Positions 1 to 64,000 of a stretch of 64,000 bases of DNA are shown here, one piece after another. Positions within the stretch are counted from its first letter, which is position 1; the number at the start of each line of letters is the position of its first letter. Location of the stretch: NCBI GenBank assembly GCA_024679065.1, contig JAGIQG010000006.1, positions 41,850,001 to 41,914,000 of the forward strand. The letters run 5' to 3'. The position numbers were made by a program, and so were the translations under genes. This stretch comes from Sphyrna mokarran (taxonomy: Eukaryota). Below the pieces are notes generated by a model, which made no database searches, was not told the origin of the DNA, and was given only the letters and a program-made list of their open reading frames with translations.

Positions 1-80
1 GTTAATAAATGCTTATTAAATTATACAAGACTCAGAACTTCTTTGTGAAACCTACTGAACTACTTGAAGCATCTTACAAA

Positions 81-835
81 TGTTATGTTCCCCTGGAGAA
101 TAAAAACCTTTAGAAAGAGTTGAATCTTACAGCAACTGATGGAAAGAACTGGAAGAAAAAAATTTCACATTTTTAAGATTTATTGTAACAAACAAACTAA
201 AATTAGCATAATTAAACAATACTTGACAGGCATTAATACATTGAGCTAAAGAAAAGGCAACTTTCGTATTAGCTAACACAGCTTAAATGTGTTTTGTGAA
301 ATTCTTTCATTATGCAACACACTTCTGGCACATATGTAACACTATAGGAACAGTTACTTGCAGCTCTCCAACTGGTCCACTTCATGCTGAGGCAAAGCTT
401 TCAGTACCCTTTAATAACTGTTCTAACTGTTTCCTGTTAGAGCTTTTTTAGATCCAATTATCACTGGCAAGGTGTATTTTGATAGCTCTTGTTTTCTTAA
501 ATATGCAAGGACCCTCTCTGTTCTGACCCCCTTCTTTGGAACAGAAACTGAAATCTCACAACAGTCCTATTTAGTTGTCAATGTGAAATTACTTGGCTTT
601 TTTTCAGCATCTCAAAAACACTTGCTGTCCTTTGTCAATAAGATATTGCGAAAAAGACATTAAAGCTGCTAACTCCATTGCAGAGTTTCTGTTTGAGCTT
701 CTCTCACCATGGCAACCAAATCACATGGGCATGTCTCCCAGCTGAAATATTTATCCAGAATTCTCTGTTTCACACTGAGTTATAGGTACATTCCAAAATG
801 TAATCCTGTAGAAAAGTTTGGCATTCATGATAATA
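81..835 (-). mobile_element. Possible degenerate solo LTR
   Basis: Starts TGTTATG, ends near TCATGATAATA; minus-strand AATAAA near 180; no TSD found. Confidence 0.25.
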
Positions 836-974
836 CGTTGGAAGGTGCCCTGTAGAATAAAGGGTTGATATCTGATGTATCTATGTCAAGTAACAAGCTT
901 TGGAGGGAAGAAGTCCAAGCACATGCAGAGTTACTGAGATGTACATAGAGCAAGCTGTCGATGGATAATAATGT

Positions 975-1250
975 TTATTTATTAATCACAAGTAAGCTTA
1001 TATCAACATTGCAATGAAATTATTATGAAAATCCTGTAGTCACTACATTCCAGCATCTGTTGGGCTACACAGAGAGAGAATTTATCACAGCCAATGCATC
1101 TAACCAGCATATCTTTCAGGCTGTGGCAGGAAACTGGACTACCCAGAGAAAACCCATACAGACATGTTGAGAATGTGCAAACTCCAAACAGACAGTAACC
1201 CAAGCCAAGAATTGAACCTGGGATTCTGGTACTGTGAGGCAGTATACTAA
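975..1250 (-). mobile_element. HE1-type V-SINE (tRNA-derived), alternative tail variant
   Basis: Reverse complement of tRNA-like head (attgaacctggg...ctgtgaggcagt) and V-domain (gtggcaggaaactggac...gagaatgtgcaaactcc). Confidence 0.85.
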
Positions 1251-1414
1251 ACACGTGTTTCCCATAATAATGATTTTTTACAAAATTCAGCCTTGAGCAA
1301 CTTACTTAGTGAAATAGGCACTCTTTGTAGATCCGGAACAAATGACAAGACAGCGCCCTGCATGGAGATTGTGTTTATATCCAAAATATCAGCCAAGCAT
1401 TTCTGAGGAAAAGT

Positions 1415-1497
1415 CACAGACCTGAAATATGAACTGATTTTCCCTCCACGGGTAGTGCCTGACCGGCTGAGCATTTCCAGCATTTTTGCTTTTAACA
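1415..1497 (+). mobile_element. Penelope-like element 3' tail fragment
   Basis: ctccacgggtagtgcctgaccggctgagcatttccagcatttttgc matches the tail following the GIY-YIG remnant at 32130-32210. Confidence 0.55.
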
Positions 1498-2340
1498 CAG
1501 TCAAAATACTTGATTGTTTTGAGGGATGATGATGATTGAGATCTCAAGCAGGATTTCTTCAGCATATACTTTCTCCAGCTACTACACTACGGTTGGTCTC
1601 ATATTTGCTGCTAAAAGCTTCATGACTGAAGAACAAAGAGAGCTGCATCTAAGTGCCCACCATTGTAAACAGATGTAAATCCATCAAAAAGTAAAATGGA
1701 AGTAGAAATGTTTGAATGATTGAAAAGCATGGTACCTTCATAATGTTACCATAGTTGTTCAATGTGTGTTCAAGAATAAGTGAGTGAGGAATCTAAATCA
1801 GTCTGTATTCTCCTTTAAGAACTTTGATGCTTGTGATTGAGAGAATTGAAAATATTAACGTTCAGCCAGATTTTGTGTCTAAGGGGTTTTGTGCAATTCT
1901 GCCCTCAAATCACAGATGTCCATATTGGCATCAAACTCAAATAATCTGTTGTCTGTGAGGAATAAAGTGAACTTGGTGTTGCATGATTACTATGGGTATG
2001 AATGTTCTGGAGCAATATTTACTTTCCATCTGACCTTTAGAGAAAATCTGTCGAATTGATAAAGCTTTGTGCAGCTGTGTGTCTTTTTGATTGAAAGTCG
2101 AAGTAATTTGTAAAACCAAATGTCATCAAATAAAACTAAATTCAGGAAAGAGGTATTCATATCTTTGCAGTGAAGATGTCTCAAAATGCTTTATACTTTG
2201 TTTTCTTCCACTTTGTGAGGGATAAAAATATACCAAGAAATTCTTAAAACTTTTATTATCACAGAAAAAGGCAAAGCATGAACTGTATTGTTGTGAAATA
2301 ATGTGGTCTTAAAATTTAAACATATAATCCATACAAAATA

Positions 2341-3055
2341 GGGCCCGATTTTACCATTGCATTGCACCCATTTTCAGGCACCTGAAAACGAGTGCAATGC
2401 AAGAGTAAGGTCGGGCATGAGGTAAATAGCACGATCTGCGCCCGCATCCATGCAGATTCTCACTTCATCAAGGCCTGAAAATGCTGCAAATAGAACCACT
2501 ACTTGCTCAGGGTAAAAAAGATTTTTCCCTCATAAACCTCCTTCCCCTCACCTCGAACTTGTGTTCCCTCATGATTGAGCCTTCAACTAAGGGGAACAGC
2601 TGCTCCCTATCCACTCATCCCAGCAACATAACTTTGGTGTGAAACCTGAATATAAAATTGTCCAAAGGGTGCCTGGATGCAGCTGCCCTAGCTTTGGCAG
2701 AACTCATTCTGTGGTTGATCCTGCTGCATTATGACTCTGACATATCATGAAGACCCGGCACATATGTCAAAACTAATGCATTTCATGACAAGCAAGACAT
2801 ACACAGAAAATGACTGGCTATCTTCCCAGCATGAATTGGAAGACTTGAGATGTTAAATCGATTTAAATACTTGCACATCTGGGGCACGCAAGTCGCTCTG
2901 ATGTTTAGCGTGCTGCTGCCTGTACAGTGACCATTGGGGATTTTAGTCTGTGAGTTTGCAAAGTTGTTTAACCCCTCACTCATTCGACTGCACATTGAAT
3001 TTCACAGTGGTTCAATAGACATACTGCAGTGATATTTCATGATGGTAAAATTTAA
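2341..3055. mobile_element. Harbinger-like non-autonomous element/MITE with fold-back left end
   Basis: gggcccgattttacc at 2341 and ggtaaaattt near 3043; internal hairpin 2343-2416. Confidence 0.45.
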
Positions 3056-3352
3056 TTCCCAGGAAAAAAAGAACTGACATTGGGAAAAGACCAAGGTCCA
3101 CATTAAAAACTTCATCATGGAAATCAGGACGTACTTTCACACAAATAGTCGTGGAATTCTCCATTTCTCTTCTCCAAAAAGACTGTGGAGGCTGAACTGA
3201 TTAATTTTTTTTCAGATCCCAATAGGTGGGATAAGAATGTCAAATGATATGAAGCAAAGGAGGATAAATGTATCTGAGCAATAAGTTATCCATGGCCTGA
3301 TTGAACAACAGATTGAGCTTGAGGGACTGAATGGCCAACCTCCATTTTTGTA
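3056..3352 (+). mobile_element. Old CR1 LINE 3' end fragment
   Basis: FTQ..VE/WNS-like region (cacacaaatagtcgtggaattc) and 3' stem gcttgaggggactgaatggccaacctcc. Confidence 0.6.
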
Positions 3353-3353
3353 G

Positions 3354-4028
3354 CTCCAACTTTGTCTAGCTGGCAAGGGTACTGTCGCTAGGTCAGAAAT
3401 AGGAAGGGGATTGTCAGGACGGTGAAGCTCTGCAGCAGGCAGCAGGGCCTGGAGCTGCACACTATCGGCTGCAGCTAATTCAGTGGCTGCCTCTGAGGCC
3501 ACTATCCTGACAAAGGATTGTCACCTTACCACAAAAGCTTCAGGAGCAGTACTGCTTGCAGTGGACGGTGCTGGGCTGCACCTGAACAGATGAGGGTGCT
3601 TTGATGGTCTGCACCCTTTAAGTCAGATAAGCAGTGTCTAGGAGTGTCAAGCCAGCCAAGGTGAGGGAGAGGGGGCCAACCTGAGAAGAGTGACACCTGG
3701 GAATGCTGCCATTGCTGGCAGCCCAACTCCTACCACGACCTATGGGTTAAAAAGTATCCAGAAAGACCCCACTCTTCTCATACCCCAACTCCAAGCTCAA
3801 TGGGGCATCGAGAAGGCTCTTCCCAAGTGCTGATAAAATGCCAAACGTACAGACGAGAGGCTCTTAGTTGGTGACTTAAATGATTCAATTGGGTCTTCCC
3901 ACCATTGGCAAAATGGCATAGTGACAGAAGGGTGTTAGGCATGTTGTCTTCTGTTGCCTTCAAACTTTATTTTGCCAGCTTTCCTGTCTTCAGACCTGCC
4001 TCCAAAAGGCTCATAAAATTCAGACCTG
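3354..4028. mobile_element. Degenerate Harbinger-like non-autonomous element
   Basis: GC-richer block ending taaaattcagacc, similar to other MITE termini here. Confidence 0.3.
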
Positions 4029-5620
4029 TGTATGATCACTAGGACTACTATTTTGAAATGGGATTGATTTCAGTTTTCAATGAACAGGATGAGTTGGTTA
4101 ATTGGACTTTTGTGTAATTAGAGCACTACATACATCGCCATCTTAAAGGCATCATAGCCTTCCCCACCTCTGTTTTTGAACCTTGCCTTTGCCTGCCTGT
4201 TTATCATCAAATGTAGAGGTTGCCTGCAAACCTTTAATGGGCCAATATTATGCAAAGGTTCTCCTGCATTTTGCAGGAGAATCTCAAGCTTTGCAAGGTA
4301 TCCAAATCATTGCTAGGGGCCCAGTGATTAGCTCAATAATCCTCCTTCTTGTTCCATATGTTTTCCCTCCTTCTTTAAGGTCCCGTGGTAGATCTGCTGC
4401 TGTTGCAGCTGTAAGTTTGTTCTTGATGGTGATGTCTTGCCAGATAATCACCATATAAATACCAACCCAGAAACATGTATTGGGCCTGGAGTGATACAGA
4501 GAGGTCTACAGAAATCTCAGTTCAATGCCTTATCTAAAAGGTGCCCCTGCAACTGTTCAACAATGCTGAACTCCTAGAGTACTACATTGACATGAAGCCC
4601 TGAATTCAAATGGGAAGAAAGCGATTAACTGAATCAAATTAACAATCAAGAGACAGTCACCTGTTTGATATTGACTTTTCAATGTAATTGGATGTTTGCA
4701 GCATAAAATGGAATGGATCCTGACTTTTTCTGATGATGTAAAATGAGAGATTGCAAATTGCTGGTCTGTTCTATATGATTCCTGCTTTTTATGTTGACTT
4801 ATTATTACTTCTGTTGAGCAAAGACAAAATCTAACTCAAGGATTAGAGCTCATGAAGAATACTTAGATTGGTAAATAATAGGTTGCAGAGCAATTTATTT
4901 GGAGGTGACATGTTAATTCGAAAGAGCCATCATGTTGGTTTACAAAAAAATCTTTTAGATATGATAGTGTGCCTTAATTTATTGACCAGCAGCCATCGTA
5001 TGTTGCAAACATGGACACACACAATGACATGACTAGTGTGAATGCATTGAGCTAGTAGCTTTGTTAATGGACTTTATATTGATCTTTAATCCAGAGAGCA
5101 GTATCAGATTCACATCCATATGGAATTCATAAAAACTGCCAAAGCTTTTAAAATCAAACTTGCAGCAATTGTTTACTCTGATCAAAACAAAGTGTAAGCA
5201 ATTTCAGAGTTTATAATATGCTTATTGGACAGTACAAATGTACAAAATAATCATTTCGCTGTCTTGGCAAATAGTTAGTTTCTGAGCAGTGGTCAGTCTG
5301 AACTCATTAATTTTACTGACTCAATGCTGCTGTCCATTTCTTCAGGAACCTTCCAATCCCAGCTTCCACAGAAATACTTACAGCACCATTCCTGAAGGAA
5401 TTTCATGCGAACAGAATAAAATTAGTAGAAGATTAGGCACACCCCCTTTTTTATGGCACTAGCTACTGTGGTTAGTTTCAAGGTCCAGTCTTCAAAAGTT
5501 AGTGAATATGTGTGCGAGTGGGTAAATGAGTCAGAGGGTGGATGGTGGGTAAGTAGAGGTGGATAGATGGGTACGTTGATAAATGGGTGACTGGGTAGTC
5601 ATGTCAGTAGATAATGATAA

Positions 5621-6995
5621 AAAACATAGAAAATAGGTGCAGACATAGATCATTCAGTCCTTCGAGCCTGCACCACCATTCAATATGATCATGGTTGATC
5701 ATGCACTTTCAGTATCTCACTCCCACTTTCTCTCCATGCCCCCTGATCCCTTAGTCACAAGAGCTATGTCCAGCTCCCTCTTGAACATATGTAATGAACA
5801 GGACAGAATAGCTTTCTGTGGTAGAGAATTCCACAGGTTCACAACTCTCTGAGTGAAGAAGTTCTTTCTCACCTCAGTCCCGAATGGCTTATCCTTTATT
5901 CTTAGACTGTGAATCCTAGTTCTGAACTTTCCCAACATCATGAACATTCTTCCCACATCTAATCTGGATAGTCCCATCAGGATTTTATATGTTTTTAATA
6001 GATCCCCTCTCATTCTTCTAAATTCCATTGAGTACAACCACAGTCAATCAAGTCTTTCTTCATAAGTCAGTCCCGCCATTCCGGGAATCAGTCTGGTGAA
6101 CCTTTGCTGGACTCCCAAAAAAGCAAGAATGCCCTTCCTCTTGCTGGGAGAACAAAACTGCACACAATACTCAATGTGAGGCCTAAGCAAATCCCTGTAA
6201 AACTGCAGTAAGCATCCTTACTTCTCTACTCAAATCCTCATACTTGCATACCAGCGACTGTTCCATTCTGACACCTAGGTCATGTTGCCCTTCCCCTTTT
6301 CCTAAACTGCCACCATTCGAATAATAACTTTTTTCCTGTTTTTGCCACCAATGTGGATAACCCCACATTTATCCACATTATATTGCATTTGCCAAGTATT
6401 TGCCCACTCAGCAAGCCTATCCGAGTCACCCTGCAGCCTCTTAGCATCTCCTCACATCACACACTGCCATCCAGTTTAGTGATGTCTGCAAATTTGCAGA
6501 TATTGCATTCAATTCCTTTGTCCAAATCATTAATATATATCATGAACAGCTGGATTGCAACACTGAACCTTACGATACTCCACTTGACACTGCCTGCCAC
6601 TCTGAAAAGGACTTGTTTATTCCCAATTCTCTGCTTGCTGTCTGCCAACGAGTTCTCTATCCACATCAATATATAACCTCCAATACCATGAGTTTTAATT
6701 TTGCTCAATAATCTCTTGTGTGGAATCTTGTCGAAAGATTTTTGAAAGTCCATGTACACAACATTCACTGGTTCACCCTTGTCCACTCGATTGGTCACAT
6801 CCATAAAAAATTCCAGAAGATTTGTCAAGCACTATTCCCTTTTAGAGAATCCAAGCTGACTTGGACTGATCCTATCATCTATTTCCAAAGACTCAGGTAT
6901 CACATCTTTCATAATTAACTCCAGCATTATCCCCAACACCAATGTCAGGCTAACTGGTCTATAATTCCCCATTTTTTTTCTCCCTTTGTTTTAAC
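5621..6995 (-). mobile_element. CR1/HER1 LINE, 5'-truncated, RT domain to 3' tail (frameshifted)
   Basis: Minus ORFs give TNLLEFF, YMDFQKSFDKIPH, CKFADITKL, RRMRGDL, FFTQRVVNLWNSLP; tail aaacatagaaaatagg. Confidence 0.95.
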
Positions 6996-6999
6996 TATC

Positions 7000-9852
7000 A
7001 GAGAGCTGTCTTCAGTGGGGCAAGAATGGAACTGGGCTGGCTAGACTAGAACCAAAACTTGATGAGGAAAAACTGGAGCTAAATGATAGACTTCTCTCAA
7101 AGAAGAAATTATTTGGGCATAGTCAAGGTATATTCCCTCAAAAGAAAAGGTAAGACAAACAAATCCAGAGCTCACTGGATGATAAGGGGATAAAAATTAA
7201 GATAAAGAAGAAAAAGTGTGCTTATGCCAAATGTCAGGTAGAAACTATAACTGAGAACAAAGCTGAATGCAAAAGATTCAGAGGAGAAGCGAAGAAGATA
7301 ATGAAAAAGGTGGGCAGACAAAACAAAAGGGAATTCCAAAGTCTTGTATCAGCGTATAAAACATAAAAGCGTGGTAAAAGCAGAAGTAGGGCCGACTAAG
7401 GACTAAAAAGCAATTTACACGTGAGGCAAGGGATATGGTTGAGGTGTTAAGTGAACACTGTTCATCTGCTTGTACCAAGGAAACAGATAATATCCAAGCC
7501 ATGGTGACAGAGTACAAACTCTGTCACAAGAAGGGTTCAGAATTGATAAAGATCAGGTATTGGAAAAACTGTTGGTACTTAAAATGGATAAGGCACTGGG
7601 ACCGGATGCAATGCAGCCAAAGATATTGATGAAAATGAGAGTGAAAATTGCATGGTCATTGACCATAATCATCTTCTCTAGACTCGTGGAATGTGCTGGA
7701 GAACTGGAGAATTTCACTATGCTCTTGTTCAAAAAAGATTGTAAAGATAAGCCCAGCAATTACAGATCAATCGGTTTAATTTAGGTGGTGGAGAAACTTC
7801 TAGTAACAATTATTCAGGATAGAATTGGTAATCACATGGAAAATTGTGGACAGATTAGGGAATTAGAAAGAGCCAGCATGGATTTCTTAAGGGAAGATTG
7901 TGTTTAACTAACTCGTTGGAGTTTTTTGAGGAGGTGACAGAAAGGTGTAATGAAGGCAGTGCTGTTGATATGATGTACATTGACTTCAAGAAGACGTTTG
8001 AAACAATGCCACACAACAGTGTTGTGAGAAAAGTTATATCCAATGGTATAAAAGGGACAGTAGCAATGTGGATACAAAATTGGCTGAGTAATAAGAAACA
8101 GCGAGTAATGATTAATCGATAGTTTTGGGCTAGAGGAAGGTTTGTAGTAGAGTTCCCCAAGTGTCAGTATTGGGACTTTGCTTTTCCTGATATATATTAA
8201 TGATCTAGATCTTTGTGAATGATACAAAACTTGGAAATATTGTAAACTGTGAGGAGGACAGTATAAGTTGGTGGAGTGAACAGATAGATGGCATGAAGTT
8301 CAATGCAGAGAAACATGAGGTGATTTGGTTTGGTAGGAAAAACTTGGAGAGACAACATTTAATAAGAAAAACTGTAAAGTGTGTGGAGGAGAAGAGAGAC
8401 CTGGTGGATATGTACATAGATTGCTAAAGATAGCATGATTGGTGGAGAGAGCAGTTCATAAAGCTTAAAGCTTGCTTTATTAATAATGATGTAGCGTACA
8501 AAGGCAAGAAGGTTATGTTGAACTTATTCAGAGCACCAGGATAGAACGAGGGGTCACGGGCTTAGGGCGAGGGGGGCTATGTATAAGACGAATATTAGAG
8601 GGCAGTTTTTCACACAGAGGGTAGTGGGGGTGTGGAATGCACTGCCGAGTAAGGTGGTGGGAGCAGGCACGCTAGGGTTGTTTAAGGGTCTCTTGGACAG
8701 CCACATGAGCGGTCTGCGGATAGAGGGATATAGTAGGACTGTCTAAATATCGGGAGCTTTGGGACGACCAAATAGTATTAGAATATCTTTTAGTTTTGTC
8801 TCAGGGATGTCTATCCCTGAGTTTTTCTCATGTTTACTGTCTTATTTGTTTCCACAGGCAATTCGGTCCACCTTGACCAACAAGGTGCATGCACTCGGCA
8901 GGTCGTGCGAGGGCTGCTCTTGGATGTTGCTTCAGGAGTGGCCTAGTGCTTCACGTCGTTAGTGTATGCTTAAACTGGACCATCTGATGGGCAACATGAC
9001 AGCTCAGAGACTATCGCTGTTGCTGTGCAGACACATGGATTTGGGCCTGTGTCTGCGGGAATTTGCGCGTTCTCCCCGTGGTTGCGTGGGTTTTCTTCGG
9101 GTGCTCCGGTTTCCTCCCACATCCCAAAAATGTGCTCTTAGGCTGATTGGGTAACAAATTGTCCCTATATTGGTCCCTATATGGGAATCTTCCACAATAG
9201 GCATAGCCTAAGGTCATGGTTATGTCATAAAGACGTTAAGACGGCGGCGCGGGCTCATTGGGCCGAAGGACCTGTTTCCCGTGCTGTGTTGTTCTTTGTT
9301 CTTTGTTCTTTGTTCTAGCACCAGTTAGATCTCAGCTAGAGTATTGTGTTTTGGGTATCATACTATAGGAAGAATGTGAACACATTGAAGAGAGTGCAGA
9401 GAAAGTTTACAAGAATGCAGGGACGAGAAACTTTAGTTGTGAAGATAGATTGGAACGATTGGGATAGTTTTCTATGGAGAGAAAAATGATAAGAGGAGAT
9501 TTGACAGAGATGATCAAAATCATGACAGTTCTGGACAGAGCAGATAGGGAGAATTTATTCCCGCTCATAAAATGATCAAGAACAAGTGGGAAAAGATTTA
9601 AAGTGATTTAAAAAGAAGCAAATGTGGTTTAAAAAGAAAATTCACTTAGTGAATGGTTCAGTTCTAGAATCAGTGCCTGGAAGTGTAATGGATTCAAGGC
9701 GACATTAGATTATTTGAAAAGAACCAATGTGCAGGGGTATGGGGAAAAGACAGGGGAATGGCACTCAGTCATAATGTTATTCAAAAAGCCCATGCAGACA
9801 TGACTTGCCAAATGACTTCCTTCTGAATTGCAATGTTTCTGTGACTCTGTGA
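7000..9852 (+). mobile_element. Degenerate CR1 LINE ORF2 (linker-RT-3' end), interrupted at 8540-9316
   Basis: KALGPD, NYRSIGL, CLTNSLEFFEEV, IDFKKTF, KFNAEK motifs; resumes after nested insertion; tail ttctgtgactctgtga. Confidence 0.92.
8540..9316 (+). mobile_element. Young CR1 LINE 3' end with long 3' UTR containing a V-SINE-derived segment
   Basis: Open frame 8543-8746 RTRGHGLR...FFTQRVVGVWNALP...*; (TTCTTTG)n tail; 8 bp TSD AGCACCAG at 8532-8539 and 9317-9324. Confidence 0.92.
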
Positions 9853-10092
9853 ATTGAATCTGGAAAGAAATGAGTTTTGCAGTTGCAATGCCATCTTCAC
9901 TTGTGGGTTTGGGAGGGAGGAAGTGTTTCCTTCTGTTCTATTCTAGTGCAGGAATATTCACACGCTGACAGAATGCCCAATTATCTTGCTTGGGTGGCTT
10001 AATAGTATGTTGCATCATAGTGAATTGTCTAAAATATATTTGCTGCAGTGATAAAGTTATGAGATCTGGCGATGTCTACACATTGCTTTCAC

Positions 10093-10414
10093 AGAATCAT
10101 AGAATCCCTACAATGCAGAAAGAGGCCATTTGGCCCATCAAGTCTGCACCGGCCACATTACCACCCAGGCCCTATTCTCGTAATCCCACATATTTATCCT
10201 ATTAATCTCCAAGACACTAAGGAACAATTTAACATGACCAATCAATCTAAATTGCACATCTTTGGACTTGGGAGGAAACTGGAGCACTCAGAAGAAACCC
10301 ATGTAGACACAGGGAGAATGTGCAGACTCCATACAGATAGTGACCTGAGGGCAAAATTGAACTCAGCACCCTAGCACTGTGAGACAGCATTGCTAATCAC
10401 TGTGCTACAGTGCC
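10093..10414 (-). mobile_element. HE1 V-SINE
   Basis: Tail agaatcatagaatccc, V-domain gggaggaaactggagcac, head cagcattgctaatcactgtgc. Confidence 0.92.
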
Positions 10415-10649
10415 CTCTCTGTTCAGTTACTGCACTCCGTGCTCAGCTTTGCAACGGACTATTGGACCATCAATGCTGAACCCTGATGAAAAGCTGAACT
10501 CCCACCCTTGTAAGAGAAATTAATCTTCAATTAAAATCATGTGTGAGTTCAATATCCACAACAATTTATGGTTTTATGTTGCATTGTATCCTCTTAATTA
10601 ACACTGCTGTTCTGCAAATTGTCAACACACCTTCCAAAGTTCTGTAAAT

Positions 10650-11140
10650 AAGACTGAAATGTAATAACGTAATGTTCAACACTCCCAAAAATATATGAGC
10701 TGACTAGACACAGGAGAACAAGAAAGCAAAATAGAGAGGAAAGTGTGTCAGATGTTTGAGAAAACAGCTGAAAAATGAGTATTAATGGTGGAATAAATTT
10801 GAAAGATTTGACATAAATAAGTTAGTATCAGAAAATCAAAAGTTGCAGTATATAGGGGATATTGGGCTATTGCTTCAGTATGGTGGACAGAGGTTATGTA
10901 GGTCCCAACAGGATGGATTTGAAGGCTATGCCTTTTGGATGAGTTGTAGTTAGTGGAGGCTGGAGACCAAGATGTGATTGTTGGAGAAATTGGACATCAA
11001 GATATAACATTATAACCATGGGAAGAGATAGAGATGGAAATGACAATGTTATGGAGATGCAAGAAAGATGTCCTGATGTTGGGTTGAGAGCCGGGCTGAA
11101 ATAAAGTTGTACACCAAGGTTCCAGACTTCTGGACTTAGC
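10650..11140 (-). mobile_element. Highly degenerate L2 LINE 3' region
   Basis: Purine-rich plus strand; gttgggttgagagccgggctgaaataaagttgtacaccaaggttcc resembles the reverse complement of the L2 NLGV region. Confidence 0.4.
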
Positions 11141-11201
11141 TTGAAGTCAGTAAGAGTCTGGCAACACCAATTTTAAATCCAACCGATTTATTTGATAGTA
11201 A

Positions 11202-11242
11202 ATCTGCTAGCTTTTGGCCTTTGTAGCCTTCGTCAGGCAAAT
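11202..11242 (-). ncRNA. Minimal type I hammerhead ribozyme motif (GAAA mutated to AAAA)
   Basis: Minus strand AUUUGC-CUGACGA-AGGCUACAAAGGCC-AAAA-GC-UA-GCAGAU. Confidence 0.6.
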
Positions 11243-11298
11243 GAGATGTTCTGGTCTCCAAAAGCACACATATCAGCTTTTGGAGACCAGAACATCTC

Positions 11299-11339
11299 AT
11301 TTGCCTAACGAAGGCTACAAAGGCCGAAAGCTAGCAAAT
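11299..11339 (+). ncRNA. Minimal type I hammerhead ribozyme motif (core variant CUAACGA)
   Basis: AUUUGC-CUAACGA-A-GGCU-ACAAA-GGCC-GAAA-GC-UA-GCAAAU; perfect 6 bp stem I. Confidence 0.65.
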
Positions 11340-11684
11340 TTACTATCAAATAAATCGGTTGGATTTAAAATTGGTGTTGCCAGACTCTTAATGAGTTTAC
11401 CCCAGTCCAAAGCCGGCATCTCTACATTTAGCCTGAAGTGGCAGCAGCACAGTGCAAATGAAATTAAGCATAATTTAATGGTAGAACATACATTTTACAT
11501 GTTAAAATGGGCTAATCAGTGGCTACTAAATTAAGTTAGGATCCCTACTTCTTGGAACAAATATTAAATTTTGTGTAATGTTGCATCGTCTACCAATTCT
11601 GAAACTTGATCTGTTTGTTTTACTTACAAATAAGGATTTAAATTTAATTCAAGCATTTGACAGTCACTTTGGTATTAAGTGCCT

Positions 11685-11979
11685 CCTTGTCCCCGGTTTG
11701 ATTCCTAACTTGGGTGAATATGTGGAGTTTGCATGTTCTCCCTGTGTTGTGTGGGTTTCCTCAACATACTCCAGCTTCCTTCCACATACCAAAGATGTGT
11801 AGGCTAGATGGATTGGCCACGCCAAATTTCCCCTTATTGTCCAAAGATATGTAGGTTAGGTGGAATAGTAAATACATGGAATAGGGTGGAGGGCCTGGAT
11901 GGAAGATCTTCCAGAGAGTATGCAGATCTGATGAGCTGAATGGCCTCTTCCTGCACTGGAGGGAATCTATGATTCTATG
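11685..11979 (+). mobile_element. HE1 V-SINE (partial head)
   Basis: B-box ggtttgattcc, V-domain gtggagtttgcatgttctccc, HER1-like tail ctatgattctatg. Confidence 0.9.
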
Positions 11980-13377
11980 CTTTTGACTCCTGAATAAGGC
12001 CTTTTAGATGCTCAAATTAATACAATGCAGTTTAGTATACAGAGGATTAAACGCTGAAATAAAAATTGTGTGAATAGAATTTGTGCACTCACTAAATTTT
12101 GAGATCTGATTCAAATTATGGTCATATTTATCTATTTCTATCTAAATGGTTCTTTATGCTATTTAGGGACAAATTTTTTCTTAAGTTAGCCTTTTGCCCA
12201 AATATCTAAAGCCACCGAATCATGTTTTGGACATTCCAGTCATGAAGTTTGCATCTATTTGAGTGTTCAGCTATCTCTGGGAACCATGGAAGTGCAAATT
12301 ACCACCTGCCTCCATTCCTCCCCCCTCCGCATCCCTCTGTGAGAATGGTGGTGTTGGGTTTCAGGGAAGAGACTTCTATAATTGTGTTCCAGTGCCATTT
12401 TGGCTAAGATGTGAAGTCTTTCAGTCATTGCAAAAACAATCTTGTTTTTTTCACCTTTCCTCTGAATTAATAATAAAGCATGACATTACAAGACAAGCTT
12501 TTTAAAAAAAAACATACTTATTATCCCATTTTTATTTCCCTCAGGACATCTCGTGACTGTACAACCTGTGATCCTTTGGGACTCTGAGTTACGGAATAAT
12601 CTGCAGTCCATATTGCCGGCAAGCATTGTTTCCTGACATTAAAGCATTTCAATGATACTCCATCCCATCCCCCAGTCTTCCCTGTACCAAGAAATAATCC
12701 CACAGTAATGAAGGACCCAGCTGAGAAATAGAATAATTGGCTAAGGCAATGGAAGGCAAGTTCAAACATCCAGCTGTCTCGAGGTTTTACTATTATCTTT
12801 CAGTTGGAAAATGGGTACCCTATTGCCTGAACTATTAGGTCACTTGTCGTATTTTGTACGTCGCTAAGCAGGGTTAAGTCAAACGCTGCGCAGGTTCTTA
12901 ACAATGTAATAAATTGTCACTAGCAGCAACCATTAATCCTAGCCTCAAAAACAGGCTGCATTAGTAGGACATTTTTGTTCTTCAAGCCATTAATTTTGCG
13001 CTGTCATAAGTGATTTTTTTGGTGCTTAATTCGGTTAGTTCTGTGCTCTTTGCTCATTGAAAAGTCAGTGGCACAGCCACTCCTCAGTTTTTTTAATACT
13101 TAACATATGGAGGAGTTCCCTGACATCTTTTCCCTCACTAGGTTCTCCAAAGGCAAATAAGAGTGCTGAAAGCCAGTAATTTAATGCATGTTTCTTTTAA
13201 ATACCTCCTGATTTATAACAGGAGAAATAATTTGCTCCATTCTATATTAAAGTAGGTTAATTCAACTATATAAAATTTGATACTTACTTTTAAAGAAGCA
13301 GTAATCAATTTTATTATTTCTTTGTAGAACCTGCTTTGTAATTTATTTTAAATGAATTAAAGTTAAACTTCTAAAAA

Positions 13378-13704
13378 AATCCCATAGCGCAGAAGGAGGT
13401 CATTTGGCCCACTGAGTCTGCACCAACTCTCTGACAGAGTATCTTACCCAGGCCATCTCACTGCCCTATCCCCATAACCCCACACACTTACCATGGCTAA
13501 TCCATCTAACCTACACATCTTGGGACACTAAGGGACAATTTAGCATGTCCAATCCATCTTTGATGTTTGTAGGAGGAAAGCACAGCACCCAGAGGAAACC
13601 CACGCAGATATAGGGAGAATGTGTAAACTCCACACATTTGGAACGTAACCTGGGTCCCAGGTGATTTGAGGAGCAGTGCTAACCATTGTACCAAGGTACA
13701 GCCC
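13378..13704 (-). mobile_element. HE1 V-SINE
   Basis: Reverse of tail, V-domain gaggaaacccacgcaga and head agtgctaaccattgtacc. Confidence 0.9.
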
Positions 13705-13914
13705 ATTAAATTTGCTTTTAAAATAGATAAGTTAGTAAATTCTTTGGAGTAATCATTTCATTGTTGTAAATTCTGAGTGAAGTAACTTGGAGTCCACACG
13801 AAGCAGATCAAACCATGGGAGAAGTACCTTCTGGGTGTCATCACAAGATCCTCCAAATGTAGTGGCAAGGAAAGTAGTCCAAGGCATAATCAATTAAAGC
13901 CAGTGCTATTGAAA

Positions 13915-14320
13915 ATGACATGTTATTTGTCTTCCTGGTACTACTCGAAACTCAGTTGTGGCAGGAGACTCCCAAGATGACAATAAAATGCTTTTGGAAC
14001 ATTCTCAAAACATCCCTGAAAAGGTCAAAAATACCCATCAACGGGTGGGAGTCCCTGACTTCTGACTGATCCAGATGGAGAAGGTTCATTTGGCAAGACA
14101 CCGAACATGTTGAGTAGCTTCATAGGAAACATAGAGTATGAGGTCGAAGTGTTAGAGAGAATGTTCAAACTCCACAACTCATCCACCTGAGCCCTCAAAG
14201 TGCCACTTCCCTACATGCCATAGAGACTGCAGATTGTATTGGAGCTATTAGTCACCTCAGAGCCCATCAAACTACAATGGAGGCAAACCATCCTCTATCC
14301 TGAAAAACTGTCCAAGTAAA
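13915..14320 (+). mobile_element. RTE-clade LINE 3' end (degenerate)
   Basis: Translates to YSKL..GRR, LKTSLK, WESL, WRRFI and a C-terminal C..C...IG.ISHLR.H zinc-finger-like motif. Confidence 0.75.
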
Positions 14321-14456
14321 CAATAAAAAAAACGGTTAGTCATATGTTGTATCAGGAAATCTGAGGCTCCATAAAGCTGGAAGATGATTTTTACACAATA
14401 GCATCTTATCTGGTTCCACTGACCTTTCATACAGGGCTGGTTTATTAATGGTATGA

Positions 14457-14996
14457 TGGCACAGTGGCTAGCATTGCTGTCTCACAGTGCTAGGGACTCA
14501 ACTTTGAATCTTGGCTTGGGTCATTGTCTTCCCATGTCTGCATGAGTTTTTTTTTAAAGAGCAACACAGCACGGGAAACAGGCCCTTCGGCCCAACGAGC
14601 CCGCGCCGCCGTCATAACTATATAGTAGCAATTCCATTATCCTATTCTAAATTTAGGTTATTCTTAATATGGAAGACTCTCACTATAGGGACAATTTGTT
14701 TCTCAATCAGCCTAAGAGCGAATTTTTGGGTTGTGGGAGGAAACCGGAGTGCCCGGAGAAAACCCACGCAACCACGGGGAGAACGCGCAAACTCCCGCAG
14801 ACACCAGCCCAATTTCAAGTTTCCTCCTGGTGTTCCGGTATCCACCCACAGACTGAAAGACGTGCTGATTAGGTGCATTGGCCATGCTAAATTCTCCCTC
14901 AATGTACCCAAACAGATGCTGGAAAGTGGCAACTGGGGGATTTTCATGGTAAGTTCATTGTAGTGTTAATGTAAGCCTACTTGTGACACAAATAGA
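14457..14996 (+). mobile_element. HE1-type V-SINE interrupted by an antisense insertion
   Basis: Head tggcacagtggctagcattgctgtctcacag; V-domain split at about 14548/14818; tail gtaagcctacttgtgac. Confidence 0.9.
14550..14817 (-). mobile_element. 5'-truncated copy of the V-domain-bearing CR1 3' UTR family
   Basis: Reverse complement matches 9040-9170 and 9240-9296; possible TSD AGTTT. Confidence 0.85.
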
Positions 14997-16439
14997 CTTC
15001 CTGTTTTTTGATATCCTGGATGGGAATGGCATAGTTAGTATATAACAGAGTCAATGATTCCAGAAAACTGCTGAAATATTGGGAAATGGAGGTGTGGGTA
15101 GTCAAGCACGGAAGAGTTCCTTTTCATTAAAGTATCAATAGGGATTGATTAGCGGTGACAGTGACTATAGTGAAAAATGTGAGACTTAAAAGCAAAATGT
15201 GCACTTCCATTTCTTTCACATCCAATATCACTGTTTTTAACTGTTCACATTATCTTGTCTTCTGCCTGTGAAAATGATTCATTGCTTATAATCACATGTT
15301 CCAATGAAAAACAAGGCGATCGTCCAACAGGCCAAGGTGATGGATGACTTTACATAATGTCACGTAATGCCATTATCCGATGCATGGGTTTCATTCTGAA
15401 GTATCCACAATACTGTCATGAAATAAAATGTCCTTTAATTCTATGGCCGACTGTAATTTGCTTATGCCAGTAATAATTTTGAACGTAATTTAGAATTTCT
15501 ATAAAATCCCTTTGATTTCCTCATAAGGATAAATTCAGTTAAATGCAGAGGAGAAACAGGTACATGTTTTCAAATACATTTTAAGTGTGCCTTGCAGATA
15601 ATTGAAGACTAATGAAAATGAGACATAACTGATTGGAGTAAAGCACAGGCAATATTATGATATTCCTTGCTGGAATAAAAATATCTTCCAACGATCTTTT
15701 GACTTTTAGCAGTGCAGCCTTGATCAGATTTCTGAAAATGATGTCAAGAGAGTGACATCAACTGTCTGGAAGGAGAGGTTTGGCTTCGAGGTTGAGTGAG
15801 CCAAAACTAGTTTTCAATCAAATAAATACAATAATAAATGAATTGGAGAAGGTCCTTTTAGAATTTACAGCAGAAAACTCAGTCCCAAATAATGGAGAGC
15901 AGTTTCGTTCTTTATATAAGTGCTCTTATGGAATTCAAAAAAGAGAAAGTAATTTATTGGAACCACTGACTGCTTCTCTTTCCACCAGAAAATATTTACA
16001 TGAAGTTCTGACAGTCATTTATCAAAATAATTCGCTGTCATCCAGTAAAAATGATTCTTCATTTATGAGAGGACTTCAGCAGCATAATGACAAATCAACA
16101 TATTTAAAATACAAGGAATATAAATCATGGTATATATATTAAAGAAAGCGAATAATTAGGCCAGAATTTTCCATTTGGGACTAAGTCCTGTGACGGGCTG
16201 GGAGCCTGGAGTATTTCCTGCTGCATAGGCTGGTGAGAATTTGCATTGAATCACACAATGTCAGCCTGATTAATTATGCAGTCAAGAGTTTCTTATGTTT
16301 TTCACGGTTGGGCGGGCTGGATGATGCATCCACCACCATCATATCCAGGTGCCATATTTAAAGGTGCTGAAACATCACCCTTAGCCATCATTCAAAGAGG
16401 GAATAGCCAGCTGTTCTCAGGGACCTGTGCCTCTGAATG

Positions 16440-16922
16440 TCCTTCTCATAGATTGGTTTGGCTCCTGCTCTGAACAAGACTACAAAAAACTACAAAGTGT
16501 TATGAGTGTAGCCCAGTCCGACATGCAAACCAGTCTCCCATCCACTGACATTGTCTATATTGCCCACTACCTCAGCAAAGCAACAATCTTAATCAAGGAC
16601 CCTATGCATTCCAGATACATTGTTTTCCATTTTCTCCTGTCTGGAAAAAGATATAAAAGTCCAAGATCACGTACCAACTGACTCAAGAGCAGCTTCTCCC
16701 TTGCAGATATCAGACTTTTGAATGGACTCACCATATATTAAGCTGATTTTTCACTTCACCCTACATGTAACAGCAACATTATATTCTGCACCCTATCCTT
16801 TCCCTTTTCCCTACGTATCTTATGAACGGTATGTTTTCCCTGGATAGCATGCAAGAAACTACTTTTTGACTGTATACCAGTATGGAACAATAAAAAAATC
16901 AAATCAAATCAAATCAAATCAA
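16440..16922 (+). mobile_element. Rex1/Babar LINE 3' end
   Basis: WFGSCSEQDYKKLQSV...LLSGKRYKS; (AAATC)n tail. Confidence 0.9.
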
Positions 16923-17654
16923 AAAAAGTTAGGCATAGCATCTTCTTGCCAAAGGAGGGAAGGATGAGGCTAAGCTCTTATACAAATTCAGCATGAGAAG
17001 GAAGAATTTAGGGAGTTCACTGCCTATAGTCTCTATCAGAGGACTTCTGTGCAGTGCCACAAATGCATGAATAACATCCTGCATGCTGCCAGGGTGAATC
17101 CTCAACTGCTAACACTTACCTCACTGATTTACAGATGGGACTTGGGCCTTAGTGGCAAGATCACCATTCATGCAGCCCATGCATAATATAACTGCTGAAC
17201 ACGATAAGGTGATGCCTCATAGTCCCACTACAATCCATTTAGTCTGCAGGTGGAGAGACCACTGAGGGTCCCTGACACATACACACAGGAAACTGAGAGA
17301 GGAGATGGACTAAGGGATAGGGGACAAGCATGCACCATTAATAAATGTCTCTGTCAGTCTTATTCCTCTATCTGCATGGGTTCACCATTCTGGATGGTGC
17401 TGCCCCTTGTGGAAAACCTGCATTGCCTCAGTCATATGGCATGCAATTCATTAGGTTACTTGAAAGACTGAAATCTTGAGGAAGACATATATAAGAATCA
17501 AATTTCTCTCAACCCAATCTTCTCTCTTTGTATAGGAACAATTATGGAACCAGAGCAAAGAGAGAGAAAGAGAAGAGAGGAAGAGGCCCATCTATAATCT
17601 AGGATATTCAGAGGTAGAGGTCCTTGTGATCAACTGACTTGAATGGTGGCTAAG

Positions 17655-18992
17655 TTTGATGCCTTACTTGACAGACTACAGGAATGAGATAGACAATCTG
17701 GTGAACTCGTCGGTGACAATAATCTCTCCCTCAATATCAGCTAAATGAAGGGGATTGTCATCGATTTCAGGAAGCATAAAGGAAAACATGCCCCTGTCTA
17801 CATCAGCAGGAGTGAAGTAGAAAGGATCGAGAGCTTCAAGTTTTTAAGTATCCAGATTACCAGCAACCTGTTCTGGTCCACCAGTGCTGACACTATAGTT
17901 AAGAAAGCCCACTAAAGCCTCTATTTTCTCAGAAGACTAAGGAAGTGTGGCAACTGTGACTCACCAACTTTGATAGATGCACCATAGAAAGCATTCTTTC
18001 TTGTATCACAGCTTGGTATAGCTCCTGCTCTGTCCAAGGCCACAAGAAACTACAAAAAGTTGTGAATGTAGCCCAATCCATCACTCAAATCAGCCTCCAA
18101 TCCACTGGCTCTGTCTACACTTCCCACTGCTTCGGCAAAGCAACCAGCATAATTAAGGACTTCACGCACCCTGGACACTGAATCTTTTGACTTCTTCCGT
18201 TGGGAAAAAATACAAAAGTTTGAGGTCACATACCAACCAACTCAAGAACAGTTTCTTCCCTGCTGCCATCAGGCTTTTGAATGGATCTACCTCGCATTAA
18301 GTTGATCTTTCTCTGCACCCTAGCTATGATTGTAACATTACTTTCTGCATTCTCCCATTTCATTCTCTATGAATGGAGTAAGCTCTGCCTGTCTTGTGTG
18401 CAAGAAACAATACTTTTCACTGTATGCTAATACATGTGATAATAAGTATAGTGGAGTTTTGTGAGCAGTTTTGGGCCCTGTATCTAAGGAAGAACATGCT
18501 GGCCTTGGAAAGGGTCCAGAGGAGGTTCACAAGAGTGATCCCTGGAATGAAGAACTTGTCATATGAAGAACAGTTGAGGACTCTGTATCTGGACTCGTTG
18601 GAATTTAAATGAATGGGGGGGGGAGGTGTTCTTATTGAAACTTACATGATGCTGCAAAGCCTGGTTAGAATGGACATGGAGGGGATGTTTCTACTAGTGG
18701 GAAAAACTGGAACCAGAGGGCCCACTCTCAGGCTAGAGGGACGATGCTTTATAACAGAGATGAGAAGGAATTTCTTCAGCCAGAGAGTGTTGAATTTTTA
18801 GAACCCTTTGCCGCAAAAAGCTGTGGAGGCCAGGTCATTGAGTGTCTTTAATATAGATCAGGGGAAATGCGGAAAAAGCAGGAGAATGGGGATGAGAAAA
18901 ATATCAGCCATGATTGAATGGCAGAGCAGACTTGATGGGCCAAGTGGCCTAATTCTGCTCCTATGTCTTATAATAAATCAAATCAAATCAAA
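17655..18992 (+). mobile_element. Rex1/Babar LINE 3' part, tail split by a CR1 insertion
   Basis: IVIDFRK, IESFKFL, FLRRLRK, CTIESIL motifs; (AAATC)n tail resumes at 18977. Confidence 0.9.
18446..18969 (+). mobile_element. CR1 LINE 3' end nested in Rex1 tail
   Basis: LERVQRRFTR, FFSQRV; TSD ATAATAA at 18439-18445 and 18970-18976. Confidence 0.9.
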
Positions 18993-19227
18993 GTCTGAGC
19001 ACCTCTATTATCTTCTGAGGGTGCCTCAGGCTGGGCCTGTGTTCCATGCAATAATACATGTGCATGGAGGCAAAGGCATTTGACAGGGCCTGTGCAAGCC
19101 ATATGCAAGACACTGAGCCTTTGCCTTTCACATGTTCATCTGTCCCAAGGCCCTAGAATTGTCCATACTACATTCTGAGATTGCCCTTCAGTTGTCCAGA
19201 TGACAACTGACAATTCCTCGATCCCTC

Positions 19228-19831
19228 ATCGAGGGATTGAGTTCAGGAGTCAGGAGGTAATGCTGCTTTATAGGACCCTTGCCAGACCACACTTGGAGTA
19301 CTGTGCGCAGTTCTGGTCGCCTCACTATAGGAAGGACGTGGAAGCTATTGAAAGGGTGCAGAGGAGATTTACAAGGATGTTGCCTGGATTGGGAGGCATG
19401 CCTTATGAAGACAGGTTGAGGGAGCTGGGACTGTTCTCCCTGGAGAGACGAAGGTTGAGAGGCGACCTGATAGAGGTTTACAAGATGTTGAGAGGAATAG
19501 ATAGGGTGGACTGTCAGAGACTATTTCCCAGGGCTGAAATGGTCGCGACGAGAGGGCACAGATTTAAGGTGCAGGAAAGCAAGTACAGAGGGGATGCTAG
19601 GGGAAAGTTTTTCACTTAGATGGTGGTGAGTGAATGGAATCGGCTGCCGTCGGTGGTGGTCGAGGTGAACTCACTGGGGTCTTTTAAAAGACTTCTGGAT
19701 GAGAATATGGGATCCAATGGGATTGGGGGTTATAGATAGGTCTATGGCTGGGTAGGTTTTTGATGTGTTCGGCACAACTTGTGGGCCGAAGGGCCTGTTT
19801 GTGCTGTAGTGTTCTATGTTCTATGTTCTAT
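19228..19831 (+). mobile_element. Young CR1 LINE 3' end
   Basis: ORF RPHLEYCAQFWSPHYRKD...ERRRLRGDLIEVYK; (TTCTATG)n tail; CpG retained. Confidence 0.95.
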
Positions 19832-20019
19832 GAGCTGTCTGCCCAACCCAATGACCCAACTCCCTTGGAACATCTCCACCACAAAGTTTTGTAAAGTTTG
19901 GAGTAGCCATGATTGTTGTTATCTTTACCACTCCCCCATCACCCACATCCTCCCTCTCTTAAACATTAATATCCCTCCCATGCCCTTCCATTTATCCTTC
20001 TGATGATTACCCTTCAACT

Positions 20020-20135
20020 AACAATTTCAAAACAAGGAGAATGCTGCTTAGGACCGAGATAAGGAAGAATTTCTTTGTGTACAACGTTGTGAATCTTTGA
20101 AATTCTGTTGCCCAAGTGGAGTGTTGAAGTCAGTG
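20020..20135 (+). mobile_element. CR1 LINE fragment
   Basis: aggaccgagataaggaagaatttcttt...gtgaatctttgaaattct. Confidence 0.6.
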
Positions 20136-20599
20136 ACCTCCTGAGACCCACTCTTGTGACTGTAGCTCTGCCCTTGTATTCTGTTGACCCCCAGAATTTG
20201 CATCTCTTTCTGCATTCCTTCCAACAACCCTTAACACCCCTTCACTTGCCATTACTGACCCTCACACTTCCACTGCCCTTTTAAACCTGTGATATCCCTT
20301 CCTATCATCCAGTGATTATCTTTTATACTTTTCATATCGGGTCACCCATTCAATAACCAGCTCTCTCTTTCCTACCACTTTTCACACCTACGCCACCTTT
20401 CCATTCCTCTCCTCCCATCTGATACCCTACCATAACACGGACCATCACTGCCCAACAGTACTTCCTGTTGCTTTACACTGTAGCTGGAAGACCCGTCTCC
20501 TGGAAAATGCTACTATTGAAGGATTCATGTAGTTGTAGCTCTAGCCGCTCACTATTGCATTTGGTTCAAAAGATAAGGTATTGAAAGTTCACCTCAGCA

Positions 20600-20810
20600 A
20601 TGATGACCAGTTGTTGTAAAAATCTACCTGGTTTACTAATCTGCTGTCCTTATCTGGTCTGGCCCACATGTGATTCCAGACCCACAAGCAATGTGATTCA
20701 CGCTTAACCACCCTCCGAAAATGATCTAGGAGCCATTCAGTTCGAGGGCAATCTGGGGTGGGTAACAAATGTTGGCCTTGCCAGCAATGACCACAACCCA
20801 CAAAAGAATT
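20600..20810 (+). mobile_element. tRNA/CR1-tail SINE (second family), partial
   Basis: Matches 56290-56495: ctggtttactaat...tctggcccacatgtgattccagaccc...ggccttgccagc. Confidence 0.75.
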
Positions 20811-20950
20811 AGAAATACCTATCACTGTTCTTTTGTTTCTCAAACAATTGGTTTAAAATTTGGATTGGATGAATAAAATGAAGATTTTATAGAAAAGAAA
20901 AATTAAAATAAATTTATCTTCACAGCTCGTTTGGAAATTGTCAGACTGAA

Positions 20951-21077
20951 CGTCAGAATTCTACCGCTCTGCCCGCCATGGAAATTGCAGCAGGTGAGGG
21001 CCTGGCAATGGGTAGGCCATTTGATCTGCAATGGAATTTTACAGTTTCGGGATGAGCAAGGCTGTAAAATCCACCCA
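20951..21077. mobile_element. Harbinger-like MITE
   Basis: Termini cagaattctaccgc and gctgtaaaatccaccc. Confidence 0.55.
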
Positions 21078-21937
21078 ATGTTTCGCAATGATGCCTTACA
21101 CTGTGTTGCCTTGTGTATTTCTGATCTCTCTGTAGAAAGAGCCACAAGCTGGTGCAGAGCAGCTGAGAAGACAGTTTTCTCTCAAGATAATGACATAGCT
21201 GTTGAATCCAGCAGTTTGTGAAGTTGAAGCACTGCCAGATAGCAGGCAGCCACATGACACTTTGAGGTGTGGCGTCAATTGTTGTATTTTTTTCTCTCTG
21301 CCTCCATTGTCAGTGGAGAGTCACAAAATCTCTCTATGTTGAGATGAACTTGGAATCATTGACAATACCATTCCTCCCTCCACAACAAGCTATTAATAAA
21401 AATGCTCTTCAACAACAGCATTGCTCTTTCTTACTTTCTCACTTTGTTTCATAAGAATCTTAAATTCTGTAAACAATCACAAACTTAAACAAACATGGAT
21501 GTCAGACTGCAAAATAAAGTGTAGCTGTCACCAAACATTTGGAAATCAATGAGAACCTTTTCTGGAAGATGTCTGGACATGTGCTTTGTGCTGTGATTGT
21601 ATTCTTATTAGTTAACATTTATTAGATAGCCTTCCCAGTATTTCATGTTTGGAGAAAAAGTAATTTTAGGCTCTTAACTTTTAAAAAAATCTTAAATGTG
21701 TGAGCACTGATGTCAGCTGCAGTCTGTTACTATCTCAATTTAAATGATCCAACTGTTCCACTTGAAACATTTACTGACAACTGAGAAATTCAAAAGCATG
21801 TACTGTCTCAAAGGAGAAAATCATTCATGCCTTCCCCTTTTTACAGCTGTGAATAAGATGGACCAAAATGCCAATATAGCAGAATCCAGGGCCCATACAA
21901 GCACTGATGCCTGCAAGATACCCCAATATACTTATTT

Positions 21938-22265
21938 CATTCTGTGATGGGATGTAGGCATTGCTGGTCAGGGCAACATTTATTATCCATCTCTAATTGC
22001 ACTTGAATAGATGGCAATAAACTTCCTCTTGAACCACTTCAACCCATGTAGTGTAGGTATACCCATATTGCTATTAGAGAGGGAGAGCCAGGATTGTGAC
22101 CTAGCAACAGTGAAAGAACAACAATATATTTCCAAGTCAGAATGGTGTGTGGCTTGGAGAGGAACTTCCAGGTGATGGCGTTCCCGTCTATCTGCTGCCC
22201 TTGTTATTTTCAATAGTAGTAGTCATGGGTTTGAAAGGTGTTCATTTCCATATTTTGTCTAAGGA
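21938..22265 (-). mobile_element. Old CR1-clade LINE 3' end
   Basis: Minus ORF SFTVARSQSWLSL...GLKWFK; same tail as the second SINE family. Confidence 0.8.
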
Positions 22266-23179
22266 ACATGGAACATAGAACATAGAACATTACAGCGCAG
22301 TACAGGCCCTTTGGCCCTTGATGTTGGGCCGACAAGTGGAACCAATCTAATCACCCTCTAACCTCAACTATTCCAATGTTGTCCATATGCCTATCCATTG
22401 ACCATTTGAATGCCCTTAATGTTGGCGAGTCCACAACTGCTGCAGGCAGGGCATTCCATGCTCTTACTACCCTCTGAGTAAAGAACCTACCTCTGATATC
22501 CATCCTATAACTACCACCCCTTAATTTAAAGCTACATCCCCTCGTGTTAGCCATCACTATCCAAGGAAAAAGACTCTCATTGTCTACTCTATCTAACCCT
22601 CTGATCATCTTGTATGCCTCAATTAGGTCACCTCTTAACCTTCTTCTCTCTAATGAAAATAACCTCAAGTCCTTCAGCCTTTCCTCATAAGACCTTCCCA
22701 CCATACCAGGCAACATCCTGGTAAACCTCCTCTGCACCCTTTCCAATGCCCCTACATCTTTCTTATAATGCGGTGACCAGAACTGTATGCAATACTCCAA
22801 GTGTAGCTGCACCAGAATTTTGCACAGTTGCAACATGACCTCACGGCTCTGAAATTCAATCCCTCTATCAATAAAAGCTGACACACTGTATGCCTCCTTA
22901 ACAACCTTATCAACCTGGGTACCATCTTTCAGAGAGCTAGGCACATGTACACCGAGATCTCTCTGCTCATCGACACAACTAAGAGTCCTTCCATTAGCCC
23001 TATATTCTGTACTCCTGTTACTCTTACCAAAGTGAATCACCTCACACTTTTCCACATTAAACTCCATTTGCCACCTCTTGGCCCAGCTCTGCAGCTTATC
23101 TATGTCCCTCTGCAAACTGTAACATCCATCCTCACTGTCTACAACTCCTCCGACTTTGGTGTCGTCAGCAAACTATCAA
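22266..23179 (-). mobile_element. Young CR1 LINE 3' part (254 aa ORF, truncated at FADD)
   Basis: WQMEFNVEKC, HLEYCIQFWSP, FFTQRVVRAWNALP; (GAACATA)n tail; TSD TAAGGA at 22260-22265 and 23180-23185. Confidence 0.95.
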
Positions 23180-23180
23180 T

Positions 23181-23605
23181 AAGGAGAGGTTGGAGAAACT
23201 TGATTTGTTGTCATTGGAGTGACAGAGATTGAGGGAAGACCTCTTAGAAGTCTATAAGATCATGACAGAGTGAATAGTCAGAAGCTTTTTCCCAGGGTGG
23301 AAGAATCAGTTACTAGGGGGCACAGGTTTAAGGTCTGAGGGCAAGATTTAAAAGAGATGTACGAGACAGATTTTTTACACAAAGTGTGGTGGATGCCTGG
23401 AACTCATTGCCAGGGGAGGTAGTGGAAGCGGATACAGTAGTGACTTTTAAGGGGTGTCTTGACAAGTACATGAATGAGATGGGAATAGAGGGATATGGTT
23501 CCCAGAAAGGTAAAGGGTTTTAATTAAGTTGGACACTATGCTCAATGCAGACTTGGAAGGCCAAAAGGCCTATTCCTGTGCTGTAATTTTCTTTGTTCTT
23601 TGTTC
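23181..23605 (+). mobile_element. CR1 LINE 3' end
   Basis: EERLEKL, TRGHRFKV, WNSLP-like; tail ttctttgttctttgttc. Confidence 0.92.
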
Positions 23606-23914
23606 AGAGTATGGCACAGAAAAGGATAGCTTCTTTATTCAATATGTTGGAAAGTAATGGATTTATTCAGTAATGGAACTCCAGGGATGATATTGGATTT
23701 CCATGTGGGAGCTATAGAATTTCACAGCATGGGTAGAAGCTATTTAGCCTATCAATGTCACTGCAGAGCTCTCATATATGTTGATATATGTTGTCCAATA
23801 CAATATGAAAATTTCAGATATAAAACTTGTGATGGAGTCAATCCATAGTTGTATAAAGGAGCTGAGCACACAGAGGCCACATTGTAAATCTGCCTCTGCT
23901 TGCTACCGTCATGT

Positions 23915-24180
23915 TTCCTCAAAGTGGTGTTCAACATGGAGGAGTACTGACTCACCAGCAAAGGGTGGATGCAGTACATGATATTCAGCAGGAGGTTTCC
24001 TTCCCCATGTTTGTTCTGACGCCATGAGACTTCATGGAGTTCTGAGTTGATGTTGAGGACTCCCAGGGCAATTCTGTCCAACTGTACCGGTGCCACCGCT
24101 GCTGGGTCTGTCCTACTGCCGGTGATGTGGTTTCTGGGATATTATTTATAAGGCATGATTCCAGATGTGATTGACAGGTC
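23915..24180 (-). mobile_element. CR1-clade LINE endonuclease-region fragment
   Basis: Minus ORF IALGVLNINSELHEVSWRQ.KHGEGNLLL resembles the APE endonuclease. Confidence 0.65.
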
Positions 24181-24279
24181 TGAATTTGTCATTGTTTCTA
24201 CCGCCTAAGTAAATGTCAGCCGGCCCATTCAGTTCAAGTTCCAATCCCATTCATTGTAGAGTTCAATATGAATGCTTAC

Positions 24280-24690
24280 CTGGCCATTTAAGAGTTGATC
24301 ATGTTGCTGTGGGCCCAGAGTCACATAAAGGCCAGACCAGGTGAAAGAGCAGATTTCTCTCCATGATGGGCATTAGTCAACCAGATGGGCTTTTACACCA
24401 ATGGTTTCATAATTGTCTTCAGATTTTTAAGCTGAGATTTTTATTGAATTCTAATCGCACTATCTGCCGTGATGGGATTCGAACAGAGGTTCCCAGAGCA
24501 TTGGTCTGGGTGGGTTTTTAACAGTCTCACTCTACCCGAGACTGGAAAATCCTGCCTGAGATCAATAGACATTTCCATTATATGCTCTTTACTAGTTCTG
24601 ATTCCATGATAGGCGGGACAGTAGAATTCTGGTGTCTGAGTCTGTGGATTACTAGTCCAGTGACAATACCATTACACGACCACCTCCCTC
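24280..24690 (-). mobile_element. tRNA/CR1-tail SINE interrupted by a MITE
   Basis: Reverse B-box gggattcgaac; head ggattactagtccagtgacaataccattacac. Confidence 0.8.
24508..24634. mobile_element. Harbinger-like MITE
   Basis: gggtgggtttttaacag ... cagtagaattctggtg flanked by TCT on both sides, inside a SINE. Confidence 0.6.
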
Positions 24691-24988
24691 CATACTGAAT
24701 TAGTTTTCCTGCACCATTGCTGAGCGAATTATATCCTGGAGAAGCAGGTCTAAATATGGTCTAACTTAAAGAAAACTCTGAAAAACTAAGGTTGAAAAAC
24801 ATTATAATTAGCTGAATGGAAAGAGCAGGTATGCTCTGCAGCAAAATCACGGGCATCGGCTGACCACTATTGAATTCCCTCTTTAACATTGAATGCTGAC
24901 CTTCCAAATCATCCCTATTCCTCCATTATTCCCCTCTCCCAGAGAAGCTACCCTCACCTACCTACAGTCCACTGTCAATGATATTGAA

Positions 24989-25197
24989 CATGTGGAGATA
25001 CCATGATTGGATTGGGTAGGTACAGTATGAAGTGTCACCATACCTGATTAAAGTCCAACAGATTTATTTGATATCACAAACTTTCGGAACGCTTCTCCTT
25101 CATCAGGTGAGTCTCACCTGGTGAAGGAGCAATGGTCCGAAAGCTCGTGATACCAAATAAACCTGTTGGACTTTAATCTGGTGTTGCTAAACTTTTA
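24989..25197. mobile_element. Palindromic Penelope-type insertion with hammerhead motifs
   Basis: Imperfect palindrome centred near 25122; perfect 13 bp TSD CAATGATATTGAA at 24976-24988 and 25198-25210. Confidence 0.85.
25124..25150 (+). ncRNA. Minimal hammerhead motif (plus arm)
   Basis: UCAC-CUGGUGA-AGGAGCAAUGGUCC-GAAA-GC-UC-GUGA; the opposite arm reads UCAC-CUGAUGA-AGGAGAAGCGUUCC-GAAA-GU-UU-GUGA. Confidence 0.6.
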
Positions 25198-27184
25198 CAA
25201 TGATATTGAAGCCTAATATTCAACTTGTCTTCATTGGCAAGCTGCCTGGGACCAATCAATTTCTAAATTAATTGGTTTTAAACAAAGCATTATTTTAATT
25301 ATAACAATGGTATATTTCTTTCTTAATTTTAACACAAAGCAGCTTTTCACATGATATTTTATATTCACATGATATGGAACAAAGAGCCTGCCATCTTTAA
25401 TCTGTAAATTAATTGATGGGTTATACTCGTCTGATTAAAGAAATGTGCACATCAACCGACAAGACTGATCATCTACCTAATAATTAGACCAGGAACTAGT
25501 CATTTGGGAGTCGACAGGATATTATTATCAGCCGTGGCTCCACACATTTTCAATGCAATCTCACGATTTTGAAAGGCGACCTATTCACATTGCATTCATT
25601 ATGTCCGTTAGATATCGCGTTCTTGCAATATTTTACTAAAATTAAGCTTTAGCTTTTTGTTAATAAGTTGAATAAAATATTCTGAGTGACTTTAGCTGTG
25701 TGAGAATAATTTATGTCTTTTGCAATACAACATGACATGCAAAATGAAGAGAGTTGTGAAAGAACTCAGGCTTTTGCAGCTTTGTACATTAAACACAAAT
25801 GGCACTGTGACAGGCACATACCAATTACTATTACCTTTGGGACAATCTCTGAGTTTATTTCAGAATATCCCTTGCTTTAATACATACATTAATTATGATC
25901 GAGGGACTAGGCTTTTAGAGCTATTCATCAGAAATCAATTGAAAAGAAGTTAACTGAGACTTGATCTAGATTTACAAAGAGAATACAGCATTCTGCAGTT
26001 AACATTAAGTACTTGTCACCAGTTTAATTATCTAGTTGCTGTTTGCATCATATTTACCAGACATAAATCCTGAAAATCCAATTAAAACAATAATTAAGTT
26101 GTTGTTAATCTCCATCACGAACTTGAACATCAAGAGCAGACCACAGTATAGCTGCTTTCTGAATCATTATTTTGATCAGAGCTGTCCCGATAATTTTAGA
26201 AGCAGCAACAACCACAAAAAAACAGGAAATACTAGCCACCCAAAACACCATCTGAAAAGCTACTGTGTTCAAAATACAAACAAAATCGGCCATTGTTACC
26301 ATTAGAATACACTCTTCATGTTCATTGGAAAATGCAAGCGTATTCTAACTGACCTCTGCAAATCTGTAATTACTACAGCTTCTCAAATGGCCATGAAGTT
26401 GACAGCAGCTATTAACTTCTTTGCTACCCATTTCTTCCAGGCACTTGTAAAGAATTACATCAGCTTGATTTTCATACAGGAGGCAATAACTGTTTTATTT
26501 AACTTATCATGTCAGTAAATACCCTTCCCTAAAACTGAGCAACAGCAATAAGAGTTTGTTTGGTTATTAAGGATGCGGGTGTTATTTACTCGATAAATGT
26601 ATAAGTATGTGTGTGTGAATGTTATATATCCCAGACTAGAACACGTTTAAATAAATGGAGTACATTATTATTGTATAAATATGAAAATAGCACATGTCAA
26701 TGATATCTACATGTGTGTCTAAATCCCTAGTTCAACACATATCTCATTTATTCTACTTTGATCAATGGCAACCCAAATATTTCAGAGTTGAAAGATTATA
26801 CTGTTGATTGTAGGGTAATGTGCATAGTTGTCAACTTGTCTTTTTCTTCCGAGAAACGAGTTGATTCTATCATAGGCAATATAGTTATTATATGGATTTC
26901 AGTACTTGATGGAGCCAAATGCATGATTTAATAGATCAGGAGCTGAAAGATTCACACGTGAGAGAACATTGTTCACATAAGCCAGTAGATTTACTCAGGC
27001 AGACAGCACAATGAATGAGATCAATGCTGAACACCATGTGGGCTATGCAGGTAGTGCCCCCCTGCCCCTGACGAACAAACATAAGTCTTCATGTGCTAAG
27101 GGACATGATGGGAACTCATCTTTCCTTATTGCTTTCTCTATAAAAGCAAATGGAAGATTTGCACTTGTGCAACATATTTACGTT

Positions 27185-27470
27185 TTAGGCCAGCATTTAT
27201 TTCTGATCTCTAACTGCCTTCAAGAAGGTGGTGGTGAGCTGCTTTCATGAGCTGTTGCAGTCCGTGCAGTATAGATAAAGCCACAGTGCTGTAAAGAGGA
27301 AGTTCCAGGATTTCGAGCCAGCAACAGCGAAGGAATGGCGATATATTTCCAAGTCTGGATATATGAGATTTAGAGGGGAATATCTGGGTTGGAGTTCCCT
27401 TGTGCCTGCTACGCTAATCCCTTGAGACAGTAATAATAGTGGATATGGCAGGTGCTGCCTAAGGAGATTC
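27185..27470 (-). mobile_element. Old CR1-clade LINE 3' end
   Basis: Homologous to 21950-22240 (gccagcatttatt...atatatttccaagtc). Confidence 0.75.
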
Positions 27471-27474
27471 AGTG

Positions 27475-27856
27475 ATCACAGGATATCCCAGATTAGTCAA
27501 TCTTTGAAGTAAAATCAACATTGTAAAATGAGAAATATGGCAGGCACTTTAGTAAACTGCAAAGTCCCACAAACAATAATATGATAATAACCTGGTAGTC
27601 CATTTTTACTGATGTTATTTGATAATTAAATACTTGGCTGAGCACTGGACCAATCATCCCAGTTTTTCTTCATAATGGTACCACAGGATCTTTCCCATCT
27701 ATATGAGAGGGAAGACAGGGTCTTAGTTAACAACAACATAGCTCAGCCTCAGTACAGCATTGGAGTGTCAGCTTAGAGTTTGTGACCAAGTGCCAGGGTC
27801 AGAATTCGAACCATAATCTTCTGACTCGAGGGCAAGCAGGCTGACAACGAGAGCCC
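27475..27856 (-). mobile_element. DeuSINE (SacSINE1/AmnSINE-like)
   Basis: Reverse Deu-domain motifs (cccacaaaca, ggatctttcccatc, ttggagtgtcagc) and tRNA-like head (attcgaacc...ttctgactc). Confidence 0.7.
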
Positions 27857-28234
27857 TGTCATCTCTCACCACCCTGCCATTGCATTTGTATTGTCCTTTC
27901 ATCATTACACCAGAACTCAATCTTCCATTCACCCTCTATTGCTTTACCAAGTGGGGCATCAGTTCACCAAAGAGACTAAACAAAGACCTACATTTATTGT
28001 ATGGGAAACATATAGAGACACAATTCAAATTGTTAAACAGAAATACATTCCATTGAAAAAAAAACGCAGAAAGAAAAATCCATCTATGGCTTACTAAGGA
28101 AGTTAGAGGTTTGTAATGTGGCAATTAATGATAGTAAGTCTGAGAACTAGGAGTCTTCCCTCCCATATGGATGTGAAACATCCAAAATGGTACCAGTGCC
28201 CTGCCAAATATTTAACTATTAAACAACATCATTA

Positions 28235-29000
28235 TCATTTTGGAAGGTCTCATACAGACAGGAAATATACAGTAAATGGCAGAACCTTAGGAGTATTGAC
28301 AGGCAAAGGGATCTGAGTGTACGGGTACACAGGTCACTGAAAGTGGCAATGGAGGTGAATAAGGCAATCAAGAAGGCATACAACATGCCTGCCTTCATTG
28401 GCCGGGACACTGAGTTTAAAAATTGGCAGTTTTATAGAACCTTAGGCTGCACTTGGAATATAATGTTCAATTCTGGTCATCACACTACCAGAATGATGTG
28501 AAGGCTTTGGAGAGGATACAGAAAAAATTACCAAGATGTTGCCTGGTATGGAGGGCATTAGCTGTGAGGAACGATTGGAGAAACATGGTTTGTTCTCACT
28601 GGAATGATGGAGGTTGAAGGGTGACCTGATAGAACTCTACAAAATTATGAGAAGCATGGACAGATTGGATAGAAGCCTTTTCCAAGGCTGGAAAAGTCAA
28701 TTACTAGGGGCCACAAGTTTAAGGTGTGAGGGGCAAGGTTTAAAGGAGATGTAGGTGGCAGATGTTTTACACAGAGGGTGATGGGCATTGGAACTCGTTG
28801 TCAGGGGAGGTAGTGGCAGCAGATACGACAGTGACTTTTAAGGGCATCTTGACACGTACATGAATAGAAAGGGAACAGAGGGATATGGTCCCCAGAAGGA
28901 TAGGCGGTTTTAGTTAAGTCAGGCAGCATGGACCTTGTAAGCTTGGAGGGCTGAAGGGCCTGTTCCTGCGCTGTAATTTTTTTTGTTCTTTCTTCTTTGC
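28235..29000 (+). mobile_element. CR1 LINE 3' part
   Basis: HFGR...YTVNGR, DLSVRV, HLEY, RL.GDLIE; tail tttgttctttcttcttt. Confidence 0.92.
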
Positions 29001-29002
29001 TT

Positions 29003-29608
29003 TAGAAACCAGAAAAGGGCCACAGAAAAGTTGATAAAAAGGGAAAAAATAGAATGAGAGTAAAATAGTCAGAAATATAAAAACAGATTGTAAGAGCTTT
29101 TAAGAAACATAGAAAGGAGTATAGCTACAGTAGGTATTAGTCCCGATTAGGCAGAGAGAGAGAATATTGTCACAGGCATTGTGAGACATTGAACAAATAT
29201 TTTGTGTTTATCTTCAAGTAAAGAATATAAATTACATACTAGAAATAGTGGGTGATTTAATTAAAACATATAAGGGCCTTAAGAAGGTTGACATTGAGGA
29301 ATTGTAGAACACGGGGAACATGTCAGGATAAGGGACCGGCCATTTCGAGCTGAGATGAGGAGGAATTTCTTCACTCAAAGGGTTCTAAATCTTTGAAAAC
29401 TTCTACTCCAGAGGGTTATGGATGGTCAATTGTTGAAAATATTTGTGATTGAGATACATAAAGTTTTGATCTCTCAGGGAATTGAGCAATATGGGAGGTG
29501 GCAAGAAAGTAAAATGAAAGCAGATGACCAGCCATGTTCATATTAAATGGTGGAGCAGGCTTGAGTGGTCATGTGGTCTAACTTGCTTCGATTTCTTTAT
29601 GTTCATGT
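29003..29608 (+). mobile_element. Older CR1 LINE fragments (linker plus 3' end)
   Basis: aaacagattgtaagagcttt, ttgaacaaatattttg, gaggaggaatttcttcactcaaagg, tail ttctttatgttcatg. Confidence 0.8.
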
Positions 29609-30469
29609 TACAAGCAGTCCTTGGACTTCTGATATAACTGGTTGCTGGAGACCACGCAAAAATCAAAATGCCGTGAATAGGAATGGATTTCCCCACTGGA
29701 ACAATGTTAAAAATAAGAGATTGTTTCCATCAGCAGGGCAAGGCAGCCTTTTTACCAGCAACAAGCTCATTTCACGCAGGTTTTAGACATTCATCCAGAT
29801 GCATTCAAATATTTGCCAGAGAGCCACAGTTACCACTCTCCATAACTAGCTGAGCAAATGGCTTTAGCCTGCAGCCATAAAAGATCCCATTGTAATTAAT
29901 GGGTGATCAGACAGTGGGGCAAAATAATACATTTACTGGTAAATTGCAGCCTCACCTCTCAATTTTCAGAAGCAGTTTTTCAGTTTCTGGGCTCTAGCTT
30001 GGTCAGACAGCAGACTGCCAGCGGGCCACAGCACTGGTTCTCTGTAGCGACCTTCCAGCGTGGAGTTACAACCTGTGAGTGACGTGTGCTGGGGATCCAG
30101 TGATTCACAACTTCCCAGAGCTTGTTCAAAAATATCAAACTTATAAATCATATTTATAGACACATAAAATATGGCCTGCTGTGGCATCATAAATTCAAAA
30201 CAGTGTATCCATTTTTAAATGTTATAAATGCTGCTGGTCGTAACTTGAATGTTGTAAAGTTGAGGATTGCCTACATTAATTTAAAATAGAAGTTTTTTTT
30301 TTCATAGTTGCTCACAATTGTTGCTGGTTTCCATCCTTCTGGATGAAAGAACTTGAGATAGTTGCTGACAAACCAAATATGAATAGCAGTTTAAATTCCA
30401 CTTCAGCTTATGAATAGACAGACACGACTGTGTGAGTTGGCAGTCTCATTTTCAAATCTGACATTACAA

Positions 30470-30672
30470 ACGTGGTCTACTACATTCTTCCCAGAACTCC
30501 AAACAAGTTTCTACTGCAGTCACAATGCCAGAATAGCTCTTACTAAACCCTCAAATTACATCCTTCATGACAGTGACAAAGCCATGCTGTCTTCAATGGC
30601 ATCCTTGTGAAGTGTCATGAGATATTTTACCATGTTAAAGGTTCAATATTAATGCAACTTGTCCTTGTTATT
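30470..30672 (+). mobile_element. L2 LINE fragments
   Basis: HNARIAL...NYILHDSD resembles the RT HSTETAL..NDIL motif; L2-type tail tgttaaaggttcaatattaatgcaacttg. Confidence 0.55.
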
Positions 30673-31328
30673 TATTATGTAAAACAGTGAAGTATTTATT
30701 TTTAGATGTATCCCACAAAACATTCAGGTACTGTGAAATGGTTCATTAAATTTGTAACATGAATGAATTCAGACGCAATATCTATAAATTCTCCATGGTG
30801 TTGTATCTTCTTATTATTTCATATAGATATAGATTATTCAATGTGAAGACTTTCAGTGGACCCTGTAAGGGTACAGTGGCTAAAAGTTATACTGCTACTG
30901 ACTATCCCTTTATGATGCTCAGTCTGCTCTGGTAGACTAAATGGCAATATTCCACAGTATAAAGCAGAGTTATTAGATTGTCAATACACTTTACAACAGT
31001 GAGAAAGATGCTAGGGTCCACATTAGTATGAGAAGTTTCTTTGCACATTAGTCTAAAACATGTGTTGTCTGTGCCATTTGGGATTAATATCACCCTGCGT
31101 TGCACAATGGGGCTGCTGTGACACCGAATGAAAGGAAATCCTTATATTCCTATCACATCATCTAAGGACTCCATCTATAAGATCCCCCATTTGGTGGATA
31201 CCTTCACATAAGAAATGATACAGTTAAATGGGAATCTACAGATAAATGTTTTCTGTTTAGATTTTTCTTCCATTTCTGGTCAGATTCCCTTCTGCAATTT
31301 TGCTGCATTCTCTGTAATAGGAATATTA

Positions 31329-31530
31329 GGTGGAATCTGGCCTTCCCTCAGTGTGTTTCTCACAATAGGATGCAGTGCACTGTTTGCTGGTAGTGGGATC
31401 TTCTGGTCCCACCACGGTCAATGGGATTTCACACTAACTGCACCCATGCTGCCAGGAAACATGTGGCAGAGTTGTATCATCAATGGGACCAGAAGATCCC
31501 ATTGCATGGACAGACAGAGAATCCCTGCCA
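31329..31530. mobile_element. Harbinger-like MITE
   Basis: ggtggaatct ... gagaatccctgcc; body similar to 42084-42288. Confidence 0.55.
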
Positions 31531-31539
31531 ATGTTACCA

Positions 31540-32220
31540 CAAACATGACCCAAACTTCCAGTCACTTGCCATTTCAAATCATCATCTTGCTCTCATACAC
31601 ACATGTCCATGCTTAACCTGCTGCAGAGTTCCAGTGAAGACCAATGCAAATTGGAGGAACAAAACCTCAGCTTCCGATTAGACATGTTGCAGCCTTCTGG
31701 AGTCTAAATTGAGTTTAACAACTTCAGGTTAGGATCTTTTCCTCCATCTTGAATGCATTTTATTTTGTTTGCCCCAGTACAAGCCACCTCCCATCCCCAC
31801 CCCCCCAAACCACCTCCCCACTGCCCCAGCCAGGTAATCTGTCACTTATTCATTAGTTTTGCTTTCATTGAGTATTTGCTCAGGAGTAAACACATTCTCC
31901 TATTTTACCTTTATGCAACTATCAGCACCTTCTTTAGTCTTTAATGCTACCATGAACGCTCACTTTGTCTGATATCTATGGCATCGTCGTCAACCTCTCC
32001 TTAATCCCATCTACACTCGATCTTTTATTCTGTTCCATCTTCTCCATTCCCTCTCTAACTATGTAATCCATCACATTTTCAACACTTCCAGCATGAAAAA
32101 GTGTCACTTGGATTTGAAACATAACTCTGTTCCTCTCTCTACAGATGCTGCCCAACCTGCTGAAGTTATGGGGAATTTTCTGTTTTTTACTCAGATATCC
32201 AGCATTTTGCTTTTATTATT
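31540..32220 (+). mobile_element. Penelope-like element 3' part: GIY-YIG C-terminus, UTR, decayed hammerhead, tail
   Basis: 31552-31728 reads KLPVTCHF...KLEEQNLSFRLDMLQPSGV*IEFNNFR; tail ctacagatgctgcccaacctgctga. Confidence 0.85.
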
Positions 32221-32799
32221 TATTATATCTGTGTCTACGATTGGTTTCATTTATTTCAATGAAGGTTGAAGTCTCAGACAATCCTGATTGCCAGCGTAAT
32301 TTAAAAAAAAGATGCAGCTGCTTAGCCAGAGTTCGATTTGGGCTTAAATATTTCCAGACTGATTCTCAAACTCATCTATATTTCTGCTATCCCACTATCT
32401 ACTTTTTATTTTGAGTGACCAATTATTTGGAAGATTCAGAAATAGGATAGTTCAGCCAATCCTTTCAGTTTGTTCTTTTGTTGTCAATTAATTGTAACAC
32501 TTTCAATTTCACAGCAATTATGATTAATTAGCATATATTAGCCGACGTACTTTCATTACGTAAGGAGTCATTTTGTTGTACTTCCAACTTAAGAGACTTC
32601 TGCTTTGCTAGAATAAGCCATCCCTTCTAATGGGTATTGGATATTGTTTGTAATTTCCATGGTATCTCTCCTGAATGCCCAACATAACTTAGCTTTCAAA
32701 GGATCTTCTGCCAAAGCCTATGATGGTGATTGCAAGAATCAGCAGAAATTCATGTCCTTTGCATTGAAAAATTCATGTGATTAATTTAAAAAAAAACGA

Positions 32800-33705
32800 G
32801 ATACTATGGATATCTGAAATGAAAGCAGAAAAGGCTGGAAATCAATTCTTATAGAAGGTCACTGACCGGAAACCTGAACTCTTGTGTGAAATTCTCTTGA
32901 AAGTAGGCAGAGTGGTGCAATGGGCAGGACAAATCAGAGGAAGTCCGCAGCTAAAAGGCAGTTTTCCCTGCTGCATTGTGCAGCTCATAGCCAAAAGGAA
33001 ATGCAGTATGATATTATGCTGGCGGAGTGTGCTCTGATTGAGCCCGCCCCACCAGCAACTTCAGGCAAAAACGTTCAGGATGCTGTTTTTAAAGCATGCT
33101 TGTTACAGCAAATTAAAAATAAAACCTAACATTCCCTTCAAAAATCACCTCTTTCACAACCCCTCCCCCCACCAATACCCACAACCCCCACAGAGACTCC
33201 CCACCACTAAGGAACATCCCTCATAAAATATCCACCTATTCAAGGCCCTCCCCCCATCCACCGATAAACAATCTCCAGCACTGTATCAAGCACTGCTCAT
33301 GAAATTACTCCATATGATTGCCCAGGCCACTGCAGAGTGAGCTCTGTTCACCAGGTATATGTTATGAGGGACTTGTTATTCACATTGGCGTACCCTCATA
33401 TCAAAGTGAATAGGCAGTTTAACATAGAGGGACTATCAGGTTCAACATCCTGATAATTGCACTTAAATATATTCACATGGGGATCTCACATTGAACATTC
33501 CTGTAACATTTCTGTGGAAGAGCAGTGACAATTGAAACAGGAAATCCTGCCGATGTAAACTGAGTTTTGGGGCTGTTGTTTGGATCCTGCTCACGCTGCC
33601 AACCTCACCCCCAAAAACTAGGGTGCAAAACCTTCCAATCCTTTGTTCCTCTTTTGACCAATGCTGCTAAGTATTGATTTTTTCCAACATTTTCTGGTTA
33701 TTTTG
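32800..33705. mobile_element. Inverted Penelope tail structure interrupted by a Harbinger-like element (about 32885-33640)
   Basis: Reverse tail gcagaaaaggctggaaa, decayed hammerhead aaggtcactgaccggaaac, forward tail tttccaacattttctg. Confidence 0.5.
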
Positions 33706-33841
33706 CCAATTAGCAAATTGATTTTGTGACCATTTTGAATAAAATAGAGAAAAATGTCTATTTCTATCACAAAACCTGATTAGAGTTATAAGTTGCGTTT
33801 GTCATGGTTGGGTGGGGTGGGAGTACAGCCTGGAAAGTGAA

Positions 33842-33990
33842 ATAAGAACATAAGAAATAGGAGCAGGATAGGCCATCCAGCCCCTCAAGCCTGCCCCATT
33901 CAGATTTACAGTGATCTGCCAAATGCTGGAACAGATTTGAGGGAGACAAGTGGACTACTGCTACTCCTGGGTCTAATGTTCTTCTAATCT
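33842..33990. mobile_element. CR1 3' tail fragments in opposite orientations
   Basis: ataagaacataagaaataggagcagga (minus) followed by gactactgctactcctgggtctaatgtt (plus). Confidence 0.6.
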
Positions 33991-34291
33991 TCTCTCGTGA
34001 TTAAATTTTCATCTTTCAGCTTCAAAACATTGTTCATTTCTATCACTGCTAAGTTGCTCATTTGTGATTGTTAAAGGATAACTGCTGAATAACCCGAAGC
34101 AGGAACGTTTTCTTCAGATGAAATCACTTTCCACCAAATGTGAACAAAATTTGATCAAAGATTTCCTTGCTTTGAGTGAAAGAAAAAAGAAAAAAAAACT
34201 ACAAACATTGAAATTAGAAACAGAAACTGCAGATCATCATTTACATGTCGATACAGGCTGCATGAACAGAGACAAACATCATTAGAATAAA

Positions 34292-34830
34292 AAAAACAAT
34301 AATTTGCAAATGTAAAGTGTCTTTAATGTGGTAAATGTCCTAAGCTGTTCAGTGGAATAATCAGACAAAGGTGGATGCCAAAATAAAGGTGATGATTGTC
34401 AGATGATGAACGTATGTTTGTACAGAGAGGTGCATTGTAAGGATGGCTTTATAGGAAGACAGGTGATGGAGTGATTTAGTAAAGGAACAGAGTTTAGGAA
34501 TTAGATAATGTAAGTGTCAATGGTTGGAGTGAATGAAGAGAGGTGATGGACAAAATACCAAAATGAGTAAAATGAAGAGCTCTGGAGTGTGGCTGTGAGG
34601 TTGACAGTTTAGTCACTGAAATAGAAAAAGGTGAGGTCATAAAGTGGTTTTAATACAGGGCAGGAAATGAAACTATTGTTGGAGATGCTCTCACGTTTGG
34701 ATGGCTAAAAACAAAGACAAATGAGGGCAATCCAAATGAGCTGGATAATAAAGGAAAGGTACTCACAAACAGTACTGAATAGAAGGCTGCAGAAAGTTCA
34801 TGGAGGATGAGGAAAAATAGTGCCATATGG
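34292..34830 (-). mobile_element. Degenerate L2 LINE 3' region
   Basis: Reverse L2 tail aacaataatttgcaaatgtaaagtgtctttaatgt; colinear with 36985-37435. Confidence 0.55.
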
Positions 34831-36339
34831 TCATAGTTATAGTACATATCATTTGTGCCTTTACTTACAGCCATTTTGGTTCTGTAGCAGGACAGATAGC
34901 TGATTGATGAAATTCAAACATAAAGTTGCAAGACAAATGCCCACAGACTTCAGGTGACAACATGAGGAAAGACAAGTTGAAGATGGGACACAATTTTGCA
35001 AGGATGGAGGGTTTGGGGAGGGAAGTCTTAACAGTTAAAATGGTGAGCAGGGATGGGGAACACAACAGAAATTTCACATTGTTTCACTGAGCAGAATGTA
35101 TTAAAATCTGAACTGTTGATAGGTGAAAAGAGACTGAAGTTAGTTTTCAGTCATGTTTTCATATTGAAACTCAGTTGAGCTGTGGGATGAAATGGCACTT
35201 TCATTGAGCAAGGCCAGATTCGAGTTTGATGGGCTTGACTGAGATTGGATCGAATTATTTTGAACCATCACCACCAAGCTTTTTGCTTATCCAGGTCACT
35301 GCAGCCTTGTATTATAACACGTACCAACAGGGTCATCCTCATCTCCCACTTTATTGAGAAATAACAACATTGTAAATCTCCTGAGCTTTAAACTGGTGCA
35401 GCGGAAATGATCTGTTGTAACCTTATGTCCCTGTTTATCAACAGGGTGAAAGCTGTAAAGTATCACTGTTTTGTAGGGCACTTGGTATCTCTAATTAAAT
35501 ATTTTTTAGAATATAGTTTGTCGACAAATGTGAAGCAACAAAAATCAAAACAAACTCTTACAAATTATCTCAGAGGTTGAGTGGTATCACACCTCTGTAA
35601 GTAAGTTGTGCACCTTGGGATTTGACTCATCCTTCTACATATCTATCTGCACTTAGCAAGGCCCGGATATGTGATAATAGAACCTTCTTGTGACCAAAAC
35701 TAGATAGCTGTGCCTTTCCACAGACAGACAAACTAAAACTAGGTGAGACAAAGCTTTATTTGAATGATTAGGTCATTAGGTCATCTCTAAGTTTTGCGAT
35801 GCAAACTAGAAAAATGGCCATAGTTATATATGAGCTCAGATGAATGAGTGCTTGTCTTTCATCACGTGCTTACAGGATGCAACAGGGAAATTTTGGTCTG
35901 ATCCCACGGGATATTTTTTATAATCGTCATTTAATTTCATCCAGATATTCAAGTAGACGACAATAATGCATCACCAAATGCAATAGTGTAATTAAGAGAA
36001 GAGATTAGTTCAAGAAGCGACATTAGCCCAGCACTGGCAATATCCCACAGAACTCCCTGTGCTCCATTAAACTCCCTGAGGGGCAGGTTAGAAGTGTTTT
36101 TGGGAGAACATTTTGCAGATCTCCCACCGCATTCAAAATAAGACATTCTGAAGGATGCCAGAACTAATAAACCCTCTTGAAACCTTGCACATTATTGTGC
36201 CAATTATAAAGTGTACAATATGAAAATAATTTACACAATAATTTAGATTTATATGGGTGTCTTTAACATCATGAGATATCCCTGATGTTTTGAATTCTGC
36301 AGATATATTGAGTGGCTGGAAGGCACACCTGAATTAAGG

Positions 36340-36730
36340 GAAAGAAAGAAAAACTTGATTTATGTGGCAGCTTTCATAACCAGCGGGCTTCCCAAATCAC
36401 TTCACAGCCAATGAAATACTTATTGAAGTGTAGTTGCTGCTGTAACATAGGATGTGAATTGACTAATTTGTATACAGCAACCTCTTGCAAACAGCAATAT
36501 GATAATGGTCAGATCTTTTTTTTTTGTTATTGCTATGTGATTGTTTATTTTCTCTGGAGAGGGCAATTGTACATCCTAAACAGTACGGCCATGTGATTGC
36601 ATAGCAATATGAAAGTTCCTGCGGAGGTTACACACAAAAAAAGTAAAAGAACTGTGCTATCAAAAATATTGCCAAGCAATATTGCAGACCATGCCTCAGT
36701 TTGACATCTCATCTGATAGCATCTGTGACA
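36340..36730 (-). mobile_element. DeuSINE (SacSINE1-like), partial
   Basis: gaaagaaagaaaaacttg...cacagccaatgaaatacttattgaagtgtag...aaacagcaat; cctcagtttgacatctcatctga. Confidence 0.75.
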
Positions 36731-36848
36731 ATTAAAAAAAATCATAATTTATAGGAAATGGATGTTGTTGGCTAGATAAGCACTTATTGTCCATCCCTAG
36801 TTGTCCTTGGGAAGGTAGTGTGGAGCTGCCTTTATGAATAGCTGCAGT

Positions 36849-36970
36849 CATAGAATTACAGACTCTACAACACGCAGAGGGGCCTTCGGTCAAATTGGTC
36901 CATGTCGACCAAAATGCTCATCTAAGCTAATCCCAATTGCCTGTATTTGGCCCATCTCCCTCTAAACCTT
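36849..36970 (-). mobile_element. CR1 3' tail fragment (adjacent old CR1 tail 36755-36848)
   Basis: catagaattacagac...ggccttcgg...tggcccatctccctctaaacc. Confidence 0.7.
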
Positions 36971-36984
36971 GTAAGGCTTATAAA

Positions 36985-37435
36985 GTCTAATAAAACAGAT
37001 TTTGACACCAAGCCATATAAGGAGATATCCAGTCATATGTCTAAAAGCTTGGGGAAAGAGATAGGTTTTAATGAGTGACTTAAACGAGGAAAAGAGGCAG
37101 AGGCACGGAGGGAATTCCAGTGCTTCGGGCTTAAACAGCTGGAGGCATGGCTACCAATGGTGGAGTGAATAAAATTGAGGAGGTCCAAGCGGGCAGAATT
37201 AGATGAGTGCAAGTATTTTGAAGGAGTTGGTGGAGGTTACAGAGGGGTTGGGGGGGGGGGGTGTGTAGAAGCAGTGAAGAAGGGCAGAGGCCACAAAGTG
37301 ATTTGAAAATTAAGATGAAAATTTTAAAAATCAACAAGTTGATTTGGTGTGAATTAGGATATGAATGGCAGAGCTTTGGATGACCTGAAGTCTTTGAAGG
37401 GTTGAATGTGGCAGGACAGCCAGAGTACATTGGAA
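36985..37435 (-). mobile_element. L2 LINE 3' region
   Basis: Minus ORF LLIFKIFILIFKSLCGLCPS resembles the L2 FKILxLxFKxLxGLAP motif. Confidence 0.75.
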
Positions 37436-37789
37436 GAGTTAATTTTGTTTTAAGCTTATGAAATAAATGCAGAAAGAATTGTATAAAAAGCTGTTATCTT
37501 TTTAAAACAAAAATCAATGAAAAATGTTGATTATTGTGAACAATTTGTATGTATTTTTATCTTTAAAAAAGTAATGCAGAAAAACTAACTACCCTTTAAA
37601 ATTTGTGTTTCAAATCCAAAACACAGAGGCTGAAAATTGACAATCCTACTGTGTCTGGCTTCTTTATTACTTCACTGTACTGATAGTTCCACATAATGAA
37701 AAAAATCCTGAATCTCTTCCAGTTTCTGATATTTTCTATTATATTTGATACCATTTCATCTTCTGAACCTTTAGGGACTGAATAATACA

Positions 37790-38305
37790 CTGGGACCTCA
37801 TTTCAAATCCAGCCAGTCTGATGGATGAACTCTTTGCTGCCTATTACTTGTAAGGGTTATATTACAAACCAGCTTGGATCCTTCCTCTGTGTGTTTTGGC
37901 CTCCACATCACAACTGGCAATAAACTGACAATTTATCTTTGAAGACTCAGGAAACCAGCTAGTGGAGGTGATGGGAAATGGGTACCATACACCAAGATGT
38001 TGGTTTTTTTAGGCACACTGGGGTGGAGGAGAGGTCTGTGTGGTGTTCCGGTTTCCTCCCACAATCCAAAGCTGTGCAGTTTATGTGGATTAGCCATGTT
38101 AAGTTGTCCCTTAGTGTCCAAAGTTGTGTAGATTAGGGACATCACGGCATAGGGTGGGCCTGGGTAAAATTGCTCTGTCAGAGAGTCGATGTAGACTCAA
38201 TTGTCTGAATGGCTTCCTTCTACACTGTAGGAATTCTATGATTCCAAGTGGACTCTGCTGAGGCAGGTTGGTGAGCCTGGGGACACTACAATCTGGGGGT
38301 GCTCT
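37790..38305 (+). mobile_element. LF-SINE-like relic interrupted by an HE1 fragment
   Basis: ttcaaatccagcca, ccacatcacaactggcaataaactgaca and gcaggttg colinear with the recalled LF-SINE consensus. Confidence 0.45.
38036..38244 (+). mobile_element. HE1 V-SINE, 5'-truncated
   Basis: ccggtttcctcccacaatccaaag...ctgtaggaattctatgattc. Confidence 0.9.
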
Positions 38306-39180
38306 TCAGTCTGCATAGTAAATTAAAGGGGCAAAAAACTACAGGGTCATTGGGTTAAAGGGAAACATGACCTGCAGGACTATTAATAGACTGCTGTACA
38401 TTCTTTCATCATTGTGGCCCCATTGTTGGATATAAAGCTTCTCACTCTGATGACCCCTGGCCTATTGCTCTAAGACTGCCTTTATTGAGCTGGTAGCTTC
38501 CATACACAGCTGGGATTCCTTCCAACATCGCTAAGATACTGGCATGATACAAAATGCCCCTACGTGTGCCCAATTGCACTCATTAGCTGCCTGTCTCCCA
38601 GGGGCAGGCTGATTCCCAATTTTCTATAGGGAAAGCCCTCTGGAAGTGAGAACATATCATGAAGCCTGTTTGACATGGCACCTCCCTTTTTCTCTGCAGC
38701 TGCCCTGCTTGGAATTATCTTCCTTTTCCTGGAAAAATCTAGCTTTTTTTGAAAAATTTGGCCTATACCCTAAGTATGTCACCTCAATGACTACAATTCA
38801 GAATCTGCTGAAAGACAAGTCTACACTTACTTGTCTATGCCTCATGCTCTTCTATTTCCCTCTTCAGTTGCTCGAGATTTCCGTCTTCAACTTCAATGAG
38901 CAATGTGCAACATGACTAGGAAAAAGAATACACAAGGTGGTTTCCCATTGCCTTTCTCATGTGTACAATATAATTCATCCAGCAGATAAAACTAGCAGTA
39001 AGGTATGTGATTGAGAGATAACTTTCTGTTGAGGTGATGTAATAATCACAATGTACCCATCAATGTAATCACCCCAAATTCTGAATCTTCCAAGGGATGG
39101 TAATATTTTGTGCATTGCTGCCATGTATAAGCATTTTTTGTATCTAATGCTGCTGCGCATTTCTTCCAGACTTTAAAAAG

Positions 39181-39866
39181 TGTACATCAATGGGGACAAA
39201 GTAGAAAGGGTCGAGAGCTTCAAGTTTTTAGGCGTCCAGATCACCAATAACCTGTTTTTGTCCCCTCATGCCAACACTGTCATTAAGCCCACTAATGCCT
39301 ACACTTTCTCAGAAGACTAAGGAAATTTTGGAATGTCAGCCACGACACTCATCAACTTTTACAGATGCGCCATAGAAAGCATTCTTTCTAGTTGTATCAT
39401 AGCTTGGTATGGCTCCTGCTCTGTCCAAGATCACAAGAAACTACAAAAGGTAGTGAATGTAGCCCAATCCATCATGCAAACCAGCCTCCCATCCATTGAA
39501 TATGTTACACTTCCCACTGCCTCGATAAAGCAATCAGCATAATTAAAGACCCTATGCACCCTGGACGTTCTCTCTTTCATCTTTTTCCATCAGGAAAAAG
39601 ATACAAAAGTCTCAAGTAACATATCAGCTGACTCAAGAATAGCTTCTTCCCTGCTGCTGCTGTCAGACTTTTGAATATACTTACCTTGCATTAAGTTGAT
39701 CTTTCTTTACGGCCTAGCTATGACTATAACACTACATTCTGCACTCTCTCGTTTCCTTCTCTATGAACAATATGCTTTGTCTATATAAAAGCACAAGAAA
39801 CAGCACTTTTCACTGTATGTTAATACATTTGACAATAACAAATCAAATAAAATAAAATAAAATCAA
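39181..39866 (+). mobile_element. Rex1/Babar LINE 3' part
   Basis: FYRCAIESILSSCIIAWYGSC; VERVESFKFLGV; AAATC/AAATA tail. Confidence 0.92.
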
Positions 39867-40397
39867 AGAAAACACAGCACAGCATTCCCTGATGAACTTA
39901 ATTAGGGAGAAATACATCTGGGGAAAAGTAGAACACAACCCCCTTTCTGGCACTCAGTGCTGCATGCTGTCTGTTAAGCTTAAAGGTCGAGGTTTTTAAT
40001 GACCTTTGAAGGCCAATTCAAGTGAATGGATGAGTGAATGAGTGAGTGGGTAAAAGGAAGAGTAAGTGAATTGGCAGATAGCTATGTGGAGAATGAGTGA
40101 AGTCGATATATAGGTGGGTGGGTGGTTAAATGGATACATGGTGAGTTCGATATGTGGAAGAATGGAGGGGTTAGTTGGGTAAGGCCAGAGGGTGTAGTCA
40201 GTTAGTCAGGGAGTGGTTAGGGTGCAGTTGGATCAGAAGGATAGTCAGACGTAGCCATGGAAGGTAATTTCATGGCTGAGGAGTGGTCAGCTCAGATCAG
40301 AATTCAGAGGTGGTCAAAGCTGGGAGAGTCAGATTGTGAGGTGAGTCAGGTGGATGGATTAGAAGAATTGGAGGTGTTGATCAGGTCAGAAGCTGGC

Positions 40398-41217
40398 TGT
40401 GATGATACTGTACATTTAAAAAATGTATTTTAGCCATGTTCCTGTATTGAAAGTATTAATTAATCCCTTCCATTTTATTGGGACCAATCTGTCTGTATTC
40501 AGCAGCACTGTGGTTACTGAGCAACATAATTGATCTTAATTGATGCAGTATTTGGTTTGATCTCAATTAATGTAGTGTTCTGTGGTTTTGTGGTTTCCCT
40601 TGGGATAGTGCAGAGGGGAACTTGATTAGGTTGATTGACAGGTAAGATCATATGATTGGGTACAGCTAGGATTTCATAGGGAACTCAAGACAGTCTGTAT
40701 TTGGGATTTTTAAAGATAGGTTGCTATCTCTTACTCTGTCTGAAGTGGAGATTGGAATCTGCCAAGAAATAAAACTTCCTCTCTGAGATTCTACTGTTTG
40801 GGGTGGTGTTTTCTCTGCAAGTTGCTGCATGAGAATTAGAAGACAGGTGTTTGTCTGAATCACTCTCCAGAAGAATCAAAAGGCTGGAAATCTAGGACTT
40901 GAACAAACATCTTTGGTTTCTGTGCTAACTAGTTCTAAAGAAGCAATTCATGTCCATGTGAGGATACTGCTAAAAATAGAGATAGCTACTTGTTGAGAAT
41001 TATATTTTAATTTGTAAAAGGTATTTTAATTATTTTTGTGATATTCTAACTGTGTTCTTAAATAAAACTTATTTTGATAAAAGCTTTCTAGTGGGTTGTG
41101 GAATCATAGCTGGAATGAAACATCTTATACTCACCCTAATGCCAAAACCAAATCTAAAAGTTAGAGTCGAGGCTACCTTCACAAAATACGTTGGAGTTCC
41201 TAATCTTGTCCTTAACA
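40398..41217 (+). mobile_element. Probable solo LTR
   Basis: TGTGATGA...CTTAACA, AATAAA at 41061, interrupts a G-rich tract (40020-40397 and 41218-41450); TSD not evident. Confidence 0.45.
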
Positions 41218-42083
41218 AGGTTTAGTTGGATTAGATCAGTGGACTGTCAGATGTCAGGTAATTATCATCTTGGGTTGGGGATAGTTGTATTGCTGGTGGT
41301 AATAATGCCGGAGTGGGGGGGGGGGGGGGGGGGCGCAATCAGGGGTAGCTGGATTGAGTCAGGATATAGTCAAATATCATGTAGTAGTTGAGTTGGATCA
41401 GGGGTAGTGAATAGTCAAGGGGGGTAGTCAGCCCCATTGTTCATCAGGTGTTAGTTTGTCTAACATTCCCTGGGTGACCAGATAAATACCTCAGAACTAT
41501 ACCAAGTCATTTATGCAGAGCCCCAGGGAGCAGAGAAAGTTTAAACTTCCCAGGCAATTCCCACATTGATCCACATGTCAGGACTTCCCACAACAATCTG
41601 GGATGCAGAAGATTTGACAGGATGTTTACTACTGAAAATCATTTACAGCTCGATTAATCTAAATTGGATACTGATTAACAATTACACCAACAAAAACTCC
41701 TTTTCCACTTCATTTATGATTTCATATATGATAGGAACAGAGCTTATGAATTTGATGTGGAATTTTGCATTTAGTAAGTACAATAGTGTTAATCATTGGA
41801 AAATTTATGGATAATCCAATTCCAAATATACTTTCCTGACATCCTATGTTCCATGTCAAGACTGGCAAATTTATAACAATTCCCTTTCAATAGGCAGCAA
41901 AGTTACAAGTTGCCCAAATATTCCAGCCATTACGATTTAGTAATCAGAGCCAAGGAGTGATATCATGGTCCTTGATGCTTTTCCAGTTTTCAGGCCTCTT
42001 GTTTCTGATCCTCCATCCTACCCACCCCACCTCCCTTAACCCACCCCTTTACATACTTCAGGTGCTTAGACATTAGCACCTTA

Positions 42084-42288
42084 GGATGGCATTTTCCCAG
42101 CCTATCCAAGGGCCTTTTTTCTGGCAGTGGAGGTAGCTCATCATTGACTGGTGGCAGGATCTTCCGGTTCTGCCAATGTCTATGGTGTTTTCCAAGGCTT
42201 GCCTGTCCTCTGCTATGGAACATGGGGAGTCCTGCCTTTAGCAGGACCGGTAGAACATGCTGGCAGGAAGGGTGGGAAAATCCCACCC
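42084..42288. mobile_element. Harbinger-like MITE
   Basis: TIRs ggatggcattttcccagcc and gggtgggaaaatcccaccc; preceded by TTA. Confidence 0.7.
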
Positions 42289-42759
42289 ATAACCTCAGTC
42301 AGGCAAACTTTTTTTTATATAAGGTTAGCAAAACCACTTGTCTCATGTTCTCTATTTACAAAGCCTATTGAAAGCTCAGGTTTCAATCTGGCACACTTTA
42401 CACCACAGCTTTGTCAGACATGAACCTAGTCATTCCTATTATACTATCAGTTCTGCAACATCCAGGCAGCAGAAAGGCTTGAGCTTCACAAGTACCATGA
42501 ATAAGAATCCCATCTACAAATGAAAATATTTTGAACTAATGGAGGCATATTCGATTGGCGCATAATTCCTGGTTTCACTTCCAATTTTACAAATGGAAAA
42601 ACCTTCCAATAAATCAGCACCAACTAATTCACTTGCAACAATGGCCTATTTCTATCTACACAAGTGGTCTTTGTTCACATAAAAATTACATATTGCGTTG
42701 AATGATGAATATTTTCTCATTTTAAATTGAATGCCCAGCAATGGAGCAGATAATAGGAG

Positions 42760-43100
42760 GACAAAGTGCTGACGATGCTAGAAGTCTGAAATATAAACTG
42801 AAAATGCTGGAAACACTCAGATAGTATCTGTGGAGAAAGAAAGAGAGCCTCCCAGTTGTGTTTCTCATGGGATTTCCCATAAATTCCACCTCATACAACC
42901 AGGAAACCCTTGGTGGGGTTACCACACCCACGGAAGCAGAAGATTCCATCAGCGTCAACAGCAGGAAAATTCTGGCTGATGTTTCAAAACTGCAATCTGC
43001 ACTAGCTATAATGAAGGGATCATTGGTATCTGTTTCTTGCTGTACAGATGCTACTGTATGTTCTGAGTAATTGCAACACTTCCAGTTTCTATTATTATTA
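42760..43100. mobile_element. Inverted Penelope tail structure interrupted by a MITE (about 42848-42978)
   Basis: Reverse tail gaaaatgctggaaacactcag...atctgtggagaaag; forward tail acagatgctactg. Confidence 0.55.
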
Positions 43101-43189
43101 AAAAAAACCCTTTGTCAGCCCTCCAAAAGGGAATCAGGCTTCTTATGTGCTTCTTACTCTTCCTCAGCAAGAAACCCAACAGCAGCCTT

Positions 43190-43535
43190 TTTTTGACTTG
43201 TTCATTCATGGGACATGGGTGTTACTGGCAGGTCAGTATTTATTGTCCACCCATAACTGCCCTTGTTCGGAGGATAGCTGAGAGCCAAGTACAGTGCTGT
43301 GGCTGTGTAAGGATGGCAGATTCATTCCCTAAAGGACACTAGTGAACTCAAATGGGTTCTTCCAAAAAATTGACAATGGTTTCATAATCATCAGTAGATT
43401 CTTAGTTCTAGATATTTTTTATTGAATTCACATTCCATCATCTGTCATAGTGGGATTTGAACCCAGGTTCCCAGACATTAGCTGAATTACTGGATTAATA
43501 ATCTAACGATAATACCACTAGACCATCATCTCCCG
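43190..43535 (-). mobile_element. tRNA/CR1-tail SINE
   Basis: ttcattcatgggacatggg tail; gggatttgaacc B-box; ataccactagaccatc head. Confidence 0.85.
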
Positions 43536-46009
43536 TAGGAGCTGCCTGAGGTCTAATTTGGCACAACATTAAACATTAAAAGCAAGGTTGAAATGCTAAG
43601 AAAACATACACATCTTGTTGAGCTAAGAACAGTCAACGACAAAGCAATACATTTATAACTTAAACAATGATTAATGAATAAAAATGACAATTAAAAAGTG
43701 CCAAGCCACAGACTAAATAATAAAACCCCTTTTATCTTTTTATTTAAGAAGCAGAGCTAATGAGACAGACATGGCTCCAAGTCCTGATTACGACAGAATG
43801 GGAAGGGAACCAGAGCTGAGTTAAAGAGTTGGGGTTTATTAACAGCAATCTTGCATTCACAGACTCCAAGCTGGCCTTGATGGATTAGCTGTCTTACCCA
43901 GTGGTACCCAAACCACCACCTGTTCCTATGGAAACCGACCAGCTACACAGAGCCAGGAGAAGGAGAAGCAGAGTTTAAAATCAAAATAGCTGTGACCCAA
44001 GAGTCAGATCCAGTGTGAATTATGGGTTTGAAATAGAGTAGTTGAGCCCAAAGAGGAATCCATTTGCCCAGGCATTACAGTGGAAATAGGTGGGGATGGG
44101 AGTGTGGATCACAGGAGTGTGAGGGGATCTTGCTTCAAATCTCCTCGTTCAATGATGCAAGTGAAATTAGTTTCACCCATCTTAAAGCAAACTCTTGAAG
44201 AACACTCCGCTGGAGGCTGGAAAATCCTGTCCTCTTTTTTTCTCCACGGATACTACCCGAGTGTTTCCAACATTTTCCGACTTACTTGCACTCCAGCCAG
44301 GCTTGAAGGTTGAGCAGCACTCTACAGCAACAAGGCCCAAACAGAAATCCACAAGGCAAGTAAGGAAGGAACCTGACATGTCCCACTACTTGACCAATGA
44401 TTACTGATTTTCAGAATAGCAGCAATTATTGGTTGAACTGCCTGTCAGTTCGGAAGGTCTTCATGCCATATAGGCTGCCTTTGGACACTGACCATTGACA
44501 AGCTATTTAGCTAATGAGCCTGAGTCCCCTTAGAGACATAGGCTCCAGTGATGAAGACCATCTGCACTCCATTTCCTGGTCCTGTTATTTTGCAGAATGC
44601 GCTTCATCATTTCATTATTTTAAAGTTAATAATTAAGAATGTAAGAAAGCAATTAGCAGAAAAAGCATTCAGGCTATTAAGTCTATTGTTCTTCTAGACT
44701 ATATACAATCTGCTTCATCACAGATTTCTATTCAATCTTCCTGAATAAAGGCTTGGTACCAATTTTCTTTATTCACCCAAAGATAAATCAAGCAAAACTT
44801 CAGATTATGTTGTCCTTGATTAATTATTCACCCATGGCCATCTGTCTTCCTTGATGTGTCATTTCTAAGACTCCATCAGATTTTTTCTATCTGTGTAATA
44901 TTTTTCCTTGGAGTGAAATAACTCCTGGATGATAGAATATTAAGATTGGATTTCTTTTGCATTTTTAATAATCTTTCTCTTCACAAAATAACTTAAGTTT
45001 CATGAAGTCCCTGCAGGGTTAGACACATAGAATAAAGGTTCACCAGCGTTGTCAACATTAGGGAAAAATGCAGACCATAAGATGGGCAGAATCTTGTGGA
45101 GATGATAGGTGTCTTGGTCCTTGATTGGACAGCTGGTGAGACCACTGAGTTGTCTTGTTTTGAAAAGTCCCATCACATCTTGGGCTAATTAATTAAATAA
45201 GAGACAACTGGTGGGTCTTCATCTGGGATCAAAGATCCCCAAAGGGTAGTCCTTCACATTGAGAGTTGCAGGCCAGTACAGTTCTCTGTACTCAGCAGTG
45301 CTGGTGGCTGTGGCTGGCACTATATCTGACCAAGTTCTCGAATCAAGGAGAGACGCAGGCACAATTGATTGACACATGCGAGGATTGCAGGTTGGATATC
45401 ACACAGAAGGGGGGGGTGAAAAGGGAGTTGAACAATAAAAACAGGGGATGGAATTTAGCCCCCCCTCTTCCCCCAACTCAACTATCCCAGTATTGAATTT
45501 TTGAATGAGAAACACAACCACCCTTCTTTGTTAACATCTCCCCCTCCACCCCCACCCCAGCCCGCCCTTCCTTAGAAGGCAATAAGCAAACATGCTAAGG
45601 GACCCAGGTTCGTTAACCAAGTAGCCTGTCAATGGTCAGTGTCCAAAGCAGCCTACCTGGCATGAAGGCATCCTGATGGTTTATATACTAGCATAACAAG
45701 CCCTTAAGTGAACATTAATTGCCTATTTAAAAACTTCAATGGGCAGGGGAGTGGGAAGTCTTCCCGCTACTTATTTAATCAGGATAGAGGTGAGAAGGTA
45801 GCAGGGAACCCCTCACCGCTCTTCTGCTTGATTCAATGCCCATTCCATCATATTCAGCATGAATTCACTTGATTCCATCAATATCTAAGTAGATTTAAGA
45901 ATATTTTGTCAGATTCCTTTGAGTAAGAAGACATCTGAAGTTCCAGAAATATGATGGCGGGATTTGTCAGTGAGGAATTGGAAGTAGAAAAAAGGCGACA
46001 GAAAGATTG

Positions 46010-46511
46010 CGGATTGAATTCTACCAGCCCGTTGGGATTACTGGGCAGGTGAATAGGCTGCAAAATAGCCTGGTAAAGTTAAGACTGGCGTGTCCTGACA
46101 TTTTCTTGCTCTCGTATCAGTTTGCCAGAAGCCAGTGGCAGATTGGTCACATACCTTGAGTTCATCGGTACCATCAAAGTGGCCAGCTAATGATCTCTTC
46201 TTACCTGAGTAGGCACTCTGCCTGCATCAGGCTCACCTACTGCTTCTGAGAGAGACCACCAAGTAAATCCTGGCTTTGTCCTACTGGGGTCTACGGAGGA
46301 AGTCCTTTCTGAACACTGCATTGCCCAGGAAGGAGGAACCTCCAGGCAGCGACAACTATCTGTTTGCAAATTCCACAGCCTGTTGTGCCGAGTTCCAGCA
46401 TTGCTCATTTATCTGTCTCCAACAATCTGTGATGAAGAATGCACCCTTATCCTCTAGGTGCAGCTCCAGCTATGGTCACTTAATTTCAGCTGCCTGGCAA
46501 AATCTTGCCCC
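46010..46511. mobile_element. Harbinger-like MITE
   Basis: ggattgaattctaccagc ... ctggcaaaatcttgccc. Confidence 0.5.
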
Positions 46512-46579
46512 AGTTTCAGCCCTGGCAGCAGGACTTGGAGAAAAACATTCTTGAGTATAGCAATGCTGCAGGTTTAAGT

Positions 46580-48640
46580 AAAAGATCAGAAGCAGAACAA
46601 ATTAGCACATTACTTTACTCCATTGGGCTATTTGCAGACAATAACATCACCAGACAAGCTATAGATGAGTCAGCTTGCTAAATGTGATGACGTTTTAAAA
46701 TCTTTTGACCTTTTCTTCAAGCTGAGAACAAGATTTTGGAATGTGTCAAATTTAACAGGAGAGTCCAACTTTGGGATCTTATTGACTGCTTCTTTACCAC
46801 ATGGCAGAAACATGTGCATGCACTGATCTGAAATCTAAATCATTCGAGACAGAAACATATTAGGTGTTACAAACGATTTACTCTCTGATCTTCTCCAAGC
46901 CAAAGATGACCTTACTCTTGACAAGGTTGTCTGCTAGCTAGGCTGTCTGAACCATGAGACCAACACAGAAACATAGAAAATAGGCGCAGGAGTAGGCCAT
47001 TTGGCCTTTTGAACCTGCACCACCATTCAATATGATCATAGCTGATCATGCGCATTTAGTATCTCACTCCCACTTTCTCGCTATATCCCTTGACCCTTTA
47101 TCATAAGGGCCACATCCAGCTCCCTCTTGAACACATCTAACAAACTGGCCCCAGAAACTTTCTGTGCTAGCGGTTCACAGCTCTCTGAGTGAAGAAGTTC
47201 TTCCTCATTTCAGTCCTGAATGGCCCGCCTATTGTTTTAAGACTGTGACTCCTGGTTATGGACTTCCCTAATTTTGGGAACATTCTTCTGGCATCTAACC
47301 TGTCCAGTCGACAGGACATTGTCAGAGAGGAAGGTCCTTCATTGAAAGAAGCCACACGTTGGTCCACCACACTAATCCATACAAGTGCAGGAACCATCCA
47401 AGCCATGGCAAGACAGTCCCACATCCCTTGACCAAATAACTGTGGCAGTGCTGTGTTGTGATGCACCGTCACAGGAGGATCAATGTCCTGTGAGTGCTGT
47501 CAAATACTTTCACTGTCCCAACCAGGGATATTTTCAGTCAGACCTGTCAGTCATGACCTTAGCAAACATCTAAGAGCCACCCATGAAGTCAAAGCCACTG
47601 ATCCAGAAAATACATGGACTGTCTACCTGGATGATTTCAGAAGATGCAACACTTCCTTTGGAACACAGATATCTCAGTGAATGGCCATCTGACTAAACTT
47701 AACTTAGATTTCAGCACCAGGATGACAGTCCTTTCAGATGAGAAACTGTCTCTCCAAGGCCATCAGATCCAAATGACAGCCCCCTCATTCTATGATGCAG
47801 GAGGATTCTAACTCATCGTCACTGGTATGATTCAAGAGCTATTGAGTATGGTGACATATAGATTATGGAGTTGATGTGTGTTGTTGAAATCAACCCTTTT
47901 CGTTCCTCAGCAGCGATGCCTGCTTAACTCTCAATCTCTTTCAACCAGCAGAAGATATAAAGAAGACATACGTACCCCATCATGAAAGACATTCTCCCAA
48001 AGGCTTAACTTCGACATGATTCAAATGGTAACTCTATTTGTAATCTCTTTGTTCATGGAGCATGTCAAGAGCAAGGTAAACTCATCATGTGGGACATTAC
48101 CACAGCATCCCACCGTGGAGGTAATGACAGATCTCGAACTACCTCCAGAGAAGCCTCTGCCTCCACAGGTACAGATGATAGATACAACTCCAACAATTGC
48201 CAAGTAGTGTACTGAAACCACAGCATTAGCTGGAACCAGGTGGCAGCCTCACACAAACACAAAGGTGAACTATCTTTCTACTCCTCTTCCATCCAAACGA
48301 CTGCCTTCCTTGGCTGCAGAAAGCTTCTAGATGTCAAAAAAAGGAAGAAGAAATGCCACCAACAACTTGAAGAGCACTGCTTTTGTTCACCAAGAGAAAA
48401 AGATCCCCACTTATTTCAACAAAACATTGCCAGATTAACTAGGCAGAGTGCAGCATCCATCAATCGGGCAAATGCTTGAAGCCATGCCTACACCCAGGAA
48501 CAACCTTCAAACCACCACCAAAATAAAGCATCTCTAGAGGCCACCACTCTTCCATTTGGAATACAAATGAGATATGGCAGGTATACAAGGCATCCAAATA
48601 ACCTGAAAATCCAATTTCAAAGAGAAGCTGGGATATTAAG
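46580..48640 (+). mobile_element. Degenerate, internally deleted Gypsy retrotransposon (gag, protease, pol C-terminus)
   Basis: IIRDRNILGV...LQAKDDLTLDKV at about 46839-46932; decayed CCHC (CPVSAVKYFHCPNQGYF); NGHLTKLNLD..MTVLS protease-like; RYGRYTRHP near end. Confidence 0.75.
46969..47310 (-). mobile_element. CR1 LINE 3' end nested in Gypsy gag
   Basis: RTEMRKNFFTQR; same subfamily as 5621; short TSD ACAG. Confidence 0.92.
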
Positions 48641-48645
48641 AACAT

Positions 48646-49319
48646 TGTTAATGCATAACATTATTCATGAAGTACTTTACAGTTAGAATAGCACATGGTT
48701 GCTACACTGAAGTTAAGTTTATAAGACTTAAAATGAGGTAAGACTTGGAGCAAATTGTATGTAAACTAATGTCAGTTTATATCCAGGAGTAAAGATGTGA
48801 GAGGAGAATGAGTAGAAGGATTTGGTACGTAATGGTTTAACATGAGACTAAGAACAGTACTGTCTACACCGTGATATAAGAAGGCACATAGTTTAGAACT
48901 AAGGGAGCCTAGAGATAGGCAGCAACTCAAAAAGATCAAATATGCGGTCCTTGCCATACTTTTAGCTTCTACTTGAAGTAAGTGGAGATTCTTTTCTCTT
49001 GGTGGACAAAAGCAGTGTTTGTCAAGTTCTTGGTGGTGTTTCTTCTTTTTCTGCCATTTCTGGTGTCTAGAAGCTCTCTGCAATCAAGGAGAGTAGTCAT
49101 TTGGATGGAAGAGTACTGCCTGCATGGTGATGTAAGATGATACATGGTTTAGAACTAAGGGAGTTTAGAGATGGGCAGCAATTCTAAAGGATCAAGTATG
49201 GGATCCTTGCCATACATTTGGCCTCTACAGTAAATATGTAAATAGTTTAGTTTTATTCATAAACATTCTTTAAAAGTTCAACAAGACTGCTTCATGGCAT
49301 TCAAGCAGTATACATCACA
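48646..49319 (+). mobile_element. Gypsy 3' LTR (rearranged)
   Basis: TGTTAATG...CATCACA downstream of the pol end and purine-rich agagaagctggga. Confidence 0.6.
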
Positions 49320-50429
49320 GGTAACAATAACATAACAGATCAACATTAAGATATGAGTGTTACTTTCATTGTAGCTACTGCAGAGCTGCAAAAACTTGAG
49401 TGGCTGGAAGACAAAATTTCCTGAGCCTGCTAGCAGTCCAAGGGTTAATATAATACCTCACAGGGTGTTTTGGTAATGGTAATTAAAATAAATAGTTTCC
49501 TTTTGTAATTATTATCATCCTTTGCCTCTTCCTCAGTTGTACTACATGATATTTTATTGTCTTAATTTATTATTACCCATTATTCACTTTCTTGTTTTGA
49601 CTCAGAAGAGAAAGCGTCTATTTTTGAAATGTGTTTCTTACTGATTAAATTCATTTACATAAATCCAACTGGGATGTTGTCACCCACTGTGATACAGAAT
49701 ACATAACAGAAAGATGAAGATTAGAATGAGGATAAAATTTCAATAACATCCTGCTTCAAGGACCCTCCTTGACTCAAAGGCATTTTCATAAGCAACTGAA
49801 ATATCCCACAAAACAACGGAGCTAAGGTTATTTACCTACAATATCTACGTGACCCTAAAAATGATTTCATCTCTACAGAATACCTGAACTCATCTGTCTT
49901 GTCTTTGAGATGACCTATCATCTAATTGGTTACTACATAATTTTAAGCTGCAAGGCAGAAATTGCTGTGTAAAGCATAGAGAAGACAGAAGGCTTTCAAT
50001 TTTGAATGCACAATCTTATTTATGCAACTAATTTCTTTGCCCTTAAGTACCATGACACTGTTACACAATTTTACAAGACTGAATTTCGACAGCATTCATC
50101 AGAACTACTTTCAGTTTCACTGTCAGTCCCGCAAATTGCCTTGGAATTACAGGAAGATGTAATGTAAAAGTCAATCATGTATCAAGAAATTAGCTGTGGC
50201 AGCAAATGACGCTTGGATTCACTTCAGATTCTTAGGGCAAAATAAGTTAATTAGTTGTTTAGCATGAACTTCTGTATCTGAAGCAAATAACGTCTTTGTT
50301 TTTTTTCTTGTCAGTCTTATCAAATCACATGGGCTAAGAAATTCATTAGGATAGCAAAACCTTCTATTGTTGAATGCAGCTGCTGTAGAGAGTGTTGAGG
50401 TATTTCCCGCTTGTCAATAGCAATAAGCA

Positions 50430-51015
50430 TCCAGACAGTCATTCTCCTGAACTGTTTATTTCTCATGGATGAAGTAACCTTCCCAGAGACACAGTGTGAC
50501 TTTAGTCCTTCCAGCTTTTGTCAGACAAATCTAAGATAAATGGTCAAAAACTCTTCATCACACTCATCGATCCTATCAAAGCATTTGACTCAGAAAATCA
50601 GGAGGCTCCATGGCCTGTGCTCCAAAGATATGGATATCTTGAAAACATCATCACAAACATACAATTGCTTCATATTGAAATGCTACAACACCTTGTGTGG
50701 GAGATCTGAAACTGACACCTTCAGAATCTGAATCAGTGTCAAGCAAGGCAGTGCACTATTCCCCATATATTATGTAACTTTGACATTGGCTGTTCAACTC
50801 ATCAAAGATTGACTGCTCTCTGGTATCAGTGCTGTCTCGATGGAAAACTCCTCAACCTCAGTTGTCTTTGTGCCGAAACTAAACTGATCAACAAAGACAT
50901 ACATGTTCTATAGTTTGCAGATGATGGCATCAAATCTGCAAGCCACTTTCAAGATCCTCAATTCTGCATAAAATAAACTTAATATATCCTTCAATGTTGC
51001 CAAAACAAAACTCGT
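50430..51015 (+). mobile_element. RTE-clade LINE RT fragment
   Basis: LFITLIDPIKAFDS..EAPWPVLQRYG...IQLLH; VKQG; FADD. Confidence 0.8.
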
Positions 51016-51029
51016 AACAACCCTGTTAC

Positions 51030-51570
51030 AACTGGGCAATCCCCATTGTACATGTCACAAAAGCAGATGGTTCAGTCTTTTTTTGTGGTGAATTTAAAAC
51101 CATAAATCCAGTGTTGCGAGCTGATCAATATCTACTTCTTTAATTGAAAATTTGTTTGCTGGATTGTGAGGTGAGCAAAAATTGATCTTTCACATGCCAA
51201 TTTACAAGTGAATATAACTGTTGAATCTCAAAGTTGCTTATCATCATTACTCATAAAGGTCATTACCATTATAAAAGATTACCTTTTGGAATAATATCCA
51301 TATCAGCCCAATTCCAAAGATTGATGGAACAAATTTTAAGTGGCCTCTCTTAGATGCAATGTTATCTGGCTGCTATTTTATTCTAGAGTCCGGTGGAAAG
51401 GAATATTTGAATAATTTCAAAGCAACATTGGAACATCCTGAAGAGTATGTTCTACATATCACAAACGGATGACATTTTCCAGATGCCAGTCCAATATTTG
51501 GGTTGTGTTATTGATTGTAAAGGCCTACGTGAAAGATCTAAAAAGATGGATGCTATTTTAGAAGCACTGA
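51030..51570 (+). mobile_element. Gypsy RT domain fragment
   Basis: KADGSV, IDLSHANLQV, THKGHYHYKRLPFGI, QCYLAAIL (decayed YLDD), VQYLGCVID..KMDAILEA. Confidence 0.85.
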
Positions 51571-52519
51571 GTGGCCTCGCTCATTCCGAAACTGTAAATT
51601 CCACCCGAAGATGCAGAATAGAAACTCATAATCCTAAGTTGACAGCAACTTAAATAAAGGGGCAGCCACCTCTGATGACCATTGTTGCAAGGGGCAGACA
51701 GATATTCAATGGCTACCATTGACACATGTTATTAACTGTCTACCTCGAAATGACACAAATCTGCCAGCTTAACATTTTTTAAGAAGGGAAGCAGTTGCCC
51801 AACTTCTGTTGCCCTCCCCCCGCTTCCCCCCTGATCCTCCCCACCCTACTTCTGACCCTGGCCAAATCTCCTCAAGCCACTTGTGCAAGAAAGCCATTCA
51901 GTAATTCTGCTTTTTCTTTGGGGGTCTAAGCTACATCCCTGGGCCCGATTCTCAGATAGAGCTCATGTTCACCCATCTGGAGTCAACTCATGAAGTGTGT
52001 TATCTACAGTCAGATGGCAGTCTAAGAATTAGGAAGTGGTAGGTACTTGCCCCAGCACTGCCCAAGTAATGTCTGGCTTGTAAAGAGTGAATGTAAGTTA
52101 CAAGATACGTTGGAAACTCTTGGAAATAACAGGGGTTCATCACAATGAAATCTCCACCAATTTCTAATAGATTCCTTCTACTTTCCTCTTCCATTGTCCT
52201 GACTTATTTATTGACTGCCAATGAGTATCATCCTTGGAATTAAATTAGACTTTCCTAGCATCATTGAATATTGCTGGCAGCTATTTTGTTTTCACTTCAC
52301 TGACTTCTTTGACATGAATAGATTCTAGTTGACAGCTAGATGCATTTTGAACATCTGAGATATGCTTTCTTAAGCTCCATTTTCATACTCTGTGAGCATT
52401 TTATTTCTTTTTAACCTTTTAAAAAAAATTCTTGCTGATTCCTTGAATGCCTGGGATTGTGAATTGGAGAGATACACTGGCAGTTCAATGGGGTTGGCAA
52501 GCAGCTGCCATATTTGAGG

Positions 52520-53588
52520 GTGATTGAGCTAATTGGATTAGGAATTGGCTAGCAGATGGAAGACAGAGGGTGGTAGTTGATGGGAGATATTCATCGTGGA
52601 GTTCGGTTACTAGTGGTGTACCTCAGGGATCTGTTTTGGGGCCCCTGCTGTTTGTAATTTTTATAAATGATCTGGATGAGGGTATTGAAGGATGGATTAG
52701 TAAATTTGCAGATGACACCAAAGTCGGAGGAGTGGTAGATAGTGAAGAGGGGTGTTATAGTTTGCAGAGAGACTTGGACAAGTTGCAGAGCTGGGCCGAG
52801 AGGTGGCAAATGGAGTTTAATGTGGAAAAGTGTGAGGTAATTCACTTTGGCAGGAATAACAAATGTGTAGAGTATAGGGCTAATGGTAGGACTCTTAATA
52901 GTGTTGATGAACAGAGGGATCTTGGTGTATATGTGCATAGATCCCTGAAAGTTGGCAATCAAGTCGATAAGGTTGTTAAGAAGGCATACGGAGTCTTAGC
53001 TTTTATTGGTAGGGGGATTGAATTTCGGAGCCGCAACGTCATGTTGCAACTGTACAAAACTCTAGTGCGGCCGCACTTGGAGTATTGTGTACAGTTCTGG
53101 TCCCCGCATTATAAGAAAGATGTGGAGGCATTGGAGAGGGTACAGAGGAGGTTTACCAGGATGTTGCCTGGTATGGAGGGCAGGTCTTATGAAGAGAGGC
53201 TGAGGGATTTGAGGTTGTTTTCGTTAGAAAGAAGGCGGCTAAGAGGAGACCTTATTGAAACATATAAGATGATTAGAGGTTTAGATAGGGTGGACAGTGA
53301 TAGCCTTTTTCCTAGGATGGAGAAAGCTAGCACGAGGGGACATAGCTTTAAATTAAGGGGTGGTGGTTTAGGACAGATGTCAGAGGTAGGTTCTTTACCC
53401 AGAGGGTGGTAAGAGTATGGAATGCCTTGCCTGCTGCAGTTGTAGATGCGCCAAGTTTGGTGGCGTTTAAGAGGTTAGTAGATAAGTTTATGGATGAAAA
53501 GGGAATGGTTTAGGTTAGAGGGTCACTGCTTGTTCCTAATTTGTCGGCACAACATTGAAGGCCGAAGGGCCTGTTCTGCACTGTAATG
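52520..53588 (+). mobile_element. Young CR1 LINE 3' part (280 aa ORF with RT motifs)
   Basis: GVPQGSVLGP, KFADDTK, RPHLEYC; (TTCTATG)n tail. Confidence 0.97.
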
Positions 53589-53757
53589 TTCTATGTTCTA
53601 TGTTCTATATAATGTTAGACATTGCCTCATTATACTCAATTAGTCTCGTCGTGGGTCCAGTAAGTTTGGAATCTTGAAACCATAGGCTCTTTTTCTAATG
53701 GGCACATCTTCCCTTGGTTGAAAAGCTTACACTCTAAAAAAATAAAGACTTCAAACT

Positions 53758-53840
53758 CTGTACAGCCAATGAACTACTTCAGAAATGTTATCGTGATGTA
53801 ATGGAGGCAATGTGGTAAATCAATTTGTGCCAAGCAAACC
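53758..53840 (-). mobile_element. DeuSINE fragment
   Basis: tacagccaatgaactactt...aatttgtgc. Confidence 0.5.
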
Positions 53841-54029
53841 TGGGTGGAGGGTATCAAATAGAAATTGTATCAGATAGGTTCAATAACAAATGGACAATCC
53901 AGTGTGTTTTAACTCAAAACATTAAATTTAAAACCCCAATCCTTGGGTGTGAACCACACTTTATCTGTAGAACCTGATTCAGTTCCCATTCTTCTTCAAA
54001 TGGTTTCATTCCTCTGATACTTTCTATTC

Positions 54030-54085
54030 CAGTAAGAGGTCTTACAACAGCAGCTTAAAGTCTAACCGGTTTATATATAATCATA
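54030..54085. mobile_element. Fragment of the palindromic Penelope-type arm (no hammerhead)
   Basis: cagtaagaggtcttacaacagcagcttaaagtctaaccggttta similar to 11148-11190. Confidence 0.5.
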
Positions 54086-54124
54086 TCCCCTTCTCCTTCT
54101 GTCACACTGCTGGTGATAATGCTA

Positions 54125-54930
54125 TCAACTGAATGCAAGGTAAGTCCATTCACAAGTCTGACAGCAGCAGGAAGAAACTGTTCTTGAGTCGGTTGGTAAG
54201 TGAGCTCAGACTTTTGTATCTTTTTCCCGAAGGAAGAAGATGGAAGAAAGAATGTCCAGGGTGTGTGGGGTCCTTAATTATGCTGGCTGCTTTGCTAAGG
54301 CAGTGAGAAGTGTAGACAGAGTCAATGGCTCAGACGCTGGTTTGCGTAATGGATTGGACTACATTCACAACCTTTTGTAGTTCCTTGTAATCTTAGGCAG
54401 AACAGGAGCCATACCAAGCTGTGCTATAACCACAAAGAATGTTTTCTATGGTGCATCTGTAAAAGTTGGTGAGAGTTGTAGCTGACATGCCAAATTTCCT
54501 TAGTCTTCTGAGAAAATAGTTGATGGGTTTTCTTAACTATAGTGTGGCATGGGAGGACCAGGGCAAGTTGTTTGTGATCTAGACACCTAAAATGTTCTTG
54601 AACTTTTCTCCTTCTTCCCCATTGATGTACTCCTTTATGCTTCCTGAAGTCAATGACAATCTCCTTTGTTTTGTTGACGTTGAGAAAGAGATTATTATCG
54701 CTGCACCAGATTCTCTATTTCTTGCCTGTACCCTATCTTGTCATTGTTTGAGATCTGACCCAGTATGGTGATGTAGTCAGCAAACTTGAAAATAGAATTG
54801 GAGGGGAATTTAGTCACAAAGTCATAGGTGTTTAAAGAGTGTAGTAGGGAGCTGAGGACACAGCCTTGTGGTGCAGGAGTGTTGAGGATGATCATAGAGG
54901 AGATGTTGTTGCCTCTTCTTACTGATTACA
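54125..54930 (-). mobile_element. Rex1/Babar LINE RT to 3' part
   Basis: Minus ORF LNTPAPQGCVLSSLL...FKFADY; reverse complement of 39181-39700. Confidence 0.92.
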
Positions 54931-56146
54931 TGTGGGAGACATAGGGGGTTGAGGGCTAGGGAGCCCAATACTCATCTATCAAACTGAACCAATATCCCAG
55001 TGAATGAAGATAGGCTTTTGAATTTTCCCAACTTGGGCATCTGCCACCTCTGTCCAGTCTGAGGAGATAACAGCCTCGACTCCAGTCCAGCGAGATATTG
55101 TGGATGAAAGTGCGGTGAGCTGGCACAATCCCTTAAGAGGTAGAGCCACGAGGTTGGGAAATGGTTTAAGTCCTGAGTCCCACCTGAAAGGCAGAAACCT
55201 ATCCCTTGTTGTCAATCTGGGATACAGTCGTGACACTTCCAATGGTTGTTAAGGTCAACCTTTGTGCTGTGAAATCATTCCAGTTACCACAGACCTGTCC
55301 CATATCTTAGGTAAATGAACACGCAACAGCTGTGCTAAAACAATTTGGATGTGAAGGCATTAAAAGCTGTGAAATTTTCAATTGTAAGTCACAGCCTGAC
55401 TTGATACGCCTGTGTTGGTCAAAATGGGTATGCGTGCAATGCTATGATAAACAAGTTGCAGAGAGGGTGAACAATGAATGTTGAACAAATTGTCAAGCAA
55501 GACTTGTTGATATGCAGTTATCTGATGGGATATGATCCAATTAGGGAGCCTTACTTTGAACAATCTAAAGAATATTTTCTTCTTCTATATCTATTCCCAC
55601 ATCCAACCAGTGTGAAACAGACTGGGCCAGATCTTCCATTCACTGGGGGAACATACTCCAGTTGGTACTCTGGAAGATGTGCTAGGCGAGCACTCCTGGA
55701 TGCCCACATGCAAAAATGCAAGAGAATTGCTCTGGAGGTTTCCACTGCTGATGAGCAATCATGCTGCATCAGGGCCCCCCCCTAAATTCTGATTAAAATC
55801 AGAGATTTCAAATGGTTTCAACTCACTGAGCAGAATAGTTATCAAGGCAAAGTTAGAAGGATTAGAACTACTTCTAACTCCTGGGTAACTATTGTACTGA
55901 CTCCCCCCGATACCCCCAATGGACTATCACTCACTCTGACTCCTCAAGTAACTCCATCATCCAATCACCCCTGAACTGCCAGCCACTGCTACTTCCTGGC
56001 TTTCCCCAGACCAACTGACCCCCCTATTATCCCAAAAGCCCTCCACCTCACCGATCCCCCAACCTGTCCACCACAACCCTCTCTCTGCTGTCCCACCAAC
56101 TACCTAATCCGCCTTCCCATCATCTGACCCACCTAATCACCATCAT

Positions 56147-56174
56147 CACACACACACACACACACACACACACA
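56147..56174. repeat. (CA)n microsatellite
   Basis: Direct tandem CA. Confidence 0.95.
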
Positions 56175-56497
56175 ATGGTCTAGATTATCGCTAGACTATT
56201 AATTCAGAAACTTGGGAACCCAGATTTGAATCCCGCCACGGCAGCCGGTGGAATTTAAAAATATCGGGAGTTAAGAATCTACTGGTGACCATGAAACCAT
56301 TATTGATTGTCGGAAAAACCCACCTGGTCAACTAATGTCTTTTAGGAAAGGGAATCTGCCATCCTTATCCAGTCTGGCCTATATGTGTTTCCATACCCAC
56401 AGCAATGTAGTTGATTCTAAAGTGTCCTCTGAACAAGGGCAAGTAGGGATAGCCAATAAATGCTGGTCTGTCCATGACCAACAAATGAATAAAAAAC
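56175..56497 (+). mobile_element. tRNA/CR1-tail SINE
   Basis: A-box-like tggtctagattatcgctag, B-box gatttgaatcc, tail atgaataaaaaa. Confidence 0.85.
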
Positions 56498-56859
56498 ACA
56501 CACACAGTTTACAGTGGTTCGTGCACTGAAAAGGAGACATGGCTTTTTGAATAATGAATGCCCACTAACATTGAAAAGTCTGTCCTCCCAAGTTAATTTG
56601 TTTACCAATATTTACCTGGGCCTGCGTCTTCGTTTCTGAGTTGAAAGCGCAGGTTAGGATCAGTTGCCACCCAGATTTGGGAGAAAATGGAACTTGCATT
56701 CCGGGATGGCAGTGTTCCCCAGGAGTCAGACCAAGTGATCCTGGAGCAAGTGCTGAGGATACCATGTGTAGAAGTGGGGTGGGTGGAAGACCTACCTCAG
56801 CCAGAGAATTTATCAAAGTTTTTAAAGAAGAATAAAGCCACCCTCCAAACCTTTAAATG

Positions 56860-59800
56860 AATATGCCAGGGAGGATGGGAATCTATGTCAGGAGTCTGAG
56901 AGGGAGGGAGCAAGGACAAAATGTGGGAGGAAGGTTCCAACAACATCAAAAATTAGGAAATAAGTTAAAAGGAAGGAGAACTCAAGATATTATGAATGAA
57001 AGTGTTAGAATTCAAAAAGAAAGTACAAAAACTAGCATAAGGGCACTTTATCTAAATGCTTGTAGGATTTGAAACAAAGTAAATGAGTTGACAGCACAAA
57101 TTATGACGAATGAGTATGATTTGGTGGCCATTACAGAGATGTAGTTGCAGAATGGTGACAACTGGGCGTTGAATATTCAGGGGTATCAGACTGTTCGGAG
57201 GGACTGAAAGGAAGGTGAGGGAGGTAGTTAGCTCTGATATTTAAGGATGACATCAGGACGATAATGAGAGATAATATAGGTTCTATGAAGAAAAGGTTGA
57301 ATCCATTTGGGTGGAAATTAGAAATAGTAAGGAGAAAAAATTACTGATAGGTGTAATCTATAGGCCACCAAATAATAACATCACGGTGGGGCAAGGAATA
57401 TTCAAAGAAATAACCGATGCATGTAAAAATGGTACAGCAATTATCATGAAGGATTTTAATCTACGTCTCAATTGATCAAATCAGGTTGATCAAGGCAGCC
57501 TTGAAGAGACGTTCATAGAATGTATCCACGAAGGCTTCCTTGAACAGTATGTAATGGAACTGACAAGGGAGCAAGCTATTATCGATCTTGTACTATGTAT
57601 TGAGACAGGAATAATTAAGATCTTGCAGTTAGGGATCCTCTTGGAAGAAGCGACCGCAGCATGGTTGAATTTAAAATACAGATGAGCATGAGAAAGAAAA
57701 ATCCAATATCAGTGTCTTGTGTTTAAACAAAAGAAACTATAAAGAGATGAGGGAGGAATTGGCTAAGATAAACTGGGAGCAAAAACTTTATTATGGGACA
57801 ATTGGGGAACAGTGGAGGACTTTCAAAGTGATCTTTCACAGTGCTCAGCAAAAGTACATGTGAGGGATAAGGAAGGACTGTAGAAAAAGAAATAATCAGC
57901 CAAGGATATCTAAGGAAATAAAGGAGGGTATCAAATTGAAAGAAAATGCATACAAAGTGGCAAAAATAAATGGGAAGGTAGAGAATTGGAAAATCTTTAA
58001 AGGTCAGCAGAAAGCCATGAAGAAAAAACTATAAAGGTAAGATGGATTATGAGAGTAAACCAGCTCAGAAAATAAAAACAGAGTTTTTACAAATATATAA
58101 AGTTTTTAGAAAATTTCTACAAATATATAAAATGAAAAAAAGTGGTGAAAATAAAGATTGGTTGTTTAAAAGGCGAGAAGGGGGGTGTAATAACTGGAAG
58201 TAAGAAAATGGCTGAGGCATTAAACAAGTATTTTGCATTGGTCTTCACAGTGGAAGATACAAATAACATGCCAAAAATTGATGACAGGAAGGCTATGACA
58301 GGTGGGAACCTAAGAACTATTATTATTGCGAAAGAGTGTTAAGCAAGTTAAGGAAGCTAAGTCTCCTAGTCCTGATGGAATGGCAGGAGAAATAGCAAAT
58401 GCACCAGTGGTAATTTAATAAAATTCGCTGGATTCTGGGTTGGTTCCTGCAGTTTGGAAAACAGCAAATGTGATGCCAATATTTAAAAAAAGGAGGTAGG
58501 CAAAAGGCAGGTAACTATAGGCTGGTTAGCTTAATGTTTATAGTAGAGAAAATGCTTGAATTTATCATCAAGGAAGAAATAGTGAGACATCTGGATGTAG
58601 ATTGTCCATTGATAAGATGCAATATGGATTTATGAAGGACAGGTCATGTTTGACTAATTTGGTGGAATTCTTTGAGAACATTACATGTGCAATGGACAAT
58701 GGGGAACCTGTGGATGTGGTGTATCTGGATTTCCAGAAGGCATTTGATAAGGTGCTGCACCAAAGACTGCTGCATAAGATAAAGGTGCACAGTGTTATGT
58801 GTAAAGTATTAGCACGGATAGAGGATTGGTTAACTAACATAAAGCAAAGAGTAGGGGTAAATGGGTCTTTTTCTGGTTGGCGATCAATGACTAATGATGT
58901 GCCTCAGGGATCGGTGTTGGGACTGCAATTATTTACAATTTACATAGATGATTTGGAGTTGAGAACCAAGTGTAGTGTGTAAAATTTGCAGATGATACTA
59001 AGATGGGTGGAAGAGCAAAATGTATAAGAGTACACCAGAAGTCTACAAAAGAATATAGATAATCTAAGTGAATGGGCCAGAATCTAACGGATGGAGTACA
59101 ATGTTGGTAAATGTGAGGTCATCCATTTTGGTAGGAATAACAGCAAAATGGACAATTATTTAATTGGGACCTGGAAATCCTTGTGCAGGAATCTCAAGAA
59201 GTTGGTTTGTAGGTGCAGCAGGCAATTAAGAAGGCAAGTGGAATTTTGTCCTTCATTGCTAGAAGGATGCAGTTTAAGAACAGTGAGATTATGTTGCAGC
59301 TGTGTAAGGTGCTGGTGAGGCCACACCTGGAGTACTGTGTACCATTTTGGTCTTCTTACTTGAAAAAGGATATACTGGCACTGGAGAGGGTGCAGAGGAG
59401 ATTCACTAGCTTGATTCTGGAGTTGAAAATGTTGGCTTATGAGGAGAGATTGAGTAGACTGGGGTTATACTCATTGGAATTCAGAAGAATGAGGGGAGAT
59501 CTCATAGAAATGTATAAGATTATGAAGGGAATAGATAAGATAAAAGCAGGGAAGTTGTTTTGGCTGACAGTGAAATGAGAATTAGGGGCCCAGCTCCAAA
59601 ATAAGGACTGAGTTGAGGAGGAACCTCTTCACACAAAGGGTTATGAATCTGTGGAATTCCCTGCCTAGTGAATCAGTTGAGTTTACCTCATTGAATGTTT
59701 TTAAGGCAGGAATAAATAAATTTTTGAACAGTAAAGAAATTAAGGGTTATGATGAGCTGGCAGGTAGGTGGAGCTGAGTCCACAAAAAGATCAGCCATGA

Positions 59801-59882
59801 TCTTATTGAATGGCACAGCAGGCTCGAGGGGCCAGATGGCCTACTCATGATCCTAGTTCTTATGTTCTTATGTTCTTATATG
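56860..59882 (+). mobile_element. CR1/HER1 LINE with near-complete but disrupted ORF2 (APE endonuclease plus RT)
   Basis: LYLNACRI, VAITE, YRPP, SD.SMV, NYR..SL, YLDFQKAFDKV, VPQGSVLG, FADDTK; (TTCTTATG)n tail; many stops and frameshifts. Confidence 0.95.
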
Positions 59883-60550
59883 ACCATTCCCTGCATCCCA
59901 TCGCCTCACTCCCCATGACCATCCATGAAATCCATATCACCTTTTGACCTCCAACACCCTCAAAGGACCCTCATATCCTCCATTTTAACTTATGTCCTTC
60001 AGCCAAACACAGCCATTGCTCTTCCATCCCTTCATGCTAAACTATATTTTTCTGTTCACCCACTATGGCATCTCATACCCTTCATGTTTACCAATGTGCC
60101 TTTGCCAACCAGCCCATTGCCTTTTACAGATCTTATGCCAACTTATTAGCAACCCATGTCCCTTACTCACTACCTTTTATTCTTAGATCTACCATTCCAG
60201 CTCACCCAGTATCCACCATGGCCAGACCTCAGGACCCATTTTAAGAATAACATAAAGTTCCAAGTATCTCTTGAAGCCTTTACTTTTTTCCAAATAAAAT
60301 GTTCATGCATAAAAACCTATTTACTGTATTTACATCTTTTAACTATCTTATATCTTATGACTGCATGCATTTAATTCGATTTCATAATCTCTTTTAAAAA
60401 CAAACATTGGAATTTGTCATCCCACTTCAGAGTCCATAATCACTTGTATCTGTCAATCAAACTGTGAAATGGCAGATAATCTATTATGAAATCGTCGTGC
60501 AGCACTAATCCAGTAATCCATAAGCAGACAGAATTAAATAGCATGCAATC

Positions 60551-60596
60551 ATTTTTCAACACTCCATTATTTTTCAACACTCCATTATTTTTCAAG
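60551..60596. repeat. 18 bp tandem repeat, about 2.5 copies
   Basis: atttttcaacactccatt repeated. Confidence 0.9.
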
Positions 60597-60624
60597 CGTT
60601 TAAAGAGCTGGTGTTTTAAATGCC

Positions 60625-60753
60625 TTGACAGCTTCATAACTGCCAATCAATTTAACAGATAATCTTGACATTTTTTGACAGTTGTTTTTGATTGTTCCTT
60701 TTGACAATGCACTTTGACACTTTTGACAATGTTTTTGACGTTTCCTATTGACA
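60625..60753 (+). repeat. TTGACA motif array
   Basis: Seven TTGACA plus one TTGACG in about 130 bp. Confidence 0.85.
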
Positions 60754-61519
60754 TTCTACCCTGCTCCTGATTAATACGTCTGTATATAAGTTTATCAATG
60801 GGAGAGCCAGAAGCAGGGGCAACCTAGACATTCAACTGGGTCTTGGAGAAAGATTCCAACTTCTTGTAGCACCTCCCACAAGGAAAGTCAAAATACAAAA
60901 AACATTGGGTCAGTTCTGATACTGATTATTCTTCCTGCTGGAAGGATCTGACAGAAGATGCAGTTTCACAGTTAAAATGATTTAATCAGAGGCCAATCTG
61001 CATATTTAAAGAGTTGCTTCACTAGTTTCTAGCAGGGATCCCACTCAGTTGTTCAGAAGTTCAGGGATTGGAACAAGGGAAACAGCATGGGACATTAGTG
61101 GATGAATTCCGAAGACAAAAGAATGGGCCACCCAACAAGTTTAGGTAAGGCAGGTTTACAAATTACTGCCAATATTTCAACTAATCAAAAAGTCATTTCT
61201 ATAATTACATAGTAGAGAGCAAAGTTGTATTCACTTCACATCAATTATTTCTTAATGCAAAATGATTTTAGCTCTGCCTATTGTAATACAATGCACCATG
61301 AATCACATACATCATCATATAAGATAAAAGAGGAGGTTAATTTTGAATCCCTCTGCCTGAGTAGTAACCCAGAAAAATAAATTGCCCATCCATTGCTGAA
61401 CATGTGATGAAAATTCAATGGGTTCTATCATCTGTGGCAGTTAGCAAAGTGAAAGTGGCTCCCTGTATTCACTGGTAAATTATGACATCTATGCTATGTA
61501 GGAAGCCATACACAGGAAG

Positions 61520-61800
61520 ACAAGCTGGGGTAATGGAAGAGACATTAGTCCTTCACTGAAGGAGAAAATTCTTTGCATAAAACCAAACTCTTTTAGATTA
61601 TGAAGAAAGTCATATGTCTGACAGAGTCCTGGGGGAAAATCGTTGACATGATCAATGCATCATCGACAGAAAAATTTGAGTACCGCTGGAGGTAGTCTAA
61701 TGATGTTTAATAGAAGAGTCAAAGGAAGAAACTGAGAAAGTTAAAAGGGATCTCTATTTGGTGGAACTCTTTGCCCCAAACATCATCCTCATCACTCCTG
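61520..61800 (+). pseudogene. Possible decayed Myb/SANT-like coding remnant (Harbinger-associated)
   Basis: SWGKIVDMINASS at about 61627-61665, followed by basic KSQRKK and a GG motif; stops and frameshifts. Confidence 0.35.
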
Positions 61801-62559
61801 CCACTGGAGAGAAAAATCTGATAGTTCCATTTACCTCACAGGAAATGAATACATCCAGGAAAATAGACATGAGGATCTAGCTATTGGCTCGTGCTGACAA
61901 AGAATGCTCTCTTCTCAGCAATATGTAGACACATTGACCACATTTACATGAGAGTGGTGAGCTATAACTGCTTGCTGGGCCAGAGGATGAGGTTCAGGGG
62001 AGCTTTTTAAGAAACTATTCTCCCATGGCCCCACCGGGGATGAATTCAGCAGGAATCCAAAAATTAGCCTTATGTCAATGGGAGTTTCCTGAAGGATCTT
62101 CCACTGGTGCCCACCATGACAGATCAGAAAACTGGCTGGCATCCTGCTAATAATATACAGATAAAGACCTGACCGGAAACTTCCGCACATGCCTGATTTT
62201 CCATGATGCCAGTGGCAAAACACATTGTCCAGAACATGTCCGGGAAGTGACATGCCAAAGGCGGAACTTACCTGGGTAAAGCCTGGGGCTACCTTTTGAG
62301 TTCAGGATGGAGGCAATCAGCAACCCTAGACCTGAGAACATCATCACAGTAAGTGGGGGCAGCATTAGAGGTAGATTCTCCAGATTCTGTATGAGTGAGG
62401 AGATCTATCTTCCAGTCTCAGAATGTTTCTGGAGATCTATTTTCTTTTTCAGAAAGTCCATTTTCTTTCTTCAACAAGTGGGTCAGTGACATTGGGCACC
62501 TCTTCAATATATGGTACCCAGCTATGATGATGGGATTCGTGCTATCACACCTGCCTCTT

Positions 62560-62723
62560 CACGTAACACTGTGCAAAATCCCTGGGTGCATAACTAATGA
62601 AAACAAAGCCACAAGATATGGCACGGTTGCCCCCCTCCCCATCCCCAGAGCCTTTGCAGTGAGAAACGCCCTCCATTCCCGATCCCGCCACAGGTCTTAG
62701 TCTCAGACGGGAGAATTCCACCC
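62560..62723. mobile_element. Harbinger-like MITE terminus
   Basis: Ends gggagaattccaccc. Confidence 0.45.
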
Positions 62724-63127
62724 TATGTTTCTGGTAGCAAGTGCCCAGAGGCCCTTAAAAAAACATTAGTTAGACCACACATTCAGAGGTGGTAGTGGTG
62801 TTAGGGTGAGGTGGGTGGGAATTGGGGGCGACGTGTTTGGGGGAGACTGGGGTGGAAGAAAGTTAAACCATTCATTCTCTTAAAGAAACCAAAAGCTGAC
62901 AATCAGGCTTAGAGTCAATATCAACGTTGCAGTTAGGAATAATTGTCTGGCCTGTGGCTTTCCCAAGATGAGATCATTAGCATCTCTCAGTTGGGTGAAT
63001 CCCACCTGATGGACTCTGCCAGACCGGTGGAAAATTCTCTTCAGGTGAATTGTGGCCATAGATCACATTTTCCTGAATGTAGACTGTGCTGTACCACATC
63101 TGAAAGAGAGTCATATTGGCCTTAAAA

Positions 63128-63204
63128 TGTTAATTCTGCTTCTATCTTCACTGATACTGCTAAACTTGCTGAGTTTCTCCAGCATTTCCTGTTTCTATTT
63201 TAGT
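63128..63204 (+). mobile_element. Penelope tail fragment
   Basis: gttaattctg...acttgctgagtttctccagcatttcctg. Confidence 0.6.
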
Positions 63205-63864
63205 ATCAACTGTGTTCAGGACAACTCATTTTTAGAAGGGTTGCAGAAAATGGGCATTAAGCTCCATTTGTATGCTCCAGGTTTGGCCCCCTTATGCTTG
63301 TTTTTATGCCAATAGGCAGACAGTACACTATTGGAGTGTCTGTCATGTTCGATTCTTAGAGACCAACTTTACACCTATTTAGAAGCGTTCCTTGCAAGTC
63401 CTATGAAGCGCCTGACATTTGATTGCACTGCCATAAAAGTGTGTCAAACAAAAAAAACTCAGGTGGATGTGTTTCATTAGCTTCACCAATATTGTTGTTG
63501 ACATGAAAAGTTCCTGAAATGTAACAGTTTCAAATGTAATAACCAGAATCAGGAGAGAAGAAAGGGAAGAAAACAATAGACTCTTGAAATGACACGTCTA
63601 CCTATTTCATCATCTCCTACTATCTCTTAGCTTGAAGTTTATTCCCCTATCTTCTATTTGGCAGTGCGGCCTCCAGTTGTAGTTAGTTCTTCCTCAGTAG
63701 TTGGGACCTGTTTTCCATAAGAATGTGGACTTCCTGTCAATGGCATATGCAGTTACTCCATGGTTTCCTACAATATTAACATGTCTTTCCCTTTATATTC
63801 AGAATTAATTGCAGCTACAATGCTGCTTTTCCTTTATATACATGTTCATTAATACTATACCCAT

Positions 63865-64000
63865 CATAGAATCAAAGAACATTTACAACCCCCAGCTTTA
63901 TCCCACTTTCCCTTAGCCATTCAGCTTATGACGTTTGAGATGCCCATTCACACACCTGGTAAATGAGTCAAGGCCTCTACTACCCTTTCAGGCAGTGAAT
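63865..64000 (-). mobile_element. CR1 3' end running off the window
   Basis: catagaatcaaagaac tail; cctctactaccctttcaggcagtgaat is the reverse of the WNSLP region. Confidence 0.65.

Follow-up and report, generated by a model that had tools for sequence, protein, structure and literature searches.

The 3' part of a young CR1 insertion in the window (the whole 64-kb stretch of DNA analysed) joins the end of an ORF2 to a remodelled V-SINE body. The insertion probably belongs to a young cartilaginous-fish CR1 subfamily that took a promoter-dead V-SINE of the HE1 type as its 3' end, the copy in the window being 5'-truncated, and an autonomous LINE family likely propagates this V-bearing module. 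The usual direction of sequence flow is from LINE to SINE. The names HE1, CR1 and shark are applied to sequences of the window as our assumption and after the first-pass annotation rather than from a database match, and the CR1 clade name of the ORF2 end is likewise presumed.

The insertion is 777 nt long (8540-9316, + strand), is sited within an older CR1 and is flanked by an exact 8-bp target site duplication (TSD):
7000-9760 (limits approximate), + strand, old decayed CR1 that hosts the insertion, recognised from its sequence, by tblastn of P0001 and P0003 and from the frame restored at the empty site
8532-8539, + strand, 5' copy of the TSD, AGCACCAG, an exact match to 9317-9324
9317-9324, + strand, 3' copy of the TSD, AGCACCAG, an exact match to 8532-8539

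In silico deletion of the insert together with one TSD copy produced a continuous CR1-like frame of the host element across the site. Thus, the 8-bp duplication is the true target site. Neither an inner TSD nor an inner tail was seen inside the insertion. Around 8990-9316 no direct repeat other than the outer TSD was found within the 120 nt examined, so the V-SINE part has no TSD of its own. The ORF2 end, the unique UTR, the head remnant, the V-domain and the tail were delivered together by one insertion event, as the first-pass annotation had claimed in describing a single insertion with an 8 bp TSD. The ratio of observed to expected CpG (o/e) is 0.62-1.06 in all segments of the insertion except the head, where it is 0.25; that of the host CR1 is 0.21.

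The 3' UTR runs from 243 nt of unique folded sequence through an HE1-like head, a shortened B-box region and the V-domain to a CR1 stem-loop and a microsatellite. The parts of the insertion are:
8540-8746, + strand, 5'-truncated CR1 ORF2 C-terminus of 68 codons and TAA, identified from the open frame and the relatives P0001 and P0002
8747-8989, + strand, unique proximal 3' UTR, strongly folded relative to shuffles, CpG o/e 0.62, single in the window
8800-8821, + strand, perfect 9-bp hairpin in the proximal UTR, found as an inverted-repeat match
8990-9030, + strand, remnant of an HE1-like tRNA-derived head, decayed and limited to its 5' half, with the 7-bp helix 8990-8996/9018-9024 kept and only a loose A-box-like motif
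9027-9056, + strand, 9-bp hairpin across the head-to-V junction, without B-box and 18 nt shorter than HE1, with perfect arms 9027-9035/9048-9056
9049-9169, + strand, V-SINE central (V) domain and 3' extension, CpG-rich, 74-77% identical to old HE1-type copies and 112/121 to the second copy
9170-9239, + strand, AT-rich spacer of variable sequence, preceded by a tandem duplication of 12 nt (9161-9184), 32/39 identical to the second copy over 9173-9211 and poorly alignable elsewhere
9240-9288, + strand, CR1-type 3' stem-loop, from alignment and folding with six CR1 tails, 50/52 identical to the second copy
9289-9316, + strand, terminal 7-nt microsatellite of four copies (4.0 copies of the unit)

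The open ORF2 end occupies the first 204 nt of the insertion (8540-8743) and terminates with TAA at 8744-8746, and the intact C-terminus noted earlier is thereby borne out as 68 open codons followed by a stop. These codons gave no match in Pfam. Their identity to other CR1 ends in the window is 53-55% at best, and the two window copies at this level have upstream frames matching RVT_1. Four relatives of the ORF2 end were found in ENA assemblies, with identities of 88% (P0001), 85% (P0002), 69% and 69%, as proteins only and without DNA context. The last six residues of P0001 are those of the insertion's ORF2, with the stop at the corresponding place. P0001 and P0002 mark out a distinct ORF2 lineage with its stop at a common place. 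By eye, the first ~20 residues of P0002 resemble the translated 3' tail of another CR1, and P0002 also seems to adjoin an older CR1.

The UTR of the insertion is 570 nt long versus 93, 80, 82, 93 and 99 nt in all five of the other CR1 copies measured in the window, a comparison that left out the frameshifted CR1 copy near 28.9 kb; the earlier description of a ~570 nt UTR, several-fold longer than in the other copies, is therefore correct. Folding of 8747-8989 yielded a z score of -4.26, with none of 200 shuffles equally stable, and 25 control tiles ranged from -2.8 to +0.5. Because it folds so far above chance, the unique UTR is better read as an evolved RNA than as captured flank. The 64-kb window contains no other copy of 8747-8989, and no relic CR1 tail was found within this segment. 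Nine perfect 9-bp hairpins occur in the 64-kb window, equivalent to an expectation of 0.08 for a 570-nt segment; the UTR of the insertion carries two of them.

Searches of the UTR for known RNA or protein families returned no relatives. ARAGORN identified no tRNA in the UTR, and three Rfam matches were rejected, all with E values of 2-9. When two frames of the UTR were translated and searched against proteins, no genuine relative emerged; one frame gave no candidates, and the single match to the other was rejected as a repetitive protein, which we take to resemble a translated CRISPR array. A long imperfect hairpin spans 8884-8972 in the unique UTR, for which no Rfam family scored above chance. 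The same region contains a site resembling an intron end at 8834-8859 (+ strand), with a branch-point-like word, a pyrimidine tract and CAG/G, which places among the best 14 of the window's 882 sites of this kind. Such an acceptor-like site could allow splicing of upstream exons, or of the LINE itself, onto the V-bearing 3' end.

The alignment of 8990-9030 to the tRNA-derived head of HE1, proposed by the first-pass annotation, depends on how it is sought. With registers corrected by hand, a head matrix built from three heads ranks this segment 7th of 127,920 window positions (shuffle p 0.0007), and one built from four heads ranks it 12th of 127,920 (p 0.002); before that correction the p value was 0.16 for a first matrix and 0.046 for a majority count. 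The segment went undetected both in local alignments with each of four individual HE1 heads (p 0.11-1.0) and in a profile search by nhmmer. The best head match within the UTR lies exactly 60 nt ahead of the V body, with the 7-bp helix and the 21-nt spacing. This helix closes 21 nt, and two old HE1-type copies keep 6/7 of its pairs. Taken together, the sequence modestly supports an HE1-like head at 8990-9030, so that the proposed alignment stands in the hand-set registers and fails with local alignment and nhmmer. The head is identical to old HE1 heads at 59/123 positions versus 83/123 among the old heads themselves, comparisons that are not independent.

The promoter of this head is broken. 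The tRNA-derived head with A and B boxes that characterizes a V-SINE such as HE1 is recognisable in its 5' half only. Between the head and the TTGGG motif ahead of the V body lie 10 nt; the corresponding 28 nt of the HE1 copy at 1.2 kb contain the B-box, a difference of 18 nt. No match to the B-box motif occurs in the 570-nt UTR and the A-box is loose, as judged with consensus motifs that we presume to be the standard ones. The 9-bp hairpin that was earlier said to replace the B-box is indeed perfect and the B-box is absent; however, the junction has been shortened by 18 nt and the V body normally begins with what is here the 3' arm of the hairpin, so that simple replacement is not an apt description. 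The UTR also contains four runs of at least four T. With the B-box absent and these runs present, a SINE built like this and transcribed on its own by Pol III would not be expected to seed young copies.

V-SINEs form a superfamily with an 80-bp central domain. The V body of the insertion shows 74-77% identity to four old copies of HE1 type, all within the window. It contains 7 CpG (o/e 0.85) versus none in two old HE1-type copies, in agreement with the CpG-rich V-domain reported previously at 9050-9165. The V core matches old HE1 copies at 120/160 positions, and the old copies match each other at 189/240 (comparisons that are again not independent). Unlike the head, the V core thus appears no further from old HE1 than the old copies are from each other, which is the only hint of a benefit of the V-domain. 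The tail likewise has the normal CR1 stem-loop and 7-nt repeat that had been described, the stem-loop resembling those of the CR1 copies in the window and the 4.0 repeats lying at 9289-9316. A CR1-UTR profile matches 9249-9308 with an E value of 2e-7, although, with 26.6 bits for the insertion and 27.2 bits for the highest-scoring HE1 tail, it does not distinguish the two. A perfect 8-bp inverted repeat (9137-9144/9205-9212) has one arm where the V part ends and the other in the spacer, and by eye the second copy keeps 6/7 of its pairs despite a diverged spacer.

The window contains a second copy, absent from the first-pass annotation:
14553-14817 (ends approximate), - strand, 5'-truncated relative with V-domain, spacer, tail and a short A run, flanked by a ~5-bp TSD and nested in an old HE1 copy

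It matches the insertion at 112/121 positions in the V part (93%), 50/52 in the tail (96%) and 32/39 over the alignable part of the spacer; an initial spacer identity of 50% was discarded as a global-alignment artefact of the 12-nt duplication. The difference in conservation between V part and spacer (112/121 versus 32/39) has a p value of 0.07. Because of its close identity in the V part and tail, the V-plus-tail module is multi-copy and young, and as judged from sequence it is a lineage of at least two variants that is distinct from ordinary HE1. The head is missing from the truncated second copy, which therefore cannot tell LINE from SINE and may itself be a SINE. Both young copies were inserted into older retroelements, one into the old CR1 (7000-9760) and the other into an old HE1 in opposite orientation (14447-14960). 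At least six more CR1 copies with short UTRs, carrying several tail microsatellites, occur at 19548-19832, 22270-23172, 23332-23605, 28274-28999, 52528-53606 and 59168-59875, and the UTR profile marks 15 tails of CR1 or HE1 type in the 64 kb.

Further copies of the junctions were sought outside the window. No second copy spanning the ORF2-UTR or the UTR-V junction was seen in the window DNA or in protein and pattern scans of collections poor in shark DNA. In viral and prokaryote contigs, which hold little shark DNA, 0/22 and 0/284 candidates for P0001 were confirmed and the V-start pattern was found zero times in each. A single metagenome contig matched the pattern, by chance; it is bacterial and GC-rich. 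In a word search of sequencing runs, 19 of the 22 listed runs, from 12 studies, contain part of the stretch, with word shares of 0.81 (X1), 0.43 (X2), 0.42 (X3 and X4) and 0.31 (X5, with only 1 million letters); runs flagged for a small share were disregarded. The shares of 0.42-0.43 fall under three organism labels, which together with the 0.31 of so small a run fits a repeated sequence, but these shares of X2-X4 are attainable from the V-plus-tail part alone (p 0.11-0.16). Because shares do not locate words, they are no proof of an ORF2-UTR-V junction. Thus, of the central claim of the first-pass annotation, that the 3' UTR of a CR1 LINE captured and remodelled a V-SINE, the composite (ORF2 end, UTR, head without B-box, V-domain and tail in one TSD) and the multi-copy V-plus-tail part hold, and the junction was seen in no second copy.

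Adoption of a V-SINE could have begun in an ancestor in which reverse transcription was primed on V-SINE RNA with a CR1-compatible tail and then switched to LINE RNA; alternatively, LINE read-through into a downstream SINE may have made the SINE the new 3' end of the LINE. A SINE is transcribed from a Pol III promoter located within its head (PMC5499810). Inside a LINE Pol II transcript this promoter would be dispensable, so that the B-box could be lost and the head could drift and refold, and the V core and stem-loop would be retained while the head decayed. The ORF2 protein would bind the terminal stem-loop and prime at the microsatellite, like that of other stringent LINEs; the available part of PMC4176376 describes such LINEs as needing their own 3' stem-loop, bound by ORF2 protein, with zebrafish L2 elements as the case. 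Short truncated copies would resemble headless SINEs, as the 14.6-kb copy does. A SINE without B-box should not be able to seed young copies, yet a young relative exists, which suggests that a longer transcript was needed as carrier. Long-standing adoption by the CR1 lineage also fits three further features: the upstream UTR is folded and rich in CpG, no inner tail was seen, and the head has diverged more than the V core.

A one-off chimera seems unlikely to us. Here reverse transcription would have begun on young V-SINE RNA and switched to CR1 RNA, or the RNAs would have been ligated, the two parts coming from separate families. Template switching is the accepted route of SINE module exchange in the portions of PMC4824008 and PMC5499810 available; in the window, the one further relative comprises no more than V part and tail, and no copy of the junction was seen. 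However, a SINE part without B-box and with a head ~50% diverged from HE1 would be an unconvincing candidate for an active free element, the LINE side would leave a tail-less UTR of 243 nt to be accounted for where 80-99 nt is found elsewhere, and the Alu/L1 chimeras described in the accessible text of bioRxiv 10.1101/2025.02.02.635956 have the reverse order. We give somewhat less credence still to 3' transduction by read-through, in which transcription of a CR1 copy at a single source locus ran on across flanking DNA to an old HE1 downstream and the tail of that HE1 was used; this would yield a small local lineage with the V-domain as a neutral passenger. It would account for both the unique sequence between stop and head and the decayed head, and the acceptor-like intron end at ~8834-8859 (top 14 of 882) could mark captured host DNA. 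Against it, 8747-8989 contains no relic CR1 tail, and its richness in CpG and strong folding set it apart from bulk DNA; the V core, in contrast to old HE1 copies of the genome, still has its CpG sites, and a diverged sister copy lies 5 kb away.

Least probable, and indeed very improbable, is a V-domain native to the UTR of the CR1 lineage, with V-SINE bodies deriving from the LINE, just as the Ceph-domain derives from RTE UTRs, and the likeness to a head being due to chance or secondary. The modest head signal agrees with this, and Kojima 2018 (PMC5786205, in the text available) proposes to derive SINE bodies from LINE UTRs and gives no known source for the conserved bodies. Yet the best head match lies exactly 60 nt before the V body with the 7-bp helix and 21-nt spacing kept, and the V-domain is absent from the five other CR1 types in the window. 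Moreover, V-SINEs range from cnidarians and bivalves to vertebrates in the accessible part of PMC4824008 and are far older than the young copy.

Under adoption of a V-SINE by a CR1 lineage, we infer that the V-domain may benefit the LINE RNA. Retention of the V core because it helps the RNA, in stability or reverse transcription, is the reading we favour, although passive carriage is about equally probable. A broader proposal, which is possible but rather doubtful, is that an active shark CR1 lineage turned its own SINE parasite into its 3' end, with the Pol III promoter deleted and refolded and the V-domain selected across diverging subfamilies, acting on RNA in cis and not in Pol III transcription. 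The function of conserved SINE bodies is called unknown in the available text of Nishihara 2016 (PMC4824008), with RNA stability among the suggestions. A loose parallel for a benefit is the over-representation of 3' UTR Alus in genes yielding processed pseudogenes, as stated in the accessible part of PMC5199112. A LINE family that kept the V-domain after loss of the SINE promoter would separate the two jobs, an autonomous element would permit a direct deletion assay of V-domain function, and some headless 'HE1' copies in shark annotations would be truncated LINEs. A one-off join would amount to an ordinary chimera and hold little interest.

Searches of the open-access literature, without the original HE1 and V-SINE papers, turned up no CR1 described as having a V-domain in its UTR. 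In the available text of Kojima 2018 (PMC5786205), which compares all Repbase SINEs with all Repbase LINEs, no V-domain LINE is reported and the origins of conserved bodies are given as unknown. Our guess is that an unannotated consensus of such an element in Repbase or Dfam has a real, if lesser, chance of existing.

SINE-related sequence within a LINE consensus has been described, in the same text, for RTE-1_DAn (a tRNA-like sequence) and Ingi-3_AC (a Ceph/RTE-like stretch in the 5' UTR); as presented there, these belong to other clades and have neither a V-domain nor a described functional role at the 3' end. The Alu/L1 and U6/L1 chimeric insertions (bioRxiv 10.1101/2025.02.02.635956, accessible text) likewise carry SINE and LINE parts in one sense inside one TSD. 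In them the LINE is at the 3' end and the SINE is mostly full-length and of a concurrently active family, whereas in the present insertion a remodelled SINE with a dead promoter occupies the 3' side. A table in PMC3747384 names HER1 as the LINE that partners HE1. The insertion resembles HER1 and other CR1-clade LINEs of sharks and rays in the motif pattern of the ORF2 C-terminus, 5' truncation, a short TSD, the 3' stem-loop and the 7-nt microsatellite. Of these, the stem-loop with microsatellite and the truncation with TSD are features by which CR1-clade LINEs are recognised. Compared with the CR1 copies of the window, it differs in a UTR of 570 nt versus 80-99 nt, a SINE head remnant, a V-domain and an ORF2 end at most 55% identical to theirs. 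With the HE1 V-SINE it shares a V core 74-77% identical to window HE1-type copies, a head remnant in the expected place and a LINE-type tail. Because it lacks both a B-box and a TSD of its own, the 3' part was not filed as HE1, from which it also differs in a head ~50% diverged, another spacer, a CR1-type microsatellite and its position downstream of an ORF2 stop within one TSD.

Follow-up and report, generated by a model that had tools for sequence, protein, structure and literature searches.

A 280-bp palindrome with two core-mutated hammerhead motifs, read as a head-to-head insertion from a Penelope-like element

PMC3846280 and PMC8557442 already give the layout of an inverted truncated copy of a Penelope-like element (PLE), with a tail of 30-40 bp on one side only and a target-site duplication (TSD). 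In Schistosoma, dual hammerhead motifs lie on opposite strands, 100-700 bp apart, according to PMC4209133. For PAc, a Poseidon element of Anolis carolinensis, PMC11167929 describes a protein, a predicted dimer, that both nicks and extends the two target strands, with RT beginning at two sites that bracket the tail. Searches of the open literature gave no account of twin priming by a PLE.

Here we describe an insert at positions 11148-11427 of a window of 64,000 nucleotides, the window being the whole stretch of DNA analysed. It is a 280-bp palindrome with arms of 115 bp, a TSD of 12 bp and one minimal hammerhead motif on each strand. We read it, with a probability of roughly 0.85, as one head-to-head insertion, 5'-truncated in both halves, of the end repeat (pLTR) that carries the hammerhead in an autonomous PLE. 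Priming likely took place at each of the two nicks of a 12-bp staggered cut, and the insert is now likely inert.

Architecture of the insert and its empty site

The locus is composed as follows, in window coordinates.

11136..11147 (+): left target-site duplication, 12 bp; present as a single copy at the empty site of another organism
11148..11277 (-): tailless pLTR copy in inverted orientation, running from family position 118 to -11; of the two fixed 3' end points, it begins at the inner one
11202..11242 (-): minimal type I hammerhead motif, with G12>A at 11215 (CpG decay)
11266..11277 (no strand): head-to-head joint, found nowhere else in the genome, in which 10 nt of left-arm element sequence are followed by a 2-nt GC overlap
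11276..11427 (+): tailed pLTR copy in direct orientation, covering family positions 1-152; judging by full-length copies, it stops 1 nt short of the ATG of the ORF
11299..11339 (+): minimal type I hammerhead motif, with G5>A at 11307; predicted cut site after 11333
11394..11427 (+): one-sided PLE tail, 34 bp (compare PMC8557442 and PMC11167929)
11428..11439 (+): right target-site duplication, 1 mismatch against the left one

The palindrome described in an earlier note, made from the sequence of this DNA, is confirmed. Over 115 nt, its left arm (11151-11265) is the reverse complement of the right one (11276-11390) except for 3 mismatches, at 11234/11307, 11215/11326 and 11204/11337, and a further 10 nt (11266-11275) separate the two. 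The TSD (TTAGCTTGAAGT at 11136-11147, TTAGCCTGAAGT at 11428-11439) has one mismatch in 12 bp. The loop and the short unpaired tail of that description exist as a 10-nt spacer and an unpaired stretch, but the loop is no separate part: it corresponds to family positions -9..0 in reverse complement, present on the left arm and missing from the right one. Homology of the left arm to the family extends out to 11148, giving a homologous arm of 118 nt and a tail of 34 bp (11394-11427). The two arms are joined with a 2-nt GC overlap. The predicted fold of the insert has a minimum free energy (MFE) of -226.9 kcal/mol (z = -30), a stability equalled in 0 of 100 shuffles. Among the 13 inverted repeats of at least 20 nt with arms at most 700 bp apart in the whole window, this palindrome is the longest.

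An empty site confirms where the insert begins and ends. In a second organism, a contig (run X2) joins 10600-11135 directly to 11428-11729, with one TSD copy and nothing between; its flanks are about 8-9% different from the window. The length of a contig from a third organism (run X8) fits the same empty site. The inverted termini and the genuine TSD proposed earlier are borne out. Both outer junctions occur with 0 differences in run X1, DNA of the organism holding the stretch, which speaks against an assembly error, although X1 may be the source sample and hence non-independent. A genome search for paralogous empty sites with the left flank 10930-11135 returned its own locus only.

Other features of the window were recorded alongside. 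From the look of the neighbouring repeats, the host would be shark-like. A further head-to-head stub, older and from another PLE family, occupies positions 24976-25210, with 82-nt arms at 82%, its tail on the left, hammerhead-like cores and a perfect 13-bp TSD, CAATGATATTGAA. A 36-nt inverted repeat at 2343-2416, 83% complementary and 2 nt apart, is unrelated to the PLE arm. The only stop-free frames of at least 170 aa in the window, 22351-23172 (-) and 52528-53412 (+), resemble what we take to be 3' RT fragments of CR1/L2-type LINEs.

The parent element and its head-to-head insertions

The insert belongs to a large family. A first look through its own genome (2.77 Gb) gave 2,164 candidates for the right arm, and the 40 that were scored are 93-100% identical. 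Exact matches genome-wide number 1,079 for a 30-mer from the arm and 81 for an intact-core 35-mer, while the tail, common to sister subfamilies, has 12,875 at no more than one mismatch. Upstream of the arm, longer copies have 3' sequence of the element and then an ORF. In the insert's own subfamily this ORF matches RVT_1 (E 3.6e-7) and GIY-YIG (E 4.1e-5), both above the Pfam cut-offs, and its protein has 116 scored relatives at 97-100% identity. The Penelope-like origin suggested earlier is upheld. The idea of a self-contained unit is not, each arm being the pLTR of an autonomous PLE with RT and GIY-YIG.

No intact full-length copy with the insert's own pLTR subfamily is present among the loci fetched. 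The pLTRs on copies with an intact ORF are 78-84% alike to the arm and so represent a sister subfamily. One of the six long-ORF loci fetched (L043, sister subfamily) has the order pLTR, ORF of 893 aa, pLTR. Its direct repeats, at 1722-2001 and 4747-5027, bracket the ORF in a partial tandem, and these pLTRs are 78-82% alike to the arm. The ORF matches RVT_1 at 428-559 (E 7.4e-10) and GIY-YIG at 792-832 (E 4e-4), the latter with 21.1 bits, slightly below the cut-off of 22.6. The tail of the family ends one base upstream of the ORF's ATG.

Translations of the PLE ORF contain a DKG motif (IKPADKGG) and two cysteines between GIY and YIG (CCHH), VYLIRCKKGCPEAWYIG; both belong to the PLE definitions in PMC8557442. 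Ahead of GIY-YIG lies a CX4CxxC linker (CHSNLCKTC), which fits the Neptune criterion CX2-5CxxC. That source assigns the linker to Neptune and Nematis and gives it as missing in Penelope/Poseidon. On our reading of this motif, the parent element would be a Neptune.

The sister subfamily includes two large and very young inverted insertions (L045:2558-7698 and L042:1-4430), with arms of 1.8-2.1 kb that are 98.5-99.3% alike and with intact ORFs of ~890 aa; judging by them, the family group appears recently active. At L010:1834-3152, a GC-rich single-exon frame is followed, after ~540 bp, by a palindrome of the family that may lie in the 3' UTR of that frame. From its motifs, we take this frame to resemble a beta-1,3-N-acetylglucosaminyltransferase.

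Two samples of insertions were drawn independently of the hammerhead. Set C comprises 85 insertions among the first 100 of the 1,079 places of the arm 30-mer, after exclusion of 10 second arms of pairs, 4 loci in earlier samples and 1 likely duplicate; set D comprises 90 insertions among the first 100 listed places of the tail. Head-to-head pairs account for 52/85 and 52/90, respectively, and for 24/30 and 21/29 in earlier, hammerhead-biased samples. The combination seen in the insert, one tailed and one tailless arm, recurs in 90 of the 175 sampled insertions. Where both arms of a set C pair reach the 3' end, the combination is found in 48/49, with one arm end at 149-152 and the other at 100-130 (mostly 116-124). 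Likewise, the outer ends of the insert are the fixed ones, 152 and ~118, and its inner ends are of the variable kind.

The 90 palindromes of both sets measure 98-1,372 bp (median 234), with 72 of at most 350 bp and 4 of 260-300 bp; the tail is mostly 28-37 bp, and the spacer is at most 30 nt in 58. A TSD was detected in 66, of 12-14 bp in 48, at a score reached by 0.35% of 1,980 mismatched flank pairs. The start of the hammerhead core is present in both arms of 42 palindromes, in one arm of 29 and in neither arm of 19. The 26-nt junction of the insert (11258-11283) has a single occurrence genome-wide at up to one mismatch. The earlier note had raised an independent family, to be checked for fixed length, loop and tail, and had itself named heterogeneous arm lengths as the sign against it. 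Heterogeneous they are, with a length ladder from 98 to 1,372 bp among the 90 palindromes of a family that has more than 1,000 close copies; the junction was found once, and longer copies extend directly into the RT/GIY-YIG ORF. As for a recent insertion, the arm mismatch of 2.6% against a family median of 5% agrees with it in relative terms only, 15 of 63 palindromes being equally clean.

Stem lengths determined without a reference concentrate at 45-51 and at 90-102 bp, and neither group lies clearly at the cut site. Palindrome centres cluster at family positions ~17-27 (window 11292-11302), just 5' of hammerhead stem I, and 17 of the 90 stems measure 90-102 bp; a transcription start, stalling of the RT or a hot spot of microhomology could account for this cluster. 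With respect to a possible pile-up of truncations at the hammerhead cut site (position 59), the histogram of BLAST-called truncation points peaks at 20-29 and 50-69, both of which flank subfamily-variable sites and may be alignment artefacts.

Hammerhead motifs of the insert and of the family

As the earlier note had it, a minimal type I hammerhead motif with a palindromic stem III is present on each strand, and the mismatches between the arms hit the core once per arm. The plus motif has CUGA>CUAA (G5A, 11307) and the minus motif GAAA>AAAA (G12A, 11215), the latter by CpG decay. G5A and G12A would both be expected to abolish hammerhead cleavage.

The family motif was characterised from 202 motifs, chosen for an intact core in the fetched loci and not fully de-duplicated. 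An extra A follows A9 in 199, the closing pair of stem II is G-C in 162 and G-T in 35, and the AGCT palindrome occurs in 191. The second stem II pair switches by subfamily (G-C 104, A-T 53, G-T 43). The motif has the minimal type I features: a CUGANGA / GAAA / UH core, the extra nucleotide after A9, G10.1-C11.1 and a palindromic stem III. Core positions show no subfamily-level change, only decay, mainly at CpG. All 11 core bases are kept in 55/91 arms, and non-CpG core differences amount to 10/918 against 703/9,080 elsewhere, a figure inflated by subfamily variants. On these two counts, core conservation was rejected as proof of selection on the copies. The hammerheads are passengers of the pLTR, conserved among source lineages and decaying in copies.

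Hammerhead models had been put forward earlier as a check. Rfam shows no hammerhead match in window 6000-17000, where there are only generic hairpin (miRNA) matches, all below the gathering score; against Hammerhead_1, an intact family copy scores 11.1 bits (E 5.6), for a gathering score of 34, which is weak support.

Self-cleavage from either strand, as once proposed for this locus, is unlikely, because each motif lacks a core G and is transcribed after its own complement: on each strand the antisense arm comes first, ahead of the motif. Within the hairpin, the hammerheads are predicted not to fold. Stem II has a probability of at most 1e-18 in the predicted fold, and forcing the hammerhead stems would cost 59-60 kcal/mol. 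A cofold of two intact motifs gives intermolecular AGCU pairing, a weak result, as the MFE structure is not a full dimeric hammerhead. The minimal PLE hammerheads of PMC4209133 and PMC11167929 show weak cleavage, which depends on protein or on a partner of the same sense; the head-to-head motifs of the insert have no same-sense partner available. Run X21, only guessed to be RNA, contains family-wide pieces and leaves the unique flanks uncovered.

Formation of the arms and comparison with known systems

In the mechanism that we propose, the GIY-YIG domain would nick both target strands 12 bp apart. One nick would prime cDNA from the outer RT start, giving the tailed arm; the other would prime from the inner start, ~34 nt upstream, giving the tailless arm. 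Both cDNAs would stop after 130-150 nt, and their two 3' ends would be joined via the GC microhomology, then filled in. The fixed outer ends at 152 and ~118 fit two RT starts like those given for PAc in PMC11167929.

The inner ends of the arms are coupled. Over 82 pairs their Spearman correlation is 0.54, and they lie at most 20 nt apart in 54/82, where 20,000 permutations place a mean of 21 and a maximum of 36 within that distance. The longer arm is the tailless one in 32 pairs and the tailed one in 26, with a tie in 24; in the insert, the tailless arm is longer. Coupled ends, together with a longer arm of either kind, favour priming from both nicks over simple fold-back. This twin-priming step is suggested by genome patterns only, and the inner ends, being BLAST-called, can shift towards subfamily-variable sites.

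Fold-back would have one cDNA (or an antisense template) prime itself and copy itself back into the mirror arm; we hold it to be unlikely, if far from negligible. Such head-to-head junctions are read as self-priming on an antisense template in PMC3846280. Short spacers (at most 30 nt in 58/90) suit this origin, as do several joints that, by inspection, lie at short local inverted repeats. The arms agree at 349/401 subfamily-diagnostic sites (87%, against 46% between insertions), which fold-back predicts likewise but which follows too if one source is active at a time. Central deletions after fold-back could likewise leave either arm the longer. However, fold-back of a tailed strand should place the spacer on the tailed arm, whereas the tailless arm is the longer one in 32/82, the insert included, and a tailless first strand is unable to template a tail. 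In one clear case among the 6 discordant ones checked (L118:1735-1980), the palindrome arms carry different stem II variants, which suggests two template lineages within one insertion; the other cases look like decay or misalignment.

We favour priming from both nicks, which would mostly use a single RNA or source, the ends being joined by microhomology. A more specific version, that one RT dimer primes both target nicks, mostly on the same RNA and with one subunit per internal start site, is tentative, its odds being somewhat short of even. If true, it would explain the one-sided tail, the rule of one tailed and one tailless arm (48/49), the coupled truncations and the 12-14 bp TSD in one step.

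Co-option of the insert to supply long dsRNA or small RNAs is very improbable, as is an assembly artefact. If transcribed, the insert would form a 115-bp near-perfect hairpin, but it is missing at the orthologous site in two other organisms (one by length) and thus not conserved; about half of the sampled copies share its shape, and the X1 contig set has both outer junctions. Least probable of all, and already largely refuted, is a non-coding element with two hammerheads (retrozyme- or MITE-like) that replicates independently and is moved as a unit of 280 nt: short palindromes are abundant (at most 350 bp in 72/90), stem lengths cluster just 5' of the hammerhead (90-102 bp in 17/90) and PLE-derived retrozymes are known in vertebrates (bioRxiv 10.64898/2026.07.22.740005), yet the junction is unique in the genome, the length ladder is continuous with no fixed length or internal joint, the core start is missing from both arms in 19/90 and from one in 29/90, the tandem sense hammerheads typical of retrozymes are absent, and both cores are mutated and sequestered.

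The insert is likely ordinary PLE debris, one rung of a length ladder, inert and no self-spreading ribozyme RNA. One of many stubs, it matters little by itself; the stub population is a base-resolution record of the PLE integration reaction. Coupled arm lengths, with either arm longer, yield a prediction that bears directly on the in vitro system available for PAc, and the coupled-arm statistics are the sole part worth keeping. For annotation, such stubs score as Rfam miRNA precursors, below the gathering score, and mimic double-ribozyme elements.

Compared with Pen2/Pen2a of Adineta vaga, as given in PMC3846280 and in the scheme of the PMC8557442 Fig. 2 legend, the insert has in common a head-to-head inverted 5'-truncated copy, a short TSD, a 30-40 bp tail on one side only and a pLTR that ends at the ORF start. 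Its halves are cut to ~130-150 bp, so that no ORF is left, and the TSD of its family is 12-14 bp instead of the 8-10 bp of the rotifer elements.

With the minimal PLE hammerheads described in PMC4209133, the motifs share the extra nucleotide between 9 and 10.1, G10.1-C11.1, the palindromic 15.2-16.2 and the type I topology. They differ in that both motifs of the insert are core-mutated and that stem II is short, with 3-4 bp against 7-8 in the Schistosoma families.

PAc (PMC11167929) resembles the family in that two fixed 3' end points, spaced by 30-40 nt, bracket the tail close to the pLTR/ORF boundary. In contrast to PAc, the parent ORF of the insert has a CX4CxxC linker of the Neptune/Nematis type, and its tail stops directly ahead of the ATG instead of ~110 nt inside the ORF.

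Finally, the non-LTR retrozymes described in bioRxiv 10.64898/2026.07.22.740005 are likewise non-coding, related to pLTRs and equipped with a type I hammerhead. They are head-to-tail tandems of two or more units in a row, carrying complete sense hammerheads in consecutive units, whereas the insert is a single head-to-head pair with one copy per strand.

Follow-up and report, generated by a model that had tools for sequence, protein, structure and literature searches.

The window is a 64,000-nt stretch of Sphyrna mokarran DNA (contig JAGIQG010000006.1, forward strand), and all positions below are counted from its first letter. It consists of repeat-rich eukaryotic DNA of about 40% GC with LINE reverse-transcriptase fragments. 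It harbors two short elements built of inverted arms, which are referred to as E1 and E2, and a third fragment related to both. Their parts are listed here.

11136-11147, no strand: E1 left 12-bp direct repeat, one mismatch
11148-11265, minus strand: E1 inverted tail-less arm with hammerhead (core 11236-11230, G12>A)
11266-11275, no strand: E1 10-nt spacer at the head-to-head junction
11276-11427, plus strand: E1 tail arm with hammerhead (core 11305-11311, G5>A)
11428-11439, no strand: E1 right 12-bp direct repeat
24976-24988, no strand: E2 left 13-bp direct repeat, 77% AT, putative target-site duplication (TSD)
24989-25026, minus strand: 38-nt tail, on the tail arm only; 3' end of E2
25027-25112, minus strand: E2 tail-bearing arm, a 5'-truncated pLTR segment that begins at hammerhead stem I
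25074-25110, minus strand: minimal type I hammerhead of the E2 tail arm
25113-25197, plus strand: E2 inverted tail-less arm
25114-25150, plus strand: minimal type I hammerhead of the E2 inverted arm
25198-25210, no strand: E2 right 13-bp direct repeat
54029-54074, minus strand: third, older solo fragment related to E1 and E2 (E=6e-7 with a profile of the four arms)

E2 covers 209 bp (24989-25197) between identical 13-mers at 24976-24988 and 25198-25210. The length and the perfect 13-bp repeat given by the sequence-only reading are hence confirmed, with the repeat taken as a presumed TSD. When 9043 window positions were checked for 13-mer or 11-mer repeats about 209 bp apart, five matches came up, all of which are E2 itself. 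No empty site was present among the 15 listed of 155 contig joints over 24500-25700. On the minus strand, a first TSD copy is followed by the inverted tail-less arm of 85 nt, and a junction of 1 nt then leads to the tail arm, its 38-nt tail, and the second TSD copy. The inverted arms at 25030-25111 and 25113-25194 lie 1 nt apart and are 82% complementary, with 18 differences in 85 aligned columns (21% divergence). The whole element is predicted to fold into a single long arm-to-arm hairpin of -103 kcal/mol, which hides the ribozyme fold.

E1 (11148-11427) has 118-nt arms with four differences in 118 columns, a 34-nt tail at 11394-11427, and a 12-bp direct repeat that is 67% AT. Alignment of the inverted arms and the one-sided tail bear out the earlier statement that E2 repeats the design of the first element, and the opposite orientation holds as well, since the tail is on the minus strand in E2 and on the plus strand in E1. 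The arm flanks had been called homologous. Indeed, a 23-nt arm-flank motif occurs four times in the window, once per arm, and in none of 100 shuffles. The proposed tail motif accccagtcca is exact in E1, but E2 carries a one-letter variant of it. The solo fragment at 54029-54074 has no hammerhead, no tail, and no clear TSD, and its end coincides with the tail-less end of the E1 inverted arm. The tail-less ends of E1, E2, and this fragment fall within about 3 nt of one another, and the three copies begin at different points, a pattern of variable 5' truncation.

We then inspected the arms for ribozymes. A descriptor of the minimal type I hammerhead, with one core mismatch allowed, was run on both strands of the window and matched exactly the four arms of E1 and E2 and nothing else; six shuffles gave two matches in total. 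At the lineage level, the CUGANGA and GAAA boxes, the NUH site, and stems I and II are all present. In the E2 tail arm, the core (25106-25100) and GAAA are intact, stem II has 4 bp, and the cleavage position lies after 25078; the triplet there is UUU and the stem III palindrome is decayed. In the E2 inverted arm, the core (25118-25124) carries A6>G, stem II is reduced to 3 bp, and the cleavage position lies after 25146. Three of the four arms have a core lesion (A6>G in the E2 inverted arm, G5>A in the E1 tail arm, G12>A in the E1 inverted arm). Only the E2 tail arm keeps both core boxes, but its cleavage triplet is UUU and it has lost the palindromic stem III. The claim that the core CUGANGA-A...GAAAG was kept accordingly stands when both arms of an element are combined, and fails for three of four arms taken singly.

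Long inverted arms flanked by a presumed TSD also suit a MITE, a fold-back DNA transposon, or a microRNA hairpin in which a hammerhead-like motif arose by chance, and the best Rfam matches are indeed microRNA hairpin models. Yet Rfam gave no window match at the gathering threshold, and the 9 and 13 matches at E values up to 10 were of hairpin or snoRNA type, with no hammerhead among them; all are far under the gathering score and reflect the hairpin alone. Moreover, on the tail side the inverted repeat stops short of the element's end, the junctions vary, and the ribozyme layout recurs in all four arms with compensatory stems. We regard this explanation, which the one-sided tail and the conserved core already contradict, as the least probable of those weighed. 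A covariance model built from the four arms recovered only its own training arms, the eight other matches having E above 2. Pattern scans of public collections returned 0, 0, 5, 4, and 13 loci, which we attribute to chance; all 22 matches end at the motif with no adjoining hammerhead or tail.

The sequence-only reading had described stem I as changed from AUUUGC/GCAAAU to UCAC/GUGA and stem II from GGCU/GGCC to GGA../..UCC. The four-arm alignment reproduces these letters. Between the E1 and E2 lineages, three of the eight stem pairs are unambiguous double changes and a fourth is probable, and no pair is broken. The 3' letter of the fourth pair is ambiguous; other copies show C there in their loose-end consensus, giving G-C. 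Differences between the lineages fall in 7 of 16 stem columns, in 3 of 5 loop II columns, and in none of 14 core columns, and the free positions N7 and N17 both differ. RNAalifold predicts eight hammerhead pairs from the alignment unaided, four of them with a double change. With the 10-pair structure imposed, 90% of cells are paired, as against 17-45% when the partners are slid.

The compensatory pattern between the two lineages is real. Under a naive two-lineage formula, its probability comes to about 1e-4 if four pairs are counted and, by hand calculation with that formula, to about 1-2e-3 if three are; it is to be read as a single contrast of two lineages and not as a family-level covariation test. 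A shuffle control of stem pairing (0 of 500) ignores relatedness and is not relied on. Taken together with the double stem changes and the conserved core, this probability makes it likely that selection acted on the hammerhead fold. The earlier proposal of selection on the fold is therefore upheld as to the pattern and likely as to the selection, though it is based on one contrast and the unit it named needs revision. As the hairpin of the palindrome hides the ribozyme fold and the junctions vary between copies, the selected unit was most likely the parent Penelope-like element (PLE) lineage and not the palindromic unit. Covarying families of minimal hammerheads in PLEs have already been published (PMC4209133), and the paired stem changes seen here are of the kind described there. 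The covariation seen when the older subfamily is set against the younger adds modest support for selection of the fold in vivo.

Contigs of 4 of 24 listed runs were compared with the window over 24500-25700 at 80% likeness. In run X1, the flanks show no difference from the window, of which this run may be the source. The contig depth summed over 25156-25196 reaches 1.8-3.7 million, compared with 5-17 on the unique flanks, that is, about 2e5 times the flank in all four runs, a ratio that is not a copy number. The repeat family of E1 and E2 is clearly very abundant. Contigs cross from unique flank into E2 on both sides in runs X2 and X6 and on the right side only in X9, and none of those listed spans the whole 24500-25700 stretch. 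The E2 insertion is common to the relatives. The left flank diverges from the relatives by 11-13%, and the greater arm-to-arm divergence of 21% is as expected if the insertion is older than their split. If the arms were identical at birth, E2 predates the split of the relatives and E1 is several times younger.

The same contigs were used to examine how the family continues beyond E2. Among the 24 listed of 1543 loose ends, those at 25112/25113 reveal that family sequence runs on upstream of the arms, at 25136/25139 the core is intact and stem II pairs, and at 25186 the tail is present. Of the 15 listed joints (of 155), 12 skip the center, and the points where they do so differ: 6 lie no more than 6 nt from symmetry and 6 deviate by 14-49 nt; two of the other three join opposite strands, and one begins in another repeat. 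One listed joint resumes at 25147, as it would if junctions piled up at the cleavage site, but this break point is to be read with the bias that E2's own mutations place on all of them. The sides of the joints are short (23-33 letters at best) and flagged as often repeat-derived. We treat the joints and loose ends as supporting and not as decisive evidence.

These data bear on whether the palindrome itself is the mobile unit, that is, a fixed non-autonomous element that is transcribed and reinserted as a whole, with both hammerheads selected within it. E1 and E2 share the same design with near-equal arms and have kept whole hammerheads, and some of the listed joints recur in several runs, all as such a unit would predict. 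Against this, the junctions differ between the two elements (a 10-nt spacer with 118-nt arms in E1, 1 nt with 85-nt arms in E2) and vary again among the 12 central joints, family sequence extends upstream of the junction, and the solo tail-less fragment at 54029-54074 exists. The full RNA would also adopt the long hairpin described above for E2, which excludes the hammerhead fold. Furthermore, minimal hammerheads need a same-sense partner to dimerize (available text of PMC4209133), whereas those of the arms in E1 and E2 are on opposite strands. A self-contained palindromic unit is thus improbable, although less so than the other rivals. Since the family extends beyond the arms, the inversion junctions vary, and the insertion is common to the relatives, the palindrome was most likely built at insertion.

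Palindromes built at insertion are common among PLEs. An inverted 5'-truncated copy and a 30-40 bp tail at one end are standard for them (PMC8557442; PMC8969392), and the insertions described in PMC3846280 have head-to-head inverted pLTRs, a palindromic junction, a 31-bp tail, and an 8-10 bp TSD. As far as the available text of PMC3846280 and PMC8557442 goes, the window elements share with the complex insertions of endonuclease-positive (EN+) PLEs the head-to-head inverted truncated copy with its palindromic junction, the one-ended tail of 30-40 nt (38 and 34 nt here), and the AT-rich site with direct repeats, here the presumed TSDs. Specifically, the inverted head-to-head copy is found in both elements and a hammerhead in the terminal repeat in all four arms. 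Variable 5' truncation, another trait of such insertions, is seen among the three window copies and in the varied joints and upstream loose ends of other copies. The window elements differ from those insertions in that only two pLTR stumps are left and the link to an ORF is absent, and their putative TSDs have 12-13 bp as compared with 8-10 bp in Adineta (PMC3846280).

The ribozymes resemble the minimal hammerheads of metazoan PLEs. The latter have an unpaired base before stem II, G10.1-C11.1, and a palindromic 15.2-16.2, and occur in pLTRs as opposite-strand pairs 100-700 bp apart (PMC4209133). According to the available text of that source, the features in common with the window are the short stem I, the unpaired base before stem II, G10.1-C11.1, the lack of a stem III beyond the palindromic 4-mer, the families with compensatory changes, and the opposite-strand pairs at a distance of 100-700 bp. 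Stem II is 4 bp here and 7-8 bp in the minimal hammerheads of Schistosoma, and the available text holds no name for the E1/E2 family.

A hammerhead of type I without an ORF and with a large TSD would also suit a monomer of a non-LTR retrozyme, a tandem-repeat hammerhead element that spreads via circular RNA (PMC7229834). Such elements are non-coding and PLE-related, as are those in the window, and retrozymes are reported in one chondrichthyan and argued to derive from pLTRs (bioRxiv 2026.07.22.740005, available text). They are, however, tandem units with mostly canonical hammerheads, whereas E1 and E2 are single inverted insertions; no head-to-tail copy is present at either locus, the hammerhead is of the minimal and not the canonical type, and the inverted arrangement with a one-sided tail is a feature of PLE insertions. 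A retrozyme origin is therefore very unlikely.

We also searched for an autonomous partner, whose ORF in an EN+ PLE would encode a telomerase-like RT together with GIY-YIG. None of the 17 ORFs of at least 120 aa in the window overlaps E1 or E2. A frame on the plus strand (11268-11426) is open for 53 codons across the E1 hammerhead and tail; E2 has one stop in it, and the E1/E2 indel within this region is 6 nt. The frame may be due to chance or may be a trace of the parent ORF. A search with it yielded no RT/GIY-YIG partner among 15 candidates. Its sole match among 1.84 billion protein representatives, a tandem-repeat eukaryotic protein with a summed-repeat score and no RT or GIY-YIG domain, was rejected. 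Given that no such partner was found, the family is tied to PLEs by its architecture and ribozyme type only. Among papers on Penelope-like elements, sharks or chondrichthyans, hammerheads, and palindromes, none is about the E1/E2 family by title or abstract; Repbase and Dfam were outside this search.

Taken together, E2 is best explained, with a probability of roughly 0.87, as a 5'-truncated, dead insertion that comprises the hammerhead-bearing end, the pLTR with its tail, of an EN+ PLE or of a short non-coding derivative mobilized by one. That it works like a PLE insertion is highly likely. In the proposed course of events, the RT/GIY-YIG protein of a PLE would nick an AT-rich target with a 13-nt stagger, the nicking being read from the 13-bp repeat. 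From the distal tail end, reverse transcription would proceed for about 124 nt before halting. That event would also yield the inverted tail-less second copy, whether through fold-back on the new cDNA or because a second synthesis was primed, and this copy would then be joined to the other nick. Both arms decayed after insertion. Both arms reach across the cleavage site, so the RNA that served as template had not been cleaved. E1 and E2 would stem from a younger and an older subfamily, respectively, in whose masters selection presumably maintained a minimal type I hammerhead, and such selection would account for the compensatory stem changes.

The available text of PMC8557442 and PMC3846280 treats the formation of inverted copies and tails by PLEs as unresolved. 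The near-equal arms of E1 and E2 favor fold-back, as proposed from rotifer PLEs (PMC3846280). Twin priming may also apply, as in Anolis both strands are nicked and extended by the protein, whose two start sites flank the tail (PMC11167929). In Poseidon of Anolis carolinensis (PAc), the cut site is 85-92 nt from the main RT start, and insertion in vitro does not need the hammerhead, although the latter is conserved (PMC11167929). The window elements have in common with PAc the two insertion ends bracketing the tail, the AT-rich target, the uncleaved RNA template, and a similar distance from the cut site to the 3' end (88-89 and 94 nt from cleavage site to tail end). The ORF of PAc starts inside the hammerhead, whereas no ORF was found linked to the window elements. 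With Poseidon and Neptune as candidate clades, the distance may serve as a lead to Poseidon.

As a single locus, E2 carries little weight, since it is decayed, belongs to a very abundant repeat, and has an architecture that is already published; its value is as data. A speculative extension, which we consider doubtful, is that the stump insertions are numerous and short enough to record PLE integration almost without noise, with the tail end marking the distal RT start, the other end the proximal site, and the symmetry of the junction telling fold-back from twin priming; in its bolder form, a subset of palindromes would now propagate by itself. If true, a genome-wide map of junctions relative to the cut site, together with covariation at the subfamily level, could reveal how inverted pLTRs and tails form, and the junction map could reveal whether cleavage ever determines where the template's 5' end lies.

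The surroundings contain further repeats. The right flank of E2 (25211-25700) has no long open frame and differs by 2.2-2.9% from three relatives, compared with 11-13% on the left flank; it is likely a conserved non-coding block directly beside the insertion. To the left of E2, 24500-24704 is another very high-copy repeat with a summed depth of up to 69,000. Much older inverted arms at 42790-42846 and about 43030-43095, some 200 bp apart and unrelated in sequence to E1 and E2, align with a score of 60 (48 or less in 300 random pairs), and may be the decayed remains of a fold-back insertion from a different family. A 74-bp palindrome at 2343-2416 is 81% complementary and has no hammerhead. An inverted 141-bp pair at 48284-48419 and 48973-49113 is 79% alike and overlaps a 132-bp direct repeat with 256-bp spacing. 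Two 5'-truncated LINE copies, at 52528-53412 on the plus strand and 22351-23172 on the minus strand, are 85% alike over 664 nt and carry RT frames that are open over 294 and 273 codons, respectively.
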